Source: Anaerolineales bacterium
GTDB taxonomy: Bacteria > Chloroflexota > Anaerolineae > Anaerolineales > UBA4823
Reading direction: 5' to 3'
DNA: 64,000 nucleotides
Assembly: GCA_025057645.1 (NCBI GenBank)
Contig: JANXBJ010000011.1
Coordinates: 24,028-88,027 of the forward strand
Position 1 is the first letter of the stretch. Every line of letters starts with the position of its first letter. The notes beneath the pieces are model-generated. The model worked only from the letters and a program-made list of their open reading frames with translations. It did no database searches and had not been told where the DNA came from. Of this stretch, positions 1 to 64,000 are shown piece after piece. The position numbers were made by a program, and so were the translations under genes.

Positions 1-888
1 AAAATTGAGGCAGAGGCTCGTCAAGCTGTCTTGGCGGTAGAGGGTGTTCAGGAGGTGCAGATTGAGATGACCTCTAACGTTCCTAATGACGGCCGAGTGC
101 GCAGCTTGCTTGACTTGCCAATTCGGAATGCCATTGCGGTAGGCTCTGGTAAAGGAGGGGTGGGGAAGAGCACGATTGCTGTCAATTTAGCAGTCTGTCT
201 GGCTCAGCGTGGCGCTAGAGTGGGCTTATTAGATGCGGATATTTACGGGCCAAATGTCCCTACGATGATGGGTGTAAATCGGCTTCCTCCTCAGCGGGGA
301 GGGAAGATCCAACCGGCAGAAGCCTACAAGGTCAAGCTCATGTCGATCGGCTTTTTGGTGCGGGCCGATCAACCACTGATCTGGCGCGGCCCGATGTTGC
401 ACTCCGCTATTCGTCAGTTTTTGAGTGATGTAGACTGGGGAGAGTTGGACTATCTCGTAGTTGATTTGCCGCCGGGCACAGGGGATGCGGCACTAAGTCT
501 CTCTCAATCCTTGCCGCTCAGCGGAGGCCTGATCGTCACTCTGCCACAACAAGTTTCCTTAGAGGATGCTCGTCGCGGGATTGAGATGTTTCGGCAGTTA
601 GAGGTGCCTGTTTTGGGGGTGATCGAAAACATGAGTTACCTCGAGCTTCCCGATGGCACTAGGATTGATGTCTTCGGTTCTGGTGGGGGCAAGGTGCTCG
701 CAGATCAGGCCGCAGTACCGTTTATCGGCGCCGTCCCGATTGACCCCCAAGTTAGAATTAGTGGTGACAATGGTGTTCCGGTAGTCATTGCCCACCCCGA
801 CTCGGTAGTGGCCAAAACGTTGATTCGGATTAGTGAAGAGATAGCAGCAAAGATTAGCGTAGCAGCTCTGAGAGGAACGGTGGCCTAA
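1..888 (+). CDS. Mrp/ApbC (NBP35) family Fe-S cluster carrier ATPase, 5'-truncated by the window edge
   Basis: The frame is open from nt 1. Deviant Walker A 'GSGKGGVGKSTIAVNLA', 'DADIYGPN' and 'DYLVVDLPPGTGD' are typical of the Mrp/MinD-type family. Confidence 0.85.
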   Translation, partial: KIEAEARQAVLAVEGVQEVQIEMTSNVPNDGRVRSLLDLPIRNAIAVGSGKGGVGKSTIAVNLAVCLAQRGARVGLLDADIYGPNVPTMMGVNRLPPQRGGKIQPAEAYKVKLMSIGFLVRADQPLIWRGPMLHSAIRQFLSDVDWGELDYLVVDLPPGTGDAALSLSQSLPLSGGLIVTLPQQVSLEDARRGIEMFRQLEVPVLGVIENMSYLELPDGTRIDVFGSGGGKVLADQAAVPFIGAVPIDPQVRISGDNGVPVVIAHPDSVVAKTLIRISEEIAAKISVAALRGTVA

Positions 889-912
889 TCTTTCTTGAGG
901 TTTGGTTAGAAA

Positions 913-1818
913 ATGGACATCTCGAGCCAACCGAAGATCGTTGGTATTCGCTTTCACAAGGTCGGAAAGGTTTATCACTTTGATGCAAGTACCTGTCCGG
1001 AGATCCAAGTTGGAGATTTTGCCGTGGTGGAGACCAGCCGGGGAAGGCAAGTGGGACAGGTGGTTACCTACATCTCCGATCCGCCCCTACCCCCCGAAGG
1101 GGTCTGGAAGACCGTTCAGCGCAAGGCTACTCCCAGAGATTTGGTTTTACGTCAGCTTTACATCCGCAAAGAGCATGAGGTTGTCGTTCAATGTCGCGAG
1201 AAAGCCAAGGAGTTGGGCTATCAGGGCTTGAAAATTGCGGGGGCGGAATTTAGCTTTGATGGCGACAAACTGACGATTTTTTACAGCAGTGAGGGAGAGG
1301 GCAAAGTTGACTTGAAGCGCCTGCGCAACGCCGTGCAACGCTTATATCCAAAAGTGAATATCGAATGGCGTCAGATAGGACCGCGGGACGTTGCCAAACT
1401 GATGGGAGGGCTGGGGGCCTGCGGGCTTGAAAACCGCTGTTGCTCTCAGTTTCTAACAGAGTTCAGTCCGATCTCGATCAAAATGGCAAAAGAGCAGGGG
1501 ATATCCCTGACGCCAGCCGAGATCACCGGGATGTGCGGCCGCTTGCGCTGTTGTTTGATTTACGAATACGAGCAATATGTGGAGGCGCGCAAGCAGTTGC
1601 CTAAAAAGGGCAAACGAGTTGTCACTCCACAGGGTGAAGGGAAGGTAATAGACGTCTATCCTCTCAAGTTGGCCGTGGTGGTGGAGTTTGCGAGCGGGGT
1701 TCAGCAGGAATACCCGGTTAGCCAAATCCAACCTTGGGAGGAGCTGGAGGCCTTGAAGAGAAAAGCCCAATCACCTTGTGAATCGGGGAAGAATGGCGGC
1801 TGTAGTTGTGGGAAATGA
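913..1818 (+). CDS. PSP1 C-terminal domain protein (YaaT/RicT-like)
   Basis: N-terminus 'VGIRFHKVGKVYHFD' and Cys-rich 'ACGLENRCCSQFL...MCGRLRCCLIYE' match the PSP1/YaaT pattern. Confidence 0.75.
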   Translation: MDISSQPKIVGIRFHKVGKVYHFDASTCPEIQVGDFAVVETSRGRQVGQVVTYISDPPLPPEGVWKTVQRKATPRDLVLRQLYIRKEHEVVVQCREKAKELGYQGLKIAGAEFSFDGDKLTIFYSSEGEGKVDLKRLRNAVQRLYPKVNIEWRQIGPRDVAKLMGGLGACGLENRCCSQFLTEFSPISIKMAKEQGISLTPAEITGMCGRLRCCLIYEYEQYVEARKQLPKKGKRVVTPQGEGKVIDVYPLKLAVVVEFASGVQQEYPVSQIQPWEELEALKRKAQSPCESGKNGGCSCGK

Positions 1819-2576
1819 GCGCTGAGCATCAACGGCAAGAAGTGAGGGAATTGCTTCAACCTGAGGGCTGGGACGCACCGCAGCGTATCTTAGTGGTTTT
1901 AGCTCACCCCGATGACCCGGAATTTTTCTGCGGAGCGACCCTTGCACGGTGGATTGATGCGGGTCATTTAGTCTCCTACTGTCTGCTCACTTGCGGTGAC
2001 AAGGGAACACACGACCGTCAGATGAGCGCAGAAAAGTTGTGCCGCATTCGTCACGAAGAGCAAGAGCGGGCTGCGGACTTTTTGGGGGTGAGCAAGGTGC
2101 GCTTTTTAGATTTTCCAGATGGCTACTTGGTGGCTGATTTGAAGTTACGCAAAGCGATTACTCGGGTGATTCGCGAGGAAAGGCCAGATGTGGTGCTAAC
2201 CTGTGACCCCCAGTTGCTCTTCGTGGGGGACGAAAGAATTAATCATCCGGATCACCGCGCAGCCGGTCAAGCTTGTATTGATGCCGTTTTCCCAGCTGCG
2301 CGGGCTCACCTTTATTTCCCTGAATTGTTAGAAGAGGGGCTTGAGCCGCATACGGTGCGCGAGCTATGGGTGAGCTTGCCCGTTGAGCCAAATGTCTTTC
2401 TAGATGTGACTCCCCTCTGGGAGCGAAAAATCGAGGCTATTCTCTGTCATAAGAGTCAAATTGTGGATGAAATGGCGTTGAGAGAAAGGATGAAGAATCG
2501 TCTGGCCAGAGGTAGCACTCCAGAACACCCTCGTTATGAAGAAGCTTTTCGCCGCATCTACTTAAGTCAGCGCTAA
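1815..2576 (+). CDS. PIG-L/LmbE family deacetylase
   Basis: 'VLAHPDDPEF' and 'HPDH' metal-binding motifs. The ATG at 1815 overlaps the upstream stop (ATGA). Confidence 0.8.
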   Translation: MSAEHQRQEVRELLQPEGWDAPQRILVVLAHPDDPEFFCGATLARWIDAGHLVSYCLLTCGDKGTHDRQMSAEKLCRIRHEEQERAADFLGVSKVRFLDFPDGYLVADLKLRKAITRVIREERPDVVLTCDPQLLFVGDERINHPDHRAAGQACIDAVFPAARAHLYFPELLEEGLEPHTVRELWVSLPVEPNVFLDVTPLWERKIEAILCHKSQIVDEMALRERMKNRLARGSTPEHPRYEEAFRRIYLSQR

Positions 2577-2701
2577 CGAGAGGGAGTAAGGATGATCCGA
2601 AAAGAGCCTAACGCATGAGAGGGTATTTCTGGGGACAGAGCTGTAGAGGTCTTTCCGGTTTCGTCGAAAAGCTCAGTGAGAGGTCAATGTGGGCGTATTA
2701 G

Positions 2702-4552
2702 ATGAGTGAGGAGCTGAACCTTATGGAGACTCAAGTAAGGGTAGAGCAGCAAGCCGTTATCACCGAGAAAATCGTCAACGATTTTTCGATCACGGTTGCA
2801 ACTGTCAATGGATCGGGTTCTCAAACCTCGAACGCTGCAATTTTGCGGGCTATCTTCAAGATGGGCATCCCTGTTTCGGGCAAGAATATCTTTCCCTCTA
2901 ACATTCAAGGCTTACCGACTTGGTATACCATTCGAGTGAACAAGGATGGGTTTGTAGCCCGAAAAGAGGAAGCGGACATCCTGATCGCCATGAACCCGGC
3001 CACTTTTAGCAAAGATTTGGCTTCGCTTAAGCCAGGGGGGGCCTTTTTCTACGCCGATGACATCCGCCTTCCCATCCCGCGGGACGATGTGGTGGTCTAC
3101 CCCATGCCGGTAAAGCAATTGATCCGCCAAGTGGAGATCCCCTCTTATCTAAGGGACTATGTGGCCAACATGGTGTATGTGGGGGTTTTAGCTCAAATGA
3201 TCGGCATTGAGCTCGAGAAGATTCGCCAGGCTCTCGAGTTCCACTTCAAGGGCAAGGCCAAGCCCGTGGAAATTAACTTTAGTGTGGTCTCACTGGCGGC
3301 GGAGTGGGCAAGGGAAAATCTTGAAAAAAGGGATCCTTACGTTTTAGAGCCAATGAAGGCCACAGAGGGGCTGATTCTTACTGACGGAAACACTGCTGCT
3401 GCTTTGGGAGCAATTTACGGGGGTGTCCAATTCGTTTCCTGGTACCCCATCACTCCCGCTACAAGTTTGGCCGAAAATTTGCAGCAGTATCTCCCCAAAT
3501 TGCGCAAGGACCCTGAGACAGGTAAAAACACCTTCGTGGTGGTTCAAGCGGAAGACGAGTCGGCAGCGATCGGGATGGCAGTTGGCGCGGGTTGGGGTGG
3601 TCTAAGAGCCATGAGCTCAACCTCGGGACCGGGCTTAAGCTTGATGACCGAGTACCTAGGTCTTGCTTATTTCGCGGAAGTGCCGGTGGTTGTGTGGGAT
3701 ATTCAGCGCGTTGGACCGAGCACAGGGCTGCCTACCCGCACAGCGCAGGGGGACTTGACCTTTGTCGCCTTTATGGGTCACGGGGATACCCAAAATATCA
3801 TTCTTATGCCCGGTTCCATCAATGAGTGTTTTGAATTTGCTTGGAAGGCCTTTGACCTGGCCGAACAGTTCCAAACCCCAGTGGTCGTGCTCTCCGACCT
3901 GGACTTTGGGATGAATCAGTGGATGGGTAAACCTTTTGAATACCCTGATAAGCCCATGAATCGTGGTAAGGTACTTTGGGAAGAAGATTTGGAGAAACTG
4001 GACGGCAAGTGGGCAAGGTATTTGGATGTTGACGGGGATGGCATTCCTTATCGCACCGTGATCGGAAACCGCCATCCGAGGGCGGCCTACTTCACTCGGG
4101 GAACAGGGCACGATGAATATGCCAATTACTCCGAAGACCCCCACCACTGGCATGCCCTGCTCAACCGCCTAAAGAAAAAATTTGAGACCCTAAAGCCATT
4201 CTTACCTCCACCCGTGGTGGAAACCATGGACGGTTCTAGGATTAATCTGGTGGCCTTTGGTTCGACTGAACCGGCGATCCAAGAGGCCAGAGCGCTCTTG
4301 CGGGCGCAGGGCATAGCTAGCGATTTTACGCGCATTCGGTCCTACCCGTTTACAGATCAGGTGAGCCAAATTTGCTCGGGCTATGATCGCAATTACGTCA
4401 TCGAGCTGAACCGAGATGGGCAGTTGCATCAGCTTCTGCGTATGCATTTCCCGGAGCTAGCGCCTAAATTAATCTCCTATGCCTATACGGATGGGTTACC
4501 TCTAACTGCGAAACAAGTCTATGAGTTTATTCTCTCAAAGGAGGGAGGATGA
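2702..4552 (+). CDS. korA: 2-oxoacid:ferredoxin oxidoreductase, alpha subunit
   Basis: 616 aa with a fused gamma/alpha layout ('GSGSQTSN', 'YPITPAT'). Immediately followed by an overlapping beta subunit gene. Confidence 0.85.
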   Translation: MSEELNLMETQVRVEQQAVITEKIVNDFSITVATVNGSGSQTSNAAILRAIFKMGIPVSGKNIFPSNIQGLPTWYTIRVNKDGFVARKEEADILIAMNPATFSKDLASLKPGGAFFYADDIRLPIPRDDVVVYPMPVKQLIRQVEIPSYLRDYVANMVYVGVLAQMIGIELEKIRQALEFHFKGKAKPVEINFSVVSLAAEWARENLEKRDPYVLEPMKATEGLILTDGNTAAALGAIYGGVQFVSWYPITPATSLAENLQQYLPKLRKDPETGKNTFVVVQAEDESAAIGMAVGAGWGGLRAMSSTSGPGLSLMTEYLGLAYFAEVPVVVWDIQRVGPSTGLPTRTAQGDLTFVAFMGHGDTQNIILMPGSINECFEFAWKAFDLAEQFQTPVVVLSDLDFGMNQWMGKPFEYPDKPMNRGKVLWEEDLEKLDGKWARYLDVDGDGIPYRTVIGNRHPRAAYFTRGTGHDEYANYSEDPHHWHALLNRLKKKFETLKPFLPPPVVETMDGSRINLVAFGSTEPAIQEARALLRAQGIASDFTRIRSYPFTDQVSQICSGYDRNYVIELNRDGQLHQLLRMHFPELAPKLISYAYTDGLPLTAKQVYEFILSKEGG

Positions 4553-5601
4553 GCGAGACAACAGCCTCCACAAACGTCAAGGTCGTGGTTAATGCAATCG
4601 GACTTACCAAAGCGGATTATCGCGGCAATCCTTCCACTCTTTGCCAAGGGTGCGGCCATAATTCGATTTCGAGTCAGATTATCGCAGCCTGTTACGAGTT
4701 GAACCTCTACCCTGAGGAGATTGTCAAGTTCAGCGGGATCGGATGTTCGAGCAAGAGCCCCTTTTATTTCCTCAGCCGGTCTTTTGGGTTCAATGGGTTG
4801 CACGGGCGGATGCCTTCTCTAGCCACTGGAGCTCTATTTGCCGACCATACGTTGCGTGGAATCGGGGTAAGCGGTGATGGTGACACGGCAAGCATTGGGA
4901 TGGGGCAGTTCAAGCACTTGCTGCGACGCAATATGCGTCTGGTGTACATTGTGGAAAATAACGGCGTATATGGTTTGACAAAGGGTCAATTTTCTGCAAC
5001 CGCCGATCGGGGTCTAGAGCTTAAGTCGCATGGCATTAATCCTTACATGCCGATCGACATCGCTTGGGAGGCACTGGTCGGACATGCAACCTTTGTGGCT
5101 CGCTCCTTTGCGGGTGATCCGAAGCAGGTAAAAGAGCTGATCAAAGCAGCGTTGAATCATAATGGAGTAGCAGTTCTGGATATCATTTCGCCCTGTGTAA
5201 CTTTTAACAATGTGGATCACTCCACCCACTCTTACGCATGGGGCAAGGATCACGAGACTGCCCTGCACGAGTTATCCTATGTTCCCAAAGCCGAAGAGAT
5301 TCTACTCGAATACGATGAGGGGGAGACACGCGAAGTACAATTGCACGATGGCTCGGTGATTATCCTCAAGAAACTAGGTCGGGACTACGACCCTACTAAC
5401 CGCGAGGCGGCTATTAAGGTGTTGGAAGAAGCGAATAGCTGTCAGTGTCTGATCACCGGCTTAATCTACATTGATCCCGATCAACCCTCGATGCTGGATA
5501 TCTACCAGTTAACGGAGACTCCATTGAATCGCTTGCGTGAAGATCAACTCCGACCACCTAAAGAGACGCTAGAAAGTCTCAATCGGATGTTTCAAGCCTG
5601 A
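4549..5601 (+). CDS. korB: 2-oxoacid:ferredoxin oxidoreductase, beta (TPP-binding) subunit
   Basis: 'CQGCGHNS' and 'GDGD' TPP motif. SD AGGAGG upstream; ATGA overlap with korA. Confidence 0.85.
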   Translation: MSETTASTNVKVVVNAIGLTKADYRGNPSTLCQGCGHNSISSQIIAACYELNLYPEEIVKFSGIGCSSKSPFYFLSRSFGFNGLHGRMPSLATGALFADHTLRGIGVSGDGDTASIGMGQFKHLLRRNMRLVYIVENNGVYGLTKGQFSATADRGLELKSHGINPYMPIDIAWEALVGHATFVARSFAGDPKQVKELIKAALNHNGVAVLDIISPCVTFNNVDHSTHSYAWGKDHETALHELSYVPKAEEILLEYDEGETREVQLHDGSVIILKKLGRDYDPTNREAAIKVLEEANSCQCLITGLIYIDPDQPSMLDIYQLTETPLNRLREDQLRPPKETLESLNRMFQA

Positions 5602-6491
5602 CGGACCTTGTGCCAGTAGCGGTAGAGCCCGGAGGCGCTCATCCATGTAGGGTTGAGATATGTAAAATAGGGTTGGTAGGCTTGAGGGAGTTGGTTGCGA
5701 CCTTGTTGGTCGAGCCAATGCCTCAGTGCCTCGGTTAGTTCTTCAAGCGAGGGGTTAGAGAGCATTTGCTGTTCCAACCATTCCTCGAGCAGGTCAAGCT
5801 TTATGAGCAACTGATTGAGGTGGTACTCTACGTCGGAATATACGCCAAAATGCGTGGGAGCGATTGCGCAAAGCTCTAGTTCCTGAAGGCGCCTAAGACT
5901 GGCGCGCCATTTGAGGGGGTCGAATTCAGGAGGAGGGGTGGGAAGCTCGATATGTTTCGTGTCCCCGATGCGAATGCCGCCAATGTCTCCCGCAAAGAGC
6001 GTCCCTTCGAAGAGAACCGTGTAGTGATGGTTAGCGTGTCCGGGGGTGTCGAGGACTTGGAACTTGTGACCATCGATGGAGAGGATTTCGTTGTCTTCTG
6101 GTATATGAAGATGGTCCTCCGGTACCGGTTTGATTTCTCCCCAGAGGGTATCCATAAGTTCACCGTAGATGCGGGAGGCGCTTTGGATCAGTTTTTCGGG
6201 GTTAACCAGATGGGGTGCACCCTTGGGGTGAACGTGGATAGTAGCACCTTGCCGGGCAAGCCATCCGACAGAGCCGGCATGATCGAGATGAATGTGCGTA
6301 ATGAAGACATCTTTCACGTCGGAAAGACTGATTCCGCAATCGGTGAGCGCTTTTTGTAGAGCTGGGATGGTTGTAGAAGGGCCTGGCTCAATTAGCACTG
6401 CTTGGTGAGGTAGGCGTATAAGGTAAGAGGCAATAGCTCCCGGATACCCAAAGAAATTGAGATCAATGGTGATAATTTGGGGAGAGGACAT
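5592..6491 (-). CDS. MBL-fold metallo-hydrolase
   Basis: 'THIHLDHAG' (HxHxDH). I prefer the start at 6491 (MSSPQII...), which has GGAG 8 nt upstream, over the longest ORF start at 6515. Confidence 0.75.
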   Translation of the reverse strand: MSSPQIITIDLNFFGYPGAIASYLIRLPHQAVLIEPGPSTTIPALQKALTDCGISLSDVKDVFITHIHLDHAGSVGWLARQGATIHVHPKGAPHLVNPEKLIQSASRIYGELMDTLWGEIKPVPEDHLHIPEDNEILSIDGHKFQVLDTPGHANHHYTVLFEGTLFAGDIGGIRIGDTKHIELPTPPPEFDPLKWRASLRRLQELELCAIAPTHFGVYSDVEYHLNQLLIKLDLLEEWLEQQMLSNPSLEELTEALRHWLDQQGRNQLPQAYQPYFTYLNPTWMSASGLYRYWHKVRQA

Positions 6492-6587
6492 CAGATCGCT
6501 CCGAATGCTTATCATCTTGAGATTTTGTTATCAAACCCCAATATATTGGGAAGTAGTGTTGGTTATCCCCATATATAGGGCTGATGC

Positions 6588-6616
6588 TTGACATTCCCTA
6601 TCATTTGTGGTAAAAT
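6588..6616 (+). promoter_or_regulatory. Sigma-70-type promoter with extended -10, upstream of the small peptide ORF
   Basis: TTGACA (6588-6593), a 17-nt spacer, then TGgTAAAAT with the -10 hexamer at 6611-6616. It lies in an AT-rich intergenic region. An AGGAGG SD precedes the ATG at 6669. Confidence 0.55.
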
Positions 6617-6668
6617 GGAGTAGATTATTCTACAATAATTATAATCCCTTTACTAGGAGGAAGGTAAA

Positions 6669-6884
6669 ATGACACTCGCCCAAGTTGTCTACCAGCTTTC
6701 TACTGACTCCGAGTTTGCTGCTCGGATGCGAACCGATCCGGAAGGCGCCTTGGCCGAAAAGGGACTCCAGCTTAGTAACGAAGAGAAGGCGTTCCTTGCC
6801 TATGGACTGCGGCGTTCTCTTCACGCCGATGGAAGCCCGGTTTCCATCCAAGAAGTTGCCTCCCTATATCTCGGATGGCGCTAA
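6669..6884 (+). CDS. 71-aa peptide, candidate pheromone/RiPP-like precursor (C-terminus ...ASLYLGWR)
   Basis: Strong SD (taggaggaaggtaaaATG) and promoter. The stop overlaps the downstream gene's ATG by 10 nt. The N-terminus 'DSEFAARMRTDPEGALAEKGLQLSNEE' is leader-like. Confidence 0.5.
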   Translation: MTLAQVVYQLSTDSEFAARMRTDPEGALAEKGLQLSNEEKAFLAYGLRRSLHADGSPVSIQEVASLYLGWR

Positions 6885-7918
6885 GCGAGATTGAGTCGCT
6901 TGCCGCCCGAGAAGTTGGCTTAATTTTTCAAGCGGTCCGTTCTTTTCTGAAAAAGTCTTCCATATCGCACAAATATAAAGATGCGCTATGGAAGACTTTT
7001 ATATCTCTCTCCCCGAGTCCGGGTAAGTTATCAAGGGGAAATTTTACGCTTCTTTTACCTCGTCTCTCTTATCAGGCTTGTGGAGGAGAGGGCGAGTTTG
7101 TATCGAAAATCAGCGCCGCCTGGTATTTATTTTACCTGGCAGCCGATATGATGGACAGCATTCAAGATCAGGAGAATAGGGATGAGGGAAGCATAATATC
7201 GGTCGCAGAGGGCCTCAATCTTGCTTCGGGATTTTTCTTTATCGCCAATGCCTTACTAACCGAAGTGCTGAAGACAAAAAACGACTTCCCTGCCCTCTAC
7301 GATGTGATTGGGGCGTTTCACACCCGACTGCTAGAAATGTGCGACGGACAACAACAGGATTTGTGTGCGAAGGAACTTTCACTAGAGGGTTACCTTGATA
7401 TGTTGCGCAAGAAATCCGGCGCATTTTTCTCGCTGGCTTGTTATATCGGGGCAAGGATGGCTTGTGGGAGGCCGGATTGGTGGAAACGTTTCTCGGATTT
7501 CGGTTCTCACTTGGGTGTTGTGATTCAAATCCTGGATGATTTGGAGGATTGGTATAAGTTGCAGGAACTGCAAAACAATGCACAGTCTGTTCTTCCCAAA
7601 ATGGACTGGTATAAAAACTTACCTGCTGTTTATGCGCTCGAAGTTTTACCCAGTAAGGAAAGAAGGGATTTTAGAAGAGCAATTGATAAGGTCGGAAAAG
7701 AGACAAGCGCAGTAAGCGATTACATTGGGTGGGTCAATCGCTCTGGTGCTGCGCTTTTCATCCTCGCATTGATCGGCCGCGAAGTCGGCTATGCAAAGGA
7801 GGCCTTAAGCGAAGAAGCCCTCGTTGCTCAGCCCAAGGAAGACTTGATTCGCATTCTGGAGCTGTTGGTGGGGAAATTGGGAGCTTGTTCAAACGACCCA
7901 ACTCAGCGCGCTCAGTAA
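6875..7918 (+). CDS. Polyprenyl-synthase-fold (isoprenoid synthase superfamily) protein, ComQ-like candidate
   Basis: 'GQQQDL' (GQxxDL), 'KKSGAFF' (KTAxL-like) and 'VIQILDDLED' (second Asp-rich DDxxD) are present. The first Asp-rich motif is atypical ('DMMDSIQD'). Confidence 0.7.
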   Translation: MALSEIESLAAREVGLIFQAVRSFLKKSSISHKYKDALWKTFISLSPSPGKLSRGNFTLLLPRLSYQACGGEGEFVSKISAAWYLFYLAADMMDSIQDQENRDEGSIISVAEGLNLASGFFFIANALLTEVLKTKNDFPALYDVIGAFHTRLLEMCDGQQQDLCAKELSLEGYLDMLRKKSGAFFSLACYIGARMACGRPDWWKRFSDFGSHLGVVIQILDDLEDWYKLQELQNNAQSVLPKMDWYKNLPAVYALEVLPSKERRDFRRAIDKVGKETSAVSDYIGWVNRSGAALFILALIGREVGYAKEALSEEALVAQPKEDLIRILELLVGKLGACSNDPTQRAQ

Positions 7919-7964
7919 AGACGGCACGTTTATTGCTCCCCGCTGGGTAGCTTAGCAAGCTAGG

Positions 7965-10802
7965 ATGAAATCTATTCAGCCTTTGCCGCAAATCAATCAG
8001 AGTCTTCCCTTCCTCATCGGGCTGGTGATCTTCGGAGTCATTATGTGGGTTGTCTTCTTGGTGCTCAAGTATCCCGATGATGGGATTCGTGCCCTCTCGG
8101 CGTCTCACCAAGTTCTTGCCGTTGATGAGCAGAGACCGGGAGGTAACCCCTTACAGGTAGGGGATATCCTGCTAGAAGTCGACGGCCAGCTGCTCTCCGG
8201 TCAAAGTGCATGGTATTGGGGAAAACGCCCCGGCGATTATGTCCGCTTTCGCATCCAGAGGGGAGAGAAGATCCTCTCCGTTGCACTTCAGTTGAGCACA
8301 CCGCAACCCTTAGAACTCTTTCGGAGACTCATACCTCTATCCGTCGCGCTGGTCTTTCTGTTCATTGCTCTTGCAGTTGAGGCATTCGCCCCCCGATCTC
8401 CCACGACAAAGATGTTTTTTGGGTTCTTTGTAGCTTCGAGCTTGTTGCTTACCTCAGGACAAGCCTCCGGACTCGGGCCTGTAATTGTGCTCGATTTGTA
8501 TTATTTTTTGTGGTGGATGGTCGGCCCGATCTCGGTACACTTTCATCTTTATTTTCCCCAACAGAGGAGCAGCCCTCAGATAAAGGGCGGCCTAATCCTC
8601 CTCTACGGAATCGGGTTGCTCGGGGGTTTGTTTCACTTAGGCATGGGAACGACGAGACTTCACGAACATGCCTACTTCAGTTTGCTCATTCCCATCTCTC
8701 GCCTGTTTTTGGCCCTATGTATGTTGTTAAACATCTGTTTACTATACTACAATTACCGCACTACGATTAGCCCTGCAGCCAAGGCAAAAATTCGTCTGAT
8801 TTTGCTAGGTGGAGTTTTGGCGGCTACTCCGTTGGTTACCACCTACCTTGTGCCAGAGGTGCTTCTTAATCGTCCGTTCTTGCCTGCATCGGCCATTTTT
8901 TTGTTTCTTTGCTCGCTGCCTTTGGTCTATGGATACGGGGTGTTTCGCTACCGTCTGATTGAAATCGAGCATCACATCAATCGCGGGGTTACCCTGTTAT
9001 TGGTGGTATTCATTTTAGTGGGCATTTACTCGGGGGTATTCTCTCTGGTGACTCGTTTCCTTCCGCGCCAGTACTTATTCGATCCCGCCCTAAATACCCT
9101 GATTATTCTGTTGCTTGCAGCGACCATTTTGCCTATTTCGCGTCGCGTGCAACGCTTTGTCGATACACTCTTTTATGGCGGTTGGTATGACTATCGTTCG
9201 GCTATCCTCCAAATTACGTCCGGTCTGGAGCAGGTCAATGACCTCTCCACTCTCGCCAGAGAAGTAACAAAGCGGTTGGTGAAAACCCTGAGAGTCGCCG
9301 ATGCTTGCATTTTCCTAAGCGACATTTATGGGGATCTTTCGGTGGTTGCGGTAGCACCTGAGGAAGCTGCCGATCAAGCAAACGGAAAGATGGATCGGGC
9401 AGTACTGCCCCGCAGTAGCTTAGAGTTTCTCTTGAAAGTCGGTGAGGAAGAGAGAGAGACGATTGCAAAGGCGCTGGCTCAGGCAAAGCTTTCGCCACAG
9501 GAGTTTCAATTGCTTCGCAGCCCGCAAGCCTATCTTTGGGTGCCAATTCTCAGTCATCAACAAGTGAAGGGCTTGATCGCCTTAGGACCAAAATACGGAG
9601 GGGACGTCTTCAGTGCTGAGGATATGGATATCCTGCGCGTTGTCTCCCGCAATCTCGGGCCTATAATTGAAAACATCCACTTGCTCAACCAGCTACGTCA
9701 ATATGCTGCGGATTTGGAGCTGCGTGTTCAGGAGCGGACGAGTGAATTATTTGAGGCCAAAAGGCGGGTCGAGGCGATTTTGGCGAGTGTGGGCGATGGT
9801 GTAGTGGTTACAAATCTGAGGGGAGAAATTGAGTTGACGAATCAGGCGATGGAAATCCAGACGTCTTACACTCAGGAGGAAATCCTACAGCGAAATTACT
9901 TTGATTGGTTGGCGCTGAGCAATTCTGTGGCAACAATCGAAGCAATCCAGATTTCTCTATCCAGAGGGGACGTGTGGAACGGAGAATTGGTTCACCAGAG
10001 AAAGAACGGGGAGCTCTACGACATTTTAGTGACCATTGCCCCTGTTCGGGATCAAAGCGGCGAAATCATAAACTATGTCGCTACGCAGCGTGACATTACC
10101 TACCGTAAGGAATTAGAGCGCTTGAAAGATATCTTCGTGGCCGATGTCTCTCATGAGCTGCGCACGCCCATCACGAATATTGCGCTCTATCTCGAGTTAC
10201 TTGAGACAGCACCCGAGTACAAAAGAGAGGAGTATATTCAAGTTCTCAAAGAGCAAAGCCGATTGTTGCGTCGCTTAATCGAAGATATCTTGGATTTATC
10301 CCGATTGGCGATTGGGAAGACCCGTAAAATCGAGTTCGAGCCAGTAGACTTGAACCTTCTCATAGAACAGGCTGTGATCGCTTACACCCCGGCTGTTGAG
10401 AAGGCCGGGCTAAAACTTCTCCTGGAAACCGTTCCCAGTGCGAAGGTGCGGGGAGAGCTCCATTACCTCTCACGCGCTCTCCAAAATCTGCTCGGAAATG
10501 CTATCCAGTACACCCCAAAAGGGTGGGTTAGGATAACAAGCCGGCGAGATGGAGAGTGGGTCTGCTTGGAAGTCCAAGACAGCGGCATCGGAATCCCCGA
10601 GGAGGACTTGCCCCATATTTTTGAGCGTTTCTATCGCGGCAAACTCGTGCGTCAGTCAAAAGTGCCCGGTACCGGTTTAGGGTTGGCTATTGTGAAGGAA
10701 ATTGTAGAGCTTCATAACGGTCAGATCGAGGTGGAAAGTGAGGTGGGAAGAGGGAGTGTGTTCCGGATTTATCTACCAGCCTGGATCGATGGAGATCGTT
10801 GA
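7965..10802 (+). CDS. Polytopic (~10 TM) sensor histidine kinase with a PDZ-like outer loop, then GAF-like, PAS, HisKA and HATPase_c regions
   Basis: H-box 'VADVSHELRTPIT', N-box 'LLGNAIQYT', G-boxes 'DSGIGI' and 'GTGLGLAIV'. About 10 hydrophobic segments lie in aa 15-400. The PDZ-like stretch is 'LQVGDILLEVDGQLL...PGDYVRFRIQRGEK'. Confidence 0.85.
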   Translation: MKSIQPLPQINQSLPFLIGLVIFGVIMWVVFLVLKYPDDGIRALSASHQVLAVDEQRPGGNPLQVGDILLEVDGQLLSGQSAWYWGKRPGDYVRFRIQRGEKILSVALQLSTPQPLELFRRLIPLSVALVFLFIALAVEAFAPRSPTTKMFFGFFVASSLLLTSGQASGLGPVIVLDLYYFLWWMVGPISVHFHLYFPQQRSSPQIKGGLILLYGIGLLGGLFHLGMGTTRLHEHAYFSLLIPISRLFLALCMLLNICLLYYNYRTTISPAAKAKIRLILLGGVLAATPLVTTYLVPEVLLNRPFLPASAIFLFLCSLPLVYGYGVFRYRLIEIEHHINRGVTLLLVVFILVGIYSGVFSLVTRFLPRQYLFDPALNTLIILLLAATILPISRRVQRFVDTLFYGGWYDYRSAILQITSGLEQVNDLSTLAREVTKRLVKTLRVADACIFLSDIYGDLSVVAVAPEEAADQANGKMDRAVLPRSSLEFLLKVGEEERETIAKALAQAKLSPQEFQLLRSPQAYLWVPILSHQQVKGLIALGPKYGGDVFSAEDMDILRVVSRNLGPIIENIHLLNQLRQYAADLELRVQERTSELFEAKRRVEAILASVGDGVVVTNLRGEIELTNQAMEIQTSYTQEEILQRNYFDWLALSNSVATIEAIQISLSRGDVWNGELVHQRKNGELYDILVTIAPVRDQSGEIINYVATQRDITYRKELERLKDIFVADVSHELRTPITNIALYLELLETAPEYKREEYIQVLKEQSRLLRRLIEDILDLSRLAIGKTRKIEFEPVDLNLLIEQAVIAYTPAVEKAGLKLLLETVPSAKVRGELHYLSRALQNLLGNAIQYTPKGWVRITSRRDGEWVCLEVQDSGIGIPEEDLPHIFERFYRGKLVRQSKVPGTGLGLAIVKEIVELHNGQIEVESEVGRGSVFRIYLPAWIDGDR

Positions 10803-11632
10803 TGTCTATGGTTCATCGCATTTACACCGTTTCGGATGCATCTGGTGCCACCGCCGAGCGCGTCGTCAAGGCCGCCTTGCTTCAGTTTGATGCAGTGAAC
10901 GTCGAGGTCATTCGGATCGGGGAAATCCGCACCAAGGAGCAAGTCTGTCAGATTATCGCTGAGGCAGCTGCGAACAAGGGAATTATCGTGCATACCCTCG
11001 TTTCTGAAGAGCTAAGACACTTGATGGTGACCGAAGGACGCGCAATGGATGTAGTTACCATCGACATCATGGGCCCTTTGCTGGTGCGCTTGTCTGACAT
11101 GTTTGCGCTAAAGCCCAAAGGAATTCCGGGGGGAATGACCCCTTTTGACCGAGGTTATTTAGAACGCATAGAAGCCATTGATTATACGGTGCGACACGAT
11201 GATGGCAAAAATCCACACGAATTACATCAAGCTGAGATCGTTTTGGTGGGGGTCTCGCGGACGTCCAAGACACCGCTGAGCTTTTACCTTGCCTATCGAG
11301 GGTGGAAGGTGGCGAATGTTCCGATTGTCTTAGGGATCGAGCCTCCTAAGGAGCTTTTTGAACTGCCTAAGCACCGTGTCGTGGGCTTGACCATCCGTCC
11401 GGAGCGCTTGGCCGAGCTGCGTCGCTCACGAGTGGAGCGCTTAGGCACTCTTCCGGCCGGGTATGCAGACCTAAGTTATATTCAACAAGAGCTCGCTTAC
11501 GCTTATGAGATTTTTGACCGCCGCAGGGACTGGCCACTGGTCGATGTCTCGGTCAAGCCGATCGAGGAAACCGCTTCTGAAGTGCTATCGCTGCTTGGGA
11601 AATCTCTGCAACGTTTTGAAGTGCACGAGTAA
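10802..11632 (+). CDS. PpsR/PDRP-type bifunctional kinase/pyrophosphorylase (DUF299; PEP synthase / PPDK regulatory protein family)
   Basis: P-loop 'LVGVSRTSKTPLSFYLA' and about 275 aa in length. The ATG shares one nt with the kinase stop (TGATG). Confidence 0.8.
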   Translation: MSMVHRIYTVSDASGATAERVVKAALLQFDAVNVEVIRIGEIRTKEQVCQIIAEAAANKGIIVHTLVSEELRHLMVTEGRAMDVVTIDIMGPLLVRLSDMFALKPKGIPGGMTPFDRGYLERIEAIDYTVRHDDGKNPHELHQAEIVLVGVSRTSKTPLSFYLAYRGWKVANVPIVLGIEPPKELFELPKHRVVGLTIRPERLAELRRSRVERLGTLPAGYADLSYIQQELAYAYEIFDRRRDWPLVDVSVKPIEETASEVLSLLGKSLQRFEVHE

Positions 11633-11643
11633 CTCCTATTGGG

Positions 11644-12162
11644 TTACCACTTTTCCCAATGGACAATTTGCTCCAGGGGTTTCCGTCCCCCTTTGCGCGG
11701 CGGTGCTGTGAGGATGCTTTCATCTAGCGGGTAGCCGAAGGAAAGGGCAATCCTCAGGTGGTATTCCGCAGGAAAGCCGAGCAGTTCTCTGGCCGCTTCA
11801 GGTTGGTAGATGGTGGCTAAACAAGAACCAATACCCATTTCCCAGGCTGCTAGCTGCATGTATGCTGCGGCTTGACCTGCGTCGAATAAGATTGAGAAGC
11901 GCTCGGCGGGATCCCGGGTGAGGATGGCCACCCCGAGTGCTGCCCCGGCAAGATGGCCTGCCCATTCCCCTAACTTGGAAAGGGCGACCAAGCGTTCACG
12001 CTCTCGAATTGCGATAAAGTGCCATGGCTGAGAGTTCTTAGATGACTGTGCTCTTCTACCGGCGTTAAGAATGGCTAGCACTTCCTCCTCTCGCAAAGGG
12101 CGATCGGCGAACTGGCGGACTGCCCGCTTGGTTCGGATTGCTTCTGCTACTGACAGCGCCAT
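11644..12162 (-). CDS. Nitroreductase family protein
   Basis: 'AIRTKRAVRQF', 'RRAQSSKNSQPWHF'. I chose the start at 12162 (MALSVAEAI) because the longer ORF would overlap the upstream lipoprotein gene; a purine-rich SD lies upstream. Confidence 0.75.
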   Translation of the reverse strand: MALSVAEAIRTKRAVRQFADRPLREEEVLAILNAGRRAQSSKNSQPWHFIAIRERERLVALSKLGEWAGHLAGAALGVAILTRDPAERFSILFDAGQAAAYMQLAAWEMGIGSCLATIYQPEAARELLGFPAEYHLRIALSFGYPLDESILTAPPRKGGRKPLEQIVHWEKW

Positions 12163-12182
12163 TTTATTTCCCTTTCTTTCCT

Positions 12183-12863
12183 CTACTGGCTTCGAAGGAC
12201 AATCGTGACGAGGGTGTCCTGCGTAGCAGGGCTGAAGCTGATGGAGATCGAAGCAGTGCGACCCTCTTTGACATAGTTCAAAAAGGACGAGTTGGGAAGC
12301 TCCCTCGATGAGTCTGCTTGATAATTCCATCCCCTTCGGGGCATTTCGCTCTTGTAGAAAGCAACTACTTCGGTATAAGGCATCGCCACAGTATAGGTTA
12401 TCGTGTGGCGGGTTAGGACGAAATTCTCTTTAGCTCCCTCTATGATCGGGATGTCCTCTGGGGCTGTGGGAGAGAGAGCAGGGATCGGAGTCAGGGCCGC
12501 CCTAGCTGTTTCTTGAAAGTTCGGAACTTCTTGGGTGAGAAAGGCTTGGAGAGTCTTGTCGAGACCAGGAGCTTGCTCAGTGAGCACGGCCTCCAAGGTT
12601 GCCAAAGCCCCTGATTGGTTTACTTCTGTAGCGAGGGCTTGGGCTGTTTCTAGCAAATTGCCTTGTACGAGTTGGGTAACGAGAGCCTGAGCAGTCGATA
12701 GGACTTCTCTGCCTCCTTCTGCTTCTGTGGCTACAGCTAAGGCGGTTGCAAACGCGCCTTCAACTCCTCTCTGGAGGGTATTGAGTAAGTTACATCCTAG
12801 CAAAAGAATGAGCAATAGGACCAGCGCAATCAGTTTCTTAGGTTTTTGCGGAGAAACATCCAT
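12183..12863 (-). CDS. Hypothetical lipoprotein
   Basis: Signal peptide with lipobox 'LLLLGC'. GGAAGGAAG SD upstream. An Ala/Thr/Leu-rich repetitive region is followed by a globular C-terminus. Confidence 0.6.
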   Translation of the reverse strand: MDVSPQKPKKLIALVLLLILLLGCNLLNTLQRGVEGAFATALAVATEAEGGREVLSTAQALVTQLVQGNLLETAQALATEVNQSGALATLEAVLTEQAPGLDKTLQAFLTQEVPNFQETARAALTPIPALSPTAPEDIPIIEGAKENFVLTRHTITYTVAMPYTEVVAFYKSEMPRRGWNYQADSSRELPNSSFLNYVKEGRTASISISFSPATQDTLVTIVLRSQ

Positions 12864-13104
12864 ATTTTATTACTTCCTTCCTTTCTGGGAGACTGGTCTC
12901 TCGGTCTGTGTCTTTACCTGCGAGGCCACCTTGCGCCCGTGAAGGCCTCTGAAGAGCGCAGCAAGGAGTTTCATAACGACTCAGCTGAAAAACCGTTTGT
13001 TCTGCGCTCGTACTGCTGCTTTCTCAACCTTATTGGACTAGGTGCGACGAAGCAAGGCTGCCATCCGCTCGCTTCGTCGCCGTCGTTCCTTTTGAAGGAA
13101 AGCG

Positions 13105-14139
13105 CTAACCGTCATACATCCGGATAAACTCTTCGGCCTTCTCGACCAGTTCGCGGTTGCCAATGAAGAGTGGGACGCGCTGGTGTAAGTCATGGGGCAC
13201 GATTTCGAGGATATCTTGGTAGCCGTCTGAAGCATACCCGCCTGCCTGAGCCATCACAAAGGCCAAAGGCGCAGCCTCGTATACCAAACGGAGCTTTCCG
13301 GTGGGGCGTTTTGGATCCTTCCTGTCCGCCGGGTAGTAGAAGATACCTCCTGTGAGCAGTGTGCGGTGGAAATCAGCGACCAAGGAACCGATATATCGGC
13401 TTGAGAGCGGTTTGATCTGTCCATCTTTCCCCTGGAGATACTCGGTGAACTTGCGCACCCCTTCGCTCCAGTAGATGTCGTACCCTTGGTTGACACTGTA
13501 GTATTTGGGCTTTGAGGGAATCTGAATATTCGGGTGGGAAAGCAAGAACTCTCCGAGATAGGGGTCTAGGGTGAAGCCATGCGTGCCGTTGCCGGAGGAG
13601 TAAACCAACATTGTGCTGGTCCCGAACAGAATGTACCCTCCAGCGACCATGTTTTTTCCCGGTTGGAGACAGTCGGCGAGGGTCCCCGGTCCTTCTTGGG
13701 TGATACGGCGGTAGATTGAAAAAATCGTCCCCACCGGCGCATTAACGTCAATATTGGAAGAACCGTCTAGGGGGTCGAAGAGCAAGACATACTTTCCGAT
13801 CGGGTACTGCTCCGGGATAGGGATGATATCAGGATGCTCTTCGGAAGCCATGACGGCTAGGCGGCCGGTGCGCTGATTGAGACGGATGATGGTTTCGTCA
13901 GCAAGTTCGTCCAGACGCATCACAACTTCCCCCTGCACATTAATGGCCGTTGTTGCACCGAGGATGTCCGCTAAGCCGGCACGGGAGATGCGACTGGCAA
14001 TGTATTTCCCGACAAGAGCGATGTCATAGAGCAATGAGGTCAAAACACCGGTTGCTTCAGGGTAAATCTTTTGTTCTTCAAGGATATGTCGCTCGATAGT
14101 GACAATCGAATCGGATGAATAGGTAACGGGTGCGCTCAT
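13105..14139 (-). CDS. fbp: Fructose-1,6-bisphosphatase, class 1
   Basis: 344 aa. '[11 protein letters not shown]' metal-binding motif and 'GGIFYYPAD'. GAGGAGG SD upstream. Confidence 0.9.
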
Positions 14140-14471
14140 ACGTCCTCCTCACACTTGGGGGATTTCTTCGGGGCAGAAAGCTCTCTGAGTATAGTATAGC
14201 GAGATTTTAGGGTTTTGACTATAGTGTCCCGCTCCGGGTGCGGACTTTGGTTGTTCCGATCTTTTGGCAGGGACTTGCTGGGGTCTACCTCGACTTGCCG
14301 AGGGTTGTTTCTCGGGGTTTGCTCTTAGATAGGCCTGGCCTGAGCTCGGTCTTGACTAAAAAGTCAGAGGAGTATTTCTTGGAATAAAACTTGTATCTTC
14401 CTAGGGCGGTGAGTGCATTTTCCCGGTCCGAAAAACGGGTTGAGTTATCGGAGAAAGCGGAGACTTCAAGG

Positions 14472-15641
14472 ATGACAGGAGTTTACTATGTCATCGGCCC
14501 TGAAGACCGGAACTTTGTGATCACATATCATGCGGAAGATTCGACCAGAATCGAGTATCTTAAGAGCCAGTGGAGACGTTTTCGGTGCTATGACCCGGCG
14601 CTCGCCCAAACCTACGAGATTTTGAGCCGCCCTACCAATCCCAATCTGGAGGTCACCGTAGATCGCTACCTGCCGGCAGGCGCTCCGGCCGGACCCTATC
14701 GCGTTGAGGTCTTTGTTCCGGCCAAGCACGCCACCTCAAAGAGAGTGATTTTTACCATAACCCATCACATTAATTATTCAACAGCAGCGGCTCAAGAGGA
14801 GTACAGTTATGTGATGGTGGATATGTCGGAATTGTCGGATGTGTGGCATCCATTGGGGGAGTTTTATCTCGATCCCGCACTGGGAAGAGAAATCGGCAAA
14901 GTGCGTCAATATGACTTGAGCCTCGAAGAGCCGCCGGCAGAAGCTGCCTATGGGCCGGTGCGCTGGTTACCTCTGTTTCCCTTGCCCGGTACGCGCATTC
15001 GTTTCGATGCGCCGGTCGGGACGCCGGAGGAGCGTGAGGCGCCCTTTCCCACGGGAAGGGTAATGTTTGGTAAGTTCCCTATCTGGGTTGGAAAGTGGTA
15101 CGATGCAAATCCGTTTTTATCTTGGTATACCTATGGGTATCACACCGGTGCAGACTTAAACTTGCCCGGCAACAGCGAGGCTGATCGTGGCAAGGAAGTT
15201 TATAGTATCGGAGACGGAACCGTAACATTTGCCGGAAGGGCAGGAAGTTGGGGAAATCTTGTGGTGATTGCACACCCCGAAGCAAAAGTTACCTTGCCAG
15301 ATGGAACACAACGTAGGCAACCGATCTTCTCACGCTATGGGCATCTCGACAAGCGTGTTCTAGTTCGCCTGGGTCAGCGGGTGAAACGCGGGCAGCCGAT
15401 TGGTTATATTGGCTTAGCTGCCAATGCTTTGACGGGTTCCCATTTACATTTTGATATTTGTTATACGAACTTGCTGGCCAAACGTCCGGCTCATTGGCCC
15501 AATCTAGATGTGATTCGCGCGCTTCATTGGTACTCGGCCCGAAGAGAGTCCCGTGCTTACATCAATGCTCAACTGCGCATTAGGCAGGAAGTAGTCGACA
15601 ACTATTTAGATCCCTTTACGTTCCTGAAAGAAAATCATTAG
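14472..15641 (+). CDS. M23 (LytM) family metallopeptidase with an uncharacterised N-terminal domain
   Basis: 'GYHTGADLN' (HxxxD) and 'GSHLHFDI' (HxH). The start is uncertain: ATG at 14472 versus TTG at 14391. Confidence 0.72.
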   Translation: MTGVYYVIGPEDRNFVITYHAEDSTRIEYLKSQWRRFRCYDPALAQTYEILSRPTNPNLEVTVDRYLPAGAPAGPYRVEVFVPAKHATSKRVIFTITHHINYSTAAAQEEYSYVMVDMSELSDVWHPLGEFYLDPALGREIGKVRQYDLSLEEPPAEAAYGPVRWLPLFPLPGTRIRFDAPVGTPEEREAPFPTGRVMFGKFPIWVGKWYDANPFLSWYTYGYHTGADLNLPGNSEADRGKEVYSIGDGTVTFAGRAGSWGNLVVIAHPEAKVTLPDGTQRRQPIFSRYGHLDKRVLVRLGQRVKRGQPIGYIGLAANALTGSHLHFDICYTNLLAKRPAHWPNLDVIRALHWYSARRESRAYINAQLRIRQEVVDNYLDPFTFLKENH

Positions 15642-15649
15642 AGGAGTGG

Positions 15650-16273
15650 CTATCCGGTTCCGAACTGGCGATCGCCAGCATCCCCAAACCCAGGTAGGAT
15701 CAAGCCTTGTTCATTCAGCCGCTCGTCAATTGCGGCGAGGTAGATCGGGATATCGGGATGCCTCGCTTGAAGAAACTGAATACCCTCGGGCACACCTACA
15801 ATCCCCATAAACTTGATCCGCCTGACTCCCCACTCCTTTAGGATATCGACTGTTGCAACGGCCGAACCACCGGTGGCTAACATGGGATCCAGGACGATGC
15901 ACACCGAAACTGTCGGTTCGACAGGCAGTTTCCGGTAGTATTCTACCGGCTTGAGGGTTCTCTCATCTCGATATAAGCCGATATGCCACACCTCAGCCGA
16001 GGGCAAGAGCTCCCACACTCCCTCAACCATCCCAAGACCGGCACGCAAAATGGGTACCAATCCGACACGGTCCTTAAGTTCGGCCCCATTGGTGCGTGCC
16101 AAAGGAGTTTGAACGGGGCGAGGGCGTAATTCCAGGTCCTGGGTTGCTTCATAGGTCAGCAAAGTGGCAATTTCTTTCATCAGCTCGCGAAAGGTGCGAT
16201 GATCGGTTGTGTGATCCCGTAATAAGGTGAGCTTATGGGCTACCAGGGGGTGAGTTGAGATGTGAACGGCCAT
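15650..16273 (-). CDS. upp: Uracil phosphoribosyltransferase
   Basis: 207 aa. '[13 protein letters not shown]', 'PILRAGLGM' and PRPP motif '[11 protein letters not shown]'. Confidence 0.9.
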
Positions 16274-16353
16274 TTTTGCTCCACAAAAGTAAAAGAAATG
16301 CTACTTTGTGGGATGGGGCTTATTATAATGGATTACCGGTTATAATCTTAGCC

Positions 16354-17385
16354 ATGAGCGCAGACCGAGAGCGCATCATTGACCCGGCTTCTAAGCCAGA
16401 TGATCGCTTTGACTTGACCTTACGTCCTCGTTCCCTTTCAGAAGTCATTGGGCAGGAGCGGGTCAAGGAAAATTTACGCATTCTAGTTGAGGCTGCCATC
16501 CGGCGCGGTGATCCCGTAGAGCATATTTTGTTTTATGGGCCGCCCGGCCTAGGAAAAACTACCTTGGCGCACGTGGTTGCCGGTGAGATGGGAGTTAGCA
16601 TCAAAGTAACCTCTGGGCCGGCGATCGAGCGCCCTGGGGATTTAGCGGCTATACTAACCAATCTGCAGCCTGGAGACATATTCTTTATCGATGAAATTCA
16701 TCGCTTGGGAAAGGCGGTGGAAGAGATTTTATACCCCGCAATGGAAGATTTTGTGCTCGATTTTGTAGTGGGTAAAGGGCCTTCGGCACGTTCAATCCGC
16801 CTAAAGCTGCCTCGCTTTACGGTGATCGGAGCCACGACGCGGCTGGCGTTGGTCACTGCTCCGCTCAGAGCGAGGTTTGGAGCAATTTTCCGTTTGGATT
16901 ACTATGATGTTGAGGCGATAAGTACGATCGTAGCCAGGGCAGCAAGCCTGATGAGGGTGCAGATCGATGAAGGAGGGATCCGGGAGATCGCCCGCAGAGG
17001 GAGGGGAACTCCACGCGTTGCCCTGCGTCTTCTGCGTCGGGTGAGAGACTTCGCCGCTGTGCGTGCGAACGGCGTCATCAACCACAGCGTTGCGTGCGAA
17101 GCGCTTGACCTTCTTGAAGTCGACTCCCTGGGCCTAGATGACATTGACCGAAGAGTGCTGCGCACGATTATTGAGAAGTACAATGGGGGGCCTGTAGGCC
17201 TAAATACAATTGCAGCCTCATTGAGTGAGGAGTCGGATACAATCATGGACGTAGTTGAGCCTTACCTGCTTCAACTAGGGATGATCGAACGCACCCCTCA
17301 AGGGCGGGTGGTTACACGGATGGCTTATGAACATCTGGGCTGTGAGTACCCGAATAAGACAACTACTCAACCGACCTTATTTTAG
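16354..17385 (+). CDS. ruvB: Holliday junction branch-migration helicase RuvB
   Basis: '[13 protein letters not shown]', Walker A '[11 protein letters not shown]', 'FIDEIHRL'. I chose the ATG at 16354 (MSADRER) over the extended ORF. Confidence 0.92.
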
Positions 17386-17401
17386 GAGGTGAACTCTGGA
17401 A

Positions 17402-17647
17402 ATGGCAACCCAAATGGCGAAGTGGCTTATCGGTCTGGGGCTCGTCCTCGTCATTCTTGGCGGAATCATTTTGTTGGCGAATCGCCTTGGCCTCGGAGGA
17501 TTAAGATTGCCTTTGGGGAGACTCCCGGGGGATATTCGAATTCAAGGTGAAAATTTCACTTGTTTTATTCCCCTTGCCACTTCGATTCTCCTCTCCATTC
17601 TCTTGACGGTGGTGCTTAACGTCATCGTTAGACTGCTCAATCGCTAG
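17402..17647 (+). CDS. DUF2905-like small membrane protein
   Basis: 81 aa with two TM segments and a 'LPGDIRIQGENF' loop, the usual DUF2905 pattern. It sits just upstream of queA, as is common. Confidence 0.65.
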   Translation: MATQMAKWLIGLGLVLVILGGIILLANRLGLGGLRLPLGRLPGDIRIQGENFTCFIPLATSILLSILLTVVLNVIVRLLNR

Positions 17648-18676
17648 ATGAAGCTGAGAACAGACGACTTTGATTACGAGCTCCCTCAAGAGTTAATTGC
17701 TCAAGTCCCTGCCGAGCCAAGAGACTCGGCAAGGCTGCTTGTTGCATTTCGAGAGACGCGCCAAGTAGAGCATACCGTGTTTCGGGAAATCGGCAGGTAT
17801 TTACAAGCGGGTGATCTCTTGGTTATCAATGAGACCCGGGTGATTCCGGCGCGTCTCTTCGCAACGAAGGCGCTTTCAGGGGGAAAGGTGGAGATTTTGC
17901 TCTTGAAAAAATTGGATGCGACAAGGTGGCAGGCGTTGGTTGGAGGCAAGCGTGTTCGAGAGGGCACAGAACTGTGGGTTGGAGGTCAACTTCGGGCGAA
18001 GGTTGTTGGGTCACTCGAAGGCGCGCAGCGTATTATACAGTTTGAAGAGCCTATTGAACCTCACTTAACTCGGCTTGGACACACTCCTTTGCCGCCGTAC
18101 ATCCACGGGCAAATCGAGAACGTAGCCGAGCGTTATCAAACCGTCTATGCCAAGGTAAACGGGTCAGCGGCGGCACCGACCGCTGGGCTGCATTTCACTC
18201 ATCGCTTGATCGAAGAGCTGGAAGCGATGGGCGTACGCCTTGCCCGGGTTGTTCTCCATATTGGGCTGGACACGTTTGCTCCGGTCACCGAGGATGATCC
18301 CACCCAACACCGAATGCACACGGAGTGGTGTCAGGTGCCCGAGGAGACTGTTCAATTAATCGAAGAGACATGGGCGAAGAAGAGGCGGGTGGTCGCCGTG
18401 GGAACAACGAGTGTGCGGGCGTTGGAGACAGCAGCGGTGCGCAGCCCCGGGGGAGAACTTCGGCCTTACACTGGGCTGACTGATTTGTATATTTTGCCGG
18501 GCTATACTTTCAAGGTGGTGCAAGGGCTGATTACTAATTTCCACCTGCCGCGCTCTACCTTGCTTATGCTGGTTTCAGCTTTCGCAGGGCGCGAGTGGGT
18601 GTTGTCCCTTTATCGGACGGCGGTTCAGATGCGTTACCGATTCTATTCGTTTGGGGACGCGATGTTGATTTTATGA
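17648..18676 (+). CDS. queA: S-adenosylmethionine:tRNA ribosyltransferase-isomerase
   Basis: 'FDYELPQELIAQ', 'LPPYI', 'AAPTAGLHFT', 'VGTTSVRALE', 'FYSFGDAMLI'. Confidence 0.92.
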   Translation: MKLRTDDFDYELPQELIAQVPAEPRDSARLLVAFRETRQVEHTVFREIGRYLQAGDLLVINETRVIPARLFATKALSGGKVEILLLKKLDATRWQALVGGKRVREGTELWVGGQLRAKVVGSLEGAQRIIQFEEPIEPHLTRLGHTPLPPYIHGQIENVAERYQTVYAKVNGSAAAPTAGLHFTHRLIEELEAMGVRLARVVLHIGLDTFAPVTEDDPTQHRMHTEWCQVPEETVQLIEETWAKKRRVVAVGTTSVRALETAAVRSPGGELRPYTGLTDLYILPGYTFKVVQGLITNFHLPRSTLLMLVSAFAGREWVLSLYRTAVQMRYRFYSFGDAMLIL

Positions 18677-19356
18677 GCCAGGTGGATTGGTGTGCTCTGG
18701 AAAAAGAAATTGTGGAGTGCCGGCGGTGCGAGCGCCTGGTTTCCTACCGTGAGACGGTGGCCAAATTGAAACGGCGTGCGTACCGGGACCAAATATACTG
18801 GGGAAAACCTGTGCCCGGCTTCGGGGATCGCAACGCTCAGGTTCTCATCGTAGGGCTTGCTCCGGGAGCACACGGGTCCAATCGTACGGGAAGAATGTTC
18901 ACGGGCGATGCGTCAGGGGATTTCCTCTACGGAGCGTTATATAGGGGTGGGTTTTCCAACCAACCCGATTCGATCCATCGGGGGGATGGGCTAGAATTGA
19001 AGAATGTCTATGTCAGTGCAGTGTGCCGATGTGCTCCTCCCGGGAATAAGCCGACATCCTCCGAAATCCACAGTTGTCTCCCCTACCTTTACCGAGAGAT
19101 TGAAATGCTATCCCAGTTACGCGTTGTGGTCGCTCTCGGGAGAACCGCATTTGAGGCGATGACTGCATATTTTGGCTTTTCGCCCAAGCCTCCCTTCGAA
19201 CACGGGGGCAGCTATCCAACCCCGAGAGATGGTTTGGTGTTGGTTGCCTCTTACCACCCCAGCCGCCAGAACACCCAAACCAGACGTTTGACTACAGAGA
19301 TGTTCGACCAAATCTGGTCGAACGTGAAATCGATTTTAGAAAGGGAAGAAACTTGA
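18673..19356 (+). CDS. Uracil-DNA glycosylase, family 4/5 (UdgB-like)
   Basis: 'CRRCERL' Fe-S Cys, 'GLAPGAHGSNRTGRMFTGDASG', 'SYHPSRQN'. ATGA overlap with the queA stop. Confidence 0.8.
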   Translation: MSQVDWCALEKEIVECRRCERLVSYRETVAKLKRRAYRDQIYWGKPVPGFGDRNAQVLIVGLAPGAHGSNRTGRMFTGDASGDFLYGALYRGGFSNQPDSIHRGDGLELKNVYVSAVCRCAPPGNKPTSSEIHSCLPYLYREIEMLSQLRVVVALGRTAFEAMTAYFGFSPKPPFEHGGSYPTPRDGLVLVASYHPSRQNTQTRRLTTEMFDQIWSNVKSILEREET

Positions 19357-20657
19357 GAGCAGTCGATATCATCGCTAAGAAACGCGATAAGCAAGAGCTC
19401 ACGGCGCAGGAAATCGAGTGGTTCATTCAAGGATTTACCCGGGGTGAGATCCCCGATTACCAGGTAGCGGCCTGGGCGATGGCTGTCGTCCTTAATGGGA
19501 TGACGAACGAGGAAACCGTTGCCCTTACTCTGGCTATGGCGCGTTCTGGGGAGATGCTGGACCTTAGTTTGGTTGCACCTACTGCGGTGGATAAGCACTC
19601 GACGGGCGGCGTAGGAGATAAAACCACCTTGGTTGTAGCTCCGCTGGTGGCCGCCTGTGGCTTGCCGGTGGGGAAAATTTCCGGTCGGGGGTTGGGATTT
19701 AGTGGAGGTACCCTGGACAAATTGGAGTCGATTCGGGGATTTCGGGCTAATTTGACCAGAGAACAATTTTTGCGTCAACTCGCCGAGGTCGGGGTGGTGG
19801 TGTGTGGCCAGACGGCAGATTTAGCTCCTGCTGACGGAAAGCTCTATGCGCTGCGCGATGTGACCGGAACGGTTCGGTCCATTCCCCTGATCGCCTCGTC
19901 AATTATGAGCAAGAAGATTGCCGCTGGTGCTCGGGCGATCGTGCTCGATGTGAAAGTGGGCTTAGGGGCCTTTATGAAGACCCTTGCAGAGGCCGAGGAG
20001 TTGGCTAAACTAATGGTTGAGATTGCGCGTCAAACTGAGCGCAAAGCGGTCGCCTATCTCTCGGATATGAACCAGCCCCTGGGCGTTGCTGTAGGGAACG
20101 CTCTAGAATTGCGCGAAGCGATAGATACCTTGCAAAATCGGGGGCCAAGGGACTTTGAGGAACATTGTCTAGAAATCGCCAGCCGAATGTTAGTCATCGG
20201 AGGACAAAGCTCCTCAATGGAAGCCGCTCGCCTCGTGGTTGAGCAGGCCCTTAGGAACGGCGCCGCTTGGCAGAAGTTTCTCGCTTGGATAGAGGCTCAA
20301 GGGGGAGACTTGGAGGTTGTTCTCGATCCCCAAAAGCTACCGAGGAGCGAAATTCAGCGAGAAATTTGTGCCCCTGTTTCGGGGTACGTCCATCGGATCG
20401 ACGCAGAAAAGGTGGGTACTGCAGCAGTTCTGCTAGGTGCGGGCAGGGCTAAGAAAGGGGATGCGGTGGATTACGGGGTCGGAATTGAGGTGCATCACAA
20501 GGTCGGCGAGGTTGTCCATAAAAGCGACCCCCTCTTTACGGTTCACGCTAACACAGAGGCAGATATTCAAAAAGTGGGGGATTTGCTTAGCGAGGCGGTG
20601 GTGATCCGGGAGGAGCCCGCAGAGCCCCCAGTCCATTTCTATGGGGTCATCGAGTGA
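19353..20657 (+). CDS. pdp: Pyrimidine-nucleoside (thymidine) phosphorylase
   Basis: 434 aa. 'DKHSTGGVGDKT', 'SGRGLGFSGGTLDKLES'. The TTG start overlaps the udg stop (TTGA). Confidence 0.88.
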   Translation: MRAVDIIAKKRDKQELTAQEIEWFIQGFTRGEIPDYQVAAWAMAVVLNGMTNEETVALTLAMARSGEMLDLSLVAPTAVDKHSTGGVGDKTTLVVAPLVAACGLPVGKISGRGLGFSGGTLDKLESIRGFRANLTREQFLRQLAEVGVVVCGQTADLAPADGKLYALRDVTGTVRSIPLIASSIMSKKIAAGARAIVLDVKVGLGAFMKTLAEAEELAKLMVEIARQTERKAVAYLSDMNQPLGVAVGNALELREAIDTLQNRGPRDFEEHCLEIASRMLVIGGQSSSMEAARLVVEQALRNGAAWQKFLAWIEAQGGDLEVVLDPQKLPRSEIQREICAPVSGYVHRIDAEKVGTAAVLLGAGRAKKGDAVDYGVGIEVHHKVGEVVHKSDPLFTVHANTEADIQKVGDLLSEAVVIREEPAEPPVHFYGVIE

Positions 20658-20666
20658 GGATTGCGG

Positions 20667-21242
20667 TTACTCGGGTGGGTCCATCGGGATCAGCCAAAAG
20701 GACTTCCCGTCACTTTCTGGAGTCCACCCTGTAAGCCCGTAGTCGGTTTCGACCATCCACATCAGCCAACCCCACGAGCACACGGGACCGCTAATGACCT
20801 GAAGGTGCTCTCCGGGTAGGGCATACCCGATGATATTGTGAGCACTGCTGATGTCAGGGGTGTTGCGAATTGCGTTCTTGCCACCCTCTAAGCTGACGTA
20901 GACATCAAAGCCAACCTGTACAATTGAAGGGCCACACCCTTCGATAGGGTAGTAAACGTAAAAGCCCATTTTGCGCAAGGCACGCTCTTCGGCCGGGTTA
21001 GGCGTAGGGGGGAGGGGAAGAAAAGTGGGCGTTGCAGTTGGGTAAATAACTGGGCTAGGTGTTTCCGTTGCGGTCGGAGGGGGTTCGAGAGTGACGATTT
21101 GAGTGATAACTTGGGTTACAATCACTGTTTGGGGTACTTCACGGATCACTTCGATCACTTGAGGGGTTGACGTAGTACAGGCAGCGAGCAAGAGGGTCGC
21201 GCCGAACAGAGAGAAAAGGCTTAAGGTTGCAATTGTCCTCAT
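20667..21242 (-). CDS. Lipoprotein with a Pro/Thr linker and an SH3b-like C-terminal domain
   Basis: 'MRTIATLSLFSLFGATLLLAAC' has a lipobox, with GGAG 6 nt upstream of this ATG. The C-terminus 'GEHLQVISGPV..WGWLMWMVETDYGLTGWT' is SH3b-like. The longest ORF would start at 21302. Confidence 0.55.
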   Translation of the reverse strand: MRTIATLSLFSLFGATLLLAACTTSTPQVIEVIREVPQTVIVTQVITQIVTLEPPPTATETPSPVIYPTATPTFLPLPPTPNPAEERALRKMGFYVYYPIEGCGPSIVQVGFDVYVSLEGGKNAIRNTPDISSAHNIIGYALPGEHLQVISGPVCSWGWLMWMVETDYGLTGWTPESDGKSFWLIPMDPPE

Positions 21243-21322
21243 AAGACACTCCGTTTTCATCGTAGCGCCGATCATACTCGCTCTATTCGTTCTGCGCAAC
21301 ACTAGGATGAGAAAGTTTTCAT

Positions 21323-22366
21323 CTACGAGGAGAGGAGATACGCTTCAAGAAGCTTTTGTGGGGAATACCTAAAAGCGTCAAGGGGTATCGTCCCTTGGAT
21401 CATTGCATTTAGTGTTTGCCAAAGGAAACGATTTGCCGGAGTAGGCAGATGGACCCGTTCTCCAAAGCGAACCACAGCTCCATTGAGAGCATCGACCTCG
21501 CTTTGTCTTTTTCCGGCTTTTAGGTCTAGATATAGGGAGGGCATCTTGTTGCCGCGTCCTTTTGCCACAAACCGGCCGAACAGCGGCCGGCTGAGCCAGA
21601 GAGGGAGACTCCGTATCGACCAGGCGAGGAGACGCACCGGGGTAGCGGGCAGGTCGGTCACGTAGATTTTATGGGCATTCATCACTGTGAGCGTTTCGCG
21701 GATTTGAAGCATTTCCAGTCGAAAGCTGGCAGGGTGAGATAGAACCGCACGAGGAGTCATGCCCAAGATCGCACACGAGGCGTTGACCAGTTGATTAGTA
21801 ATCAATTTCGACCATTTCATATCCGCTGCACGAGGATAGCCTTTGACACGGAAACCGGCCTGGCGGAAAACCTGAATTAATCTCCGGCTGAACTCGTTTT
21901 CAGTGGCAATACCGATGCCTCGTTCTTTTTCAACTACGATCTCCCCGGTTTCCTTCCGGCTGATAGCACTGGTTACAGTTCCGGCGATGACCCGCTCCTT
22001 TCCGAAGCAAGAGCGAAATTGGTCCTCGTTTTCTACCCCGTTTTGTAAGACCAGAATGGGGGGAAGGTGCTCTTTGAAGGGCTTCAGCGAGTCAATCAAA
22101 CTAGGGGTGTCATAAGCTTTGATGACCACGAGGATCAAATCAAAAACGTCGCACAGGAGAGCTTGATCCAAAGAAGAGGTCACTTCGATCGGCTGTATGT
22201 GGAGTAGCTTGCTGGCGTAGTGGATTGATAACCCCTTCTCCGCCAGGACTTGAGCCACCGCGGCTTTCCCTAAAAATACGACCCGCTGCCCGGCGAGCAT
22301 CAGGCGTCCGCCAAGGTAAGAGCCGAGGGCGCCGGCCCCAATAATAAGGATTTTCAGTTGGCTCAT
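21323..22366 (-). CDS. Ketopantoate reductase (ApbA/PanE) family oxidoreductase
   Basis: Rossmann motif 'ILIIGAGALGSYLGGRL'. C-terminus 'SLYLDLKAGKRQSEVDALNG' is typical of the PanE family. Confidence 0.75.
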   Translation of the reverse strand: MSQLKILIIGAGALGSYLGGRLMLAGQRVVFLGKAAVAQVLAEKGLSIHYASKLLHIQPIEVTSSLDQALLCDVFDLILVVIKAYDTPSLIDSLKPFKEHLPPILVLQNGVENEDQFRSCFGKERVIAGTVTSAISRKETGEIVVEKERGIGIATENEFSRRLIQVFRQAGFRVKGYPRAADMKWSKLITNQLVNASCAILGMTPRAVLSHPASFRLEMLQIRETLTVMNAHKIYVTDLPATPVRLLAWSIRSLPLWLSRPLFGRFVAKGRGNKMPSLYLDLKAGKRQSEVDALNGAVVRFGERVHLPTPANRFLWQTLNAMIQGTIPLDAFRYSPQKLLEAYLLSS

Positions 22367-23016
22367 GAGGAGGGCTGGCCTTCTGCGTTTTCGGTAAGGA
22401 TGGGTTGAACTAGCTCAGCTAGCAGCCAGTTGTGGGTTTCGGGGTAGAAGTGCAAGACGGCGTAACCTGTGTTCGTGAAGAGGAATTGTGCTCCATAGAA
22501 GTTCGGCTGGGGAAAGATACCCAAGGTTGCGTACATCACCATATTCAGGATGCCGCCGTGAGAGACCACCAAATACCGGCCCGGGCCGCACCGCAGGATC
22601 GACTCGATGGCTTGCCCCGCGCGCAGGAAAAGTTCCCATTGACTTTCGCCTGTTTTCCCGATCTTCTCGTAGAGGCTGATGAAGTCCGGACGGGGATAGA
22701 GCTTCTGGGCTTCTTCGGGGCGCAAACCGGAAAGCAGACCAGCGTCTCTTTCCATCCAAATCGGATCAAGTTCGAGCGGGACCGAAAGGGTTTCAGCGAG
22801 AATTTCCGCTGTCTGGCGTGCTCGAGAGAGTGGGCTACTGATGATTCGATCGAAATTTAGTCCCCTCGCTTTCAGGAGTGAGGCAAGGCGACGAGCTTGC
22901 TGTGTTCCTTTCTCTGAAAGAGGGAAGTCATACTGGCCTTGGTGATAACCGTTGGCGTTACCGGTTGACTCGCCGTGTCTGAGAAGATAAATCTGGTAAT
23001 AATTTATCGCTTCCAT
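22363..23016 (-). CDS. Histidine phosphatase (phosphoglycerate-mutase-like) family protein
   Basis: 'LLRHGESTGN' RHG motif and 'SPLSRARQTA'. ATGA overlap with the downstream gene. Confidence 0.8.
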   Translation of the reverse strand: MEAINYYQIYLLRHGESTGNANGYHQGQYDFPLSEKGTQQARRLASLLKARGLNFDRIISSPLSRARQTAEILAETLSVPLELDPIWMERDAGLLSGLRPEEAQKLYPRPDFISLYEKIGKTGESQWELFLRAGQAIESILRCGPGRYLVVSHGGILNMVMYATLGIFPQPNFYGAQFLFTNTGYAVLHFYPETHNWLLAELVQPILTENAEGQPSS

Positions 23017-23065
23017 GATCGTGCCTCAAGGAATGATCGTAGAGCAGGGCTTATTTATGGGAGGG

Positions 23066-24022
23066 CTAGCCGCTCCTGGTTGACTCCTCCCAATGGGGTA
23101 GGACGATCCTTCCCCATTCTCGGTAGCCATTGATCAGGTCAGGGCCTGAAATCGGTTTCTTGCCGCTCGGTTGAACCTTGACAAGCTCAAGGAGCCCCTC
23201 AGCCGTAGCAACGGCGGCTTTTTTCTGAAAGCACAGGGTCTGGCCCACTGGATACTCATGTTCAAAGGCGATTGGAAGGGCCTCGTGGATAATTAAGTGC
23301 TTGCCGTTGAGAAACGTGAAAGCTGAAGGCCAGGGATAAAAGGCGCGCACTTTTCGCCATAGGGAAACAGCCGATTGAGAAAAATCTAATTCGCCTTGTT
23401 CTTTTTTCAACATCGGGGCGTAAGTAGCCTGTTTGTGATCTTGCTCTCGAGGAGTGAGTTTACCGGTGAGGTAATCTGCTAGTGTCTCAGGTAAAAGTTC
23501 TGCGGCGATCTCCGCCAAGCGAATCGTTAGGGATAAAGTGTTGTCAGTGTCCAGGATAGGGACAGCTCTTTGACTGAGGATCGGTCCTGTATCAACTCCT
23601 TCGTCCATTTTCATAATCGTTATACCGGTTTCTTGATCTCCATGAAGAATGGCATAAGGAATCGGAGCTGCACCACGCCAGCGGGGAAGGAGCGAGGCGT
23701 GCACATTGACACACCCGTAAGGAGGCAAATTCAGCACAGGTGGCTTTAGGATTTGACCAAAGGCAGCGACCACGATGAGGTCGGGTCGCCATTGTTCTAG
23801 CTGACTCATTGCACTTGGCTCGGTTAGACGCTGAGGTTGAATGAAAGGAATGCCAAGCTTTACGGCTAGTTCTTTGACCGGGGGGGCGGTTAGGGTTCTG
23901 CCCCTGCCCGCTGGTCGGTCGGGTTGGGTGACCACCCCGACCACGTTATATTGCTCGGCGAGTCTTTGGAGAATAGGGACAGCGAAGTTGGGGGAGCCCA
24001 TAAAAACAATACGGGGAAACAT
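23066..24022 (-). CDS. fmt: Methionyl-tRNA formyltransferase
   Basis: 'IVFMGSPNFAVPIL', 'VVTQPDRPAGRG', 'NVHASLLPRWRGAAPI'. I chose the ATG at 24022 (MFPRIVF). Confidence 0.9.
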   Translation of the reverse strand: MFPRIVFMGSPNFAVPILQRLAEQYNVVGVVTQPDRPAGRGRTLTAPPVKELAVKLGIPFIQPQRLTEPSAMSQLEQWRPDLIVVAAFGQILKPPVLNLPPYGCVNVHASLLPRWRGAAPIPYAILHGDQETGITIMKMDEGVDTGPILSQRAVPILDTDNTLSLTIRLAEIAAELLPETLADYLTGKLTPREQDHKQATYAPMLKKEQGELDFSQSAVSLWRKVRAFYPWPSAFTFLNGKHLIIHEALPIAFEHEYPVGQTLCFQKKAAVATAEGLLELVKVQPSGKKPISGPDLINGYREWGRIVLPHWEESTRSG

Positions 24023-24196
24023 CCTCTCTGCACTCCATTTAACAGAGAATAATACCACGAATGAGGCAATGAGAGGTCTCATTTCCGAAATAAGAGCAAG
24101 TCCGGAATAAGAGCAAGGCAGCCGCTGAGCAACAAAGACCCCGGCGGTCTGCTTATGCCTCTAAGCGGACCGCCGGGTCTGTAAAAGTAGGTGGTG

Positions 24197-24282
24197 TGGG
24201 GCGGGTGGGAGTCGAACCCACAAGGAGTGTCACCTCCGGAGGATTTTAAGTCCCCTGCGTCTGCCAATTCCGCCACCGCCCC
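24197..24282 (-). tRNA. tRNA-Leu (anticodon UAA), long variable arm
   Basis: The reverse complement reads GGGGCGG-TG-GCGGAATTGGCAGACGC...GGGGA-CTTAAAA-TCCTC...GTGGGTTCGACTCCCAC-CCGCCCC-A. It has a 7-bp acceptor stem, a T-loop TTCGA and a class II variable arm. CCA is not encoded. Confidence 0.9.
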
Positions 24283-24314
24283 CTGTTCTGATTTTACTCG
24301 AAATATGGAATTGG

Positions 24315-24971
24315 TCAAGCGATTCTGGAGGATTTTTTCCACTGTGCGTAGCGAGAAAAAAGGTGAACCCAAGGTAAAGCTAGGCGGGTGTGTTTTTTCG
24401 AGTTTTGAAGCGCGGCGCGGAATTGTTCGGGCGTTTCAAAGTCCTCCATCAAGTGATACGCAGTGCCGATTTCTCCGGCCGTATGGGCGTCTGAGCCCAC
24501 CGTTCCGAGGAGCTTGTGCTGCGCAGCAAAGGCCGAAGCTTGGCGGTTGTAACGGTCGGATAGGCAGCGCGCATTGAAGACTTCGATAGCGTCTACTTCC
24601 CCGATGATCTTCTCCAGCTCGGTCTTCTGCCAATGTCCCTTGCGGAGTGGGTCAAACGGATGAGAAACACTGATGAACGCCCCCTGTTTGCGCAGTTCTG
24701 CAATAACGTGCTGAGCATCTAATCCGGGGGGGATCTCTTCCTGGACAAAAAAAGCGAGCAATTCTCCTTGGCGGGTTAAGATTTCTTCACCAATGATGAT
24801 TTGCCTAGGTGCAATTCTCTGAGCCAGGAGTGCATTGCGAATGGTGTTGTGATCGGTGATAGCGATCTTGTCGATCCGCTTGCGACGACAGGTCTCGAGT
24901 AATTGAGAGATGTTCAATAGACTGTCTGGGGAAGCATCGGTGTGGCAGTGAAGTTCGACCCGAATGGGCAT
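24315..24971 (-). CDS. PHP-domain metal-dependent phosphoesterase
   Basis: 'VELHCHTDASPDS', 'ITDHNT', 'SDAHT' PHP motifs. Confidence 0.75.
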   Translation of the reverse strand: MPIRVELHCHTDASPDSLLNISQLLETCRRKRIDKIAITDHNTIRNALLAQRIAPRQIIIGEEILTRQGELLAFFVQEEIPPGLDAQHVIAELRKQGAFISVSHPFDPLRKGHWQKTELEKIIGEVDAIEVFNARCLSDRYNRQASAFAAQHKLLGTVGSDAHTAGEIGTAYHLMEDFETPEQFRAALQNSKKHTRLALPWVHLFSRYAQWKKSSRIA

Positions 24972-25062
24972 TGTTGGGCTTCCAGCTCCCGCTTAGGAGT
25001 TAGGCTAAAACTTTCACACTGTCTCCCTTTTGACAGCGCGCTGCTATTATAATTGAGGTAAC

Positions 25063-26022
25063 ATGGTAAAGCAAAACAATTTTGAGTTCAGGTCAGATGG
25101 CCCGGTAGTGGTCATCGGTGCAGCAGGGGTGGACATCGTAGGCAGATTAGAAGGGGAATTGCATGAAGGATCGTCTAACCCGGCACGTATCCGCATAACC
25201 TACGGCGGGGTGGCGAGGAATGTGGCCGAGAACCTGGCCCGTCTAGGTCAAGCTGTTTTCTTGTTGACAGCAGTTGGGCAGGACGAATATGGGCAGCGCC
25301 TGGTGGAGAGCGCTCGAGCGGCGGGCGTGGATACAGAATACGTGATCTTCTGCGAGGACTGCTTAACAGGAATGTATATGGGGATATTGAATCCTAAAGC
25401 AGAGATTCTCTTTGCGCTGGATAGCATGGAGGTGACCCGTAATCTGACACCAGCCTACGTGCGCAAACATGCTCCGCTATTCAAAAAAGCCTCCTTCGTG
25501 TTCATTGACATGAATCTTCCCTCTGAAACAATTCGCACCGTGTTTTCACTGGCGAAGAGGTATCGAGTGCCGGTTTGTGCCGATCCAACTTCCATGTATC
25601 TAGCACCTCGCTTATTGCCCTACTTGGCACAGACCTTTCTGATCACCCCCAACTTCTCCGAGGCCTGCCTGTTAGCACAACAGCCTGAAAAACCACCTTC
25701 ACCTCCCCAGGCCTTGTTGATTGCAAAGGCGTTGGTCAGCCAAGGCGTCAGTGTGGTGATTATCACTCTAGCAGAGCAAGGGCTGTGCTATGCCTCTTCC
25801 GAGACCAATGGACATATTCCGGCGATCCAAACTGAAATCTTGGACCCGACCGGCGCTGGGGATGCCTTGACTGCAGCAGTTTTGTTTGCTTTACTCAACG
25901 AGATGCCGCTAGATGAAGCGGTGCGTTTAGGGGTTTCTGCGGCAACTTTGACGCTGCGTTACCCCGGTGCGGTTGTTCCGGACCTCACTCTTGAAAAACT
26001 TTACGATCAACTGGTGATTTAA
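25063..26022 (+). CDS. psuK: PfkB-family carbohydrate kinase, probably pseudouridine kinase
   Basis: 'GGVARNVA' and 'DPTGAGDALTAA' PfkB signatures. The stop overlaps the psuG start (TAATG). Confidence 0.7.
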   Translation: MVKQNNFEFRSDGPVVVIGAAGVDIVGRLEGELHEGSSNPARIRITYGGVARNVAENLARLGQAVFLLTAVGQDEYGQRLVESARAAGVDTEYVIFCEDCLTGMYMGILNPKAEILFALDSMEVTRNLTPAYVRKHAPLFKKASFVFIDMNLPSETIRTVFSLAKRYRVPVCADPTSMYLAPRLLPYLAQTFLITPNFSEACLLAQQPEKPPSPPQALLIAKALVSQGVSVVIITLAEQGLCYASSETNGHIPAIQTEILDPTGAGDALTAAVLFALLNEMPLDEAVRLGVSAATLTLRYPGAVVPDLTLEKLYDQLVI

Positions 26023-26963
26023 TGCAAGCGGATCTCCCGAGAGCCTTTCGCGTCTCTCGATCGGTGGCAGAAGCTCTGACAGCAGCGCGGCCGCTGGTGG
26101 CTTTGGAAACGACAGTGATCACCCATGGATTACCCTACCCGCAAAATCTTCAATTAGCCTGGGAAATTGAGGAACTCGTGCGGGACGAAGGGTGTACCCC
26201 GGTGACGATTGGTATTCTTGAGGGACAAGTTGTCTGTGGATTGACCAAGGAGGAACTGCACCACTTGGCAACGGCTCAAGAGTTGGCTAAGGTAAGCTTG
26301 CGCGATATCGCTCGATTGGTGGTGCAAAAAGGATGCGGTGGGACTACGGTAGCTGCAACAATGTGGATCGCCGAACGGCTCGGAATTCGGGTTTTCTCGA
26401 CAGGCGGGATCGGCGGTGTTCACCGCTATTCAGAGTCTCTGCGCCACGCCGATGTCTCGGCCGATCTTCAAGCCTTGGCTACAATCCCGGTGATCGTGGT
26501 CTGCTCCGGGGCGAAAGCAATTCTTGATCTCCCTGCTACCTTAGAAGTTCTAGAGACGTATTCGGTGCCCGTGCTCGGTTACCAGACCGAGTGCTTTCCG
26601 GCCTTTTATAGTAGCGGATGCGCCGAGCTCAAGGTGAGCGCGGTGGCTCACTCACCCCGAGAGGTGGTTGAATTTGCGCGCGTTCACTGGGGATTAGGAT
26701 TTCGCAGCGCTGTTCTCGTAGCCGTGCCCCCACCTGAGGCGGACGCGTTGCCTAGGGCGGAAATCGAAGCTCTGATCCAACAAGCAATTCGGGATGCGGA
26801 AGAGAGAGGAATCCACGGTCAGGCCGTCACCCCTTTTCTCTTGCAGCGGCTGAGTGAGTTATCTGGGGGTCAGAGCGTTCGCACGAACATCAGTTTGCTC
26901 AAAAACAACGCGCGAGTTGCTTCTCAGATCGCCTCGGCTCTGGCCGATAACGCTAACCGCTAG
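26022..26963 (+). CDS. psuG: Pseudouridine-5'-phosphate glycosidase
   Basis: 'ALETTVITHGLPYPQN', 'GGTTVAATM', 'FSTGGIGGVHR', 'VVCSGAKAILD'. Confidence 0.88.
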   Translation: MQADLPRAFRVSRSVAEALTAARPLVALETTVITHGLPYPQNLQLAWEIEELVRDEGCTPVTIGILEGQVVCGLTKEELHHLATAQELAKVSLRDIARLVVQKGCGGTTVAATMWIAERLGIRVFSTGGIGGVHRYSESLRHADVSADLQALATIPVIVVCSGAKAILDLPATLEVLETYSVPVLGYQTECFPAFYSSGCAELKVSAVAHSPREVVEFARVHWGLGFRSAVLVAVPPPEADALPRAEIEALIQQAIRDAEERGIHGQAVTPFLLQRLSELSGGQSVRTNISLLKNNARVASQIASALADNANR

Positions 26964-28200
26964 GGGTGGGGGTGCGTGTTAGGGTTGGGTAGGGGGTGAT
27001 GCTCGGAGTAACCGGTGTGCGTGTCAGGGTCGGGTAGGGAGTGATAGTGGGGGTGAGTGGTGTGCGTGTTAGAGTCGGGTAAGGGGTTCTAGTCGAGGTT
27101 GCGGTTGGGCTAACGTAGGGAGTGCGGGTTAGGGTCACTGTAGGGGTTACCGTAACCGTCCAAGTGGGCCGTCTAGTCGATGTGACTGTCGGAGTAAATG
27201 TGGGAACGGGTGTCCGTGTCGGGGTTACCGGTGTGGAAGTAGCGGTTGGATAGGGAGTTCGAGAAGGGGTCACCGTAGGGCTGTATAAGGGTGACGGTGT
27301 GAGGTTCGATTGAGGAGGCGGCGTTTGAGTTCGTGTGGAGGTAGGGGTACGGGTTGACGTGGAAGTTCGAGTGGGAGTTGGAGTCCTCGTTGAGGTCGGG
27401 GTTTGGGTAAAAGTGGATGTTGATGTCGGTGTCGGTGGTTCTCCAATAACGCGGAAGCGTCCTGATCGTTTCCACACAGTACCGACATACAACTGAACCT
27501 CGTATTCACCGGGCAACCACTTGGAGGGGTCGGGATTCCAATCGGTGTATCCGTAACCTCCGGTTCCGCCGTCCCAGACTTTCGTTTCAAAATGAACCAG
27601 CTCGCCATCTCTATACCAGAGTGCCGTCCATTGGGATCCATCGACCATCTGATCGTAACTGAAGAGGCCATACAGATGTCCGACTGGATTGCGGAACTCT
27701 TCGCCCGGCGCGAGTGGTTGATAATTCTCCCCGATGCCTTGGGTGAAGATAATTGGGCTGAATTTCGCCTCCGGATTCGGGGTGACGGTGGCCTCAAAGC
27801 GGGCTTCGATGGCAAGAGGAATATACGGAGTGGGAGTGATCGTGGGAGTGTCGGTGACTTCTGGGGTAGGGGTGATCGTTGGGGAGAGCGTGAGAGTGGG
27901 GGTGAGAGTAATGGTCGGCGTAAGGGTAATGGTTGGGCTTAGAGTCGGGGTTGGCGAAGGGGGAAAAACGGAATAAATTAGCGGCTCGGCGCGAGCATTA
28001 ACGATCAGAGCAAGAATGAAAACCACAAAGGCAGCACCGAGCAATCGCCACCCTTGCAGGTTGCGATTGCGACGCAGGCGGAAGAAGGGCAACTTCCGGG
28101 CGGAGCGGATCGAGCGGATGCCCTGCCAGATCATCAAGGCGGCTGAGAGCAACAAGAGAAGAAAAGCAACTCGGACAGCGGTGTGGATGTCCAGAGTCAT
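26953..28200 (-). CDS. Membrane-anchored protein with two Pro/Thr-rich low-complexity regions flanking a globular domain
   Basis: N-terminal TM 'VAFLLLLLSAALMIW' and a second TM segment. It contains 'TPTLSPTITLTPTITLTPT...' and a C-terminal run of 'ITPYPTLTRTPxTPx' repeats. Confidence 0.6.
   Translation of the reverse strand: MTLDIHTAVRVAFLLLLLSAALMIWQGIRSIRSARKLPFFRLRRNRNLQGWRLLGAAFVVFILALIVNARAEPLIYSVFPPSPTPTLSPTITLTPTITLTPTLTLSPTITPTPEVTDTPTITPTPYIPLAIEARFEATVTPNPEAKFSPIIFTQGIGENYQPLAPGEEFRNPVGHLYGLFSYDQMVDGSQWTALWYRDGELVHFETKVWDGGTGGYGYTDWNPDPSKWLPGEYEVQLYVGTVWKRSGRFRVIGEPPTPTSTSTFTQTPTSTRTPTPTRTSTSTRTPTSTRTQTPPPQSNLTPSPLYSPTVTPSRTPYPTATSTPVTPTRTPVPTFTPTVTSTRRPTWTVTVTPTVTLTRTPYVSPTATSTRTPYPTLTRTPLTPTITPYPTLTRTPVTPSITPYPTLTRTPTPSG
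26968..27102. repeat. Three imperfect ~45-nt tandem repeats inside the PT-rich gene
   Basis: ggtg(t)gcgtgtYagRgtYgggtaRggg... recurs at about 26971, 27014 and 27059. On the minus strand it encodes the 15-aa 'ITPYPTLTRTPxTPx' unit. Confidence 0.6.
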
Positions 28201-28218
28201 GGGAAGCGGTTTTGACTC

Positions 28219-28989
28219 CTAGTAGGGAGTTTCTGCCTTTACCGGATTTTCCAGGGTGCCGATCCCCTCAATGGTGATGCGCACAATGTCACCATCGGCT
28301 AGCGGGCTTACCCCTGCCGGTGTTCCGGTGAGGATGAGGTCACCGGGCTCGAGGGTCATCACCGAAGAAGCGAAGGCAACGAGCTGATGCACATTAAAGA
28401 CCATATCCTGGGTTGATGCCATTTGACGAATCTCGTCGTTCACTGTGCAAGTGATCAGAGCATCGGCGGGGTTAAATTCGGTCTCGATCCAAGGGCCGAT
28501 GGGACAAAAGGTGTCGAAACCTTTTGCCCGTGTCCATTGATGATCTCGGTTTTGGAGGTCTCGAGCGGTGACGTCATTAGCGATCGTGTAGCCTAGGATG
28601 TAATTTTCGGCTTCATCAGGAGGAATCCAACGCCCCCGTTTTCCAATCACCACGGCTAGTTCCGCTTCGTGCTCAACTTGGTGGCTTTGTGGAGGGAGAA
28701 GAATGGTGTCCAAGTGACCGATCACCGCTGAGGGAGGCTTGAGGAACAGGAGCGGTACTTCGGGGACTTGCACGCCGTGTTCCGAAGCATGTGCAGCATA
28801 GTTTCTTCCGACGCAGATGATTTTGCTGGGCAGGACTGGAGGAAGAAGTTTGACTTGGGAGAGGTCTTCTTCAGCTTCCAGACGACGAAATTCCGTGAAA
28901 ATGGAGCCCTCAATCGGGCCGATCTCGTTGCCGGAAAGCCAGCCTTGGCGAGGGGGCTGATTCGGTTTTTGGTAGCGCACGAATCGCAT
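28219..28989 (-). CDS. Fumarylacetoacetate hydrolase (FAH) family protein
   Basis: 'KIICVGRNYAAHA', 'HEAELAVVIGK', 'GYTIANDVTARD', 'GDLILTGTPAGV'. Confidence 0.85.
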   Translation of the reverse strand: MRFVRYQKPNQPPRQGWLSGNEIGPIEGSIFTEFRRLEAEEDLSQVKLLPPVLPSKIICVGRNYAAHASEHGVQVPEVPLLFLKPPSAVIGHLDTILLPPQSHQVEHEAELAVVIGKRGRWIPPDEAENYILGYTIANDVTARDLQNRDHQWTRAKGFDTFCPIGPWIETEFNPADALITCTVNDEIRQMASTQDMVFNVHQLVAFASSVMTLEPGDLILTGTPAGVSPLADGDIVRITIEGIGTLENPVKAETPY

Positions 28990-29009
28990 GAGGGGTTCTC
29001 CATTCGAGG

Positions 29010-29846
29010 TTATTTGACAGGTTGTTGGATGCGGTTTGAAATTTCAAGAATGGCCTGTTCGGTGCCAGCAAACCGATCGGCATACCGTCGGCGCAGCAGC
29101 TTAGCCAAGGTGTAGATGATCGCTTCTAACGAGACAATCCCCACTCCCACGGAAGGGTGAGAAGCGGCTGCGATGACAATGTCGGCACATTGGGTTGAAG
29201 TGAGAGAAGCTGCCCCAACGATGGCAGCAGTTGGAATACCCCGTGAGCGCGCTTCGCACAGCGCAGAAGCAATGTAAGGGGTTTGTCCGGTGATTTCTAC
29301 AGCGAGGATCAAATCATGATGGGTGGCGTTGTTGAGGGCTCGTGCTAGATCAACCACTCCTGCGCGAGCGATGTAGACAGGAAAACCTCCTTGTTCGAGG
29401 TATTGAACTAGGCTGTAAGCGTTTGGTTGTGCGGGGCCTTCGGCGAAAATAACCGTGCGCCGGACATGGCCGAGCAGTTCCACTAATCTGGAGAGGGCTT
29501 CCGTGTTGAGGGAGATCTTCGTGTGTTCAATAGCCTCTGCGATCTCTTGCATCGCAGATTGAGCAATGCCGGCCACACTGTTTGGCTCTAGAGCCTCGCG
29601 GGGACGGAGCAGCAAGTCATTGCGCACTTTTTGACGAATTTCCTGCTGTAGCTCCGGAAAGCCATGATAACCGAGAAACTGGGAAAAACGAACCACCGTG
29701 GCTGCATCTAGATTCAGGGTGTGGGCGAGTTCGCTGGCGGTCATAAAAGAGGCTTCGATGTAGGAATCCAGAAGATAATCAGCCAATCGAGAGAAGCTTT
29801 TCGACATTTTCGGCTTGGCAGCCCGAATTCTCTCCTCGTAATTCAT
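29010..29846 (-). CDS. MurR/RpiR family transcriptional regulator (HTH + SIS domain)
   Basis: 'LADYLL...MTASELAHTLNLDAATVVRFSQFLGYHGF' HTH followed by a SIS domain. The ATG at 29846 has GAGGAG 6 nt upstream. Confidence 0.8.
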   Translation of the reverse strand: MNYEERIRAAKPKMSKSFSRLADYLLDSYIEASFMTASELAHTLNLDAATVVRFSQFLGYHGFPELQQEIRQKVRNDLLLRPREALEPNSVAGIAQSAMQEIAEAIEHTKISLNTEALSRLVELLGHVRRTVIFAEGPAQPNAYSLVQYLEQGGFPVYIARAGVVDLARALNNATHHDLILAVEITGQTPYIASALCEARSRGIPTAAIVGAASLTSTQCADIVIAAASHPSVGVGIVSLEAIIYTLAKLLRRRYADRFAGTEQAILEISNRIQQPVK

Positions 29847-30019
29847 ATACGCTCCTCGTGAAACCACCTAAAGCTGGATTCTCAATAAATATTACCACAT
29901 TTGCTTCAAAAATGCAAACTTTTCTGAAAGACGGGGTGATTCCTCAATCTGAATCGTGAGGAAAAGTTCCCAAAGTTCCCCTTGCAGTGAGGAATTTAGG
30001 GTATAATCGGAATGTGAAT

Positions 30020-30093
30020 GGGCGGATAGCTCAGTTGGTTAGAGCGCCTCTCTTACACAGAGGAGGTCGGGGGTTCGAGTCCCTTTCCGCCCA
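30020..30093 (+). tRNA. tRNA-Val (anticodon UAC)
   Basis: GGGCGGA-TA-GCTCAGTTGGTTAGAGC-G-CCTCT-CTTACAC-AGAGG-...-TTCGAGT-...-TCCGCCC-A cloverleaf. CCA is not encoded. Confidence 0.9.
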
Positions 30094-30100
30094 TCGGTCG

Positions 30101-30138
30101 CATCCTATGAAGTTCGTCCTTCATAGGATGATTTTCTT
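30101..30138 (+). terminator. Rho-independent terminator after tRNA-Val
   Basis: Perfect 12-bp stem catcctatgaag / cttcataggatg with loop ttcgtc, followed by attttctt. Confidence 0.75.
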
Positions 30139-30680
30139 AACTTGACCGGAGTGTTTTGGAGGAATAGAATTGAAGCGGAAAGGACCGGGAGGCAAGGATG
30201 TCTCTGCCAGTGAAATCGGAGAGAACAAGCTTGGCCTTGCAATTCTTCGTGATCTCTGCACCTAGTGGCGGCAGAATTTTACTCATTTCTCTGCCGGGGG
30301 GTTGAGTTTGAAATCGAAGGAATGTCAATCGGCTATCCCTCAACAAGGCGGTGCTTTGGCTATGTCGAGCACCTGTACTTGGTTGAGCGCATCCAAAACC
30401 AAGCTCGTTGACGTTTCTATAGCTTGCCAGAGAACGATGGGCTTCCCCGGAGGCGCAACCTTTGTTCTAACTGCCGAGAAGCTGACCCAGACCGAGAAGT
30501 TGTTCCTTGATGGAACGATATGGAAACAACAGATTGTCAAGTCCTTGAAGGACAAAGTTTTGTGTGGGGGAATAATTCTGTAAGCCGAGGAGCGAGGTGT
30601 CCCGCTCTGCGGCAAGCCTCATCAAGCTCTGCCTGCTATTACACCAGATTGCCAAATCCTATATTACCAAGGAGCCTGCA

Positions 30681-33600
30681 ATGAGTGATTTTCTATTTCG
30701 AGGTTCAATCCACGACTTTGACCGGGACCTCAAGGAACTTATAGACCTAGAAACCGAGCGGCAAGCGCGCAAATTGATCTTGATTCCTAGCGAGAGTATT
30801 GCGCCTCTGGCTGTGCGCGAGATTCTTAGTTGCGCGTTTCAAAATATCTACGCCGAAGGATACCCTCCGGAGGAAAGCCGCCGATACCTCGAGCGTGAGA
30901 TTTTGGATTACGATTTTCAACTCTCCTACTATCGACGTTTCTCCGACCAGCGCTATTACAAGGGGGTGGAGTATGCAAACTTGGTGGAAATGCTGGCCCG
31001 ACGGCGTTGTGCTGAGTTGTTCGCCAATGAGAAAGTGAGTGCCGATGAGCTCTTTGTCAACGTTCAAGCGCTCTCGGGCGCACCGGCGAACAACGCCGTT
31101 TTTCATGCCTTGTTGAACCCGGGCGATCCGATTTTGGGAATGAGCCTGCTCCATGGCGGGCATCTGACGCATGGATCATCTGTGAATCGGTCTGGGAAGT
31201 ATTACCAGGCGCACCATTACACGGTCGATCCCGAAACAGAACAGATCGACTATGAAAAAATCCAGGAACTGGCTGAACAAGTGCGTCCGAAGATCATTAT
31301 AGCAGGGTACTCTTCATACCCCTGGACAGTGGACTGGGAGCGCTTTGCTCAGATCGCTCATTCCGTGGGGGCATTCTTGATGGCCGATATTGCTCATGTA
31401 GCGGGTTTGGTTGCGGCTGGTGTATACCCTTCTCCGGTTGGTTTTGCAGATGTGATCACTTTCACCACCCATAAATCTTTGTGCGGCCCGCGTGGGGCTT
31501 GTATCCTTACTACCGATCCAGCTTTGGCGAAGAAAATCGACCGGGCGGTTTTCCCGGGAGAGCAGGGCGGTCCACATGTGAATACCTTTGCAGCAATGGC
31601 TCTGGCATTTAAGCTTGCCCAGACCGAACAGTTCCGGCAGTTACAAGCCCAAGTGGTCAAAAATTGTGTAGCGTTAACCCAAAGGCTGAAAGAACTTGGC
31701 TGTCGCATCTCGTATGGTGGGACAAACACCCACCTGACTAACGTGGATTGCCGAACCTTTGTCGGGCCGGATGGGACAACCCTTTCCGGCGATCAAGCTG
31801 CTCGTATTTTGGACATCGCCGGCATTGTGGTCAATCGCAATACGATCCCGGGCGACACATCGGCAGCAGATCCTTCAGGCATCCGCTTGGGCACGCCGTG
31901 GGTAACCCAACGTGGACTCAAAGAAGAGCATATGGGCCGGATCGCCGAGCTAATTGTCGAGGTGCTCAAGGCAACCAAGCCCTATACCTATGCCGTTCGG
32001 GTAGCCAACTTGCGCCGTGCCAAGGTAGATTTCGATACCCTCGAGACCGTCAAGATTCGGGTGCGAGAGCTTGCCGAAAAAGCCAGTGTGTATGAGACGG
32101 TTGGCTGTCATGGGTATCCTCACTATTATTATATAGACGATCCCTATCCGACGTCTGAAGGATGGGCTGTGTTCCTCATCAAGGGGGATAGTGTGCGCCA
32201 GTTCATAAACTATGCTACGGACGTGGATGTCTCGTGGATTCAGCCCGGCGAAGCAACCTCTGTGCACATCTCGGCGCGCCAGAGAACCGGCAAGGGACTG
32301 TTAGCTTGCCGAGCCGAAAGAGAGTTCCTCCTATTCTTGCCTCCCCGGGATGCCGCTTATATCGCAGCTTGGCTGCGTGCTCTTTCGGATGGATATGTCG
32401 AGTTCGAATCCTCAGACGGTGCTTTAGACCGGGTGATGAAAAAGCTGCCCGGACCGGTAATTGTCAAGGACGTCCCAAGCGAACCCCCGCCCGGAATCTT
32501 ACAGCCCAATAGAAGTGCTGAAAAACCTTATTTCATCGGGATTCCTGCCGGGAGCGGTGTGCCGAAGCCGGAGTTCCGCTGGTATCAGTCAGAGTCTCCT
32601 CTGAAGAGAACCCCCCTTTATGACTTGCACCGTCGGTTGGGAGCCAAGTTGATTCCTTTTGCGGGATGGGAAATGCCGGTATGGTATAGTTCAGTGATCG
32701 AGGAGCATCGGGCGACCCGCAGTGCAGCCGGCCTTTTTGATGTTTCTCACATGGGTGTCTATCAGGTCGAAGGTGCAGATGCCGCAGCTTTTCTAGATAG
32801 CGTTTGTGGAAACGATATTGGCGGGCTGGAAGTAGGGGAGTCATGTTATACCCATTTCCTCGACCCGAACGCTAACGTTATTGACGATACTTTGGTTTAC
32901 CGTAGAGCACAGGATGTTTTCCTAGTGGTGGTCAATGCAGCTAACGACGAGAAGGATTGGGCGTGGCTGAATGCCGTTTTAGCAGGGGAAGTCTGCGTGG
33001 ACAGAGATCGGCCCTGGGCTCGTGCTTTTGGGCGGAGAGCGCGCCTGCGCAATCTGCGTGACCCTAAGGAGGGCGAAGATATGCGCGTCGACATTGCCCT
33101 TCAAGGACCAAAGTCACGAGAGATATTGTTGGAATTAGAGGTTGACGCTGAGACCCATAAAAAGATCCTCGCCCTAAAGCGAACCGAATTGTGCGATGCT
33201 CGGATTGGAGGCTTCGATTTGATTGTTTCGCGAACGGGCTATACCGGCGAAAAGATGGGGTTTGAGCTGTTTGTTCATCCCGACCAGGCGGTTGATCTGT
33301 TTTGCGCACTGCTGGAGAAGGGTGAGCGCTATGGGATTAGACCTGTGGGCCTGGGAGCGAGGGATTCCCTTCGGACGGAGGCTGGTCTGCCGCTGTATGG
33401 TCATGAAATGGGGGAAGGCTCTGGCAAACTCGGTCAGCCGGATTTGGGGGTTGCAGAGGCTGGTTTTGGAAGTTATGTCAAACTCCATAAGCCGTGGTTT
33501 ATCGGTCGCCAGGCTTTTGTTGAGCGGGAGAGGACCCGTAAGGGGGTGGTAGTGCGCTTTCAGTTTTTGGAGAAAGGGGTTCGGGTTGCGCACAGCGGTG

Positions 33601-33839
33601 ACCCAGTGCTAGACAAGCGTGGTCGGGTGATCGGCTGGGTTACTAGTTGTGCGATTGATCAGCAAGGTTCGTTGACTGGGCAGGCCTTCGTTGAACTGAA
33701 GAGCGCCGAAGAAGGTACGCGAATCTTGATCTACCAAGGCTCCCCAGATCAATCAATAAAGGCGCCGGCGGCATTGACTCTGGGAGAAAAATCAATCCTA
33801 CCCAGTGAAGCAGTGGTGGTAAGCCGTTTTCCGAAATAA
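30681..33839 (+). CDS. Fusion protein: serine hydroxymethyltransferase-like N-terminal domain, a ~150-aa middle region, and a glycine-cleavage T-protein (aminomethyltransferase) C-terminal domain
   Basis: The N-terminus has '[14 protein letters not shown]', 'AEGYP' and PLP-Lys motif '[13 protein letters not shown]'. The C-terminus has '[27 protein letters not shown]', '[11 protein letters not shown]' and '[20 protein letters not shown]'. The ATG at 30681 has an AAGGAG SD. Confidence 0.85.
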
Positions 33840-33885
33840 TTGTTTTCTGGGAGGAAGGTTTTCACAGAGGAAGGAGGAGGATCAA

Positions 33886-35172
33886 ATGGTACGACCCATC
33901 GTAAAAGTTACGGGTGCAATTCGAGACGAAAGAGGCTTGCAAACTCCTTGGGATCATCGCTACGCGCATCGCACAAAGCGGATGGGGAGTTCGGCAGTGC
34001 GAGAGTTGCTCAAATTCACCGAACAACCCGATATTATCTCTTTTGCAGGCGGTCTGCCTGCTCCGGAGGTCTTCCCAATTGAAAGGTTTGCCGAGGCTTG
34101 TCAGAAGGTCTTGCGCGACTACGGGGCTCAGGCGCTGCAGTACGGTCCCACGGAAGGCTATTTGCCCTTGAGGGAACAAATCGCACGGCACACCGCACGC
34201 TACGGGATCAACGTAAATCCGGAGAACATTCTGATCACCTCGGGGTCGCAACAAGCCCTGGACCTGATTGGGAAGGTATTTATTAATCGTGGGGATCGCA
34301 TCTTGGTCGAGTCCCCGACATACTTGGGCGCGCTTCAGGCGTGGAATGCCTACGGGGCGGAGTACGTGGCAGTACCATCGGATAAGCAGGGGATGATTAC
34401 CGATGCCCTGGAGGAGGCGCTGAGGTATGGACCGAAGTTCATCTATGTCCTGCCTAATTTCCAAAACCCGACCGGTGTGACTCTCTCCCTCGAGCGTCGT
34501 TACCAGTTAGTTGAGCTTGCAAATCGGTTTGGAGTCCCCATCATTGAGGATGATCCCTATGGACAGTTGCGCTACGAGGGGGAGCACTTGCCTTCTATTG
34601 TAGTGGTAGATGGCCAGTATCGGGGAAACCACGACCGCTGCTATCGGGGAAATGTGATCTACCTTAGCACCTTCTCGAAGATCCTTGCGCCGGGCTTGCG
34701 GCTAGGTTGGGTGGTGGCCCCACCCGAGGTGATTCGGAAGATGGTGGAAGCGAAACAAGGGGAGGATTTACACACGGCTACCTTTAACCAGCTTGTCGCA
34801 CACGAGGTTTCAAAGGGTGGCTTCCTAGACGAGCATGTAAAGGTGATCCGTCAGGTCTATCGCCAGCGTCGCGATGTCATGTTGGCCGCTATGGACCGCT
34901 ATTTTCCTTCGGAAGTGGATTGGACGCACCCGGAGGGGGGCTTGTTCCTGTGGGGAACAATGCCCGAGTACCTTGATGCCAAAGAGGTGTTGAAGGACGC
35001 CCTCGAACAGAAAGTGGCCTTTGTGCCGGGGGAAAGCTTTTACCCGGGCGGGGGAGGACACAACACGATGCGCCTGAATTTTTCGAACGCAACACCTGAA
35101 AAAATCGAAGAAGGCATCTACAGGTTAGGGAATGTAATCCGCGCAAAAATGCAAGAGCTAGCCCCAGCCTAA
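33886..35172 (+). CDS. PLP-dependent aminotransferase, class I/II (2-aminoadipate/aromatic aminotransferase-like)
   Basis: 'SFAGGLPAPEVFP', 'NFQNPTG', 'YLSTFSKILAPGLRLGW' (PLP Lys). GGAGGAGG SD upstream. Confidence 0.8.
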   Translation: MVRPIVKVTGAIRDERGLQTPWDHRYAHRTKRMGSSAVRELLKFTEQPDIISFAGGLPAPEVFPIERFAEACQKVLRDYGAQALQYGPTEGYLPLREQIARHTARYGINVNPENILITSGSQQALDLIGKVFINRGDRILVESPTYLGALQAWNAYGAEYVAVPSDKQGMITDALEEALRYGPKFIYVLPNFQNPTGVTLSLERRYQLVELANRFGVPIIEDDPYGQLRYEGEHLPSIVVVDGQYRGNHDRCYRGNVIYLSTFSKILAPGLRLGWVVAPPEVIRKMVEAKQGEDLHTATFNQLVAHEVSKGGFLDEHVKVIRQVYRQRRDVMLAAMDRYFPSEVDWTHPEGGLFLWGTMPEYLDAKEVLKDALEQKVAFVPGESFYPGGGGHNTMRLNFSNATPEKIEEGIYRLGNVIRAKMQELAPA

Positions 35173-35196
35173 GCGACCTTGACCGAACGTTGCTCG

Positions 35197-35231
35197 TGGA
35201 GGGTTTTTTCTTGCCCTCCATGAGCTTTTTT
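35197..35231 (+). terminator. Possible terminator hairpin between convergent genes
   Basis: TGGAGGG / CCCTCCA stem with a 10-nt T-rich loop; a TTTTTT run begins 5 nt downstream. Geometry is imperfect. Confidence 0.4.
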
Positions 35232-36378
35232 ATGGGCAAGCGTTCGCAAGGTGCTCGGCGTAAGTTTTAGCAAAAAGATGCCGCCCGCTGCCATCGCAGG
35301 CGGCGCGAAAGTAGAAGTATTCACTCGAAGGGGCGTTGGCTACGGCAAGGATTGCCTCTAAGCTGGGATTACAAATCGGTGTGGGGGGGAGGCCGGGGTA
35401 AAGATAAGTGTTGTAAGGTGAGTCAACCCTCAGGTCGGCTTTGCTGAGCGGGTTTTTCCACCAAGTGTTTTGTTGCTCGTCGTAACCCAAAGCAAATTGG
35501 ACTGTGGGGTCGGAGTCGAGTTTCATTTGCACCCGCAGGCGGTTGAGGAAAACCGAGGCGATAAGAGGCATTTCCTCTGCAATTACCCCCTCGCGCTGAA
35601 CAATCGAGGAAAGGATAACCCCCTCATAAAGAGATAATCCCTGGTGGCGCAGTTTCTCCTCAATCTCTCGGGTCACTTGGAAGTCGAAACTCTGGGTGAA
35701 TTGGCGCAGTAACTCTTCTGCCGAGGCGGTTTTGCGGAAGCGATAGGAAGCCGGCATCAGAAACCCTTGAAGGCTTTTTGCGGTTTCCGAGGAACTGCGG
35801 TGGGGGAGATAGAAACTCACAGGGTGGTTAGCTGCTTCGAGGAAAGCTTCGACTGAGAAATTCAACCCTGAGGCCACAAGGGCCTCGGCTACCTCTTCGT
35901 TGCGCCAGCCGGCTAACAGGTTGAACTGAATTAGCAAATTGGCCGGATTGATCAGCGCCTGTGCGATTTGGAAAGGGCTCATTCCTGCGCTTAACAGATG
36001 TTCTCCACTCTGAATTTGGGTGTCGTATCCAAGGTATTGCAGCAGGATTTGCATCGAATCCGGGTCGGCGATCAATCCCTCCTGGGATAATCTGAGGAGG
36101 ATCCCCTGAGTTGGTTCACCGGGCGTGATCAGAAAGGACTTTGGCTGAGCCTGCGGGTTGAGGGGGGTCAACAAGGTCTCTCGGTTAGCAAAAAGCAAGA
36201 GTTCGAACCAAGTTCGCTCTGCATAGTCAAGAGATGGGTCGGGTCTCCCGAAGGCTCGCTCCACTTCTGCATGGATGGTTGAGAGGGCTGTGAGCCCCCC
36301 GGTGCTGAGCACCCCGCAAAGGGCAATCACTAGAGCCAAGAGGAAGCATGAAAAAGAAAGTTTTTGTCTATTCGGCAT
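35230..36378 (-). CDS. mltG: Endolytic murein transglycosylase MltG (YceG-like)
   Basis: N-terminal TM, then 'SIVQREG', 'VFLNRL..M.LDSDPTVQFA', 'YNTYLYPGLPPTPICNP'. The ATG at 36378 (MPNRQKL) overlaps the ruvX 3' end. Confidence 0.85.
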   Translation of the reverse strand: MPNRQKLSFSCFLLALVIALCGVLSTGGLTALSTIHAEVERAFGRPDPSLDYAERTWFELLLFANRETLLTPLNPQAQPKSFLITPGEPTQGILLRLSQEGLIADPDSMQILLQYLGYDTQIQSGEHLLSAGMSPFQIAQALINPANLLIQFNLLAGWRNEEVAEALVASGLNFSVEAFLEAANHPVSFYLPHRSSSETAKSLQGFLMPASYRFRKTASAEELLRQFTQSFDFQVTREIEEKLRHQGLSLYEGVILSSIVQREGVIAEEMPLIASVFLNRLRVQMKLDSDPTVQFALGYDEQQNTWWKNPLSKADLRVDSPYNTYLYPGLPPTPICNPSLEAILAVANAPSSEYFYFRAACDGSGRHLFAKTYAEHLANACP

Positions 36379-36796
36379 GGTCGGAGAGAGACCTGCTTTC
36401 GATGTAAGATTGTAGGAGTACCACAGCGGCATAAGCATCGATGTTCAGGCCCCGCTTTTTACTTTTCGCTCCCATTTCCTTTCGAGCATTCAGGACGATC
36501 TGGGTAGTTTCGTATTCGTCGTGAAGCACAACGGGAATCTGAGTTCGGGCGCGGATGGCTTGGGCGAGGTTGAGCGAGCGGCGGCCTTGCAAAGTGGGTT
36601 GTTGGTCAAGGCCAAGCGCCTGGCCAACAAGGATTAGGTCGACACCGTGTTGTTCGGCTAGTGCCGCAATGCGGCCTGCATCGACTTGCTTGGAACAGTG
36701 CGGAATCACGGTTAGGGGAAAGGCAACCCTTCCCGAAGGATCGCTGATGGCGATACCGATGCGTTTCTGGCCGGGGTCAACGGCGAGGATTCTCAT
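36368..36796 (-). CDS. ruvX: Holliday junction resolvase-like protein RuvX/YqgF
   Basis: 'MRILAVDPGQKRIGIAISD', 'DERLTT'-like 'HDEYETT'. ATGA overlap with the upstream gene. Confidence 0.88.
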   Translation of the reverse strand: MRILAVDPGQKRIGIAISDPSGRVAFPLTVIPHCSKQVDAGRIAALAEQHGVDLILVGQALGLDQQPTLQGRRSLNLAQAIRARTQIPVVLHDEYETTQIVLNARKEMGAKSKKRGLNIDAYAAVVLLQSYIESRSLSDHAE

Positions 36797-38295
36797 CTTT
36801 CCACGAGAATCGCAAGACGCACGGGTAACAAGGGAAAAATTGGAAACCATTGCGGGAAAATTTCGATCTTTGGTGCTTCGGAGAGAGGGTAGATTTGTTG
36901 GAGACGATACAAGCCGCTTCGGATCGGTCTACCGACCAGAAGACTACGCACTTGTTCGGCATCGATGTCTGGTTGAATCTCACGGGATAGCTTTAGCGTG
37001 CAGCGGTAGTCACCGCTTTCTGTTTGCAGAAAGTCCTCCTGACATTGAGCCGAGAACGTCTCCTCCAGCGGCAGGTAACCGACAGGCAATGTGGGAGCAA
37101 GGATTTGATTGCCGAAATCTACGAGAGTCGATTGAGTAATTATGCCAAACAGGACATCTAACTCCAATTCCAGAGAGATTGAGGTGGCGGCAATGATTTC
37201 GCTTGGGGTATAGTGCTGACGCATTACCTGAGTCTTGATTGCCGAATCGGGTAGCAATAGATCCCCCTCGCCAAGTTCTGTTTTCACGAGCTCCTTGGCT
37301 CGCTCGATCAATTCGGAACGCAACTGCTCAAGGAGAGATCGCCGATCGAGCTCGCTTGGAGCAGGTGCGGTTATATCGCTGCCACCGTGGATCGGCCCAG
37401 GGTTCTCGACACTCACTTTTGGCCCTAACCACCCTTCCACCGCTCTGATTTCATTCGCTTGGGCGTTTTGGGACTCGCCGGCCTCTAAAGCTTGAACAGG
37501 AACCGTGGCGCGCTTCGCCTCGCCGGTTTGGAGTTGGACCGCTCGTTGAGTAGCATAACGGCGTGGCTTGGCATCGAGGGTACGCACAATAGTACCGGCA
37601 GGGACTTCAAGAGGTTGTTCGGTGAGATTGGTAAGCAGGACTTCTCCTCGGGCAAACTCCTTTGGCAGGGTGATTGAGCCGGTGGTTTTTGCGCTTCTCT
37701 TGCCGCTTACTGTGACCTTGAGGGTAGAAATCGGGAGTTCTCCGGAAATGCGGGCGCGGTCAACCCGCGCAGTAGCGAGGATCGGAACGAGCATCCTCTG
37801 GGTTTGAGTCTCGGGCTTGATACGAATAGTGGCACGGGGTGTGAGCGCAGCAAGAAGGCTGAGCACTGCGAGGATGCCCAAGGAGAACCAAAGCAGTCTT
37901 AGCCCTAGGGGGATTTTGCGTCTTGCGGCCAACCGAAGCTGTTGGATTTGTACGTCGAGGGGGGGCTTATTGGACCTCGGGTTGGTGGGAGTACAAGCGT
38001 AAGAGGGATACTTTACTTGCCATTCTGTTCGGTGAGCCTTTTGGATCGAAGGATAAGTCGGGAGCTCAATTTCTCTTGCCAGGGCTTTGAGCAGAGGATC
38101 GCTGGTTACCAGAGCTATCTGGCAACCCTTTTGGAGAGCATATCTTTGTAAACGGAGAAGTTCGAGTTTGTTGCGCAAGATTCTCTTGCGTTGGGGAAGG
38201 ACGAGCAAGACTCGCTCGGTTTGGGTCCAGCTAATCTTGTCAAGAATTGAAATGAGATCATCAAAAGGTTCCAGTTGGAGAATTTGGGTTTTCAT
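36793..38295 (-). CDS. Hypothetical single-pass membrane protein (500 aa)
   Basis: Long ORF translationally coupled to ruvX. It has one central TM 'LRLLWFSLGILAVLSLLAAL' and no motif I can assign to a family. Confidence 0.55.
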   Translation of the reverse strand: MKTQILQLEPFDDLISILDKISWTQTERVLLVLPQRKRILRNKLELLRLQRYALQKGCQIALVTSDPLLKALAREIELPTYPSIQKAHRTEWQVKYPSYACTPTNPRSNKPPLDVQIQQLRLAARRKIPLGLRLLWFSLGILAVLSLLAALTPRATIRIKPETQTQRMLVPILATARVDRARISGELPISTLKVTVSGKRSAKTTGSITLPKEFARGEVLLTNLTEQPLEVPAGTIVRTLDAKPRRYATQRAVQLQTGEAKRATVPVQALEAGESQNAQANEIRAVEGWLGPKVSVENPGPIHGGSDITAPAPSELDRRSLLEQLRSELIERAKELVKTELGEGDLLLPDSAIKTQVMRQHYTPSEIIAATSISLELELDVLFGIITQSTLVDFGNQILAPTLPVGYLPLEETFSAQCQEDFLQTESGDYRCTLKLSREIQPDIDAEQVRSLLVGRPIRSGLYRLQQIYPLSEAPKIEIFPQWFPIFPLLPVRLAILVER

Positions 38296-38301
38296 AAAAT
38301 G

Positions 38302-41073
38302 CTACTGCATTGCCGGTTGCGACTGGATGCTGCGGCTTTTTTGAAGAAGCCACTCTTCGGCTCGGATAAATGTCTGATCGAGCTTTGCTCCCTCTTTTCC
38401 ACCTGCCTGAGCCAAGTTGGGCCGACCCCCGCCCCCGCCCCCGAGGGGTTCAGCCAAATAGCGCACAAGTTCTACAGCATTCCATCCTTGCTGAACCAGG
38501 TCGTCAGTGATGCCGACAACCAATTGTGGCTGTCGGTTTGGCTCGCTGGAGAGAACGATCACACCCCTGCTAGAGGTCTTTTGTCTGAACAAGTCAACGA
38601 GTTGGCGGAGAGTGTGGAGCTCAGCGTCGGGGAAATGCATAGCCAAGAAAGTTATCCCATTGAGCTGTTTTTGGCGAACAGGCCAATGCTTCTCGAATTC
38701 GTGGCGGAGAACTTGTTGTCTCAAGGTCAGGTTCTGCTTTTGAGTGTTTTCAAGCTCTTGGATTAGGTTTTCCAGCCTTGGTAAGACGTTTTCGGGAGAC
38801 ACCGAGAGGCGCTCTGCTACCTCCGACAGGGTGCGCAAACGACTCGAAGCGATTTCGTAAGCCCTTTGCCCGGTTACGGCCTCGATACGGCGAATGCCGG
38901 CGGCGGCACTGCTTTCAGAGAGGATCAAGAAGAGGTGAATTTCACCGGTATGTTGCACATGAGTGCCGCCACACAACTCGTTCGAGAGAATTTCCGTATC
39001 GCCGATCTTAACGTTACGGACAATTTCGGCGTATTTTTCTCCGAACAAAGCGATAGCGCCTTCCTCTATTGCCTTTTGCAAGGGCTTGAATTCCACATGG
39101 AGAGGATAATCTTCAAGAATATCCCGGTTGACGCCGTCCTGGATCGCTTGGAGTTGCTCCGGAGATAGAGGTTCGGGATGCGTGAAATCGAACCGGAGTC
39201 GATCCGGAGCAACTAAGGAGCCGGCTTGACGGGCATGTTCGCCCAACACTCGGCGGAGGTGGCGGTGCAAGAGGTGGGTTGCGGTATGATTGCGCATGAT
39301 ATCTTTACGGCGGTGACGGTCGACCAGAGCAATTGCCTTGTCTCCCACTTTCGGTTCGCCTTGAAGCACTTTGCCAACGTGGACGAGGATGCCTGCAGCA
39401 GGCTTGCGCATCTCTTCGACCTCAATTTGCCAATCGTTTCCATCCAGAGAGCGAATCCAGCCGGTGTCTGAAACTTGACCACCGCTCTCGAGGTAGAAGC
39501 AGGTCTGGGGCAGGAGAATTTCCACTTTTTGACCGGGTCGGGCGTGAAAAATTGATGTGCCCTCACTCACGATCGCCAGAACTTCTCCTGTGGTTGATAA
39601 CTGGGAGTAAGGATCGTGCTTGACCCCTTCGGGAGGCAATTTGTTCTGTTGAGTGAGTTGCTCGAAGATTTGCCGATAGATATCCACATCTTCCCCACCC
39701 AATTCGCCGAATGCTTCACCAGCCCCCGAAGCTAGGCGATGCTCTTCCATCGCTTGGTGGAATCCCGGTTCATCGACAGAGAAGCCGTTTTCCAAGAGGA
39801 TGTCCCTCGTGATCTCCAAGGGCAGACCATAAGTAGCGTAAAGGTCGAAAGCTAGCTCACCTTCAAGGATGGATTTGCCCCGCTCGCGCAACCGTTCTAT
39901 CAGGTTCTCTAGTTTCGTGAGGCCTGTTTCCAAGGTTCTGTGGAAACGAACTTCCTCGCGAGTGATAGCGTCGCAGATCGCTTTGCGGTTGCGTTCGAGT
40001 TCTGGGTAGAATTCACCATATCGGTCGATGACGACTTCGGCAACTTTGGCTAAGAAGGGTTCTCGCAACCCAATCTTGCTTCCGAAGCGGGCAGCACGGC
40101 GAATGATCATCCGGCAGATATAATTACGACCGACGTTGCCCGGAACAACGCCATCAGCGATCAGGAAGGTGGCTGCACGAGAGTGGTCAGCGATGACCCG
40201 ATAGGGGGTAATATTCTCCTCGCGTTCCGCATCTGAATGACCTGCAAGCGATTGGACACATTCGAGCATCGGCCAGAACAGGTCGGTGCGGTAATTCGAA
40301 GAAACATTTTGCAGGACCGAAACGATGCGTTCCAAGCCCATTCCGGTGTCGACATGTTTCTCAGGAAGAGGTTCTAGCTCGGTTGGACTGAGCCGGTTGT
40401 ATTGAATGAAGACCAGATTCCACAGCTCCAGGAAACGTTGGCAGCCTCCGTTAACACGACATACGTGTCCGGGTTGACCTCTCTTGTCGCAATACTCTGG
40501 CCCTCGGTCAATGTGAATCTCGCTGCAAGGCCCACAAGGGCCGATCTCGGCCATTTCCCAGAAGTTTTCTTTGCGCCCGAAGAAGAGCACATGATCCGGG
40601 TTCATGCCCGGTTGTGAGCGCCAATTCTCAGCCGCTTCGGTATCTTCGGGGATGACGCCCATTTCGTCGCGGAAGCAAGTTGCCCACAAACGCTCCTTGG
40701 GCAGTTTCCAGACTTCGGTGAGCAACTCCCAGGCCCATGCGATGGCTTCCCTTTTGTAATAATCCCCAAAGGACCAGTTGCCGAGCATTTCGAAGAAGGT
40801 GTGGTGAGTGTCGTCTCGCCCGACATCTTCTAGGTCATTATGTTTACCGGCTACGCGCATACATTTTTGGGAGTTGGCAGCCCTTTTGTAGGGGCGTTTT
40901 TCAATCCCCAAAAACACATCCTTAAATTGAACCATCCCTGAGTTGGTGAAGAGCAGGGTTTGGTCTCCACCGGGAACAAGGCTGGAGGACGGCACAAACG
41001 TGTGGCCCCGTGCAACGAAAAAATCGATAAATTCCTTGCGCACTCTCGCCCCAGAAAACCGTTCAGCCGACAT
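38302..41073 (-). CDS. alaS: Alanine--tRNA ligase
   Basis: 'FVPSSSLVP..DQTLLFTNSGMVQFK', 'RVAGKHNDLEDVG', 'HHTFFEMLGNWSFGDY', editing-domain 'HTATHLL', 'CGGTH', C-terminal DHHA1 'GGGGGGRPNLAQAGG'. Confidence 0.93.
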   Translation of the reverse strand: MSAERFSGARVRKEFIDFFVARGHTFVPSSSLVPGGDQTLLFTNSGMVQFKDVFLGIEKRPYKRAANSQKCMRVAGKHNDLEDVGRDDTHHTFFEMLGNWSFGDYYKREAIAWAWELLTEVWKLPKERLWATCFRDEMGVIPEDTEAAENWRSQPGMNPDHVLFFGRKENFWEMAEIGPCGPCSEIHIDRGPEYCDKRGQPGHVCRVNGGCQRFLELWNLVFIQYNRLSPTELEPLPEKHVDTGMGLERIVSVLQNVSSNYRTDLFWPMLECVQSLAGHSDAEREENITPYRVIADHSRAATFLIADGVVPGNVGRNYICRMIIRRAARFGSKIGLREPFLAKVAEVVIDRYGEFYPELERNRKAICDAITREEVRFHRTLETGLTKLENLIERLRERGKSILEGELAFDLYATYGLPLEITRDILLENGFSVDEPGFHQAMEEHRLASGAGEAFGELGGEDVDIYRQIFEQLTQQNKLPPEGVKHDPYSQLSTTGEVLAIVSEGTSIFHARPGQKVEILLPQTCFYLESGGQVSDTGWIRSLDGNDWQIEVEEMRKPAAGILVHVGKVLQGEPKVGDKAIALVDRHRRKDIMRNHTATHLLHRHLRRVLGEHARQAGSLVAPDRLRFDFTHPEPLSPEQLQAIQDGVNRDILEDYPLHVEFKPLQKAIEEGAIALFGEKYAEIVRNVKIGDTEILSNELCGGTHVQHTGEIHLFLILSESSAAAGIRRIEAVTGQRAYEIASSRLRTLSEVAERLSVSPENVLPRLENLIQELENTQKQNLTLRQQVLRHEFEKHWPVRQKQLNGITFLAMHFPDAELHTLRQLVDLFRQKTSSRGVIVLSSEPNRQPQLVVGITDDLVQQGWNAVELVRYLAEPLGGGGGGRPNLAQAGGKEGAKLDQTFIRAEEWLLQKSRSIQSQPAMQ

Positions 41074-41200
41074 GTTCTCACCTCAGAAGGAAAGGGTTAT
41101 GCGTATTATACCCAAGCACGGCTCGCTCGGGGTGTCTTAATGGTTTCGTTTGGGCTGGGTTATAATCTGGGATAGGAAGTTGAAGAGATCCCGAACTCAG

Positions 41201-41914
41201 ATGGACTTGATGTCGTCTCCCCATCCAAACAGCTTGAGATCCTATAGGATTGCGGCAATTCTGCCCGTTTATAACGAGGAGAGAGGTGTTCAAGAGGTTT
41301 TGAGGGTCCTCCAGGAAGTTCCAACAATTCATGAGGTGATTGTGGTTGATGATGGTTCGCAAGACCGGAGCATGCAGATTATTCTTCAATCTCAGCAGTC
41401 CGATCCGAGGATGAGGTTGGTTGTCCATCCGAGAAATCAGGGCAAAGGTAGGGCGGTATATTCGGGTTTATGCTATACTCAGGCGCAGTTGATTGTGATG
41501 CTTGATGCGGATCTAAGAGGTTTGTGCGCGTGTCACGTCGAAGACTTAATCCTGCCGATGGTTGCCGAGCAGTTGGATATGACGATTGGAATTTTTCGGA
41601 GAGGAAAGTTTTACTCCGATTTCAGCCACTGGGCGACTCCTTGGCTTTCCGGTCAGCGGTGCATCTGGAGAAAGAATCTCGAAAGAATCTGTTGGAGGGC
41701 TGCAGAAGGGTACGGCTTGGAGACGGCACTGACTGTTGCCAGCTTGCGCTATAAGTGGAAATGCAAGAAGGTGATCTGGGCGGGGGTTTCACATTTGCCA
41801 AGCGAGATGCATCGAGGCTTCTTCGCCGGCCTCCTCAATCGGGCAAAGATGTATTCGCAGATCGGACGGGCGTTCCTCCTTGCCAGTCTATACACCGAAA
41901 GTCGATCGCACTGA
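41201..41914 (+). CDS. Family 2 glycosyltransferase (polyprenol-phosphate sugar synthase-like)
   Basis: 'IAAILPVYNEE', 'VVDDGSQDRS', 'NQGKGRA', 'LDADL'. The start is uncertain among 41150, 41201 and 41210. Confidence 0.75.
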   Translation: MDLMSSPHPNSLRSYRIAAILPVYNEERGVQEVLRVLQEVPTIHEVIVVDDGSQDRSMQIILQSQQSDPRMRLVVHPRNQGKGRAVYSGLCYTQAQLIVMLDADLRGLCACHVEDLILPMVAEQLDMTIGIFRRGKFYSDFSHWATPWLSGQRCIWRKNLERICWRAAEGYGLETALTVASLRYKWKCKKVIWAGVSHLPSEMHRGFFAGLLNRAKMYSQIGRAFLLASLYTESRSH

Positions 41915-41921
41915 AGGGCTT

Positions 41922-43496
41922 ATGAACATCGCCGAACGCAAGTTTGTTTACCTAGCGGTGTTTATAGCTGGGATGACCGCTTTGGCTGTTGAGATCAGCG
42001 CTTCCCGCCTCATTGGGAGTGTCTATGGCAACAGCAATCTTGTTTGGGCCTCGATCATTGGGCTGATCCTTATCTTTCTCGCTGTAGGATATTGGCTTGG
42101 GGGGAGTTTGGCCGATCGACACCCTTCGCCGATTTGGATGTACCAGCTCTTAGGGTGGGGAGGATTTTCCACTGGGTTAATCCCTTTGGTTTCACAGCCC
42201 ATTCTGCGCTACGCAGCTCAGGCTTTTGACGAGTTGAACCTGGGCGTGTTGTTCGGTTCCTTTAGCGTGGTCCTAGTCCTGTTTAGCGTCCCCGTCACTT
42301 TATTAGGAATGATTTCCCCTTTTGCGATCCGCCTGCTGGTAGAGGACCGTCAGTCCTCGGGAAAGACTGCGGGGAAGCTATATGCCTTGTCCACTCTAGG
42401 TTCTTTTTTGGGAGCATTTCTGCCGGTCTTGATTACGATTCCCCTTATCGGCACCTATCGTACGTTCTATTCCTTAGGCCTAGTGGTCTGCCTGACGAGC
42501 TTAGTAGGAGCATGGAGGCACAAGTGGACCCTGAGGGTTTTGTTTGGTAGTATGTCCCTCTGTCTGCTTCTCTGCATAATTTATCTTGGTTCGAGGCCAC
42601 TCAAGAGCAGTTTGGGACAAATCTATGAGGGCGAGTCGGCTTATAACTACATTCAGGTACTGGAGCGAAGTGGCTACCGTTATTTACGCTTGAACGAAGG
42701 CCAGGGAATCCATTCGATGTGGCATGAGAGCGAGTTGTTTTATGGTGGGCCGTGGGAGCAGTTTCTTGCTGCGCCGTTCTTTAACCTTGCGCCCGATGGA
42801 GGAGTTTACGAACCGAGCAACGTCCGGAGGATAGCGATTATCGGTTTGGCTGCCGGAACCACCGCCCGCCAGGCGACAAGGGTCTTTGGGCCGATCCCGA
42901 TTGATGGGTATGAGATTGACCCAATGGTCATCCGAATCGGTCAAGAGTACTTCGGGATGACTCTAACAAACCTAAATGCTATCGCCCAAGATGGACGTTG
43001 GGGGATAGCACACAGTCCTTATCGTTACCAACTGATTGTGGTCGATGCCTATCTCCCGCCTTACATCCCGTGGCATCTGACCACGGTCGAGTTTTTCCAA
43101 ATCCTCTTCGAGCGTCTGACCGAAGATGGCGTGGTGGCTGTTAATGTTGGGCGTGCTCCTAAAGATCGTCGTCTAATTGAGGGTTTTGTCGGCACGTTGA
43201 AGGTCGTCTTCCCTTCAGTTTATGTCATGGACCTTCCGGGCACTTTTAATTCAATCCTCTATGCGACCAAATCGCCCACTCGCGTTGAGAACTTTTACCG
43301 CAACTTGTTGGCCTTTTACCAGAGGGAGGATATTCATCCCTTGTTGATCGAAGTGATGCAACGGTTCGTACTTTACCAACAGCCCCTGCCCCAGTCGAAG
43401 CTCGTCTTTACTGATGACCGCGCTCCAATTGAATGGATGACCAATTTATTGATGATAAATTTCTTACTTTCCGGCGAAGTGGAGAGTTTGCAATGA
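41922..43496 (+). CDS. Fused polytopic membrane / spermidine-synthase-like methyltransferase-fold protein
   Basis: About 7 N-terminal TM segments, then 'IAIIGLAAGTTARQ' and 'VVDAY' (SpeE-like Rossmann motifs). Confidence 0.75.
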   Translation: MNIAERKFVYLAVFIAGMTALAVEISASRLIGSVYGNSNLVWASIIGLILIFLAVGYWLGGSLADRHPSPIWMYQLLGWGGFSTGLIPLVSQPILRYAAQAFDELNLGVLFGSFSVVLVLFSVPVTLLGMISPFAIRLLVEDRQSSGKTAGKLYALSTLGSFLGAFLPVLITIPLIGTYRTFYSLGLVVCLTSLVGAWRHKWTLRVLFGSMSLCLLLCIIYLGSRPLKSSLGQIYEGESAYNYIQVLERSGYRYLRLNEGQGIHSMWHESELFYGGPWEQFLAAPFFNLAPDGGVYEPSNVRRIAIIGLAAGTTARQATRVFGPIPIDGYEIDPMVIRIGQEYFGMTLTNLNAIAQDGRWGIAHSPYRYQLIVVDAYLPPYIPWHLTTVEFFQILFERLTEDGVVAVNVGRAPKDRRLIEGFVGTLKVVFPSVYVMDLPGTFNSILYATKSPTRVENFYRNLLAFYQREDIHPLLIEVMQRFVLYQQPLPQSKLVFTDDRAPIEWMTNLLMINFLLSGEVESLQ

Positions 43497-44146
43497 AAAC
43501 CTTGGTGCTCAATGGGCTCTGGAAGCTTGTTTCCCTGCTCACACCTGTGCTCTTGACCCTCACTGCGGTGAGGTTGCTCATGACACCCGCTTTTCTGCAA
43601 GTTGAATATAACCTACCCGGTTTTCCTGCGGATCCTTACGGTTTTACCAAAGAGGAGCGTCTTTATTGGTCTGGGATCGCTTTAGAGTATCTTCTGAACG
43701 AGGCCGGGATCGAATTTCTGGCCGACTTGCGTTTTGCGGATGGTACTCCGGTGTATAACCAGCGGGAGTTGCGTCATATGGTCGATGTTAAGGACGTGGT
43801 GCAAGCGACCTTGAGGGTGTGGTATGGAGTGCTGGTCTTCTTCGCCGGCGTGTCCATTTTTGCTTGGAGAAGTGGGAGATGGGCGGAGTTTCGGGTTGCC
43901 TTGCGGCAAGGCGGTCTTTGGACAGTGCTCTTGTTAGGAGTTATACTTCTGTTTGTCTTAGTAAGCTTTGGGGTGTTTTTTGTGGCTTTTCACAATGTCT
44001 TTTTTGAACCGGGCACCTGGGTGTTTCATTGGTCAGATACTCTCATCCGTCTCTTCCCCGAACGATTCTGGCGCGATGCTTTTCTATTCGTCGGCGGTTT
44101 GGCAATGTTAGGTGGGTTGATCCTATGGAGGTGGAAAACGGAGTGA
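43493..44146 (+). CDS. TIGR01906/DUF1461-like integral membrane protein
   Basis: About 217 aa and 4 TM segments. 'FTKEERLYWS', 'ELRHMVDVK' and 'FHNVFFEPGTWVF' match the DUF1461 pattern as I recall it. ATGA overlap with the upstream gene. Confidence 0.6.
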   Translation: MKTLVLNGLWKLVSLLTPVLLTLTAVRLLMTPAFLQVEYNLPGFPADPYGFTKEERLYWSGIALEYLLNEAGIEFLADLRFADGTPVYNQRELRHMVDVKDVVQATLRVWYGVLVFFAGVSIFAWRSGRWAEFRVALRQGGLWTVLLLGVILLFVLVSFGVFFVAFHNVFFEPGTWVFHWSDTLIRLFPERFWRDAFLFVGGLAMLGGLILWRWKTE

Positions 44147-44153
44147 AACCCGT

Positions 44154-44195
44154 CAAAAAACCGCTCGGTTTTCAGAAGAACCGAGCGGTTTTTTG
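44154..44195. terminator. Bidirectional rho-independent terminator between convergent genes
   Basis: A-run, 10-bp stem ccgctcggtt / aaccgagcgg with loop ttcagaag, then a T-run (tttttt). Confidence 0.75.
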
Positions 44196-44226
44196 CCCTT
44201 GATCAGCCCGCACAATCGGTTTGTAG

Positions 44227-44991
44227 CTAGACTTTAGCTTTTCCCTGGGCTGCTACCGCTTCCGCAGCTTTGCGGACCGTTTCTTCGTCGGCTAGGTAGT
44301 AGTGTCTGATGGGCTTCAAGTCTTCATCTAGCTCATAAACCAGAGGAATGCCGGTAGGGATGTTCAGCTCCACAATATCTTCGTCTGAAATGTTGTCCAG
44401 ATACTTCACTAAAGCGCGCAGGCTGTTGCCGTGGGCCGAGATCAGGACGCGCTTGCCACTTTTGATGGTTGGAGCAATGGTGCTAAACCAAAATGGGAGC
44501 ATTCGGTTGACCGTGTCTTTGAGCGACTCGCAACTAGGGAGTTGATCACGACTCAGGGAGGCATAACGTCGATCAAACCGTGGATGGCGGGGATCATCCC
44601 AGTCTAAGGGAGGCGGGGGTACATCATAGCTCCGTCGCCAAAGCTTGACTTGGGCCTCTCCGTATTTGGCAGCCATTTCTGCCTTGTTTAGACCTTGGAG
44701 TGCGCCGTAGTGGCGCTCGTTTAGTTGCCAAGCGTTGACAACCGGCAGCCATTCCAGTTCCATTTCTTCTAGAATAATCCACAGGGTTTTAATTGCCCTT
44801 TTGAGCACCGAGGTGAAGGCGATGTCAAACTCGAAGTTTTGTTCTCGAAGCACTCTGCCGGCGTAGATTGCCTCTTGGACTCCCTGCTCGGTTAGACCCA
44901 CATCTGTCCAACCGGTAAATCGGTTTTCCAAATTCCACACGCTTTGTCCGTGGCGGACTAGGACAAGTTTGTAAGGGGATGTTTGTGCCAT
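44227..44991 (-). CDS. gpmA: 2,3-bisphosphoglycerate-dependent phosphoglycerate mutase
   Basis: '[20 protein letters not shown]', 'ERHYGALQG', '[10 protein letters not shown]'. Confidence 0.9.
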
Positions 44992-45043
44992 AGTGTAACC
45001 TCCGTTGTTAGCCAGGTTGAACTTCAGGTGGGTGCGTTTTCCA

Positions 45044-46144
45044 TTAACGCACAGCTAACTCGGTTGTTGGATCGAAGAGGTGCATATTGGCCATATTGAA
45101 GACCACTTGAGCCCGTTGGTTGATCGTGTAGCGTGACCGTGGGTCAACGCGGGCGATAAAGTTATGCTCGCCTGACTTTAGATAGACAAAGATTTCGTTC
45201 CCCATCAATTCGGTTACGTCGACCACGGCTTCGACCGGTTGGGCAAGAATGCCCGGTGGGGCAAATTCCGGGTTGTAAATATCTTCAGGGCGAATCCCCA
45301 AGATCACTGGCCGGTCAATATAAGGAGCATAGACTGCATGGCGGTCGCTGGGAACTTCGACTGCGAAGGTTTTTGCATCCACATACATCTTGCCATTGTC
45401 ACGGCGAAGATGGGCAGGGAAGAAATTCATTGCCGGCGAACCGATGAATCCGGCCACGAACAGGTTCTTCGGTTTGTCGTATAAGTTTTGAGGAGTATCG
45501 ATTTGTTGAAGGACGCCGTGGTTGAGGACTGCGATGCGCGTTGCCATGGTCATGGCTTCGACTTGGTCATGGGTAACATAAATGAAGGTGGTTTGAAGTT
45601 GGAGGTGAAGTTTGCTGATATTGGCGCGCGTTTCAACGCGCAGCTTTGCGTCCAGGTTAGAGAGGGGTTCATCAAAGAGAAAAACCTTCGGCTCGCGTAC
45701 GATGGCTCGACCAACGGCTACTCTTTGGCGCTGACCACCGGAAAGTTGGCGAGGGCGGCGATTGAGCAGATCTTGAATCCCTAGGAGTTCGGCGGCTTGG
45801 TGAACGCGGCGTTTGATTTCCTCTTTCGGTACCTTGCGCAACTTTAGGGCAAAGGCCATGTTGTCGAAAACGCTCATGTGAGGGTACAAAGCGTAGGACT
45901 GAAAGACCATTGCAATGTCGCGGTCTTTTGGAGGGATATCGTTGACAACCTGGTTGTCGATCAAGATCCGCCCCGACGTGACGTCTTCCAATCCGGCCAA
46001 GCACCGCAGCGCAGTTGACTTTCCACACCCCGAAGGACCTACAAGGACTAAAAACTCTTTATCCTCAATATGGATATTGAGATCATTTACGGCGACAACA
46101 TCACCGAACCTTTTCGTGACATGGTCGAACGTTACGCTTGCCAT
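45044..46144 (-). CDS. Carbohydrate-type ABC transporter ATP-binding protein (MalK/UgpC/MsmX-like)
   Basis: Walker A 'GPSGCGKST', signature '[10 protein letters not shown]', Walker B '[11 protein letters not shown]', and a C-terminal TOBE-like domain. There are no adjacent permease or binding-protein genes. Confidence 0.88.
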
Positions 46145-46227
46145 GGTTTTTCTCCTTTCTATCCGTATATCGTACTTCTATTATAGCACAGCTCTGGGAG
46201 AGAAGAAGGGCTGCTCCTTATCTTCTC

Positions 46228-46256
46228 TTGTCGAAACTTTCATGGCATTTTAGAAT
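46228..46256 (+). promoter_or_regulatory. Candidate promoter for mutS
   Basis: TTGTCG (46228-46233), a 17-nt spacer, TAGAAT (46251-46256). The ATG lies only 7 nt downstream of the -10 and has no SD. Confidence 0.4.
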
Positions 46257-46263
46257 GTAAAGT

Positions 46264-48849
46264 ATGGCACAGCACGAAGAGATCACTCCGATTCGGAAAC
46301 AATATTTGGAGATCAAGAAACAATATCCTCACGCCATTCTTTTCTTCCGTCTGGGAGACTTTTATGAGACTTTCGATCAGGATGCAGAGATTACCTCGCG
46401 TGAATTGGATATTGTGTTGACTTCACGCAGTGTCGCCAAGGGGGTTCGTGTGCCCATGGCCGGCATCCCTTATCACGCAGTTGACAATTATCTGGCGCGG
46501 CTGATCGAAAAGGGCTATCATGTGGCGATTTGTGAACAGGTGGGAGATCAACCCAGTCGAGGGCTGTTTCAACGCCAAGTCGTGCGTGTGGTCACTCCAG
46601 GGACGGTTATCGAACCCAACTTATTGCCTGCGCGTTCGAACAATTACTTGGCGAGCGTGGTCGTTGAGCCGGAAAACCGCCGTGCTGGCATCGCTTTTGC
46701 GGATATTACTACCGGAGAATTTCAGGTGACCGAATTCCGGGGAGAAGAGGCTCTGGCTTCCTTACAGGCAGAGCTGACTCGTCTTCAGCCGGCCGAGACC
46801 CTTTATGCAGAAGACTTGAACTGGGAACTGGGTTTCCCTGGTCACCGAACTCCTTTGCCTAGTTGGCGATTTGAGTTAGGACGCTGCGAGCAGGAGCTCT
46901 TGCGCCATTTTGGGGTAGTCTCCCTAGAAGGCTATGGGCTAAAGGGGTATACCTGCGGAATTCAGGCGGCCGGAGCGATCCTTCAGTACTTACGAGAGAA
47001 CCAGCCGCAGGCGTTAGCCTTGTTGAATCACCTAAGCACCTATTCTTGTGAAGATTTTATGATCATCGACTCGGCAACGCGCAGAAATTTGGAGTTGACC
47101 GAAACAATCCGTAACTCGGGCGGACGAGGCACTCTGCTCAGTGTCCTTGATCAGACTTTGACCCCGATGGGAGCGAGATTGCTACGTCAATGGGTCCATC
47201 AGCCTCTGCTGGACGTGGAACGCATTCGGTGGCGCCAGAGGCGAGTGGGGATTTTTTATCAAGATGGGCTTCTTCGGGCATCCATCCGCAATGCTCTAAA
47301 ATCGATGGTGGACCTCGAACGTCTGGTGAACCGGGTGGTGGGAGGTGTTGCTCAACCCCGTGACTTGGCTGCTCTTCGGGCGAGCTTGCAGCAGGTGGAG
47401 AAGTTGGCAAGGATTCTTGCCGAACATTCTCATATTGAGGTGGCCATGGAGCATTCTTTTGACCCGTGCTCTGACGTCAAGTCTCTGCTAGAGCAGGCGT
47501 TAGTCGACTCGCCGCCGGCAACTTTGCAAAACACGGGTATTTTTCGAGAAGGTTATTCTGCGGAGTTGGATGAGGTCATCGAGAAATCCCGGTCGGCTCG
47601 GGACTGGATTGCTAACTTGGAGAGTTTGGAGCGCGAACGAACGGGCATCAAGTCGCTCAAAGTGGGATATAACAAGATCTTCGGTTATTACATTGAGGTG
47701 ACCCATGCCAATCGAGAGATGGTTCCGCAGCACTACATTCGAAAACAGACTCTGGTCAACGCAGAACGATACGTGACTCCCGAGTTGAAAGAGTATGAGA
47801 GTCTCGTTCTTACCGCCGAGGACCGCATCCGAGAAATTGAAGAGAAGTTGTTTCGTGAACTTTGTCGTCAAATTGGGCACGAGAAAAATCGCCTGTTGGA
47901 AACGGCTCGCTTTCTCGCTGAGTTGGATGTCGTCAGCAGTTTGGCAGAAGTAGCTATATCGAACCGATATGTCTGTCCTGAAGTGGTCGAAGAAGATGTG
48001 CTGGAAATTCGCGAGGGGCGTCACCCAGTGGTGGAGCGGACACTCAGCGGAGAAAGATTTGTGCCCAACGACACCGAATTCAAGAATGGCGAACGTATTC
48101 AAATTATCACTGGGCCGAATATGAGCGGGAAGTCCACTTATCTACGTCAGGTGGCATTGATCGTCCTCCTAGCCCAAATTGGCAGCTACGTGCCGGCCTC
48201 GGCGGCAAAAATTGGGATTGTGGATCGCATTTTCACCCGCATCGGCGCCCAGGATGAAATCTACGCCGGGCAATCCACTTTTATGGTGGAAATGCTCGAA
48301 GCGGCAAATATCTTGCATCACGCAACCCCTCGTAGCCTGCTCATCTTAGACGAAATCGGGCGTGGAACCAGCACTTACGATGGCGTTTCCATTGCTTGGG
48401 CGATTATTGAGTATATCCATAATCATCCTAGGCTGAGGGCGAAGACATTATTCGCCACTCACTATCATGAGTTAGTCCAATTAGCGGAGTGGTTACCCGG
48501 CGTAGGGAATCGCAACGTCGCTGTGAGCGAAGTGGATGGCAAGGTTGTCTTTTTACACAAAATCATTGAAGGGAGTTGCGATCGTTCTTATGGAATCCAT
48601 GTCGCTCAACTTGCAGGGTTACCCAAGCCGGTGGTACAGCGGGCGAATGAAATCCTCCGGCAACTTGAAAAGTCGGCAAGGAGGGCGGTGCGCAGAGAAC
48701 CTGCTTCCCCCCGACAGTTAGCCTTGTTCCCCGAGCAGAGCCCCTTGCTCGAAGAGCTGAAAGAGATCGACCCCGATTCGCTTACCCCTATAGAAGCGCT
48801 GAACAAAATCTACGAGTGGCGCAGTAAGTATCTTAAGGGAGAAAAATAA
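46264..48849 (+). CDS. mutS: DNA mismatch repair protein MutS
   Basis: 'TPIRKQYLEIK', 'FFRLGDFYETF', Walker A 'TGPNMSGKST', 'STFMVEM', 'DEIGRGTSTYDG'. Confidence 0.93.
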   Translation: MAQHEEITPIRKQYLEIKKQYPHAILFFRLGDFYETFDQDAEITSRELDIVLTSRSVAKGVRVPMAGIPYHAVDNYLARLIEKGYHVAICEQVGDQPSRGLFQRQVVRVVTPGTVIEPNLLPARSNNYLASVVVEPENRRAGIAFADITTGEFQVTEFRGEEALASLQAELTRLQPAETLYAEDLNWELGFPGHRTPLPSWRFELGRCEQELLRHFGVVSLEGYGLKGYTCGIQAAGAILQYLRENQPQALALLNHLSTYSCEDFMIIDSATRRNLELTETIRNSGGRGTLLSVLDQTLTPMGARLLRQWVHQPLLDVERIRWRQRRVGIFYQDGLLRASIRNALKSMVDLERLVNRVVGGVAQPRDLAALRASLQQVEKLARILAEHSHIEVAMEHSFDPCSDVKSLLEQALVDSPPATLQNTGIFREGYSAELDEVIEKSRSARDWIANLESLERERTGIKSLKVGYNKIFGYYIEVTHANREMVPQHYIRKQTLVNAERYVTPELKEYESLVLTAEDRIREIEEKLFRELCRQIGHEKNRLLETARFLAELDVVSSLAEVAISNRYVCPEVVEEDVLEIREGRHPVVERTLSGERFVPNDTEFKNGERIQIITGPNMSGKSTYLRQVALIVLLAQIGSYVPASAAKIGIVDRIFTRIGAQDEIYAGQSTFMVEMLEAANILHHATPRSLLILDEIGRGTSTYDGVSIAWAIIEYIHNHPRLRAKTLFATHYHELVQLAEWLPGVGNRNVAVSEVDGKVVFLHKIIEGSCDRSYGIHVAQLAGLPKPVVQRANEILRQLEKSARRAVRREPASPRQLALFPEQSPLLEELKEIDPDSLTPIEALNKIYEWRSKYLKGEK

Positions 48850-48962
48850 CAGGCGACACTCTGTTCCGGCAAGCGACTTGGCTCTTTGGAGCCTCGGTCA
48901 AAAAGGGAGGGATTAGGCATTCTCGTTGCGCCGGCGCATGAGGCTTTCGGGAAGTCGGTTTC

Positions 48963-49613
48963 CTAGCCCACAGAGGCCGCAATTAGCTTTCGGGTTAGCA
49001 TACTTCCCGCAATCGCACAAGCGTCGGTGGGAAGATAGGAGTCGATGCTGGCATCGAAAAGAATTTGGTAATTAGCAGGAAAGTCCTCATCGCCTTCCCA
49101 ATACACCAACAAAAGCGGAACCCGCGGGAGAACCCAAAACAAATAAGCTTGATTAGCGAAGGGGTAGGGGCTTCCTCCGCAAGCCCGAACGGCCTCCTCC
49201 ATCCTGTTAAGCTGGTTGGAAAAATGACGGCCGAGGAGACGGCCAGTGTAGCCTTGGAACGCCTGATTATAGAAGCGTCCATCAGGTAATTCCGCAAAGG
49301 AGATCCACTTTTCAACCAAAGGTCTGGGGCGAGCGGTGAGAAAGTAATATAGGATCAAGGCTTGATGCGCTATTCCCAGTTCGTTTTGATCGGGGACAGA
49401 CGTTGCAAGAAAAGCGGGATAGCTCAAGGCGGTCTCTTTCTGCCAGTAAGAGAAGCAAAATTGTCCTCTGCCTTCAGCGAGCGGTTGGTAGACTGTCGCA
49501 GTATTTACGGCGAGTTCCAGTGGATTGCGCTGAGCAAGCTCATTGCGCAGTTCCCGAACACGGTCGAGTAAGTGACTGGGTCTACCTAGGGATAGGACGT
49601 GGTCTTTTTTCAT
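48963..49613 (-). CDS. Hypothetical protein, DUF3786-like
   Basis: 216 aa. 'ALILYYFL...WISFAELPDGRFYNQAF' resembles DUF3786 as I recall it. ATGA-coupled to the upstream hydrolase gene. Confidence 0.5.
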   Translation of the reverse strand: MKKDHVLSLGRPSHLLDRVRELRNELAQRNPLELAVNTATVYQPLAEGRGQFCFSYWQKETALSYPAFLATSVPDQNELGIAHQALILYYFLTARPRPLVEKWISFAELPDGRFYNQAFQGYTGRLLGRHFSNQLNRMEEAVRACGGSPYPFANQAYLFWVLPRVPLLLVYWEGDEDFPANYQILFDASIDSYLPTDACAIAGSMLTRKLIAASVG

Positions 49614-50404
49614 AAGGTTTGGATAAATTCACGAATGGCCTGATTGAACTGCTCACTGGCCTCCAAATTGGGCAAATGCCCGGCTCGGTCTAGAAGCACT
49701 AGCCGACAATTAGGGATGGACTCTTGCATGGCCTTAGCTTCCTCCACGGGGATTAGAGGGTCCTCTTTTCCGTGAAGAATTAGAGTCGGGACAGTAATTT
49801 GCTTAAGGAACGGACGCGAATCGGCTCTTTCCATCATACCCTGAAGATCGCCCAGGATAGCTTGAAGTGAGGTGCGTTGCATAATCTTGCGGACAGTTTG
49901 GACGAGATCGGGGCGGTTTTGCAACGTGGTGGGAGAAAGAACCCTAGGCAGCATAGCTTCGATAATCGGCTCAAGGCCCTGTTCCTTGGCTAGGGCGAGG
50001 CTACGTTGGCGGTTGAGTTTGTGCTCTTCCGTGTCAGGGGCGGCGCGAGTGGCAGTTAGAATCAAACCCGCAAGGCGCTCAGGGTAGTTTCTGGCAAATG
50101 CGAAACTAATATAGCCCCCCATCGATAATCCACAGAGCACAATCTTCTCTCGGATACGCAGATGATCCAGCAGCTTAGCGCAGTCCTCTGCCAGTAGGTC
50201 CATGGTGTAGATACCCTCCGTTGGAGTCGAATCACCATGGCCGCGCAAGTCTGGAGCAATTACACGAGCATCCTTGCCAAGCTCATCGAGCTGAGGCTGC
50301 CACATATGTCGGTTAAGTGGGTATCCATGGATCAGCAGTAAGGGGATGCCTGATCCTACCTCCTCATATGCCATCTTAAAGGACTCAAACTCGGCAAACT
50401 TCAT
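49610..50404 (-). CDS. Alpha/beta-fold hydrolase
   Basis: 'LLLIHGYPLN', nucleophile elbow 'GLSMGG', C-terminal 'AGHLPNLE'. ATGA overlap with the valS stop. Confidence 0.8.
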   Translation of the reverse strand: MKFAEFESFKMAYEEVGSGIPLLLIHGYPLNRHMWQPQLDELGKDARVIAPDLRGHGDSTPTEGIYTMDLLAEDCAKLLDHLRIREKIVLCGLSMGGYISFAFARNYPERLAGLILTATRAAPDTEEHKLNRQRSLALAKEQGLEPIIEAMLPRVLSPTTLQNRPDLVQTVRKIMQRTSLQAILGDLQGMMERADSRPFLKQITVPTLILHGKEDPLIPVEEAKAMQESIPNCRLVLLDRAGHLPNLEASEQFNQAIREFIQTL

Positions 50405-53121
50405 ACTTCTACTCCTAACTCGCGCAGTTGCTTTTTCAGTTTATCCGCTGCGACTTCAAGATCGGCCAATTTCTGCCTCTCTTTTTCTACAATGGAGGCC
50501 GGTGCTTTCTGTGAGAAGGGACTCTCTAGCAGTTGCCGCAACCGCTCGATATGCTGGTTGACCTCGCTCAACTCGGCTTGCAGGCGCTGGCACTCCTTTT
50601 CGGGGTCGATGAGAGCTTCGAGGTCGAGATAGATTTCTACTTCCTTTACTACCAGAGGGAGTTTGCCATGCGGTTTCGCAGCAAGTGAATCCGTCACCGC
50701 TAGGCGAGCTAAGTCAAGGCGAGCTAGCTTGGCGATCACTTCTAATTGTTCCCTGAGTAAAGGTAAGTAGGCCGACGAGACGAAGGTTGCCCCAATAGGT
50801 TGAGCTATCGGAACATTGTTCTCGGAACGGGCATTGCGGATTCCACGCACGATCTCCTGCACCAGATTAAACTGGGCAATTTTCTCATCCTCCCAACCTT
50901 CTGGGTTACGCAGCTCGGGCCACTTTGCAACGATTAGGGCTTCTTCCCAGCCCTGTTTTGGGGAAAGTAGTGGGGAGCATTTCTGAGCGGCCTCTTTCAG
51001 ATAGCCCCAAGTCGCCTCGGTGACAAAGGGGGTAAAAGGATGTAACATGCGCAGACATTGATCGAAGACCCATACGAGGGTTTGGGCGGTGTAAAAGGCC
51101 CGATCCCCGCCTTTTTGGAGCTGGATTTTGGCGATCTCGACATACCAATCGGCAAACTCGCTCCAGAGGAAGTCGTAGATCAATCGGCCGGCTTCCCCGA
51201 ACTGGTAACTTTGAAAGAGCCGTTCTACATCGCGAATTACACCTTGCAACCTGGCCCAAATCCAAGAGTCGGCCAAAGTCCATTGAGGAGGGGCTAGAGG
51301 AGCGCTGGGCACTTGAGCGAGAGATTGAATAATAAAACGGCCAATGTTCCATACTTTGTTGGCAAAGTTGCGATTTGCCTCCACCTTCTTTATGCTCAAG
51401 TTGGTGTCATTTCCGGGCGTAGAGCCGACCAATAAGGTAAAGCGTAAAGCATCGGTGCCGTATTCATCCATCACTGTGAGCGGGTCGATGATGTTGCCCA
51501 GAGTTTTGCTCATCTTTCTCCCGTGCTCATCGCGGATCAGGCCATGTAGGTAGACTGTATGGAAGGGGATTTGGCCCGTGAATTCGAGGGCGGTCATGAT
51601 CATCCGCGCAACCCAGAAGAAAAGAATGTCATAGCCGGTTTCCATCACACTGGTAGGATAGAAGTAACGATAATCTGGGGTCTCATCGGGCCATCCTAGG
51701 GTGGAGAAGGGCCATAGGGCGGAGGAAAACCATGTGTCCAGGACGTCTGGGTCTTGTTCGATATTAGGGCTGTGGCAATGTTGACAATGGGTTGGATCGG
51801 TCCGTGAGACGGTTAGCTCGCCGCAGTCGGCGCAGTACCAAACCGGAATCCGATGTCCCCACCACAGTTGACGGGAAATACACCAGTCTTCAATATTCTC
51901 CAGCCAATTGATGTAGATTTTAGTGAATCGCTCGGGGATAATACGAATGCGTCCCTCTTGAACGACTTTGAGGGCAGCTTCGGCTAGGGGTTGGATTTTG
52001 ACAAACCATTGGGTGGAAATCATCGGTTCAATGATCTCGTTACCACGCTGAGAGCGAGGAATGCTCATTAAGTAGGGTTCTTCCTTGATAGCCAGCCCCA
52101 AAGCCTGCATGTCTCTCCAGATGTTTTTACGCGCCTCAAACCGATCCTGACCAGCGTATGGGCCACCGTGTTCATTGATCCTCGCCGCCTCGTCCAGTAC
52201 AGAGATGATTTCTAGCCCGTGACGCAGTCCGATTTCGTAGTCGTTCGGATCGTGACCTGGGGTGATTTTGAGGGCTCCGGTTCCAAATTCTCGGTCAACA
52301 TAGGTATCGCCGATCACCGGAATCTGGCGGCCGAGGATTGGCACGATAGCCTTCCGGCCGATAAAGTGACGGTATCGCTCGTCCTCTGGATGGACGGCTA
52401 CAGCTGTGTCTCCTAGGATGGTTTCGGGGCGGGTAGTGGCAACCGGGATATATTCTTCAGCAGAAGAACTGCCCTCAGGGACAAGCATGTATTTGAAATA
52501 GTAGAGTGTGCCCATTTCCTGCGAGTACTCGACCTCCAGGTCCGACACCGCAGTTTTTAGGCCGGGAGACCAGTTGATCAAGCGTAGGCCACGATAAATC
52601 AAACCTTTCTCGTAGAGGCGAACAAAGGCTTCTCGCACAGCGCGCGATAAGCCCTCATCTAGGGTAAAACGTGTGCGCGTCCAGTCACAGGAAGCACCTA
52701 GACGGCGAATTTGGTGGTAGATAATGTTGCCGTATTTCTCCTTCCATGCCCAGGTGCGCCGTAGAAACTCTTCACGTCCGATCTGCTCGCGGGTTAGCCC
52801 CTCTGCGGCAAGCGCCTTTTCGACCTGGAGCTGGGTGGCAATCCCCGCATGATCACTCCCCGGAATCCATAAGGTTGGTTCACCCTTCATACGGTGGTAG
52901 CGGATCATAAGGTCTTCCATGGAGACGAACATAGCGTGACCTAGATGGAGCTCGCCGGTGACGTTGGGAGGAGGGATAGCAATGACGAAGGGTTTGACAC
53001 TGGGGTCAAAGTTCGGCTTATTCGGATCGTTCCAGGGTTGGAAATAGCCCCTCTCCTCCCAGAATTGGTAAATGCGTTCTTCGGTGGACTTAAACTGATA
53101 TGACTTTGGAATTTCAATCAT
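50401..53121 (-). CDS. valS: Valine--tRNA ligase
   Basis: 'PPPNVTGELHLGHA' (HIGH), 'KMSKTLGN' (KMSKS), and a C-terminal coiled coil. The ATG at 53121 has GGAGG upstream, and a Val T-box lies upstream. Confidence 0.93.
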   Translation of the reverse strand: MIEIPKSYQFKSTEERIYQFWEERGYFQPWNDPNKPNFDPSVKPFVIAIPPPNVTGELHLGHAMFVSMEDLMIRYHRMKGEPTLWIPGSDHAGIATQLQVEKALAAEGLTREQIGREEFLRRTWAWKEKYGNIIYHQIRRLGASCDWTRTRFTLDEGLSRAVREAFVRLYEKGLIYRGLRLINWSPGLKTAVSDLEVEYSQEMGTLYYFKYMLVPEGSSSAEEYIPVATTRPETILGDTAVAVHPEDERYRHFIGRKAIVPILGRQIPVIGDTYVDREFGTGALKITPGHDPNDYEIGLRHGLEIISVLDEAARINEHGGPYAGQDRFEARKNIWRDMQALGLAIKEEPYLMSIPRSQRGNEIIEPMISTQWFVKIQPLAEAALKVVQEGRIRIIPERFTKIYINWLENIEDWCISRQLWWGHRIPVWYCADCGELTVSRTDPTHCQHCHSPNIEQDPDVLDTWFSSALWPFSTLGWPDETPDYRYFYPTSVMETGYDILFFWVARMIMTALEFTGQIPFHTVYLHGLIRDEHGRKMSKTLGNIIDPLTVMDEYGTDALRFTLLVGSTPGNDTNLSIKKVEANRNFANKVWNIGRFIIQSLAQVPSAPLAPPQWTLADSWIWARLQGVIRDVERLFQSYQFGEAGRLIYDFLWSEFADWYVEIAKIQLQKGGDRAFYTAQTLVWVFDQCLRMLHPFTPFVTEATWGYLKEAAQKCSPLLSPKQGWEEALIVAKWPELRNPEGWEDEKIAQFNLVQEIVRGIRNARSENNVPIAQPIGATFVSSAYLPLLREQLEVIAKLARLDLARLAVTDSLAAKPHGKLPLVVKEVEIYLDLEALIDPEKECQRLQAELSEVNQHIERLRQLLESPFSQKAPASIVEKERQKLADLEVAADKLKKQLRELGVEV

Positions 53122-53413
53122 AACCGGGCAACCTCCGTAATAAAGAAAACCTTTCGCCCTTGAGGACGAAAGGGAAAACTTCCGCGGTACCACCTCAGTT
53201 CACCATAAATGGTGCACTCATTCCGAATGGCTATGCACACTCGGCTCAAGTGATAACGGACTGCTCCGTGCTGGTCTACTCTTGGCAAAACAGGCCAATT
53301 TCTTCAGCAAGGCGTTGGGCGACCTTCAGCGCTTTACAACCTCGGCGGTTCTCAGCCTATGACCTCTCCTTCTCTGTAGGCCGAAAGACGCTTACTCTTC
53401 CCAACGGACTTTG
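53122..53413 (-). promoter_or_regulatory. T-box riboswitch leader, Val specifier (GUC), with terminator/antiterminator
   Basis: Minus-strand reading: stem I 'GGGAAGAGTAAG'; specifier 'GAGAGGTCAT' with GTC at 53361-53363; T-box 'GAGGTGGTACCGCG' (core at 53183-53194). This is followed by a 10-bp terminator stem (53150-53173, one G-U pair) and TTTTCTTTATT. Confidence 0.85.
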
Positions 53414-53419
53414 CGGTTG

Positions 53420-53448
53420 ATTATAACGGCGAGCGATAATTTGGTCAA
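53420..53448 (-). promoter_or_regulatory. Promoter of the valS T-box leader
   Basis: Minus strand: TTGACC (53448-53443), a 17-nt spacer, TATAAT (53425-53420). Confidence 0.6.
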
Positions 53449-53485
53449 TGTTTTTTAGGAAAGATGAGTTTTTGATTAAAGTTTC

Positions 53486-53515
53486 TTGACTTTAGAGTTG
53501 GATTTGTGCTATGCT
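53486..53515 (+). promoter_or_regulatory. Candidate divergent promoter for the MBL-fold gene
   Basis: TTGACT (53486-53491), an 18-nt spacer, TGcTATGCT with the -10 at 53510-53515. Confidence 0.45.
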
Positions 53516-53544
53516 ATTTCCATTCTAGCATTGGGAGCGGGTGA

Positions 53545-54441
53545 GTGGTTCAAAGAGAGCGCATTGCTGAAAATGTTTATTCCTTTCAAAGTGAACTTTA
53601 TGCTCAAGTAACCTGTGGCGCCGTAGTCGGCCCGAATTGGGCCGTAGTCATTGACACCTTGGCTGTTCCCGAGGAGACCCTTCAAGTGCGGGACTTTATC
53701 GAGCAGGAGTTGAATGTACCAGTTCGTTATGTGATCAACACCCATTACCATGCAGATCACGCATGGGGGAATTGTTTTTTCTACGGTGCAACCATCATCG
53801 CCCACAAGCTCTGCCGGCAGTATTTGGAGACGAGAGGAATCCCAGCGCTGAAGATTGCTCAAGAACGACATGCGGTCTACCAGTCGATCCGAATCGTGCT
53901 CCCCCACCTCACTTTTGAGCGGGGAAGAATGAACCTCCGAGTAGGTAAGAAGACGCTGACCATCTTTGGATTGCCGGGTCACAGCAAGGACAACCTGGGT
54001 GTGCTGGTTGAAGAGGATAAAGTGCTGTTCGCCAGCGATGCTGGAATGGCGTTGCCCTATATCGTGGACGGTGATTTTGAGGAGATGGTGCAAAGCCTGA
54101 AGCTGATGTCTAAAATGGGGCTGGAAAATATTATTCAGGGACATGGAGATATTGTTCTGCGGGGTGAAATCGATAGCTTTATCAAGGAGAATTTGGCTTA
54201 CCTTGCCGCGATCAAAAAGGTGGTGCGCAGAGCGGCGTTGCGCAAGTATCCCATGGACCTCCTCGAAAAGGTGAGTGTTGAGGAGTGTGGTAAGAGCCGT
54301 GTATTGATCGGCGGCTTAGCCGAAGAACTTCACCGCAAGAATCTAATCGCACTATATAAACAGCTTTACGGCAAGTTGCCCGAGCGCTCTCCGCAAGACG
54401 AAGATTACGAAGAGGAAGAAACCGAGGAAGAGGAGGAATGA
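53545..54441 (+). CDS. MBL-fold metallo-hydrolase with an acidic C-terminal tail
   Basis: 'NTHYHADHAWGN' (HxHxDH) and 'LPGHS'. GTG start. The tail is 'QDEDYEEEETEEEEE'. Confidence 0.75.
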   Translation: MVQRERIAENVYSFQSELYAQVTCGAVVGPNWAVVIDTLAVPEETLQVRDFIEQELNVPVRYVINTHYHADHAWGNCFFYGATIIAHKLCRQYLETRGIPALKIAQERHAVYQSIRIVLPHLTFERGRMNLRVGKKTLTIFGLPGHSKDNLGVLVEEDKVLFASDAGMALPYIVDGDFEEMVQSLKLMSKMGLENIIQGHGDIVLRGEIDSFIKENLAYLAAIKKVVRRAALRKYPMDLLEKVSVEECGKSRVLIGGLAEELHRKNLIALYKQLYGKLPERSPQDEDYEEEETEEEEE

Positions 54442-55109
54442 CTTGAGGAAGTGGGCGTTTGCCTCAGCTGCTTAGCGCGCCGACCGACAAGGCGTTCGTT
54501 GCCGCTTAGAAGGCGGTGAATGTTAGGTCTGAGTGCCCAAATGAGGAGCATCTCGCCGAGGATTCCATAGGCGATGTATTGCCAAGGTGCATCGAACCAA
54601 AGAGTGCGCACGGTGAACACAATTGTGGTGATCAGCGCCGTGCTCATGGTGGTTACGGAGGCATATCCAACAAAATATAGAATTAAGGCTCCGATGGGGA
54701 CGAGGATGGCCAGACTAGGAGGCCAAATCCCAAAGGCACCTCCCACAAACGGAGCCCCTCCGGCTCCGCCCCGAAGTCTGAACGTGCCTTCAGTGGATCT
54801 CTCCATCAGAAATACAGAATAGTTGTGACCGATGACCGCCACAAGCGGGGCGAAAACCTCCATCCAGATCAAGTTGGGAGTCAGCGCTCTGGCAATCCAA
54901 ACCGTCAAGGCAGCTTTTAGACCGTCAAAGAATGCGGTGAGGAAACCGATCCAAAAGCCGGCTGCTCGCCCTGCGTTGGTTCCCCCTGTGCGACCACTCT
55001 CGATCTGGCGCAGGTCCTTGCCCGTGCTCAGCTTGACCAGAATCAACCCGAACGGGATTGAACCGAGTATGTAAGAGGTTACCAGTATCAGTAGAATTCT
55101 TATGGCCAT
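54405..55109 (-). CDS. plsY: Glycerol-3-phosphate acyltransferase PlsY, with a Ser-rich C-terminal extension
   Basis: 'YILGSIPFGLILVK', 'ESGRTGGTNAGRA', 'GHNYSVF', 'GGAGGA'. The tail is 'TSSSHSSSSSVSSSS'. Confidence 0.88.
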   Translation of the reverse strand: MAIRILLILVTSYILGSIPFGLILVKLSTGKDLRQIESGRTGGTNAGRAAGFWIGFLTAFFDGLKAALTVWIARALTPNLIWMEVFAPLVAVIGHNYSVFLMERSTEGTFRLRGGAGGAPFVGGAFGIWPPSLAILVPIGALILYFVGYASVTTMSTALITTIVFTVRTLWFDAPWQYIAYGILGEMLLIWALRPNIHRLLSGNERLVGRRAKQLRQTPTSSSHSSSSSVSSSS

Positions 55110-55256
55110 AAAATCTCCAAAGGAAGGATTGGGTTTTGACTCTTAATTTCCTAGGAAGGCTAAGGTTGAGCTAGACAAAGAGGCTACGAGAGGAATCCCT
55201 TCGTTTGGACCGCTTTTTAGCACTATGTTTGGTCTCATGGAGAATAACGCCTAAGG

Positions 55257-55691
55257 CTATAGAATATTTTCCCCTGAAAGAGTTGACTTTGTGACTTGGA
55301 TAGCGACAGGATAGTAGCTATCCTGTTGGATGCGATAGGCACGATAGTTCCATGTCTCACCGTCTCGATAAAAAATGAAATAGACAGCTTCTGGGTAGTA
55401 GGCTTCCCGGAGGTCAGTCTGAGAGGGAGAGTCTAAGCCATTGGGATGGGAGTGCACAATTCCAAGGAGGTCTTGTCCGTTTTGTTCAAAAAGAAGCAAA
55501 GCCTGAAGTTGTTGTTCTGGATCCATCCGATACCGAGTAGTGCTCCTGAGCACGTTGGCAATAGGAATCCAAACCTGAAAGGTTTGGTCTTTTCCCGCCA
55601 ATAGACCGCAGGCTTCCTCGGGGTGGCAAGCTTGAAGATGCTCGACAATTTGAGCGATCAATTTTTCTGGGACAAAGTACGTTTCTATCAT
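55257..55691 (-). CDS. JAMM/MPN+ (Mov34) family metalloprotease
   Basis: 'EEACGLLAG' and 'HSHPNGLDSPSQTD' (E...HxHx7Sx2D). The ATG at 55691 overlaps the upstream gene's stop (ATGA). Confidence 0.8.
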   Translation of the reverse strand: MIETYFVPEKLIAQIVEHLQACHPEEACGLLAGKDQTFQVWIPIANVLRSTTRYRMDPEQQLQALLLFEQNGQDLLGIVHSHPNGLDSPSQTDLREAYYPEAVYFIFYRDGETWNYRAYRIQQDSYYPVAIQVTKSTLSGENIL

Positions 55692-56542
55692 CTTTGCTCT
55701 AGCCAATAGGCAAGTAGCCAAGTTAGGAAGAGAAGGATAAGCGGCTCGAGGAATCCAATTCGTTTAGCTGGATTGGATTTCAGCCAGCAGACCGTTTGGA
55801 ATAGAGCATATGCTGCCCCAAGTAAAGCTAGGCCATATGCGAGCTCCGAGATAGGCCAATAGTGGAGAGCACTTGCAAGTTGTAAAACGGGAATAGAGAT
55901 CAATAAGGCCTCAGGGAATGCCCATCCGTAGGGGAAACGCAGTCTCAAGTTGCGGAGAGAAACCAACAAGGTGGCCAGGAATAGGCTCGGCAAAAGAAGT
56001 AATAAACGAAAATAAAATATTCGAAGGAGGATGCAGAACAAGATATAGAGCAGGTAAGAGGTGGCTGTGAGGACAGAAATGGCCAGGGGGTAGCGTGAAT
56101 CAGTTGGACTAACAGCAATGTACTCGGCTACCAGCACCCCCACTAGGAAACCCGCCCCAAGGAAATAGCCGATCCAACCATACAGGTCATATTCTAGCTG
56201 ACCGGTTAGGAAACCTAGCACGAGGGCTGTGAGTAAAGGAAGTAACCAATGCTCGAGGGTGCTTTTTCGATTCCAAAGGGGGTGATTGCGGATAAGCCAG
56301 TCGGCGCCAAAGCCAGCCATCAGCGCTGCCACAACAGTCACCAACATCCTTGCGTTGATAGAGAACACAACGTATAAGTTCCAGAATTCAAAGCGTAACT
56401 CTCGCTCGGGGAGGGTGATCAGACCCGCTATAGCATAGGTGAGAATAATTGTAGCGGCGATCACGCTGAGTTGATCGGAGTTGGGTACGCAACGAGTCGC
56501 AGGCGAAACTGACGTACTATTAGAGTGAAGGGACAATGACAT
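55688..56542 (-). CDS. Hypothetical polytopic membrane protein (~8 TM)
   Basis: 284 aa, hydrophobic throughout, with no recognisable motif. Translationally coupled to the JAMM gene. Confidence 0.55.
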   Translation of the reverse strand: MSLSLHSNSTSVSPATRCVPNSDQLSVIAATIILTYAIAGLITLPERELRFEFWNLYVVFSINARMLVTVVAALMAGFGADWLIRNHPLWNRKSTLEHWLLPLLTALVLGFLTGQLEYDLYGWIGYFLGAGFLVGVLVAEYIAVSPTDSRYPLAISVLTATSYLLYILFCILLRIFYFRLLLLLPSLFLATLLVSLRNLRLRFPYGWAFPEALLISIPVLQLASALHYWPISELAYGLALLGAAYALFQTVCWLKSNPAKRIGFLEPLILLFLTWLLAYWLEQR

Positions 56543-56625
56543 GAAGACAGGACCTGAAAGAACGGCGGAATCGATGGAGAAGATTATAATACGAGAAAGT
56601 TGTTTTGATTCAGGGTAAAAGTAAA

Positions 56626-57828
56626 ATGCGCATAGGTATGCTTACTGACGTTTACAAGCCTTACGTCAGTGGGATCACGAATTATATCGAGTTAAACAAA
56701 AAGTGGTTAGAGCAAAAAGGGCATGAAGTCTTTGTTTTCACCTTTGGGGGCGAGAACTATACGGATGGAGAGGAGCGAAACATTATCCGCTCTCCTGGAC
56801 TGCCCCTTCTAGACACCGGTTACTATTTGGGTTTTCGTTACAGCAGCGAAGCCACCCGCTTGTTACGGATGATGGACATCGTTCATGTCCATCATCCCTT
56901 CCTAAGTGGTTCGTTGTCGCTGAGGTACTGTCGTCCTAGGGGGATCCCGATTGTGTTTACCAATCATACCCGATATGACTTGTATGCGCGAGCATACTTG
57001 CCCGTGCTAGGGGAATTGGTCGGAGAACCAGCTCTTGAGGCCTATTTGCCTGTGTTTTGTCGGGCTGTGGACGTAGTGATCTCTCCTTCCGATGGGATGC
57101 GCAAAGTGCTGCTTAGATTGGGAGTCAATGTCGAGATACAGGTTGTGCCCAACGGCGTTGATCTCACAGCGTTTCGCCAACCTATTCAGGCAGCTCATCG
57201 AGTCGATCTCGGCTTCGACGAACAAAATATCGTCTTGATCTACGTTGGAAGGTTAGGCCCTGAAAAGAATCTACCCTTTCTAATCCGCTGCTTTGCGGGC
57301 GTCATTCAGGCTTTTCCTCAGACTCGCTTGCTCTTGGTCGGTGACGGCCCGGAAAAAAAGACGCTTCAGGAGTTGGTTTCTCAATTAGGGATCAGTCCCT
57401 ACGTTTGCTTTACCGGAATGGTGCCTTACGAGAGGGTTTGTCAATACTTGAAAATGGCTGACGTATTCGTAACTGCTTCAGTGACCGAAGTTCATCCTTT
57501 ATCCGTGATAGAGGCTATGGCTGCCGGGCTGCCTGTTTTAGGAATCCATTCTCCCGGCATCAGCGATACGGTTTGCGATGGAGTGAGTGGGTTCTTGGTA
57601 GGAGAGGAAGATATGGTGGCTTACGCCGCAAAGATGGCGCGGATGATTTCTGACAAAGAGGAGCGACGAAGAATGGGGGAAGCCGCTCAAAAGGAGGCGG
57701 AGCGCTTTTCCATTGATCAGACCGGAGCTAGAATGCTGGAAATTTATCGGGAAGCGATTGAGAAGAAAGCCGAGAAACAACGGAGCTTCTCGGTGCGGGT
57801 GCGCCGCTTACTCGACCGAATTGGATGA
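56626..57828 (+). CDS. Family 4 (GT-B, group 1) glycosyltransferase
   Basis: 'MRIGMLTDVYKPYVSGI', 'YVGRLGPEKN', 'FVTASVTEVHPLSVIEAMAAGLPV' (EX7E region). Confidence 0.8.
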   Translation: MRIGMLTDVYKPYVSGITNYIELNKKWLEQKGHEVFVFTFGGENYTDGEERNIIRSPGLPLLDTGYYLGFRYSSEATRLLRMMDIVHVHHPFLSGSLSLRYCRPRGIPIVFTNHTRYDLYARAYLPVLGELVGEPALEAYLPVFCRAVDVVISPSDGMRKVLLRLGVNVEIQVVPNGVDLTAFRQPIQAAHRVDLGFDEQNIVLIYVGRLGPEKNLPFLIRCFAGVIQAFPQTRLLLVGDGPEKKTLQELVSQLGISPYVCFTGMVPYERVCQYLKMADVFVTASVTEVHPLSVIEAMAAGLPVLGIHSPGISDTVCDGVSGFLVGEEDMVAYAAKMARMISDKEERRRMGEAAQKEAERFSIDQTGARMLEIYREAIEKKAEKQRSFSVRVRRLLDRIG

Positions 57829-58214
57829 GTATGAAACCTTTTTCAGCTCGTGCCTTGGGCCACTGCGGGGAGGACATCGCTGCGAGGTATCTTGAAGCAA
57901 AAGGGTATCGCATCCTTGAGCGTAATTACGCTACTCGATACGGAGAAATCGATCTGGTTGCGCTCTGCTGTCTCTCTGAGGAAGGGGGACGACTGGTTTT
58001 TGTCGAGGTGAAAACCCGCCGCAACCAGCGCTGCGGGTATCCGGAAGAGAGCATTACCCCTAAGAAACTCAACCACCTGATCCTAGCATGTCAAGAGTAC
58101 CTTCAGAGTCATCAAAAGGAGGAGGTGGATTGGCAAATTGATGTGGTGGCTATCGAACTGAGTCCCGGGTCTCCGGTGCAAGTTACCCACCTTGAGAATG
58201 TTACTCTCCCCTAG
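57825..58214 (+). CDS. YraN family (UPF0102) endonuclease-like protein
   Basis: 'GEDIAARYLEAKGYRILERNY..RYGEIDLVA' and 'LVFVEVKTRR'. ATGA overlap with the upstream gene. Confidence 0.8.
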   Translation: MSMKPFSARALGHCGEDIAARYLEAKGYRILERNYATRYGEIDLVALCCLSEEGGRLVFVEVKTRRNQRCGYPEESITPKKLNHLILACQEYLQSHQKEEVDWQIDVVAIELSPGSPVQVTHLENVTLP

Positions 58215-58232
58215 AAGGGCCAGAGTTTTAGG

Positions 58233-59162
58233 ATGCCGATGGACTCTCGCAGATTGCTTGTCATCGTAGGACCGACGGGCGTGGGAAAGAGCGAGTACGC
58301 AATCCGACTTGCTCAAGCGATCGGGGGAGAGATTGTCTCGATTGACTCGCGCTATCTCTATCGAGGGATGGATATTGGAACAGCAAAACCTGATATCAGG
58401 CTGAGGCAGCTTGTGCCTCACCACCTCATCGATGTGGCCGACCCTGATGAAAGCTGGAGCCTCGCGCTCTTTCAGCAAAGAGTTTATGAGGCTTTAGAAG
58501 AGATTTTCTCGCAAAGTAAGATTCCTCTGTTGGTAGGCGGAACTGGCCAATATTACCGGGCAATCTTGGAAGGCTGGCAACCTCCACCCGTGCCACCCCG
58601 TCCGAGGTTAAGGGAATGTTTGGAGCGCTGGTTAGCTAAGCTTGAGCCTGTGGAACGACAGAAGCGGTTAGCCCTTCTGGATAAGGGAGCAGCCGAGATT
58701 ATTGATGCGCGCAACCTGAGGCGAGTGGTTCGAGCGCTAGAGGTGGTTTTTTCTACCGGCAGACCTTTTTCTTCGCAGAGAAAGGCGAGTCCTCTACCGT
58801 ATCCGCGTTTGGTCATTGGCCTAATTCTGCCCCGAGCGGAACTTTATCGTCGCTGTGACCTGCGGTTGCAGCACATGTTTGAGCAGGGATGGGTGCAGGA
58901 GGTCGAAAGTCTTTTGCGAAAAGGGTACTCTCCTAGCCTCCCCTCGTTTAGCGCTATCGGTTACCGTGAGATCGCTGCTTACCTTGCAGGCCTTCTGTCG
59001 ATGGAACAAGTTGTGACTCAGATCAGGCGACGCACGCGGGCACTAATCCGTCGTCAAGCGAACTGGTTTCGCATCGACGACCCCGATATCCATTGGTTTC
59101 ATGCCAGTGAGCAGGGGTATGACGAGATGCTAATGACTGTTTGGCGATGGCTGCGGAGTTGA
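58233..59162 (+). CDS. miaA: tRNA dimethylallyltransferase
   Basis: P-loop 'VGPTGVGKSE', 'SIDSRYLYRGMDIGTAKP', 'VPHHLIDV', 'LVGGTGQYYRA'. Confidence 0.9.
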   Translation: MPMDSRRLLVIVGPTGVGKSEYAIRLAQAIGGEIVSIDSRYLYRGMDIGTAKPDIRLRQLVPHHLIDVADPDESWSLALFQQRVYEALEEIFSQSKIPLLVGGTGQYYRAILEGWQPPPVPPRPRLRECLERWLAKLEPVERQKRLALLDKGAAEIIDARNLRRVVRALEVVFSTGRPFSSQRKASPLPYPRLVIGLILPRAELYRRCDLRLQHMFEQGWVQEVESLLRKGYSPSLPSFSAIGYREIAAYLAGLLSMEQVVTQIRRRTRALIRRQANWFRIDDPDIHWFHASEQGYDEMLMTVWRWLRS

Positions 59163-59172
59163 AGACCGACAA

Positions 59173-61896
59173 ATGAACGTGGCCTCCCTAGGCGTTCTCC
59201 TGCTTCTCTTGCTGGTTGTAGCCCTATACTCTTCTGCTTGCTGGGTGGAGCGCAAAAAGCTCCTAGAGGGTTGCAGAGTTTTGAGAGGGCAGCTAAGAGA
59301 GGCTGGGAGAAGACTGCACCAGTTCCAAAATCTGCGTTCCAAACTTGAGTGTTATCAAGGCGAGCCCTTTGTGACCAGTCTTTTGGAGATGGAGGGTGAA
59401 TTTGAGCATCTCAAGCGTGAACTTGAGTCCGCTTTTCGACAGTATACCTCTCTTGTACGGCGGGTGAACCACCTCAGAGGGCCTCAGCTCCGAGACATTC
59501 GCAGAAAGTGGAATTTGCCCTTTCTCCGTGCTTTGCGAACGAGCTGTGTCGAAATGATTGAGAACAGTCGACTTTTAGGGATGAGGATCGAGCAGCTAGA
59601 GATGCGCTTGGACCAAGTGAAAGAACTCCCCTGGTCCATGGCCTTACAAGTTCGGGAGGTGTTTGCTCATCTACAGGAAGTAGATGCTTTGCTCAAAGAC
59701 TTGGTTACGCTGGGTGTGCGTGGAGAGGAATTCGACCGTCTTTTCTCCCGAGCTCGTGGAATCGAGGACGATCTTCGCGCTGTTCCGGTCTACTTTTTCT
59801 CTGACTCGCGCGAGGAGCTGCTCAAGAGGGCAGAGCAAGAAAAGGTGCAAAGACTTTATCAGATAGTTCAATCCGATCTGCCCGAAATCATCGAGATTCT
59901 CCGCCAAGCTGACCGTTGGAAAAACCGCTTTCTCTCCTTGGAAAACCAGGTTAAGCTAGCCGAGGACGAGCTGCAGAGAGTGCATCTGCTGCTTGCCCAT
60001 TTCCCAGAAGAGGTCGATCTCTCTGCGGAGAAAAGAACTGTGGAGGAATGGAGAGAGCGCTTGATGGAGCTTTATCAGAAAGGCAGGGATCTGCCTCCGG
60101 ATAAGATTTCAGCTTTGGCGGGGGAGATAAGCGCTCTAATCCACGGGATTCAATCGACACAACGGAAATTGCGCCAGGGCCGCCAGAAGGTCCACCAATT
60201 CCAGCGTCTCCAGAATTCTGTAGCTGAGTTGGCGGTTCAAATTCAGCAACGCCTTGAAGCGCTTGCCCGAGCTGCGTTAAGGGTTGAGTGGGATATAAGC
60301 GGTGAGCGATATCGCCAAGCTTTTGAGAAGTTCTGCGCCTTGCAAGCAGTGCCTAAGCCCTACTCTCTAACAGAGTTAGAGAGGTATTGCCTAGAAGCCT
60401 GGGCCCTTCAAGATGTGTTCCTAGAGCTCCAGCGTCACACAAGAGGTGTGGAGAGCAACTATCACCTTTGCGAAAGGATTTACACCAGCCAGGAGATCCG
60501 AACGTATAAGCAATGGATTCAAGAGGCAAGAAAGTTAGCTGAGGAAATTCGACCCTACGATCCCCGTAACTTCCCTAATCGCGATCTGGTCTCGAGCTTT
60601 GGTCAGCAAATCCAAGAGGTGGAAGCGAAGCTCGAGGGCCTAAAAGAATGGATTCAAGCAGAAGTCCTTCTCGAGAGCTCGCTTGGGGAGGTCGCCCGCG
60701 CTCTGGAGGAGATTTATCGTCAGGTAACGACATTGCGAGAGCGCATAAGCCTGATCGACCAGGTGTATCAGCACTTAGTCAATCTGGAGAAAGAGAACTG
60801 GGCTCTCCTAAAGGTTGCCCGCAATCAGTTCGCTCAGGTAACACACCTCGTCCTAGCCCAGCCCCTGCTAGCAGATAAGGTGGAAAAAGAGGTTATCCAA
60901 TTGGATCGAAGGTTCGACCTTTGTGAAACTGTGTTCCACCAACGTAGTAAAGATACGGTCCTACGCAAGCAAGCAAAGCTTCATCGGTTGATTGCGGACC
61001 TTGAACAAGCTGCGAATCGATGGCTTTCAATTGTAGAAAGCGATTGCATAAGGCTCTTAGATGATATAGAAAAGAGGGTCGTTCAGTTAGGTCAAATAGC
61101 TCACTTTGAGGATCCCCTGATCGATCGGGCTCGCGAACTGCTTGCGAGAGGGGAGGAGTTTCTGAACCTCCGAACTGCTCGAGCTCATATGCCGTTGGAT
61201 CAGATTGTCGGTGTGATGAAAAAGGTCTTTGACGCTTGGCAAGAAAGCTTTGCCGTGAGTAGGCAATTGGCGGAGCAAATCGAGTCGCCTCTATCTTCCC
61301 TCTATCAGGAGTTTCAAAGCTTACGCCAAAATGTTCGGGCGAAATTTTTGAAATTGGAGAGTCTAATCCCTGTGCAAAGGAAATGGCCGCCCAATTCCTT
61401 GCTCCTCACGGTCGAGAGAAACGAAATAGTTCAGTTAGAAGAGAAGTGGAGAAACCTTCAGGATAACCCCGGATCGGTGATCCAATTTATCGGAAGCTTG
61501 AGCGAGATGATCGCCAGTCACCGCGGCCTACTGGAAAAACTGCTTCAATATGAGCAGTGGGCGCTACAAGAGCAGAGTCGAATCGAGCGTATTGAGGCAG
61601 AAATATACCGCCTCGACCGATTGTGGGAAATCCAACAACGCCGTTTTCGGCAAGTACCCGAGATTGAGGGACAAATTCAAAAGTTACGTCAGGAAGTCAA
61701 TCAAGAACTCTCCTCATTGCGTCAGTACTGGCTTACGAATGCGAGTCGGCGGCCTCCCTCGGTAGATTACGATATTGTGCTGAGAAGGTTAATTGAACTC
61801 TCACGTTCTTTTGCTAACGCCAAGGTATATTGGATCAACGAGCAGGGTCAACAGGAAGTAATGGATATCAATGGTCAGATTCTTCAGAAAGGATAA
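59173..61896 (+). CDS. Membrane-anchored, predominantly coiled-coil protein (907 aa), function unknown
   Basis: N-terminal TM 'LGVLLLLLLVVALYSSACW'. The rest is rich in E/L/R/Q heptad-like helical sequence with no enzymatic motifs. Confidence 0.6.
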   Translation: MNVASLGVLLLLLLVVALYSSACWVERKKLLEGCRVLRGQLREAGRRLHQFQNLRSKLECYQGEPFVTSLLEMEGEFEHLKRELESAFRQYTSLVRRVNHLRGPQLRDIRRKWNLPFLRALRTSCVEMIENSRLLGMRIEQLEMRLDQVKELPWSMALQVREVFAHLQEVDALLKDLVTLGVRGEEFDRLFSRARGIEDDLRAVPVYFFSDSREELLKRAEQEKVQRLYQIVQSDLPEIIEILRQADRWKNRFLSLENQVKLAEDELQRVHLLLAHFPEEVDLSAEKRTVEEWRERLMELYQKGRDLPPDKISALAGEISALIHGIQSTQRKLRQGRQKVHQFQRLQNSVAELAVQIQQRLEALARAALRVEWDISGERYRQAFEKFCALQAVPKPYSLTELERYCLEAWALQDVFLELQRHTRGVESNYHLCERIYTSQEIRTYKQWIQEARKLAEEIRPYDPRNFPNRDLVSSFGQQIQEVEAKLEGLKEWIQAEVLLESSLGEVARALEEIYRQVTTLRERISLIDQVYQHLVNLEKENWALLKVARNQFAQVTHLVLAQPLLADKVEKEVIQLDRRFDLCETVFHQRSKDTVLRKQAKLHRLIADLEQAANRWLSIVESDCIRLLDDIEKRVVQLGQIAHFEDPLIDRARELLARGEEFLNLRTARAHMPLDQIVGVMKKVFDAWQESFAVSRQLAEQIESPLSSLYQEFQSLRQNVRAKFLKLESLIPVQRKWPPNSLLLTVERNEIVQLEEKWRNLQDNPGSVIQFIGSLSEMIASHRGLLEKLLQYEQWALQEQSRIERIEAEIYRLDRLWEIQQRRFRQVPEIEGQIQKLRQEVNQELSSLRQYWLTNASRRPPSVDYDIVLRRLIELSRSFANAKVYWINEQGQQEVMDINGQILQKG

Positions 61897-61911
61897 GGAT
61901 CGAGGAAATCG

Positions 61912-62979
61912 ATGGAGCGTAAGAAGCGCATCGCTGTCCTAGCAAACCTAAAGAAAAACGCCCCGAGGCTTGAGGGCTTGCCCTCCGACCAGTGGGATGA
62001 TTTGGACTCAGAGAAAACAGTTCAAGCAATTGTTGAGGCAATTCGGGTGGCAGGCCATGAGTGCGAATTTCTGGAGGGCAACATTACGCTTGTCGATACA
62101 GTGCGCAAATATAAGCCGGATTTATGTTTCAACATCTGCGAAGGTCACTTCGGCGATGCACGCGAGGCGCAGGTGCCGGCTCTTCTGGAGATGCTCCGCA
62201 TCCCCTATACGGGTTCTAAAGTCTTAACTCTGGCGCTAACCCTAGATAAACCCATGACAAAGAGAATTCTGGTTTATCATGACTTGCCCACCCCCCCTTT
62301 TCAGGTTTTCGAAGATCCTAACGAACCGCTAAGCCCGGACTTAACGTTCCCTCTCTTCGTGAAGCCCAGTCGCGAGGGAACCGGGATTGGGGTCTCCGAG
62401 AAATCGATCGTCTCCAATCTAGCGGAGCTAAGGCAGCAAGTCGAAAGGATTCTCATCCACTATCGACAGCCGGCATTGGTTGAGCGGTATATTGAGGGCA
62501 GAGAAGTTACTGTGGGCGTGGTCGGGAATCTGAAACCTCCTGCGGCGCGCCGCCTGCCCGAAGACGAGAATTCGCCTAGGATTCAAGCCGGTCTGTTGTT
62601 TTTGCCCCCTTTGGAAGTGGACCTAAAACCTTTTGAACACAGCGATGTCGTCTATAGCAATCGCCTGAAAGTCGATCTGGCCGATCAGCTAAACTACCTT
62701 TGCCCCGCTCCGCTTGAAGAGAGAATGGTCCGAGAGTTGAATTGGTATACGGCGGCGGTGTTTCGAGTGACCGGAGCACTAGATGTCGCAAGGGTGGATT
62801 TTCGCCTGGCGCAAGACGAGGATTGGAAGCCGTATATTCTTGAGATCAATCCTTTGCCCGGTTTGTCGCCGGGAGTCTCGGATTTGGTCATCGAAGCTGC
62901 GGCGTTGGGAATCAGCCACACCGAGCTGATTAATATGATCTTAGAGACAGCTATGCGTCGATATGGGATGTTGCCCTAA
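61912..62979 (+). CDS. ATP-grasp protein of the D-alanine--D-alanine ligase family
   Basis: 'FNICEGHFGDAREAQVPALLEMLRIPYTGS', 'FVKPSREGTGIGV', 'VERYIEGREVTVGV', 'ARVDFRL...ILEINPLPGL'. Confidence 0.75.
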   Translation: MERKKRIAVLANLKKNAPRLEGLPSDQWDDLDSEKTVQAIVEAIRVAGHECEFLEGNITLVDTVRKYKPDLCFNICEGHFGDAREAQVPALLEMLRIPYTGSKVLTLALTLDKPMTKRILVYHDLPTPPFQVFEDPNEPLSPDLTFPLFVKPSREGTGIGVSEKSIVSNLAELRQQVERILIHYRQPALVERYIEGREVTVGVVGNLKPPAARRLPEDENSPRIQAGLLFLPPLEVDLKPFEHSDVVYSNRLKVDLADQLNYLCPAPLEERMVRELNWYTAAVFRVTGALDVARVDFRLAQDEDWKPYILEINPLPGLSPGVSDLVIEAAALGISHTELINMILETAMRRYGMLP

Positions 62980-63004
62980 GAAACCCGGATCTCCAAAAGG
63001 CTCC

Positions 63005-63033
63005 TTGACCAAAGCGTTTTTTTCTTATATAAT
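63005..63033 (+). promoter_or_regulatory. Promoter upstream of rpoB
   Basis: TTGACC (63005-63010), a 17-nt spacer, TATAAT (63028-63033). This leaves a ~130-nt leader containing the small hairpin cccgct-ggaa-gcggg. Confidence 0.6.
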
Positions 63034-63168
63034 ACACGTTTGTCTATCGGATAAATTTATTGTGCGCTTTGACTGGTGAACGGCCTTTATTCAGTTTGAG
63101 TAGAGTTCCCGCTGGAAGCGGGGGTGTTGTTGTTTAACGAGAAAGTCGATCGGGATCAGGAGTAATTT

Positions 63169-64000
63169 ATGGCTGCGTTGCCTACCAAGTCTTACGCTCG
63201 GATTGATGTAAAGTTGGAACTTCCCACCCTAATCGAGGTGCAGCTTGAGTCTTTCCGTCGCCTCAAAGAGGAAGGCTTGGCCGACTTGTTTCACGAGCTT
63301 TCTCCGATTGAGTCCTACAACAAGGGAATGCGTTTGCATTTCCCCAGTCGCAGCAAAATATCTGCCGAATGGGGATTGAAATATTGGTTCGGAAAGCCGA
63401 AACACTCGATAGAAGAATGCGTGGAAAAAGACCTAACCTATTCTAGTCCCCTTTATGTCAGTGTTTTGTTGGAGGGCCCAGAAGTTCGCGAGCCGATTAA
63501 GCAGGATATCTTTCTGGGGGACTTTCCGGAGATGACTGAGAAGGGGACGTTCATTATCAACGGCACGGAACGCGTGGTTGTCTCCCAGCTCATTCGCTCG
63601 CCGGGGGTGTATTTTGAAGCCATTCCGGATCGCACGACCGGGCGACGCTTGGCAATGGCTAAGCTAATTCCGGATCGGGGGGCTTGGATGGAATTTGAAA
63701 CGCGCAAGAGCGATTATCTTACCTTGCGCTTCAATCGGAAACGTACCGTGCCAGTGACGATTTTTCTGCGCGCTCTGGCAGCTGTGAAGGATGCTAATAT
63801 CGGTGTGCCTTCGCCCATTGAAAAGGGCACAGATGAAGAGATCCTCAACCTCTTTGCCCATGTAGATAACAACCCCGACCGGTTGTATATCCCTTCTACA
63901 TTCGCCCAGGAGCCCGAATGGGATCTTTCGCACGGGATGACGATTGCTGAAGCTGCTTTGCTCGAATTTTTCAAGCGGATGCGACCGGGAGATCCTGCAA
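63169..64000 (+). CDS. rpoB: DNA-directed RNA polymerase beta subunit, 5' part (runs off the window)
   Basis: ATG at 63169 with an AGGAG SD. The translation 'LPTLIEVQLESFRRL...', 'FLGDFPEMTEKGTFIINGTERVVVSQLIRSPGVYF' is a canonical RpoB N-terminus. It is absent from the ORF track because there is no stop before 64000. Confidence 0.92.
   Translation, partial: MAALPTKSYARIDVKLELPTLIEVQLESFRRLKEEGLADLFHELSPIESYNKGMRLHFPSRSKISAEWGLKYWFGKPKHSIEECVEKDLTYSSPLYVSVLLEGPEVREPIKQDIFLGDFPEMTEKGTFIINGTERVVVSQLIRSPGVYFEAIPDRTTGRRLAMAKLIPDRGAWMEFETRKSDYLTLRFNRKRTVPVTIFLRALAAVKDANIGVPSPIEKGTDEEILNLFAHVDNNPDRLYIPSTFAQEPEWDLSHGMTIAEAALLEFFKRMRPGDPA

Follow-up and report, generated by a model that had tools for sequence, protein, structure and literature searches.

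The locus lies in a 64-kb window, i.e., the whole stretch of Anaerolineales (Chloroflexota) DNA that was analyzed, and all coordinates given here are positions within it. Three consecutive genes on the same strand encode a small precursor peptide, an enzyme of the polyprenyl synthase fold and a membrane histidine kinase, with a hydrolase gene diverging from them (Table 1). The precursor stop codon and the enzyme ATG overlap by 10 nt, and 46 nt separate the enzyme from the kinase. An earlier note, made from the letters of the DNA alone, had described this gene anatomy together with a near-consensus promoter and a strong Shine-Dalgarno sequence, all of which were recovered in our analysis. The promoter is the top-scoring site within 6400-11000; since promoter-like sites in the region did not exceed the shuffled expectation, it stands as a consensus match only.

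Table 1. Features of the locus, in window positions
Feature	Position	Strand	Basis
MBL-fold hydrolase, 307 aa, divergent neighbor	5592..6515	-	PF00753, 83 bits
Sigma-70-like promoter TTGACA-17 nt-TAAAAT, extended -10 TG	6588..6616	+	11/12 consensus positions matched
Shine-Dalgarno AGGAGG	6655..6660	+	8 nt before precursor ATG, read straight from sequence
Precursor peptide gene, 71 aa, NHLP-clan (Os1348 family) RiPP precursor	6669..6884	+	NF038399
Leader domain, residues 1-49, MTLAQVVYQLSTDSEFAARMRTDPEGALAEKGLQLSNEEKAFLAYGLRR	6669..6815	+	Conservation, PalX leader similarity
Variable core/tail, residues 50-71, ending ...ASLYLGWR	6816..6881	+	Sequence varies except Trp
Trp70 codon, predicted prenyl acceptor	6876..6878	+	Overlaps enzyme start codon (ATG 6875-6877)
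Trans-IDS-fold enzyme, 347 aa, predicted Trp prenyltransferase	6875..7918	+	PF00348, 61.6 bits
Sensor histidine kinase, 945 aa, orphan within window	7965..10802	+	Pfam domains
Extracytoplasmic PDZ-like domain, residues 35-113, between TM1 and TM2	8067..8303	+	Pfam, AF2, Foldseek
TM2-TM10 bundle and invariant juxtamembrane motif FYGGWYDY (residues 403-410)	8307..9194	+	Hydropathy, AF2
Cytoplasmic GAF (426-569) and PAS (601-715)	9240..10109	+	Pfam
HisKA (721-781) and HATPase_c (835-939)	10125..10781	+	Pfam; HisKA = PF00512

The small ORF has a recognizable NHLP-clan leader, a point missing from the earlier note. Its score against NCBIfam NF038399 is 39.2 bits (cutoff 40; E 5.6e-10), and this model is matched by 23/23 aligned precursor homologues. 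When the window was searched with the leader HMM, only this ORF was found. In the precursor, match columns 1-47 each carry 3.16 bits of information on average versus 1.9 in the tail, where Trp is the sole invariant residue (4.32 bits). In 68 of 69 distinct peptides this Trp falls within the last three residues (at -1 in 4, at -2 in 43 and at -3 in 21), and the residue that follows it is mostly basic, being Arg in the window peptide (G-W70-R).

The enzyme carries all three polyprenyl synthase hallmarks listed in the earlier note, i.e., G158-Q159-x-x-D162-L, K179-x-x-G182-x-x-F185 and D221-D222-L-E-D225, and matches PF00348 in a Pfam profile search. Its first Asp motif is a FARM-like D-S-x-x-D (D94/D98), and its second is a full DDxxD. 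The family comprises 510 representative clusters (E<=1e-30). Its invariant residues include D94, D98, K180, Q218 and D222, and in 18 of about 187 family representatives the second motif reads N-D instead of D-D. Taken with the source annotations (NCBI, JGI), which read 'polyprenyl synthetase family protein' or 'geranylgeranyl pyrophosphate synthase', and with the octaprenyl and GGPP synthases that top the Foldseek list, the PF00348 match would fit an ordinary chain-elongating polyprenyl diphosphate synthase that has the small ORF and the kinase as unrelated neighbors. We regard this explanation as extremely unlikely. The IPP-binding motifs are gone (the enzyme lacks GGKRxR and RRG, along with the second FARM Asp and the GK motif that should follow the SARM) and, judged from these motifs, the residues needed for IPP condensation have been lost. 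No NCBIfam IDS equivalog cutoff was reached by the enzyme, the top score being 59 bits against cutoffs of 275-600. In a word-indexed homologue search, the family reached out to E 1e-22, and the first canonical synthase followed only after a jump to 2.8e-5. The linkage to the peptide and the leader-enzyme fusions described below also argue against it.

The AF2 model of the enzyme (pLDDT 90.8) adopts the trans-IDS fold, with TM values of 0.7-0.8 to IDS structures and to Ord1. When the enzyme-family profile was compared with all PDB chains, Ord1 came first (E 7.7e-22, aligned over profile positions 61-310), ahead of every chain-elongating synthase. Ord1 is an all-alpha indole/tryptophan farnesyltransferase (PDB 9V4G-J), in which D85/D89 (i, i+4) bind a single Mg2+ and activity depends on Q216/D219 (PMC12510300). 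The window enzyme shares its fold and the D(i)/D(i+4) plus Q-x-x-D constellation that mutagenesis showed to be required in Ord1, though the Q-x-x-D-D context also occurs in canonical synthases and is thus not discriminating alone. Unlike the window enzyme, Ord1 acts on free small-molecule indole in an indolosesquiterpene pathway, with neither a precursor peptide nor a kinase. By analogy with this top PDB match, the small protein could be a regulatory or scaffolding partner of an enzyme that prenylates a small molecule (free indole or tryptophan). We consider this very unlikely: a flexible tail that has a free C-terminus and an invariant Trp among its last three residues is substrate-like, and peptides of the same layout, StheX and PalX, are proven substrates. 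In its favor is that natural fusions exist in which a leader-like domain and the Trp motif are joined to the enzyme (5/144 family representatives); there the Trp is internal and peptide release is not obvious.

Co-occurrence in related genomes, which the earlier note had proposed as a check on its reading, was evident for both partners of the enzyme. A leader-HMM ORF lies directly upstream of it in 68/69 related loci, the peptide-then-enzyme order holding without exception in the 68, and downstream of it 53/57 loci encode a kinase whose N-terminal sensor is homologous, the kinase being absent in the other 4. The peptide-enzyme-kinase order was found in dozens of loci and in at least three unrelated flanking contexts, an arrangement far beyond chance. 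Two loci with fused enzymes (L091 and L092) carry the same sensor domain (194 bits) on a HisKA_3 kinase core, accompanied by a GerE regulator, indicating that the sensor, and not the kinase core, tracks the enzyme. Directly after the kinase, a REC-HD-GYP protein with the motif HHExxDGxGYP is encoded in 11/26 related loci. The divergent MBL-fold hydrolase, which belongs to no specific NCBIfam family, has a homologue in the same position in 27 of the 38 loci with enough upstream DNA, including otherwise different contexts; it is thus a conserved neighbor and possibly an accessory gene.

Taken together, the invariant Trp, the lost IPP-condensation motifs, the Ord1 match, the fusions and the linkage lend strong comparative support to the core of the earlier note's reading, a ComX/ComQ/ComP-like trio, in which the enzyme most likely lipidates the precursor Trp. 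Its claims of uniqueness did not survive. ComQ is not the only peptide prenyltransferase of the polyprenyl synthase fold, as PalQ (PMC10853753), the P domain of ChrPC (PMC13290415) and StheQ (bioRxiv 10.64898/2026.08.29.745113) have been described, and the statement that no equivalent was known is outdated: closely comparable systems were described in 2023 (PalP/PalX/PalQ, with three parts) and in 2026 (StheQ/StheX, a Chloroflexota pair).

The StheQ/StheX pair comes from Sphaerobacter thermophilus. [quoted passage not shown] StheX resembles the window precursor in phylum, length (69 versus 71 aa), ordered N-terminal domain, disordered tail and penultimate acceptor Trp. StheQ and StheX were not among the retrieved homologues, and StheQ is likened here by its published description: it shares with the window enzyme the all-alpha trans-IDS fold, a single Mg2+ bound by the first Asp motif (i, i+4), the Lys, and the Gln placed three positions ahead of the second motif. 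Its K174-Q212-N215-D216-D219 are spaced identically to K180-Q218-D221-D222-D225. The two differ in gene order (Q-X there, X-Q here), in the second motif (a pseudo-SARM N-D there, D-D here) and in the first (given as DDxxD there, D-S-x-x-D here).

PalQ of Paenibacillus alvei attaches a prenyl group to the C-terminal Trp of PalX, an NHLP precursor, and is encoded beside the kinase PalP (PMC10853753). Here, too, an NHLP-clan precursor with Trp at its C-terminal end is paired with a Trp prenyltransferase of the trans-IDS superfamily and an adjacent HisKA-type membrane histidine kinase that no regulator adjoins. The leader core motif resembles the PalX leader (hhalign E 1.3e-4), and Q-x-x-D-D-x-x-D is common to both enzymes. 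However, PalX has a canonical NHLP leader (TIGR03793, 64 bits), whereas the window peptide is a member of the Os1348 family, which is shorter; PalQ needs Trp last and tolerates no residues after it, but in the present family Trp mostly sits at -2 or -3, with Arg after it in the window peptide. PalQ has no Pfam match and aligns with the window family only around the second motif (SARM), at a marginal hhalign E of 0.013. The PalP gene is convergent and encodes a 653-aa protein that can be aligned in the kinase core alone, its sensor being unrelated, and PalPXQ is from Bacillota, not Chloroflexota.

All trans-IDS-like peptide prenyltransferases characterized so far act on Trp (PMC13290415). Still, the precursor might be modified other than by C3 prenylation of Trp, either at another indole position or residue or by prenylation followed by cyclization, as in ChrPC. 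The full DDxxD second motif, unlike those of ComQ and StheQ, and the basic residue usual after Trp are compatible with this, as are the position-dependent regiochemistry of PalQ and the coupling of prenylation to terpene cyclization in ChrPC (PMC13290415). We judge it improbable, as Trp is both the only invariant tail residue and the target of every characterized enzyme of this kind, and the operon has neither a conserved cyclase domain nor a further conserved tailoring enzyme.

The kinase has 10 TM helices by hydropathy and AF2, in line with the earlier note's estimate of about 10, and an H-box SHELRTP whose phospho-acceptor is His730 (10152-10154). Its TM1-TM2 loop models as a PDZ domain of the HtrA/DegS/RseP type, in a medium-confidence model (pLDDT 69.6) with a sub-threshold match to Pfam PDZ_2 (E 4e-4, 21 bits). 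This region is beta-rich in the AF2 model (pLDDT about 70-90), and Foldseek matched it to the PDZ domains of HtrA, DegS, RseP and MucP (e.g., 7l71, TMt 0.64, rmsd 3.0, prob 1.0), with E only 0.03-0.2 because the query was the whole 420-aa model. The PDZ fold binds peptide C-termini.

[quoted passage not shown] As there, a PF00348-type enzyme lies beside a precursor of 50-75 aa with Trp near its C-terminus, and a polytopic kinase is encoded on the same strand, with overlapping genes; the variable precursor tail recalls the sequence diversity of ComX. The three departures pointed out in the earlier note hold for the window, namely the gene order (X-Q-P versus Q-X-P-A), a HisKA kinase (here with PDZ, GAF and PAS) where ComP is HisKA_3, and the lack of an adjoining ComA-type regulator, in place of which relatives often have REC-HD-GYP. 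Moreover, the precursor has an NHLP-clan leader and is not of the Pfam ComX family (PF05952), and in ComQ, likened here by description, the first motif is intact and the second degenerate (pseudo-SARM ND...), the reverse of the window enzyme.

What was computed is how the genes are built, the families they belong to, and their fold, conservation and linkage; the course of events at the locus is our inference. The locus is probably a three-gene operon that makes a ribosomal, Trp-prenylated peptide together with a membrane kinase whose ligand is most likely that peptide. The folded leader (about residues 1-49) would dock on the enzyme and leave the flexible tail free; the enzyme would take an allylic diphosphate, probably GPP or FPP, via Mg2+ held by D94/D98 and K180, while Q218/D221/D222 would place the indole of Trp70 to receive the prenyl group. 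By analogy with ComQ, PalQ and StheQ, prenylation would probably occur at C3 with closure of a pyrroloindoline ring. A protease would then cut off the leader, and the lipopeptide would exit the cell or partition into the membrane, where the co-transcribed kinase may sense it by the extracytoplasmic PDZ domain and/or the 10-helix membrane bundle and autophosphorylate at His730.

Alternatively, the peptide could be prenylated and its product not be a signal for the adjacent kinase, being instead a lipopeptide with antimicrobial or surface activity, or a factor anchored in the membrane, with the kinase regulating its production or answering an unrelated cue. The 64-kb window holds no protease, exporter or response regulator, and probes for CheY and REC-HD-GYP found no receiver domain across it. 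Consistent with such a product, two loci (L007 and L008) have the PDZ/polytopic sensor in kinases that lack a neighboring peptide or enzyme gene, the kinase also has its cytoplasmic GAF and PAS inputs, one fused enzyme (L089) adjoins an NRPS, and prenylation enhances antimicrobial peptides (PMC13290415). We nevertheless consider a non-signaling product unlikely, since the kinase follows the enzyme so regularly, the sensor stays linked across HisKA with HD-GYP and HisKA_3 with GerE, no immunity or transport genes are conserved, and the lone precursor gene, whose product has a short tail, is reminiscent of ComX.

Provided that the kinase does sense the lipopeptide, the REC-HD-GYP regulator (c-di-GMP phosphodiesterase type) that follows it in many relatives would act next, and the window's own partner regulator would be encoded elsewhere. 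RpfC/RpfG-type signaling likewise uses HD-GYP response regulators, its signal being a fatty acid. The output logic would be similar, from a cell-cell signal through a kinase to c-di-GMP turnover, a link drawn by gene order only; the signal here would be a peptide, and the REC-HD-GYP regulator is absent from the window. Overall, the locus appears related to the Bacillus ComX pheromone system and is part of a large uncharacterized family. New here are the Anaerolineales clade itself, which is very large, with at least 510 clusters at 50% identity, its constant pairing with a kinase that combines a PDZ domain and a 10-TM sensor, its frequent downstream REC-HD-GYP regulators and its conserved divergent MBL-fold neighbor.

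The three open reading frames described in the earlier note were recovered at exactly the positions it gave (see the table), as were the 10-nt overlap between the peptide stop and the enzyme ATG and the 46-nt gap from enzyme to kinase. The expression signals it had claimed could also be located, i.e., a near-consensus promoter (TTGACA-17-TAAAAT, 11/12 positions plus a TG extension), which is the top promoter-like site within 6400-11000, and a strong SD (AGGAGG) 8 nt 5' of the precursor ATG. Within the overlap, the TGG codon of Trp70, the predicted prenyl acceptor, and the ATG of the enzyme share nucleotides in the sequence GGATGG, and the same 10-nt overlap was found again in every close relative with a GWR ending. 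A search of the 64-kb window for a second precursor or a second gene resembling isoprenyl diphosphate synthases (IDS) found none. The housekeeping neighbours are not conserved with the module beyond its closest relatives.

Features of the window and of the compared loci (positions are those of the window unless a locus is named)
Feature	Position	Strand	Remark
2-oxoacid:ferredoxin oxidoreductase subunits	2702-5601	+	housekeeping, upstream side of the module
MBL-fold hydrolase	5592-6515	-	divergent from the precursor promoter region
Promoter	6588-6616
Precursor peptide gene	6669-6884	+	71 aa
Enzyme ATG	6875-6877
Trp70 codon (TGG)	6876-6878
Enzyme gene	6875-7918	+	347 aa
Kinase gene	7965-10802	+	945 aa
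FYGGWYDY of the kinase	9171-9194		residues 403-410
PEP-synthase regulatory kinase/pyrophosphorylase	10799-11632	+	start overlaps kinase stop; housekeeping
tRNA gene	24197-24282	-	with the next, the only Rfam matches; distant from the module
tRNA gene	30020-30093	+	as above
REC-HD-GYP gene after the kinase	L005 9806-10801		also L035, L041, L042, L044, L058, L060, L071, L074, L076, L085, L086
HisKA_3 kinase with homologous sensor	L007 2319-4499
HisKA_3 kinase with homologous sensor	L008 2812-5016
Enzyme followed directly by REC-HD-GYP gene	L078 2309-4592		no kinase between
palX (Paenibacillus alvei)	L006 2271-2558		public assembly

The small ORF, which NCBI annotates as 'hypothetical protein' in an Anaerolineales MAG, encodes the 71-aa sequence MTLAQVVYQLSTDSEFAARMRTDPEGALAEKGLQLSNEEKAFLAYGLRRSLHADGSPVSIQEVASLYLGWR. 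It matched NCBIfam NF038399 (Os1348 family, NHLP clan) over profile positions 3-44 of 63 with 39.2 bits (E 5.6e-10), 0.8 under the cutoff of 40, and the same model was matched by all 23 of the 23 aligned precursor homologues (E<=0.001). The canonical NHLP model, TIGR03793, scored 12.5 bits against a cutoff of 50.9, and the core of the leader aligned with the leader of PalX, the proven precursor of the Paenibacillus alvei PalPXQ system (hhalign E 1.3e-4). Scanned against Pfam at E<=1, the peptide gave no match to PF05952 (ComX), a weak match to Frankia_peptide being the sole return. Conservation is unevenly distributed: the leader carries 3.16 bits per column and the tail 1.9 on average, with the maximum, 4.32 bits, at the Trp column. 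Of 69 distinct peptides, 68 place a Trp within the final three positions: it is the C-terminal residue in 4, the penultimate in 43 and the antepenultimate in 21. Judged by its sequence, the small ORF most likely encodes a genuine RiPP precursor.

We then asked how tightly peptide, enzyme and kinase travel together, a check that the earlier note had proposed. HMMs of the peptide and the enzyme were built and scanned over 86 loci, comprising the window, five contigs reached via identical proteins and 80 metagenome loci. Among the 69 loci whose DNA extends 300 nt or more upstream of the enzyme, 68 carry a leader-positive ORF directly upstream and on the same strand, and never, in the surveyed loci, does one lie downstream. 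A kinase homologous over the N-terminal 420 residues of the window's kinase follows the enzyme in 53 of the 57 loci that have 700 nt or more downstream of it, and the trio is retained in at least three unrelated genomic contexts. In one locus (L078) a REC-HD-GYP gene comes straight after the enzyme, and three others (L017, L081 and L088) also lack the kinase with sufficient DNA downstream.

Peptide and enzyme were also found joined in single ORFs. Five of 144 family representatives (P0136, P0140, P0174, P0178 and P0193; loci L089-L092) bear a leader-like domain with a ...G-x-W... motif at the enzyme N-terminus, and such natural fusions provide Rosetta-stone evidence that peptide and enzyme function together. 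In two of the fused loci (L091 and L092), the genes that follow encode a HisKA_3 kinase, whose sensor domain is the same (194 bits), and a regulator with REC and GerE domains, a ComP/ComA-type output. These loci keep the sensor despite a different kinase core and output, i.e., the sensor domain stays with the enzyme. Another fused locus, L089, adjoins a large NRPS.

The profile search called for in the earlier note returned PF00348 on the enzyme (61.6 bits, E 8.7e-17), and its AF2 model is all-alpha (pLDDT 90.8), retrieving trans-isoprenyl diphosphate synthases and the indole prenyltransferase Ord1 in Foldseek at TM 0.7-0.8. Members of the family are labelled in their sources as 'geranylgeranyl pyrophosphate synthase', 'polyprenyl synthetase family protein' or 'hypothetical protein', and an ordinary housekeeping synthase was an alternative to weigh. 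The NCBIfam IDS equivalogs were all missed widely, the best reaching 59 bits against cutoffs of 275-600. We checked the motifs of chain-elongating synthases (GGKRxR, DDxx(xx)D then RRG, KT, FQxxDDxxD and GKxxxxD) in a 25-sequence family alignment, where GGKRxR, the second Asp of the first Asp-rich motif, RRG and the GK after the second Asp-rich motif (SARM) were not conserved. Invariant in the family are D94, D98, G158, Q159, K180, Q218 and D222, and nearly so D221, such that the window's enzyme reads D94-S95-x-x-D98 in the first motif and Q218-x-x-D221-D222 in the second. With the equivalog cutoffs missed, the IDS motifs lost and the peptide linked in 68/69 loci, we rejected the housekeeping reading.

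A search of PDB sequences (StheQ not among them) with the family profile placed Ord1 first, nearly full length (E 7.7e-22) and ahead of every chain-elongating synthase. In Ord1, one Mg2+ is bound by D85/D89, and activity requires Q216/D219 (PMC12510300); the window's enzyme carries the same conserved residue constellation as Ord1 and StheQ. We compared the trans-IDS-like indole/Trp prenyltransferases ComQ, PalQ, ChrPC-P, StheQ and Ord1 as a group, taking as its features the trans-IDS fold, an Asp pair at i/i+4, a Gln one helical turn before the second motif and action on indole. The window's enzyme resembles this group in its fold, and in having D94/D98 and Q218-x-x-D221 invariant or nearly so. 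We predict from sequence and model that the enzyme is a trans-IDS-like indole/Trp prenyltransferase; it is not an ordinary synthase. Its family comprises at least 510 clusters (50% identity) at E<=1e-30 in a profile search of 1.84 billion representatives, with every one of the top 150 at 225 bits or more; the members named by NCBI are Anaerolineales. Eighteen of ~187 family proteins, including P0032 and the fused P0193, have Q-x-x-N-D (a pseudo-SARM as in ComQ and StheQ) in place of Q-x-x-D-D, and the family therefore spans both active-site types.

Of practical note, the NCBI gene model of the window's enzyme (P0001) is truncated and misnamed. It is 256 aa long, starts at Met92 and is 91 residues short relative to its homologues; homologues and the AF2 model back the 347-aa form starting at 6875, leaving the deposited model without the first three helices.

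The ten or so TM helices that the earlier note attributed to the kinase were seen both by hydropathy and in the AF2 model, which each gave ten, and Pfam (GAF, PAS, HisKA PF00512 and HATPase_c) bore out its reading of the H-box as HisKA rather than HisKA_3. Between TM1 and TM2, residues 35-113 are modelled as a beta-rich domain resembling the PDZ domains of HtrA, DegS, DegP, RseP and MucP (e.g., 7l71, TMt 0.64, rmsd 3.0), and Pfam PDZ_2 matched them weakly. Ten TM helices together with cytoplasmic GAF, PAS and kinase domains would place this PDZ domain outward. PDZ domains of the HtrA/DegS/RseP type bind peptide C-termini, which makes the domain, by analogy, a plausible candidate reader of a C-terminal lipopeptide. 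After the last TM helix, the motif FYGGWYDY is invariant in 15/15 sensor homologues, including those of the HisKA_3 branch. Two further loci (L007 and L008) encode HisKA_3 kinases with a homologous PDZ/polytopic sensor and GerE regulators, and no precursor or enzyme was found near the sensor kinase in either, so sensors of this family extend beyond the prenylation module.

In agreement with the earlier note, no response regulator adjoins the window's kinase; the next gene encodes a Kinase-PPPase protein (PF03618), and no receiver domain was detected across the 64-kb window. Elsewhere, a REC-HD-GYP gene (motif HHERWDGSGYP; PF13487, 150 bits) comes next after the kinase in 11 of the 26 loci where the kinase is complete and the downstream DNA long enough, which suggests that the module's output was ancestrally c-di-GMP turnover. 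The window and its closest relatives have no such gene at this position and encode the PEP-synthase regulatory protein there instead. On the other side, a homologue of the MBL-fold hydrolase occupies the same divergent position in 27/38 loci, including loci with otherwise different contexts. None of the specific families sought for this protein indicates a function; it may be a putative accessory acting in processing, signal turnover or nucleotide hydrolysis.

We compared the module with ComQXPA as defined in the 2014 census, which found no such loci beyond Firmicutes (PMC4008528). There, ComQ is a single-domain PF00348 isoprenyl transferase; ComX belongs to PF05952, is 52-73 aa long and has a Trp near its C-terminus; ComP combines TM helices with HisKA_3 (PF07730) and HATPase_c; ComA is an adjacent REC plus GerE protein; and the genes run comQ-comX-comP-comA on one strand (PMC4008528). 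The window shares one of these five features, the PF00348 enzyme, and differs in the ComX Pfam family, the gene order, HisKA_3 and the adjacent ComA. In length (71 aa) and in its Trp at -2 the precursor fits ComX, but its family is of the NHLP clan and not PF05952. Likewise, the kinase has ten TM helices and HATPase_c as ComP does, but HisKA in place of HisKA_3, the latter occurring with the same sensor in the side branch. The gene order of the window departs in the way that the earlier note pointed out (X-Q-P, with no A), and in all 68 related loci X precedes Q.

The earlier note's statement that no equivalent had been described is outdated, as both PalPXQ (PMC10853753) and StheQ/StheX (bioRxiv 10.64898/2026.08.29.745113) are on record. 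In Paenibacillus alvei, Miyata et al. 2023 described the kinase PalP, the NHLP precursor PalX ending in Trp, and PalQ, an isoprenoid-synthase-superfamily Trp C3 prenyltransferase that needs Trp as the final residue and whose activity is abolished by a C-terminal extension (PMC10853753). We located the corresponding locus (L006, strain DSM 29) via primer sequence. PalX has a canonical NHLP leader and ends in Trp, whereas in the window Trp70 is followed by Arg71, and Trp is last in just 4/69 family peptides. The enzyme was not assigned to the PalQ cluster (hhalign E 0.013, probability 3%, 61 columns), the 25-sequence family aligning with PalQ around the second motif alone; on PalQ itself, Pfam gave no PF00348 and no match at all. 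Both systems have an adjoining membrane histidine kinase of HisKA type, but the sensor domains of PalP and the window's kinase are unrelated, the kinase core alone being shared. We also observed that palX in the public assembly has a five-T run and reads ...DNVRRFSGNPFFLPRKWASLSFS before its stop, while the published PalX (80 aa, ending ...DNVRRFFW) needs six T; either the assembly carries a homopolymer error here or the cloned gene had a different sequence.

A close parallel comes from Sphaerobacter thermophilus, itself a member of the Chloroflexota. [quoted passage not shown] The window's precursor is similar in size (71 aa), in W70 at -2, in its conserved leader and variable tail, in adjoining the enzyme and in its phylum. 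The StheQ residues named are D85/D89, K174, Q212, N215, D216 and D219 (bioRxiv 10.64898/2026.08.29.745113), and K and Q lie 38 residues apart in either enzyme, as compared by residue numbers in the preprint text alone. The gene order is reversed in the window, and the motifs differ, StheQ having the pseudo-SARM N215-D216 and DDxxD as its first motif, against D221-D222 and D94-S95-x-x-D98 here. None of the proteins retrieved matched when scanned for the residue numbering of StheQ, and no ORF of the 86 loci has a StheX-like tail.

Taken together, the most likely product of the locus is a Trp-prenylated RiPP, and the kinase encoded beside it would most likely sense that product, as judged from sequence and from analogy to these systems; the prenylation chemistry, processing, export and ligand-receptor relationship are what we infer for the locus. 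The module most likely works like ComQXP, PalPXQ and StheQX, with each component apparently drawn from a family other than those of Bacillus and Paenibacillus. That trans-IDS-like enzymes prenylate Trp in small precursors is already known, and one case has been shown in Chloroflexota. Absent from the literature we searched were the size of the Anaerolineales clade, the Os1348-type leader and the near-obligate coupling to a PDZ/10-TM kinase, as well as the HD-GYP and MBL neighbours and the natural leader-enzyme fusions.

A bolder reading, which we put forward tentatively and consider rather unlikely as a whole, is that of a widespread unrecognised quorum sensing system of Anaerolineales and Chloroflexota, with an NHLP-derived Trp-prenylated pheromone, a dedicated kinase, REC-HD-GYP output and a role for the MBL-fold protein. 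In such a system, the kinase would recognise the lipidated C-terminal tail with its extracytoplasmic PDZ domain and its 10-TM bundle, and the signal would pass to c-di-GMP turnover via REC-HD-GYP or, in the side branch, to transcription via GerE; the divergent MBL-fold hydrolase would be a processing or signal-turnover enzyme.

PalQ is in current use for peptide lipidation and tolerates no residues after the Trp; the present family is a source of many predicted Trp prenyltransferases that would tolerate one or two. Prenylated-Trp peptide pheromones have long been regarded as confined to Bacillus and other Firmicutes. Sludge, sediments and hot-spring mats harbour filamentous Chloroflexota in abundance, and to our knowledge essentially nothing is known of cell-cell signalling in these bacteria. 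In the clade of the window, precursor and enzyme almost invariably come with a dedicated sensor kinase, and in many cases with an HD-GYP regulator as well; this coupling makes the module a concrete candidate for peptide-based quorum sensing among filamentous Chloroflexota.

Follow-up and report, generated by a model that had tools for sequence, protein, structure and literature searches.

A conserved precursor-like gene, a ComQ-like enzyme gene and a sensor kinase gene in Anaerolineae: a candidate tryptophan-prenylated peptide signal system

The 64-kb window analysed here, a stretch of 64,000 nucleotides from an Anaerolineales bacterium, carried three consecutive genes on its forward strand that we refer to as X, Q and the kinase. 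X was an ORF of 71 aa at 6669-6884 (+ strand) with its ATG at 6669 and a TAA stop at 6882-6884. The product ended in ...SLYLGWR, where Trp70 (codon 6876-6878) was at position -2, and a Shine-Dalgarno sequence AGGAGG was located at 6655-6660 (+ strand), 8 nt before the ATG. The coordinates, the stop, the near-C-terminal Trp and the 8-nt spacing of the ribosome-binding site had all been named in the original prediction and were confirmed from the sequence. Moreover, AGGAG was invariant across the aligned relatives. The ATG of Q (6875) overlapped the 3' end of X by 10 nt and was built from the Gly69 and Trp70 codons (GGA-TGG). This overlap argued for translational coupling but not for stoichiometry, so the earlier claim of stoichiometric co-translation was an over-reading, although its coupling part was supported. 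No second copy of X or Q was found within the window, and Rfam matches were limited to two distant tRNAs, with none close to X.

X was a real and conserved gene under strong purifying selection. A protein identical to it over 71 aa was already on record as a hypothetical protein of an NCBI MAG named 'Anaerolineales bacterium', and gene callers found the ORF as well, contrary to the expectation that automated annotation would miss it. There were 21 recorded homologues (lowest identity 54%), a metagenome scan gave 113 loci encoding X relatives, and an exhaustive profile search yielded 124 clusters when sequences were grouped at 50% identity. Pairwise codon analysis against the relatives bore out selection in the X frame, with pS of 0.5-0.9 and pN of 0.07-0.4, and pN was lower in the leader than in the tail. 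The overlapping frame 6685-6894, which had been raised as possibly the real one, was rejected because it contained 2-6 stops and was open in no relative checked. Taken together, the other five frames at X had 0-6 stops across the relatives checked. One antisense frame was open in two of these relatives.

Upstream of X, a sigma-70-like promoter was predicted at 6588-6616 (+ strand), consisting of TTGACA, a 17-nt spacer and a TG-extended TAAAAT (consensus match 11/12). Its TTGAC and -10 region were kept in five relatives. Two copies of a 14-bp palindrome, with no strand assigned, were present at 6537-6580, namely CCCAATATATTGGG at 6537-6550 and CCCCATATATAGGG at 6567-6580. They were 30 nt apart from start to start and lay directly 5' of the -35 box, in the intergenic region between X and a divergent gene for an MBL-fold metallohydrolase. 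The palindrome was unique within the 64-kb window, gave 0 matches in 100 shuffles and was kept in the nearer relatives (L002 and L022). Both copies can be considered as candidate regulator-binding sites. The divergent gene (5592-6515, - strand; PF00753, 83 bits) matched generic MBL models only among the NCBIfam families. It was found upstream of X in 34/40 loci and was absent in L011, L012 and L050; it was a frequent, not a universal, companion of the X-Q-kinase unit.

Residues 1-45 of X (6669-6803, + strand; MTLAQVVYQLSTDSEFAARMRTDPEGALAEKGLQLSNEEKAFLAY) matched an NHLP-clan (Os1348-type) leader domain. The match of X to the NF038399 model ('Os1348 family NHLP clan') had 39.2 bits and an E-value of 5.6e-10 and fell just below the curated cut-off of 40, and the N-terminal 40-45 residues matched the same model in all 17 X relatives tested (best E 6.2e-11). 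TIGR04509 gave 22.7 bits and TIGR03793 gave 12.5 bits against its cut-off of 50.9, and TIGR03798 (Nif11) had no match to X at E<=10. Thus, the suggestion of an NHLP/Nif11-type leader held at the level of the NHLP clan, in its Os1348 branch, and failed for the TIGR03793 and TIGR03798 models. A profile of the X family matched PDB 6lk7 (85 aa) at E 7.9e-6, the nitrile hydratase alpha subunit 1v29 at E 0.022 and the NHLP leader chimera 8tb1 at E 0.24. We took 6lk7 to be Os1348 itself, solely from the 85-aa length and the X-ray study in PMC7726476. These profile matches supported homology of the X leader to the leader fold that resembles the nitrile hydratase alpha subunit. The X leader was near-invariant, with 91% identity to that of L002 and a leader pN of 0.03-0.3. 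This degree of conservation exceeded what is usual for leaders.

The remaining residues 46-71 together with the stop (6804-6884, + strand; ...VSIQEVASLYLGWR) constituted a variable tail, or core, that evolved fast (tail pN 0.13-0.69). The conservation of the C-terminal Trp, which the original prediction had proposed to check, was complete: all 77 complete distinct peptides had a Trp at -1, -2 or -3. In 66 of the 77 it was followed by 1-2 residues, and the remaining 11 ended in WW. Several relatives had three-core precursors (GMSWYQ three times in L048-L051; also P0064, P0076 and P0122), in which only the tail part was repeated and each repeat ended in a W-x-x motif like that of the single-core forms. 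Two further loci (L038 and L042) contained X genes in tandem arrays of 3-4. A distant subfamily carried a PW[FWY]xxQ[FL] motif in an internal position. Trp70 is the proposed prenyl acceptor.

Q (6875-7918, + strand) encoded a trans-isoprenyl-diphosphate-synthase-like protein of 347 aa (PF00348, 61.6 bits) that we propose to be a Trp prenyltransferase. It had a metal motif, D94-S-I-Q-D98, at 7154-7168 (+ strand) and a second motif, Q218-I-L-D221-D222-L-E-D225, at 7526-7549 (+ strand), whose Q218-x2-D221 part corresponded to an indole motif. D94, D98, Q218 and D222 were invariant in the Q family, and D221 was kept in at least 90%. Counterparts of these motif residues were D85/D89 and Q216/D219 in Ord1 (PMC12510300) and D89/D93 and Q197/D200 in PalQ (PMC10853753). 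Q was homologous to ComQ of Bacillus subtilis: the comparison gave a BLASTP E-value of 3e-9 and an hhalign score of 97.7% (E 1.9e-12 over 248 columns), and the hhalign score for a canonical synthase was slightly lower (96.8%).

Chain-elongating trans-isoprenyl diphosphate synthases have a DDxxD motif followed by RRG and, together with the GKxxR of region I, use these to bind isopentenyl diphosphate. In the Q family, motif 1 read D-x3-D and varied at its second position, acidic or variable residues occupied the RRG position, and the K/R of the region I GKxxR was not conserved. Unlike the Q family, a canonical synthase relative retained HDDIMDEAPLRRG. Judged from these alignments, Q lacked the conserved basic isopentenyl-diphosphate-binding motifs of the chain-elongating enzymes. 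An AF2 model of Q (pLDDT 90.9) had the trans-IDS fold. Its top Foldseek matches reached TM 0.75 (medium-/long-chain, octaprenyl and GGPP synthases) and Ord1 reached TM 0.68, but such a search does not separate transferases from synthases, all of which are trans-IDS folds. Since the second Asp-rich motif was intact and the fold synthase-like, Q may have some diphosphate-synthase activity.

The third gene (7965-10802, + strand) encoded a sensor histidine kinase of 945 aa, the proposed receptor. From Pfam domains and hydropathy, its order was TM1, an extracytoplasmic PDZ domain (residues 35-121; 8067-8327, + strand), about nine further TM segments (8328-9164, + strand) and then GAF, PAS, HisKA and HATPase domains. 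A profile of the PDZ domain matched the PDZ domains of HtrA, YlbL, RseP and DegS with E-values from 1.7e-9 to 3.6e-5. PDZ domains bind free peptide C-termini, as is established for DegS and RseP.

These three genes formed a stable unit. In 66/67 testable metagenomic loci, Q was located less than 200 nt downstream of X, so the anticipated small ORF upstream of the enzyme homologues was indeed there, and the complete trio was also present around the most divergent Q relative (28% identity). A canonical synthase that was a marginal hit had no small ORF beside it. A multi-TM PDZ kinase of ~945 aa was the next gene after Q in 30/31 loci, and the trio persisted while the flanking genes changed. There were two exceptions. 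At L093, where we suspect a chimeric contig, the composition shifted directly behind X and the following gene encoded a hydrogenase; at L085, Q was followed by three consecutive ORFs of ~310-340 aa with no recognisable kinase. All X loci came from contigs of related uncultured Anaerolineae type, and their counts are therefore not independent events. Next after the kinase, 12/18 loci had a REC+HD-GYP gene whose product carried HHERWDGxGYP. In the 64-kb window, this partner gene had no tblastn match, the gene after the kinase was PpsR, and no protease, exporter or response regulator adjoined the unit. A transporter or C39 peptidase, of the kind that neighbours canonical NHLP and Nif11 leaders as a C39-peptidase ABC exporter, was found neither among the called genes within ~10 kb nor in the related loci. 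The pairing of a RiPP-type precursor with an enzyme, as first proposed, was supported, while the likeness of the enzyme to ComQ and the membership of the kinase in the unit had gone unrecognised.

The components of the unit evolved at different rates. In comparison with L002, identity was 81-92% for the flanking genes, 91% for the X leader and 79% for the cytoplasmic part of the kinase, and it was 69% for the X tail, 53% for the kinase PDZ domain and 52% for Q. The same ranking of Q, PDZ and X tail against the flanks was obtained with L004 and L033. Thus, Q, the X tail and the PDZ sensor diverged much faster than the flanks, as do the Bacillus pherotypes.

A well-known system with such components is ComQXPA, in which ComQ is the Trp prenyltransferase, ComX the pheromone precursor, ComP the kinase and ComA the regulator. 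ComX-type precursors are defined by a length of 52-73 aa and a Trp near the C-terminus (PMC4008528), and X with its 71 aa and Trp at -2 had both features. Enzymes of the PF00348 type (50.4 bits for ComQ, 61.6 bits for Q), overlapping or adjacent genes and a multi-TM sensor kinase on the same strand were also common to the two systems, and the context of motif 1 was similar (SSDIMDDLED in ComQ, AADMMDSIQD in Q). The pattern of divergence was shared too: in both, the enzyme, the peptide tail and the kinase sensor diverge fast and the kinase core is conserved (PMC4008528). The ComX pheromone carries a geranyl or farnesyl group on C3 of its Trp, which forms a tricyclic pyrroloindole. On the other hand, the gene order here was X-Q-kinase rather than Q-X-P-A, and X had an NHLP-clan leader and no match to PF05952 at E<=1. 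Q kept the second Asp-rich motif Q-x-x-D-D-x-x-D, where ComQ has QISGDYY. The kinase, in contrast to ComP, contained HisKA of PF00512 (62 bits) with PDZ, GAF and PAS domains and lacked HisKA_3 (PF07730), and its TM region resembled that of ComP weakly (E 0.05). ComA is a REC+GerE protein, whereas the relatives had REC+HD-GYP and this window had none. Finally, the phylum was of Chloroflexota type rather than Firmicutes, and a 2014 census of ComQXPA-like loci, the only one known to us, reported none outside Firmicutes.

PalP, PalX and PalQ of Paenibacillus alvei provided a precedent with an NHLP-leader precursor, PalX (Miyata et al. 2023, PMC10853753; PMC13290415). Both systems combined an NHLP-type precursor bearing a conserved Trp at its C-terminal end, an enzyme of the all-alpha isoprenoid-synthase superfamily with D-x3-D and Q-x2-D-x3-D-W (QMNDDWADW in PalQ, QILDDLEDW in Q) and an adjoining HisKA+HATPase membrane kinase. 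The kinase was 25% identical to PalP (E 4e-14), in the kinase core only. PalP, however, was encoded on the opposite strand and had no detected PDZ domain, PalQ had no Pfam match whereas Q clearly belonged to PF00348, and PalQ demands a strictly C-terminal Trp whereas in the X family 1-2 residues came after it. X and PalX gave no alignment. Membership of Q in the PalQ cluster was rejected (BLASTP E 4.1, hhalign 7%), although the two Asp motifs aligned in register.

Other relatives shared single parts of the unit. Os1348 of Pseudomonas sp. Os17, an 85-aa protein, is followed by the genes Os1349-1351 with predicted roles in post-translational modification and lies upstream of efflux-transporter genes (PMC7726476). 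In Ord1 (PDB 9V4G; PMC12510300) and the P domain of ChrPC, a trans-IDS fold has been adapted to prenylate indole, with one Mg2+ held by D-x3-D and a Gln-Asp dyad before or in motif 2, and Q resembled Ord1 in sequence (E 3.3e-6) and in fold (TM 0.68). However, the substrate of Ord1, an all-alpha farnesyltransferase of a small-molecule pathway, is free indole or tryptophan, and the enzyme has no known link to an NHLP-type peptide and a kinase. In another arrangement, that of ChrPC, the P domain is fused to a cyclase domain, and it is likewise not known to be linked to such a peptide and kinase. DSF signalling by RpfC/RpfG pairs a sensor kinase with a REC-HD-GYP regulator and uses a fatty acid as the signal. 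The kinase followed by REC+HD-GYP in relatives of the unit was similar, and this arrangement would couple a lipid-bearing signal to c-di-GMP hydrolysis. The differences were a ribosomal peptide as the presumed signal, another kinase architecture and the absence of the HD-GYP gene from the window.

From these sequence relationships, we consider it probable, with considerable room for doubt, that X, Q and the kinase represent a ComQX/PalQX-like Trp-prenylated peptide signal system in Anaerolineae. X would serve as the ribosomally made precursor for a short lipopeptide and would dock onto Q by its helical NHLP-clan leader (about residues 1-45). Q, a ComQ-like protein of the trans-isoprenyl-diphosphate-synthase superfamily whose isopentenyl-diphosphate site has presumably been lost, would use its D94/D98 metal site to ionise a C10-C20 allylic prenyl diphosphate and would pass the prenyl group to the Trp70 indole, placed by Q218/D221. 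A protease would then free a C-terminal peptide of perhaps 5-14 residues with a W-x or W-x-x end and a free carboxylate. After leaving the cell, this peptide would be sensed by the neighbouring kinase (7965-10802) through its extracytoplasmic PDZ domain and its membrane domain, and in many relatives the kinase may phosphorylate the adjacent REC+HD-GYP c-di-GMP phosphodiesterase.

A broader proposal is more tentative, and we would put it at somewhat under an even chance: this would be the first peptide-pheromone quorum sensing in Chloroflexota (Anaerolineae), with a free Trp-prenylated W-x/W-x-x C-terminus read by a PDZ-kinase, an HD-GYP relay in many lineages, diversification of enzyme, peptide and PDZ domain into pherotypes, and multi-copy release from multi-core precursors. 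To our knowledge, a PDZ-kinase that reads a peptide C-terminus is a receptor principle undescribed for bacterial pheromones. Anaerolineae are filamentous bacteria that occur in large numbers in sediments, hot springs and digesters, and we know of no cell-cell signalling in this group. We are also aware of very few systems (ComQ, PalQ, ChrPC) in which synthase-like enzymes prenylate Trp in ribosomal peptides. If the proposal is true, the X/Q family of uncultured Anaerolineae extends this chemistry to another phylum, offers new peptide-lipidating enzymes that tolerate an internal, near-terminal Trp, and provides a testable candidate for cell-cell signalling with a PDZ-type receptor and a c-di-GMP link.

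A different use of the same chemistry is conceivable but unlikely, namely that the product of X and Q is a Trp-prenylated RiPP natural product (such as a membrane-active antimicrobial or a surfactant) and that the kinase regulates the operon or senses another cue instead of being the receptor. RiPP natural products typically have NHLP-clan leaders, tandem precursor genes and multi-core precursors, and the prototype of the Os1348 family was tied to antibiotic activity (PMC7726476). Besides, a receptor role of PalP is not established (PMC10853753), and prenylation lends peptides membrane activity (PMC13290415). However, no immunity, transporter or protease genes travelled with the unit in the related loci, where it kept only the kinase as an invariant partner, often together with the HD-GYP regulator. 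In addition, the divergence of the kinase PDZ domain paralleled that of Q and the X tail, as would be expected of a ligand-receptor pair.

Two further readings, in which no peptide would be released, fitted the unit less well. X might stay uncleaved as a small NHLP-fold protein whose Trp-prenylated tail is a CaaX-like membrane anchor, and it would then act at the membrane, for example as a modulator of the kinase. We regard this as improbable, even though the N-terminal domain was as conserved (91% to L002) as the housekeeping neighbours, Os1348 is a folded dimeric protein (PMC7726476), the acceptor Trp is 2-3 residues from the C-terminus and multi-core tails could hold several anchors. The fast-evolving sensor was an extracytoplasmic PDZ domain, although X lacked a signal peptide; the characterised relatives ComX and PalX are both cleaved (PMC10853753). 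Furthermore, the multi-core repeats all ended in W-x-x like single-core C-termini, which suggests the release of units with free C-termini. It is harder still to believe that Q makes prenyl diphosphates for quinones or lipids, either as an ordinary synthase or in a heteromer, with X as its small subunit or unrelated to it. Heteromeric trans-synthases with small subunits do exist, and the PF00348 match, the preserved second Asp-rich motif and a fold that was most similar to octaprenyl/GGPP synthases would agree with such a role. On the other hand, the variable second position of D-x3-D and the unconserved GKxxR and RRG positions of the Q family spoke against it, and X, an NHLP-clan peptide, differed from any known small subunit in its hypervariable tail, its multi-core forms and its universal terminal Trp. 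Moreover, Q was only 52% identical to its L002 counterpart, against 81-92% for the housekeeping neighbours, and was strictly linked to a sensor kinase.

The 71-codon ORF at 6669-6884 on the forward strand (X, the proposed precursor peptide) had its ATG at 6669 and its TAA at 6882-6884, and encoded the 71-aa protein MTLAQVVYQLSTDSEFAARMRTDPEGALAEKGLQLSNEEKAFLAYGLRRSLHADGSPVSIQEVASLYLGWR. A Shine-Dalgarno sequence, AGGAGG (6655-6660, + strand), was located 8 nt upstream of the ATG, and a sigma-70-like promoter (11/12 match, extended -10 box) at 6588-6616 was kept in relatives. The ATG (6875) of the next gene, Q (6875-7918, + strand), the proposed Trp prenyltransferase, was built from the X codons for Gly69-Trp70 (GGA-TGG), and the two genes overlapped by 10 nt. 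The ORF matched the original description exactly. The additional claim that automated annotation would miss X was incorrect: the ORF had already been called, and NCBI contains an identical 71-aa protein, annotated as hypothetical, from a MAG named 'Anaerolineales bacterium'. The locus was also present in a Logan assembly.

A word-indexed search found 21 homologues of X (54-82% identity), a metagenome scan identified 113 X-encoding loci, 80 of which were fetched as the comparison set, and an exhaustive profile search produced 124 clusters of relatives at the 50%-identity level (E<=1e-3). Across eight diverse orthologues, synonymous differences were near saturation (pS 0.5-0.9) and pN was low (0.07-0.4), a purifying pattern as anticipated for a true coding frame; the first 45 codons (pN 0.03-0.3) were under tighter constraint than the tail (pN 0.13-0.69). 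X is a genuine gene. The doubt over the overlapping frame 6685-6894 was settled in favor of X: the alternative was interrupted by 2-6 stops in each relative checked, was open in none, and therefore was not the real ORF. The remaining non-X frames had 0-6 stops, with one antisense frame open in two relatives.

Two 14-bp palindromes, at 6537-6550 (CCCAATATATTGGG) and 6567-6580 (CCCCATATATAGGG), were located 30 nt apart directly 5' of the X promoter, in the intergenic region shared with a divergent MBL-fold hydrolase gene. They had no further copy in the window, were conserved in nearer relatives, and may form a regulator-binding site, perhaps for autoinduction.

Residues 1-45 of X were nearly invariant among relatives. 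This leader scored 39.2 bits against NF038399 ('Os1348 family NHLP clan protein', NCBIfam; model cut-off 40), a model that matched all 17 X relatives tested, and 22.7 bits against the NHLP-related TIGR04509. The canonical NHLP model TIGR03793 gave only 12.5 bits and the Nif11 model did not match X; thus, of the predicted NHLP/Nif11-type leader, the NHLP-clan part was retained and the Nif11 part was not. The X-family profile also matched PDB 6lk7 (E 7.9e-6), whose 85-aa chain bears the label of a nitrile hydratase alpha chain, and a true nitrile hydratase alpha chain (E 0.022). From its size and X-ray origin we take 6lk7 to be Os1348, the accession link being our assumption. It was made because the Os1348 paper describes an X-ray-solved 85-aa protein (PMC7726476).

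The X tail was variable apart from the Trp of its C-terminal region. The conservation expected for this residue was complete: of the distinct peptides that were complete in the metagenomic loci, 77 of 77 had Trp within the last three residues (position -2 in 45, -3 in 21, and a WW end in 11). Moreover, separate family branches contained multi-core precursors, in which a single leader was followed by three near-identical repeats. Namely, the 98-aa peptides of loci L048-L051 (e.g., L050:5001-5297) ended in ...AGMSWYQ-AKGDVTDGMSWYQ-AKGDATDGMSWYQ, with GMSWYQ present three times, and the proteins P0064, P0076, and P0122 had other cores (VSLADEKAAAWRG three times in P0076). Every core repeat ended in W-x(-x), as did the single-core C-termini; therefore, the last 5-14 residues were considered the product-forming core, and the repeat pattern suggests that the units may be released with free C-termini. 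Tandem X genes, three or four, were found at L042:2885-3908 and L038:4738-5448. Their tails differed slightly (...ISRGWM, ...ISRGWK) and they were located 5' of the expected place of Q, the contigs stopping before it. The proteins P0090-P0181, which were more distant, had the same leader type but a longer tail, inside which lay a motif of the kind PW[FWY]xxQ[FL], sometimes in 2-3 copies (e.g., ...PLWFATQFQN, ...IPWYEAQLG).

Counted over related lineages, and hence not as independent cases, Q started no further than 200 nt from the X stop in all but one of the 67 loci with sufficient downstream DNA (66/67; usually with a gap of -10 to +15 nt), a kinase gene followed Q in 30/31 metagenomic loci, a REC+HD-GYP response regulator (HHERWDGxGYP) followed the kinase, overlapping it or within 9 nt, in 12/18 (L009:12191-13162, L013:9806-10801, L050:9219-10196, and nine others), and the MBL gene was divergent and upstream of X in 34/40. 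The small ORF predicted 5' of Q homologues was thus recovered, even at the edge of the Q family: a 67-aa ORF ending in ...AGMWWLA overlapped the start of P0054 (28% identity), with a TM1-PDZ kinase downstream. P0055, a marginal match and canonical synthase, had neither a small X-like ORF nor a TM1-PDZ kinase. The X-Q-kinase trio was kept where the flanking genes differed. The window contained a single copy each of X and Q and no REC+HD-GYP gene, ppsR following the kinase in its place. These data supported a unit of X, a ComQ-like enzyme, and a PDZ-bearing kinase, joined in relatives by the HD-GYP regulator, and the original reading of a RiPP-type precursor with a co-expressed enzyme gained support from linkage, Trp conservation, selection, and the NHLP-clan leader. 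The sole locus with X but no Q next to it (L093:1133-2314) was suspected to reflect either contig chimerism or recent rearrangement; the amino-acid composition of its ORFs shifted right after X, where a hydrogenase small-subunit-like gene lay on the opposite strand. The MBL gene of the window (5592-6515, - strand) had generic MBL matches only, B3 lactamases and quorum-quenching lactonases being weakly similar to it, and was 75% identical to that of the close relative L002, diverging faster than the housekeeping neighbors.

Q (347 aa) matched Pfam polyprenyl_synt with 61.6 bits and came near the cut-off of none of the NCBIfam equivalogs. Its family was small (33 matches in a word-indexed search, all PF00348 proteins). 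The B. subtilis degQ-comQXPA and Paenibacillus palQ-palX-palP loci served as references for direct comparison. ComQ, itself a 50-bit PF00348 match, was similar to Q by BLASTP (E 3e-9, 23% over 169 aa) and to the Q-family profile (97.7% probability, E 1.9e-12, 248 columns), the canonical synthase being slightly lower (96.8%, E 2.8e-10). PalQ had no pairwise similarity to Q (E 4.1) and reached only 7% with the profile, both Asp motifs being in register. Among 24 family members, D94, D98, G158, Q159, K180-S181-G182, Q218, and D222 were invariant and D221 was conserved in at least 90%. In the indole farnesyltransferase Ord1 (PDB 9V4G), D85/D89 bind one Mg2+ and Q216/D219 are catalytic (PMC12510300); the PalQ counterparts are D89/D93 and Q197/D200 (PMC10853753). 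D94-x3-D98 and Q218-x2-D221 of Q corresponded to these sets, but canonical synthases also carry such residues, so they were compatible with the model rather than diagnostic. The second Asp of DDxxD was variable in the family, the following RRG was replaced by acidic or variable residues, and the region I GKxxR was not conserved; a canonical relative reads HDDIMDEAPLRRG. In trans-IDS enzymes, the basic residues of GKxxR and RRG bind IPP. The loss of these motif residues is the diagnostic feature of Q.

AlphaFold2 modelled Q with confidence (pLDDT 90.9) as an all-alpha fold of the trans-IDS type. Foldseek ranked octaprenyl, GGPP, and decaprenyl synthases at the top (TM about 0.75), with Ord1 at 0.68; since all were matched, the fold did not discriminate synthase from transferase. 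The small A89 and A90 (-5 and -4 from D94) were compatible with a deep pocket, prenyl chain length not being predictable. The NCBI record starts Q later (256 aa, 74% of the ORF). The first ~90 residues were conserved in the closest relatives and had pLDDT 89-98; therefore, the 347-aa form starting inside X was favored.

The kinase (7965-10802, + strand; 945 aa) had PAS, HisKA, and HATPase domains, with sub-threshold GAF matches. Hydropathy indicated a single TM segment at the N-terminus, followed by a loop of 87 residues and about nine further TM segments. The loop profile (12 relatives) matched PDZ domains of HtrA/DegP (1.7e-9), YlbL, RseP, and DegS (3.6e-5). In DegS and RseP, such domains recognize C-termini.

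Compared with L002, the housekeeping neighbors were 81-92% identical (Mrp 91, PSP1 81, PIG-L 82, POR alpha 87, POR beta 92, PpsR 86, nitroreductase 87). The X leader was 91% identical, the X tail 69%, Q 52%, and the kinase 53% in the PDZ domain, 69% in the TM region, and 79% in the cytoplasmic GAF-PAS and kinase parts. The ranking was identical against L004 and L033. Accelerated change was thus localised, affecting Q, the X core, and the external part of the putative receptor. This is the signature described in Bacillus pherotypes for comQ, for comX, and for comP in its 5' portion (PMC4008528, PMC4408185).

Beyond the observed anatomy, homologies, linkage, and selection, we infer the following chemical and signalling steps. 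X would be expressed from a promoter of its own, with translation coupled to that of Q, and its NHLP-clan leader would bind Q; in PalX, the leader increases PalQ-catalysed prenylation (PMC10853753). The enzyme Q would move a C10-C20 prenyl group onto Trp70, and a protease would free a C-terminal lipopeptide that reaches the cell exterior. There, the PDZ domain of the kinase would bind the free C-terminus and its membrane domain the lipid, and the kinase would signal to a regulator, an HD-GYP c-di-GMP phosphodiesterase where encoded adjacently.

It is plausible that the same prenylation chemistry yields a natural product and not a signal, as the tandem and multi-core precursors and the link of Os1348 to antibiotic activity would suggest; this reading is less favored, because no immunity or transport genes accompanied the unit and the PDZ sensor diverged together with Q and the X tail. 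The strong conservation of the N-terminal domain would also suit an uncleaved small protein anchored through prenyl-Trp, although the repeats of the multi-core tails and the extracytoplasmic position of the sensor argue against it. If Q were instead an ordinary or heteromeric diphosphate synthase, as its fold would allow, then its motif losses, its fast evolution, and the nature of X would be difficult to explain.

The X-Q-kinase system would work like ComQXPA and PalPXQ, yet belongs to neither. It shared with ComQXPA an enzyme that matches PF00348 and is homologous to ComQ, a near-terminal Trp in the precursor, a kinase with multiple TM segments, and the pattern of polymorphism, but differed in gene order, in X lacking a PF05952 match, in the second Asp motif retained by Q, in a HisKA rather than HisKA_3 kinase with a PDZ sensor, in an HD-GYP (in relatives) rather than GerE regulator, and in phylum. 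A 2014 census reports ComQXPA-like loci in Firmicutes only (PMC4008528). With PalPXQ it shared the NHLP-type leader, terminal-region Trp, motif pattern, and HisKA kinase; however, Q and X had no sequence-level kinship to its enzyme or peptide, and PalQ strictly requires Trp as the last residue, whereas the X Trp was not last (PMC10853753, PMC13290415). As the trans-IDS-like peptide prenyltransferases, a 2026 review names ComQ, PalQ, and the P domain of ChrPC (PMC13290415). No relevant paper connecting ComQ to Anaerolineae or Chloroflexi emerged from a full-text search, its one match being an unrelated soil-vegetation study, though the wider literature may include this cluster. The system involves no new principle but represents a sizeable uncharacterised family whose features are distinctive and whose predictions can be tested directly, in a phylum for which no peptide signalling is known.

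In the assembly of Paenibacillus alvei DSM 29 (L014:5905-6288), the palX frame ended in ...DNVRRFSGNPFF... and the published end is ...DNVRRFFW, which looks like a one-base difference or an assembly error near the 3' end. In a B. subtilis-type contig (L021:1535-3762), comP was called as two overlapping ORFs of 365 and 393 aa, suggesting that it was frameshifted in this assembly.

Follow-up and report, generated by a model that had tools for sequence, protein, structure and literature searches.

The sensor histidine kinase analysed here carries, between its first two transmembrane helices, a segment which we regard with high confidence as a genuine PDZ-fold domain facing away from the cytoplasm. 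The explanation that we consider likely for the locus as a whole is that this outward PDZ domain is part of a ComP-like sensor in a ComX-ComQ-ComP-like cassette of an Anaerolineales bacterium, located on a 64,000-nucleotide stretch of DNA (the window; Table 1). A PDZ-like segment of 63 residues had been proposed by the initial annotation and corresponds to residues 48–110 of the open reading frame, exactly nt 8106–8294, flanked as described by TM1 (hydrophobic at 16–34, AF2 helix 8–35) and TM2 (AF2 helix 115–141). This segment is the PDZ core only; the full domain extends over residues ~36–114 (~nt 8070–8306), beginning right after TM1 with the near-invariant YPDDGI (residues 36–41, G40 being invariant) and ending near residue 114, with LQVGD (63–67), GKRPGD (86–91) and R99 as further motifs.

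Table 1. Features of the cassette and domain layout of the kinase (positions in the window; res, residues of the kinase)
Feature	Position	Strand	Evidence
Promoter-like site (TTGACA-17-TAAAAT with TG extension) before the peptide gene	6588..6616	+	11/12 matches
ComX-like precursor, 71 aa	6669..6884	+	NF038399 E 5.6e-10, 39.2 bits vs cut-off 40; homologues
ComQ-like polyprenyl-synthase-fold gene, 347 aa	6875..7918	+	PF00348 E 8.7e-17; 10-nt overlap with the peptide gene
Sensor histidine kinase, 945 aa, whole gene	7965..10802	+	ORF list, Pfam domains, AF2 model
TM1 (res 16–34), N-terminus inside to outside	8010..8066	+	Hydrophobicity, AF2 model, charge topology
Extracytoplasmic PDZ domain (res 36–114)	8070..8306	+	Pfam, profile searches, AF2, Foldseek
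Nine more TM helices (res 115–396)	8307..9152	+	AF2 model, charge topology, conservation
Juxtamembrane motif FYGGWYDYR (res 403–411), invariant	9171..9197	+	Conservation; served as search pattern for relatives
GAF-like domain (res 426–569)	9240..9671	+	PF01590/PF13185 E ~1.5e-5, near threshold; AF2 model
PAS domain (res 601–712)	9765..10100	+	PF13426 E 9e-16
HisKA (PF00512, res 721–781) and HATPase_c (res 835–939) transmitter	10125..10781	+	E 4.6e-17, 5.2e-32

The family profile, the PF13180 matches of homologous loops and AF2 modelling combined with Foldseek all agree on the PDZ assignment, which is firm at the family level. The single sequence of the window is borderline, because the HMM search suggested with the initial annotation matched PF13180 at 26.7 bits (E 7e-6) for the isolated stretch and at 21.1 bits for the whole protein, under the curated Pfam cut-off of 27 bits. 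Individually, 37 of 38 homologous loops match PF13180, and the profile built from the 38 loops matches 176 distinct PDZ sequences of the PDB at E<=0.01 (best 6.4e-13), with DegP/YlbL at the top (6e-13 to 1e-12); when the loop itself was compared to the PDB by phmmer, the top matches were exclusively PDZ domains (Lin2157, E 4e-4). The full-length model, when used for a fold search, matched nothing but histidine kinases, PAS domains and phytochromes (HK853/WalK through the transmitter part) and gave no information on the loop, so that the search was redone with a PDZ-only model (pLDDT 89.9, five strands). The top 50 of 50 Foldseek matches of this model in the PDB are PDZ domains (prob 0.99–1.0, TM 0.46–0.72), and its neighbours include CtpA, Lmo2051, YlbL, DegS, MucP and HtrA. 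Every full-length relative retains the domain, and a search for natural PDZ-less variants among the relatives gave no informative case. The short annotated proteins P0109–P0111 had been candidates, yet the DNA of two of them (L044, L047) encodes the PDZ domain from residues 12–13 on; in locus L053 the sequence immediately upstream is masked with N, and frameshifts split L062 and L078.

That the domain lies on the outer face, as also claimed initially, agrees with the ten transmembrane helices predicted in the full-length AF2 model and with the positive-inside rule, the K+R sums of the short loops across 63 homologues being 7.4 inside versus 1.6 outside. Charge analysis of the homologues shows the PDZ domain to be net acidic. 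On the cytoplasmic face of the transmembrane bundle, the motifs VHFHLxFPQ (191–199) and PLVYGYxVFRYRLIEIEHHINRG (319–341) are conserved. An intramembrane protease marked by the His/Glu motifs of the bundle (VHFHL, LIEIExH) was considered and rejected, since the residues concerned vary among Bacillus ComP proteins.

The kinase is accompanied by a 71-aa precursor with a conserved NHLP-clan-like leader of ~47 aa and a variable tail ending in ...LYLGWR, in which Trp is the second residue from the C-terminus, and by a ComQ-like enzyme which reads DDLED at the place of the pseudo-SARM (read directly from the sequence). Among 69 related Chloroflexota loci, 66 have the ComQ-like gene immediately before the kinase, and 57 possess in addition an upstream peptide with NHLP-like leader and Trp at position -1 to -3. 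Tails in these loci include GWR, GWM, NWR and DWA, with both the C-terminal residue and the offset of the Trp varying among the peptide homologues. The functional link between kinase and small peptide gene, suggested from adjacency in the initial annotation, is strengthened by the retention of the trio in loci whose other flanks differ, as in L005 and L006 with their unrelated surroundings, and the kinase is quite probably the receptor of the neighbouring peptide. In two loci, L007 and L083, neither ComQ nor a peptide adjoins the PDZ module, and in L008 the order of Q, a kinase with HisKA_3 and REC/LuxR resembles comQXPA. Downstream of the window kinase a PpsR-like gene is found; a REC profile based on just three sequences detected no REC-containing ORF in the window, and a REC-HD orthologue is present on another contig. 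The promoter-like site upstream of the peptide gene is proposed for its position alone, as such sites occur in the region at chance expectation. There is one module per genome here. Relatives are present in the genomes of 174 species, and at E<=1e-30 the module is matched by 585 cluster representatives; the distant matches of ~800 aa are named only 'signal transduction histidine kinase' or carry Chloroflexota labels.

The designation as ComP-type, given initially to the kinase as a whole, applies to its sensor half and does not extend to the transmitter, which consists of PAS and HisKA (PF00512) and not of HisKA_3. Alignment by hhalign of the module profile A3 with 14 ComP proteins, which are Bacillus database records named ComP by NCBI, gave 96.8% probability and an E of 2.3e-10 over 305 collinear columns, with A3 20–346 aligned to ComP 11–337 and the columns covering TM1, the PDZ domain and TM2–TM8. 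Within the PDZ domain, the window family and Bacillus ComP have the invariant Gly, the L..GD motif and the Arg in common; neither a protease domain nor conserved catalytic residues are shared by the two in the module. Judged from these alignments, the TM1-PDZ-9TM module is very likely homologous to the ComP sensor. The PAS-HisKA form is found in 42 of 66 kinases; relatives of ~812 aa carry HisKA_3, and kinases with HisKA_3 together with an adjacent REC-LuxR regulator exist as well (L008; 23/66 kinases).

Within the kinase, the PDZ domain has diverged most (distance 0.64 vs 0.53 for the transmembrane and 0.41 for the HK region), and within the peptide the tail has done so (0.75 vs 0.37 for the leader). 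Among Bacillus ComPs, TM1 and the PDZ domain are similarly the most polymorphic, with an identity of 0.36–0.41 versus 0.75–0.83 in the cytoplasmic part, and a second polymorphic stretch is located in the transmembrane region (residues 201–280). In Mantel tests over 39 loci, the distance of the peptide tail correlates alike with the PDZ, TM, GAF, PAS and HK regions (r 0.49–0.66), and the partial correlations (partial r 0.20–0.32 over the regions; tail-TM 0.32, tail-PDZ 0.20) show no PDZ-specific covariation in these loci; the signal thus reflects shared descent and not a coupling specific to the PDZ domain. Among the closest relatives, whose peptide tails hardly differ, residues 55–62 are hypervariable.

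One wall of the peptide groove of PDZ domains is normally formed by the alpha-B helix. At this position DSSP assigns no helix in the PDZ-only model and three helical residues in the full-length model, and prolines occur here in members of the family. The carboxylate loop has the motif YP[DYH]DG[IVL], in which the invariant Gly (G40), to which the invariant Gly of Bacillus ComP aligns, immediately precedes the first strand, and a conserved Asp occupies the first position in place of the hydrophobic residue of the usual x-hydrophobic-G-hydrophobic motif. As far as the models tell, the usual features of a PDZ groove appear weak, with alpha-B barely formed and an atypical carboxylate loop, and for a direct contact of the PDZ domain with the C-terminus of the peptide we see a chance somewhat below even.

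In the mechanism that we propose, the kinase would be the third gene product of a ComX-ComQ-ComP-like cassette in which the ComQ-like enzyme most likely prenylates the Trp near the C-terminus of the 71-aa precursor, with cleavage and release to follow. Linkage and homology suggest that the lipopeptide is most likely sensed by the TM1-PDZ-9TM module, whereby help in recognizing the variable C-terminal tail of the pheromone would be the likeliest task of the PDZ domain and the prenyl-Trp may engage the membrane or the helix bundle. The signal would then pass via the motifs of the cytoplasmic face to GAF-PAS, the HisKA transmitter and an unlinked response regulator.

Recognition might as well reside elsewhere in the sensor, with the ten-helix bundle or the lipid interface as the site that senses the prenylated peptide and the PDZ domain, itself no binder of the ligand, as a lid, dimerization or auto-inhibitory element whose displacement tunes the kinase, a possibility of appreciable weight to which we nevertheless assign the minor share. 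By analogy with ComX and StheX, the expected ligand would be a membrane-partitioning farnesyl- or geranyl-Trp lipopeptide (bioRxiv 10.64898/2026.08.29.745113). Within the module it is the transmembrane bundle with its cytoplasmic face, and not the PDZ domain, that is most strongly conserved. The domain itself has a weak alpha-B helix and an atypical carboxylate loop, the partial correlation of the tail with the transmembrane region is not below that with the PDZ domain, and the second polymorphic stretch of Bacillus ComP also falls into the transmembrane region. On the other hand, Bacillota and Chloroflexota alike have kept a PDZ domain beside TM1 and share its invariant Gly, its GD and its Arg. 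In both lineages no other region varies as much, as would be expected of a specificity determinant, and the nearest structural neighbours of the domain, the PDZ domains of DegS, CtpA and MucP, bind C-terminal peptides.

It is improbable that the PDZ domain reads a target other than the pheromone, such as the C-termini of proteins of the envelope, a protease partner or a factor involved in processing, with the kinase integrating the state of the envelope or the PDZ domain recruiting the precursor for cleavage. Bacterial PDZ domains do mostly serve proteases and envelope quality control (PMC6411480), no protease is known for the maturation of ComX-type precursors, and the module occurs without adjacent ComQ or peptide in L007 and L083; against this stand its coupled ComQ-like gene in almost all loci (66/69) and the want of any protease domain or conserved catalytic residues shared with Bacillus ComP. 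Less credible still is a decayed remnant without a role in the window protein. Such decay would fit the sub-threshold scores (21.1–26.7 bits, cut-off 27), the absence of the 'GP' motif of the relatives and the hypervariable segment 55–62 in the closest relatives with nearly the same peptide tails, but not the confident model (pLDDT 89.9), the intact core motifs YPDDGI, LxVGD, GKxPGD and R99 and the presence of the domain in every full-length relative.

Returning to recognition by the PDZ domain, a far-reaching version, to which as a whole we give rather little credence, holds that ComP-type PDZ domains capture the free C-terminus of prenylated pheromones, that PDZ domain and tail have co-diversified, that the mechanism predates the split of Bacillota and Chloroflexota or was exchanged, and that the Anaerolineae rewired it to PAS-HisKA. 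If true, the PAS-HisKA transmitter of many relatives would feed a REC-HD-type regulator, a lipopeptide quorum signal might control a non-ComA-type output, possibly the turnover of a nucleotide second messenger, and the small, confidently folded PDZ domain would make ComP-ComX recognition directly testable. The same PDZ and ten-helix sensor is widespread in Anaerolineae; a peptide with a Trp tail and a ComQ-like enzyme accompany it nearly always, and as the sensor travels with both, these loci offer independent, deeply diverged receptor-ligand pairs for tests of the mechanism.

Among known systems, the nearest structural neighbours of the domain are the PDZ domains of DegS, AlgW, RseP/MucP and CtpA, which are likewise extracytoplasmic and, on reading a free C-terminal peptide, switch the output domain to which they are attached. 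These domains recognize protein C-termini that carry no modification and control a protease, whereas the output in the window is a kinase. From the Chloroflexota, the ComQ homologue StheQ of Sphaerobacter thermophilus has been reported to farnesylate the 69-aa StheX in vitro at the Trp second from the C-terminus (bioRxiv 10.64898/2026.08.29.745113), and the 71-aa peptide of the window, with its Trp at the same place and an adjoining polyprenyl-synthase-fold gene, is similar by description. StheQ has the pseudo-SARM NDxxD where the window enzyme has DDLED, and stheX is located downstream of stheQ. No receptor or kinase is described for StheQ/StheX (bioRxiv 10.64898/2026.08.29.745113). The window kinase is a candidate for the missing receptor of Chloroflexota ComQ/ComX-like systems, the enzyme chemistry of which was shown in 2026.

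The closest parallel is ComP of the Bacillus ComQXPA system, which equally has a ten-helix N-terminal sensor with a predicted PDZ domain between TM1 and TM2, is linked genetically to a short precursor containing Trp and a prenyltransferase of ComQ type, and is most polymorphic in its sensor N-terminus. The PDZ observation alone is not new: the initial annotation knew of no such sensing arrangement for ComP-type kinases, a claim of novelty which is superseded by the cataloguing of PDZ with ComP in 2019 (PMC6411480) and by modelling in 2022 (PMC9620489). The PDZ census lists 48 proteins of 'ComP' architecture, four of them in four Chloroflexi genomes, defined as PDZ, HisKA_3 and HATPase_c, with the PAS-HisKA form and the linkage to ComQ or a peptide absent from that work (PMC6411480, 2019). 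In Bacillus amyloliquefaciens ComP, a PDZ domain was predicted at residues 30–108 between TM1 and TM2 and ComX binding was proposed (PMC9620489, 2022); this model-based proposal is the sole published idea on ComP-ComX recognition found, and experimental proof was not found in the literature searched. Since the PDZ layout is already published for ComP, the locus adds a form from the Chloroflexota, new in its details, to a system that was already known. It is set apart by the GAF-PAS-HisKA (PF00512) transmitter in place of the HisKA_3 (PF07730) of ComP, by having no adjacent ComA-type regulator, which is of REC-LuxR type in the ComP system, and by the gene order X-Q-P instead of Q-X-P in Bacillus; beyond the difference in phylum, the precursor differs from that of Bacillus by its conserved leader resembling the NHLP clan.

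The segment first described as a PDZ-like loop of the kinase corresponds exactly to translated residues 48-110 (nt 8106-8294) of the 945-aa ORF, whose homologues (n = 130, labelled Anaerolineales or Chloroflexota) are nearly all of about the same length. As a single sequence the loop is borderline for PF13180 (26.7 bits isolated and 21.1 bits within the whole kinase, cut-off 27), and the top phmmer matches in the PDB are PDZ domains only (Lin2157, E 4e-4; YlbL; the RseP homologue PA3649). Of 38 homologous loops, 37 match PF13180 individually, and their joint profile matches 176 different PDZ sequences of the PDB (E<=0.01), best among them DegP-type proteases and YlbL (6e-13 to 1e-12), family evidence at the sequence level which removes the doubt left by the borderline single sequence. 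The assigned segment lies inside the domain but falls short of its full extent, which runs from a near-invariant YPDDGI straight after TM1 (P37 and D39 at >=90%, G40 invariant) to about residue 114 (nt 8070-8306).

The full-length predicted model (pLDDT 83.6) contains ten membrane helices and, as the kinase core has to lie in the cytoplasm and the helix number is even, the N-terminus is placed inside and the PDZ domain outside. The short loops of 63 homologues hold 7.4 Lys+Arg where assigned inside versus 1.6 outside, and the PDZ domain itself is net acidic. Helix parity, charge bias and the acidic PDZ domain thus argue, within the limits of prediction, against a cytoplasmic loop and for the outward orientation proposed initially.

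Features of the kinase gene and its neighbours
Feature	Residues	Nucleotides	Remark
TTGACA-17-TAAAAT site		6588-6616	
71-aa ORF		6669..6884	ends ...LYLGWR
347-aa ORF		6875..7918	polyprenyl-synthase fold, ComQ-like
First Asp-rich position		7145-7168	DMMDSIQD
Second Asp-rich position		7535-7549	DDLED
Kinase ORF		7965..10802 (+)	945 aa
TM1	16-34		hydrophobic
Loop after TM1			~80 residues
Nine further hydrophobic helices	to ~396		
Membrane helices, full-length model	8-35, 115-141, 146-167, 173-196, 204-227, 238-266, 270-301, 308-327, 335-365, 374-418		
VHFHLxFPQ	191-199	8535-8561	predicted cytoplasmic-face motif
PLxYGYxxFRxxLIExExHxNRG	319-341	8919-8987	aligns with conserved Bacillus ComP loop
FYGGWYDYR	403-411	9171-9197	predicted cytoplasmic-face motif
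GAF-like domain	426-569		
PAS domain	601-712		
HisKA	721-781		PF00512
HATPase_c	835-939		
Downstream gene		10799..11632	PpsR-like

The N-terminal module (residues 1-419), represented by profile A3, was compared by hhalign with 14 aligned database proteins, NCBI-named ComP or Bacillus ComP homologues, for whose retrieval a ComP sequence served as bait only. The alignment (probability 96.8%, E 2.3e-10) covers 305 collinear columns from TM1 through PDZ and TM2-TM8 as far as the cytoplasmic loop, where PLxYGYAxFRxxLIExE pairs with IPFxLVYQFVxNKxYDIEF of ComP. Because of this collinearity and the invariant Gly, L..GD motif and Arg common to both PDZ domains, the sensor half is, as judged by profile alignment, of the ComP type. 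The designation as a ComP-type kinase does not extend to the transmitter, which is PAS plus HisKA in contrast to HisKA_3 of Bacillus ComP; among 66 full-length relatives, 42 have the PAS-HisKA form and 23, of ~812 aa, carry HisKA_3. Conservation is much stronger in the three helix-bundle motifs predicted to face the cytoplasm than in the PDZ domain.

The small peptide gene reported next to the kinase is indeed present as the 71-aa ORF, overlapped by 10 nt by the ComQ-like ORF which directly precedes the kinase. The N-terminal half of the peptide scores just below the cut-off of the NHLP-clan leader model NF038399 (E 5.6e-10; 39.2 bits, cut-off 40). Kinase relatives are encoded in 174 species genomes of a one-per-species scan, the best 80 all from Chloroflexota (Anaerolineales, Ardenticatenaceae, Promineifilaceae); gene order was assessed in these 80 loci and in eight found by exact protein. 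Among the 69 loci with >=2 kb upstream, a ComQ-like gene lies directly 5' of the kinase in 66, together with a recognisable precursor before it in 57; of the three loci lacking the ComQ-like gene, one is masked there. The trio is kept in L005 and L006 although all other flanks differ, and locus L008, with consecutive ComQ-like, HisKA_3 kinase and REC-LuxR genes, has a comQXPA-like layout. The single such kinase of this genome (3.1 Mb, 95.8% complete) is, because of this linkage and the homology to ComP, likely the receptor of the neighbouring peptide. Two kinases of the HisKA_3 type, in L007 (P0120) and L083, combine the PDZ-ten-helix module with an upstream region lacking both ComQ-like gene and peptide, which in L007 encodes PadR and a MacB/FtsX transporter; the two may be receptors without own signal genes, or with signal genes elsewhere. 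The complete chromosome at L053 (CP070639.1) is unusable, as an N run (~5900-6000 of the locus) masks exactly TM1 and PDZ.

The precursors have the leader M-[ST]-L-A-Q-V-V-Y...DPE..LA..G..LS.EE.AFL in common, followed by very variable tails (GWR, GWM, NWR, DWA, SWKV, KSW and others) with one Trp kept 1-3 residues from the end. About 10-12 residues before this Trp, at the border of conserved leader and variable tail, the precursors of the window and of L001-L088 carry a hydrophobic-[SR]-[LM]-x-[DE]-[VIL] patch (ISMQEV, VRLSEL, VSLADI), which may serve for cleavage or for recognition by the enzyme.

Direct contact of the PDZ domain with the peptide tail is a tentative reading, somewhat less likely than not. 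The structural neighbours nearest to the domain sense C-terminal peptides, and mature ComX-type pheromones, as established for Bacillus, retain the free C-terminus of the precursor. PDZ and tail are each the most divergent region of their protein, and Bacillus ComPs likewise vary most in TM1+PDZ, where identity is 0.36-0.41 compared with 0.54 in TM2-10 and 0.75-0.83 in the cytoplasmic portion. Against this contact, or neutral to it, both predicted models show barely any of the alpha-B helix, usually a long wall of the peptide groove, the putative carboxylate-binding loop carries a conserved Asp in place of the usual hydrophobic residue, and Trp offset and last residue of the peptides vary. Tail distances correlate as well with TM, GAF, PAS and HK distances as with those of PDZ, and partial correlations are similar among regions, so that only shared descent is seen. 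That the helix bundle senses the ligand, probably a lipopeptide which it could read, with PDZ as modulator, is a rival reading of only slightly lower probability.

No REC-domain ORF was found in the 64-kb window with a REC profile of only three sequences. In related loci, a REC-HD protein of ~330 aa follows the PAS-HisKA kinase in 11/42 cases and REC-LuxR the HisKA_3 kinase in 11/23, domain content being taken from L005 and L008; the REC-HD gene (PF00072 + PF13487/PF01966; L005:7841-8836) overlaps the kinase end. On a different contig (C60:69569-70519; L092) the genome has a single full-length orthologue of the REC-HD protein, with 56% identity. It is a candidate partner for the orphan kinase, and such a pairing would point to a non-ComA output. 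The downstream gene is no response regulator but PpsR-like (kinase/pyrophosphorylase, PF03618 in relatives), and its start falls in the kinase stop codon region; present after the kinase in L001-L004 and not in L005 and L006, it probably reflects local synteny rather than membership of the system.

In the searchable literature no description was found of the PAS-HisKA receptor form or of its near-obligate association, across Anaerolineae, with ComQ-like genes and leader-bearing genes of ComX type, nor of the gene order X-Q-P or the possible REC-HD output. For Sphaerobacter thermophilus, the report on the ComQ homologue StheQ and its peptide StheX mentions no receptor, and StheQ has a pseudo NDxxD as second motif where the present ComQ-like protein is canonical (bioRxiv 10.64898/2026.08.29.745113). 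PDZ domains in ComP-type kinases, initially taken as unfamiliar, were already published: a 2019 census lists a 'ComP' family of PDZ + HisKA_3 + HATPase_c with 48 proteins, 4 in Chloroflexi (PMC6411480), and 2022 modelling of B. amyloliquefaciens ComP placed a PDZ fold (residues 30-108) between TM1 and TM2 of ten TM segments and proposed that it binds ComX (PMC9620489). The observation of the initial annotation is thus correct, and its interpretation, PDZ recognition of the peptide C-terminus, is reasonable, if conjectural, and not new.
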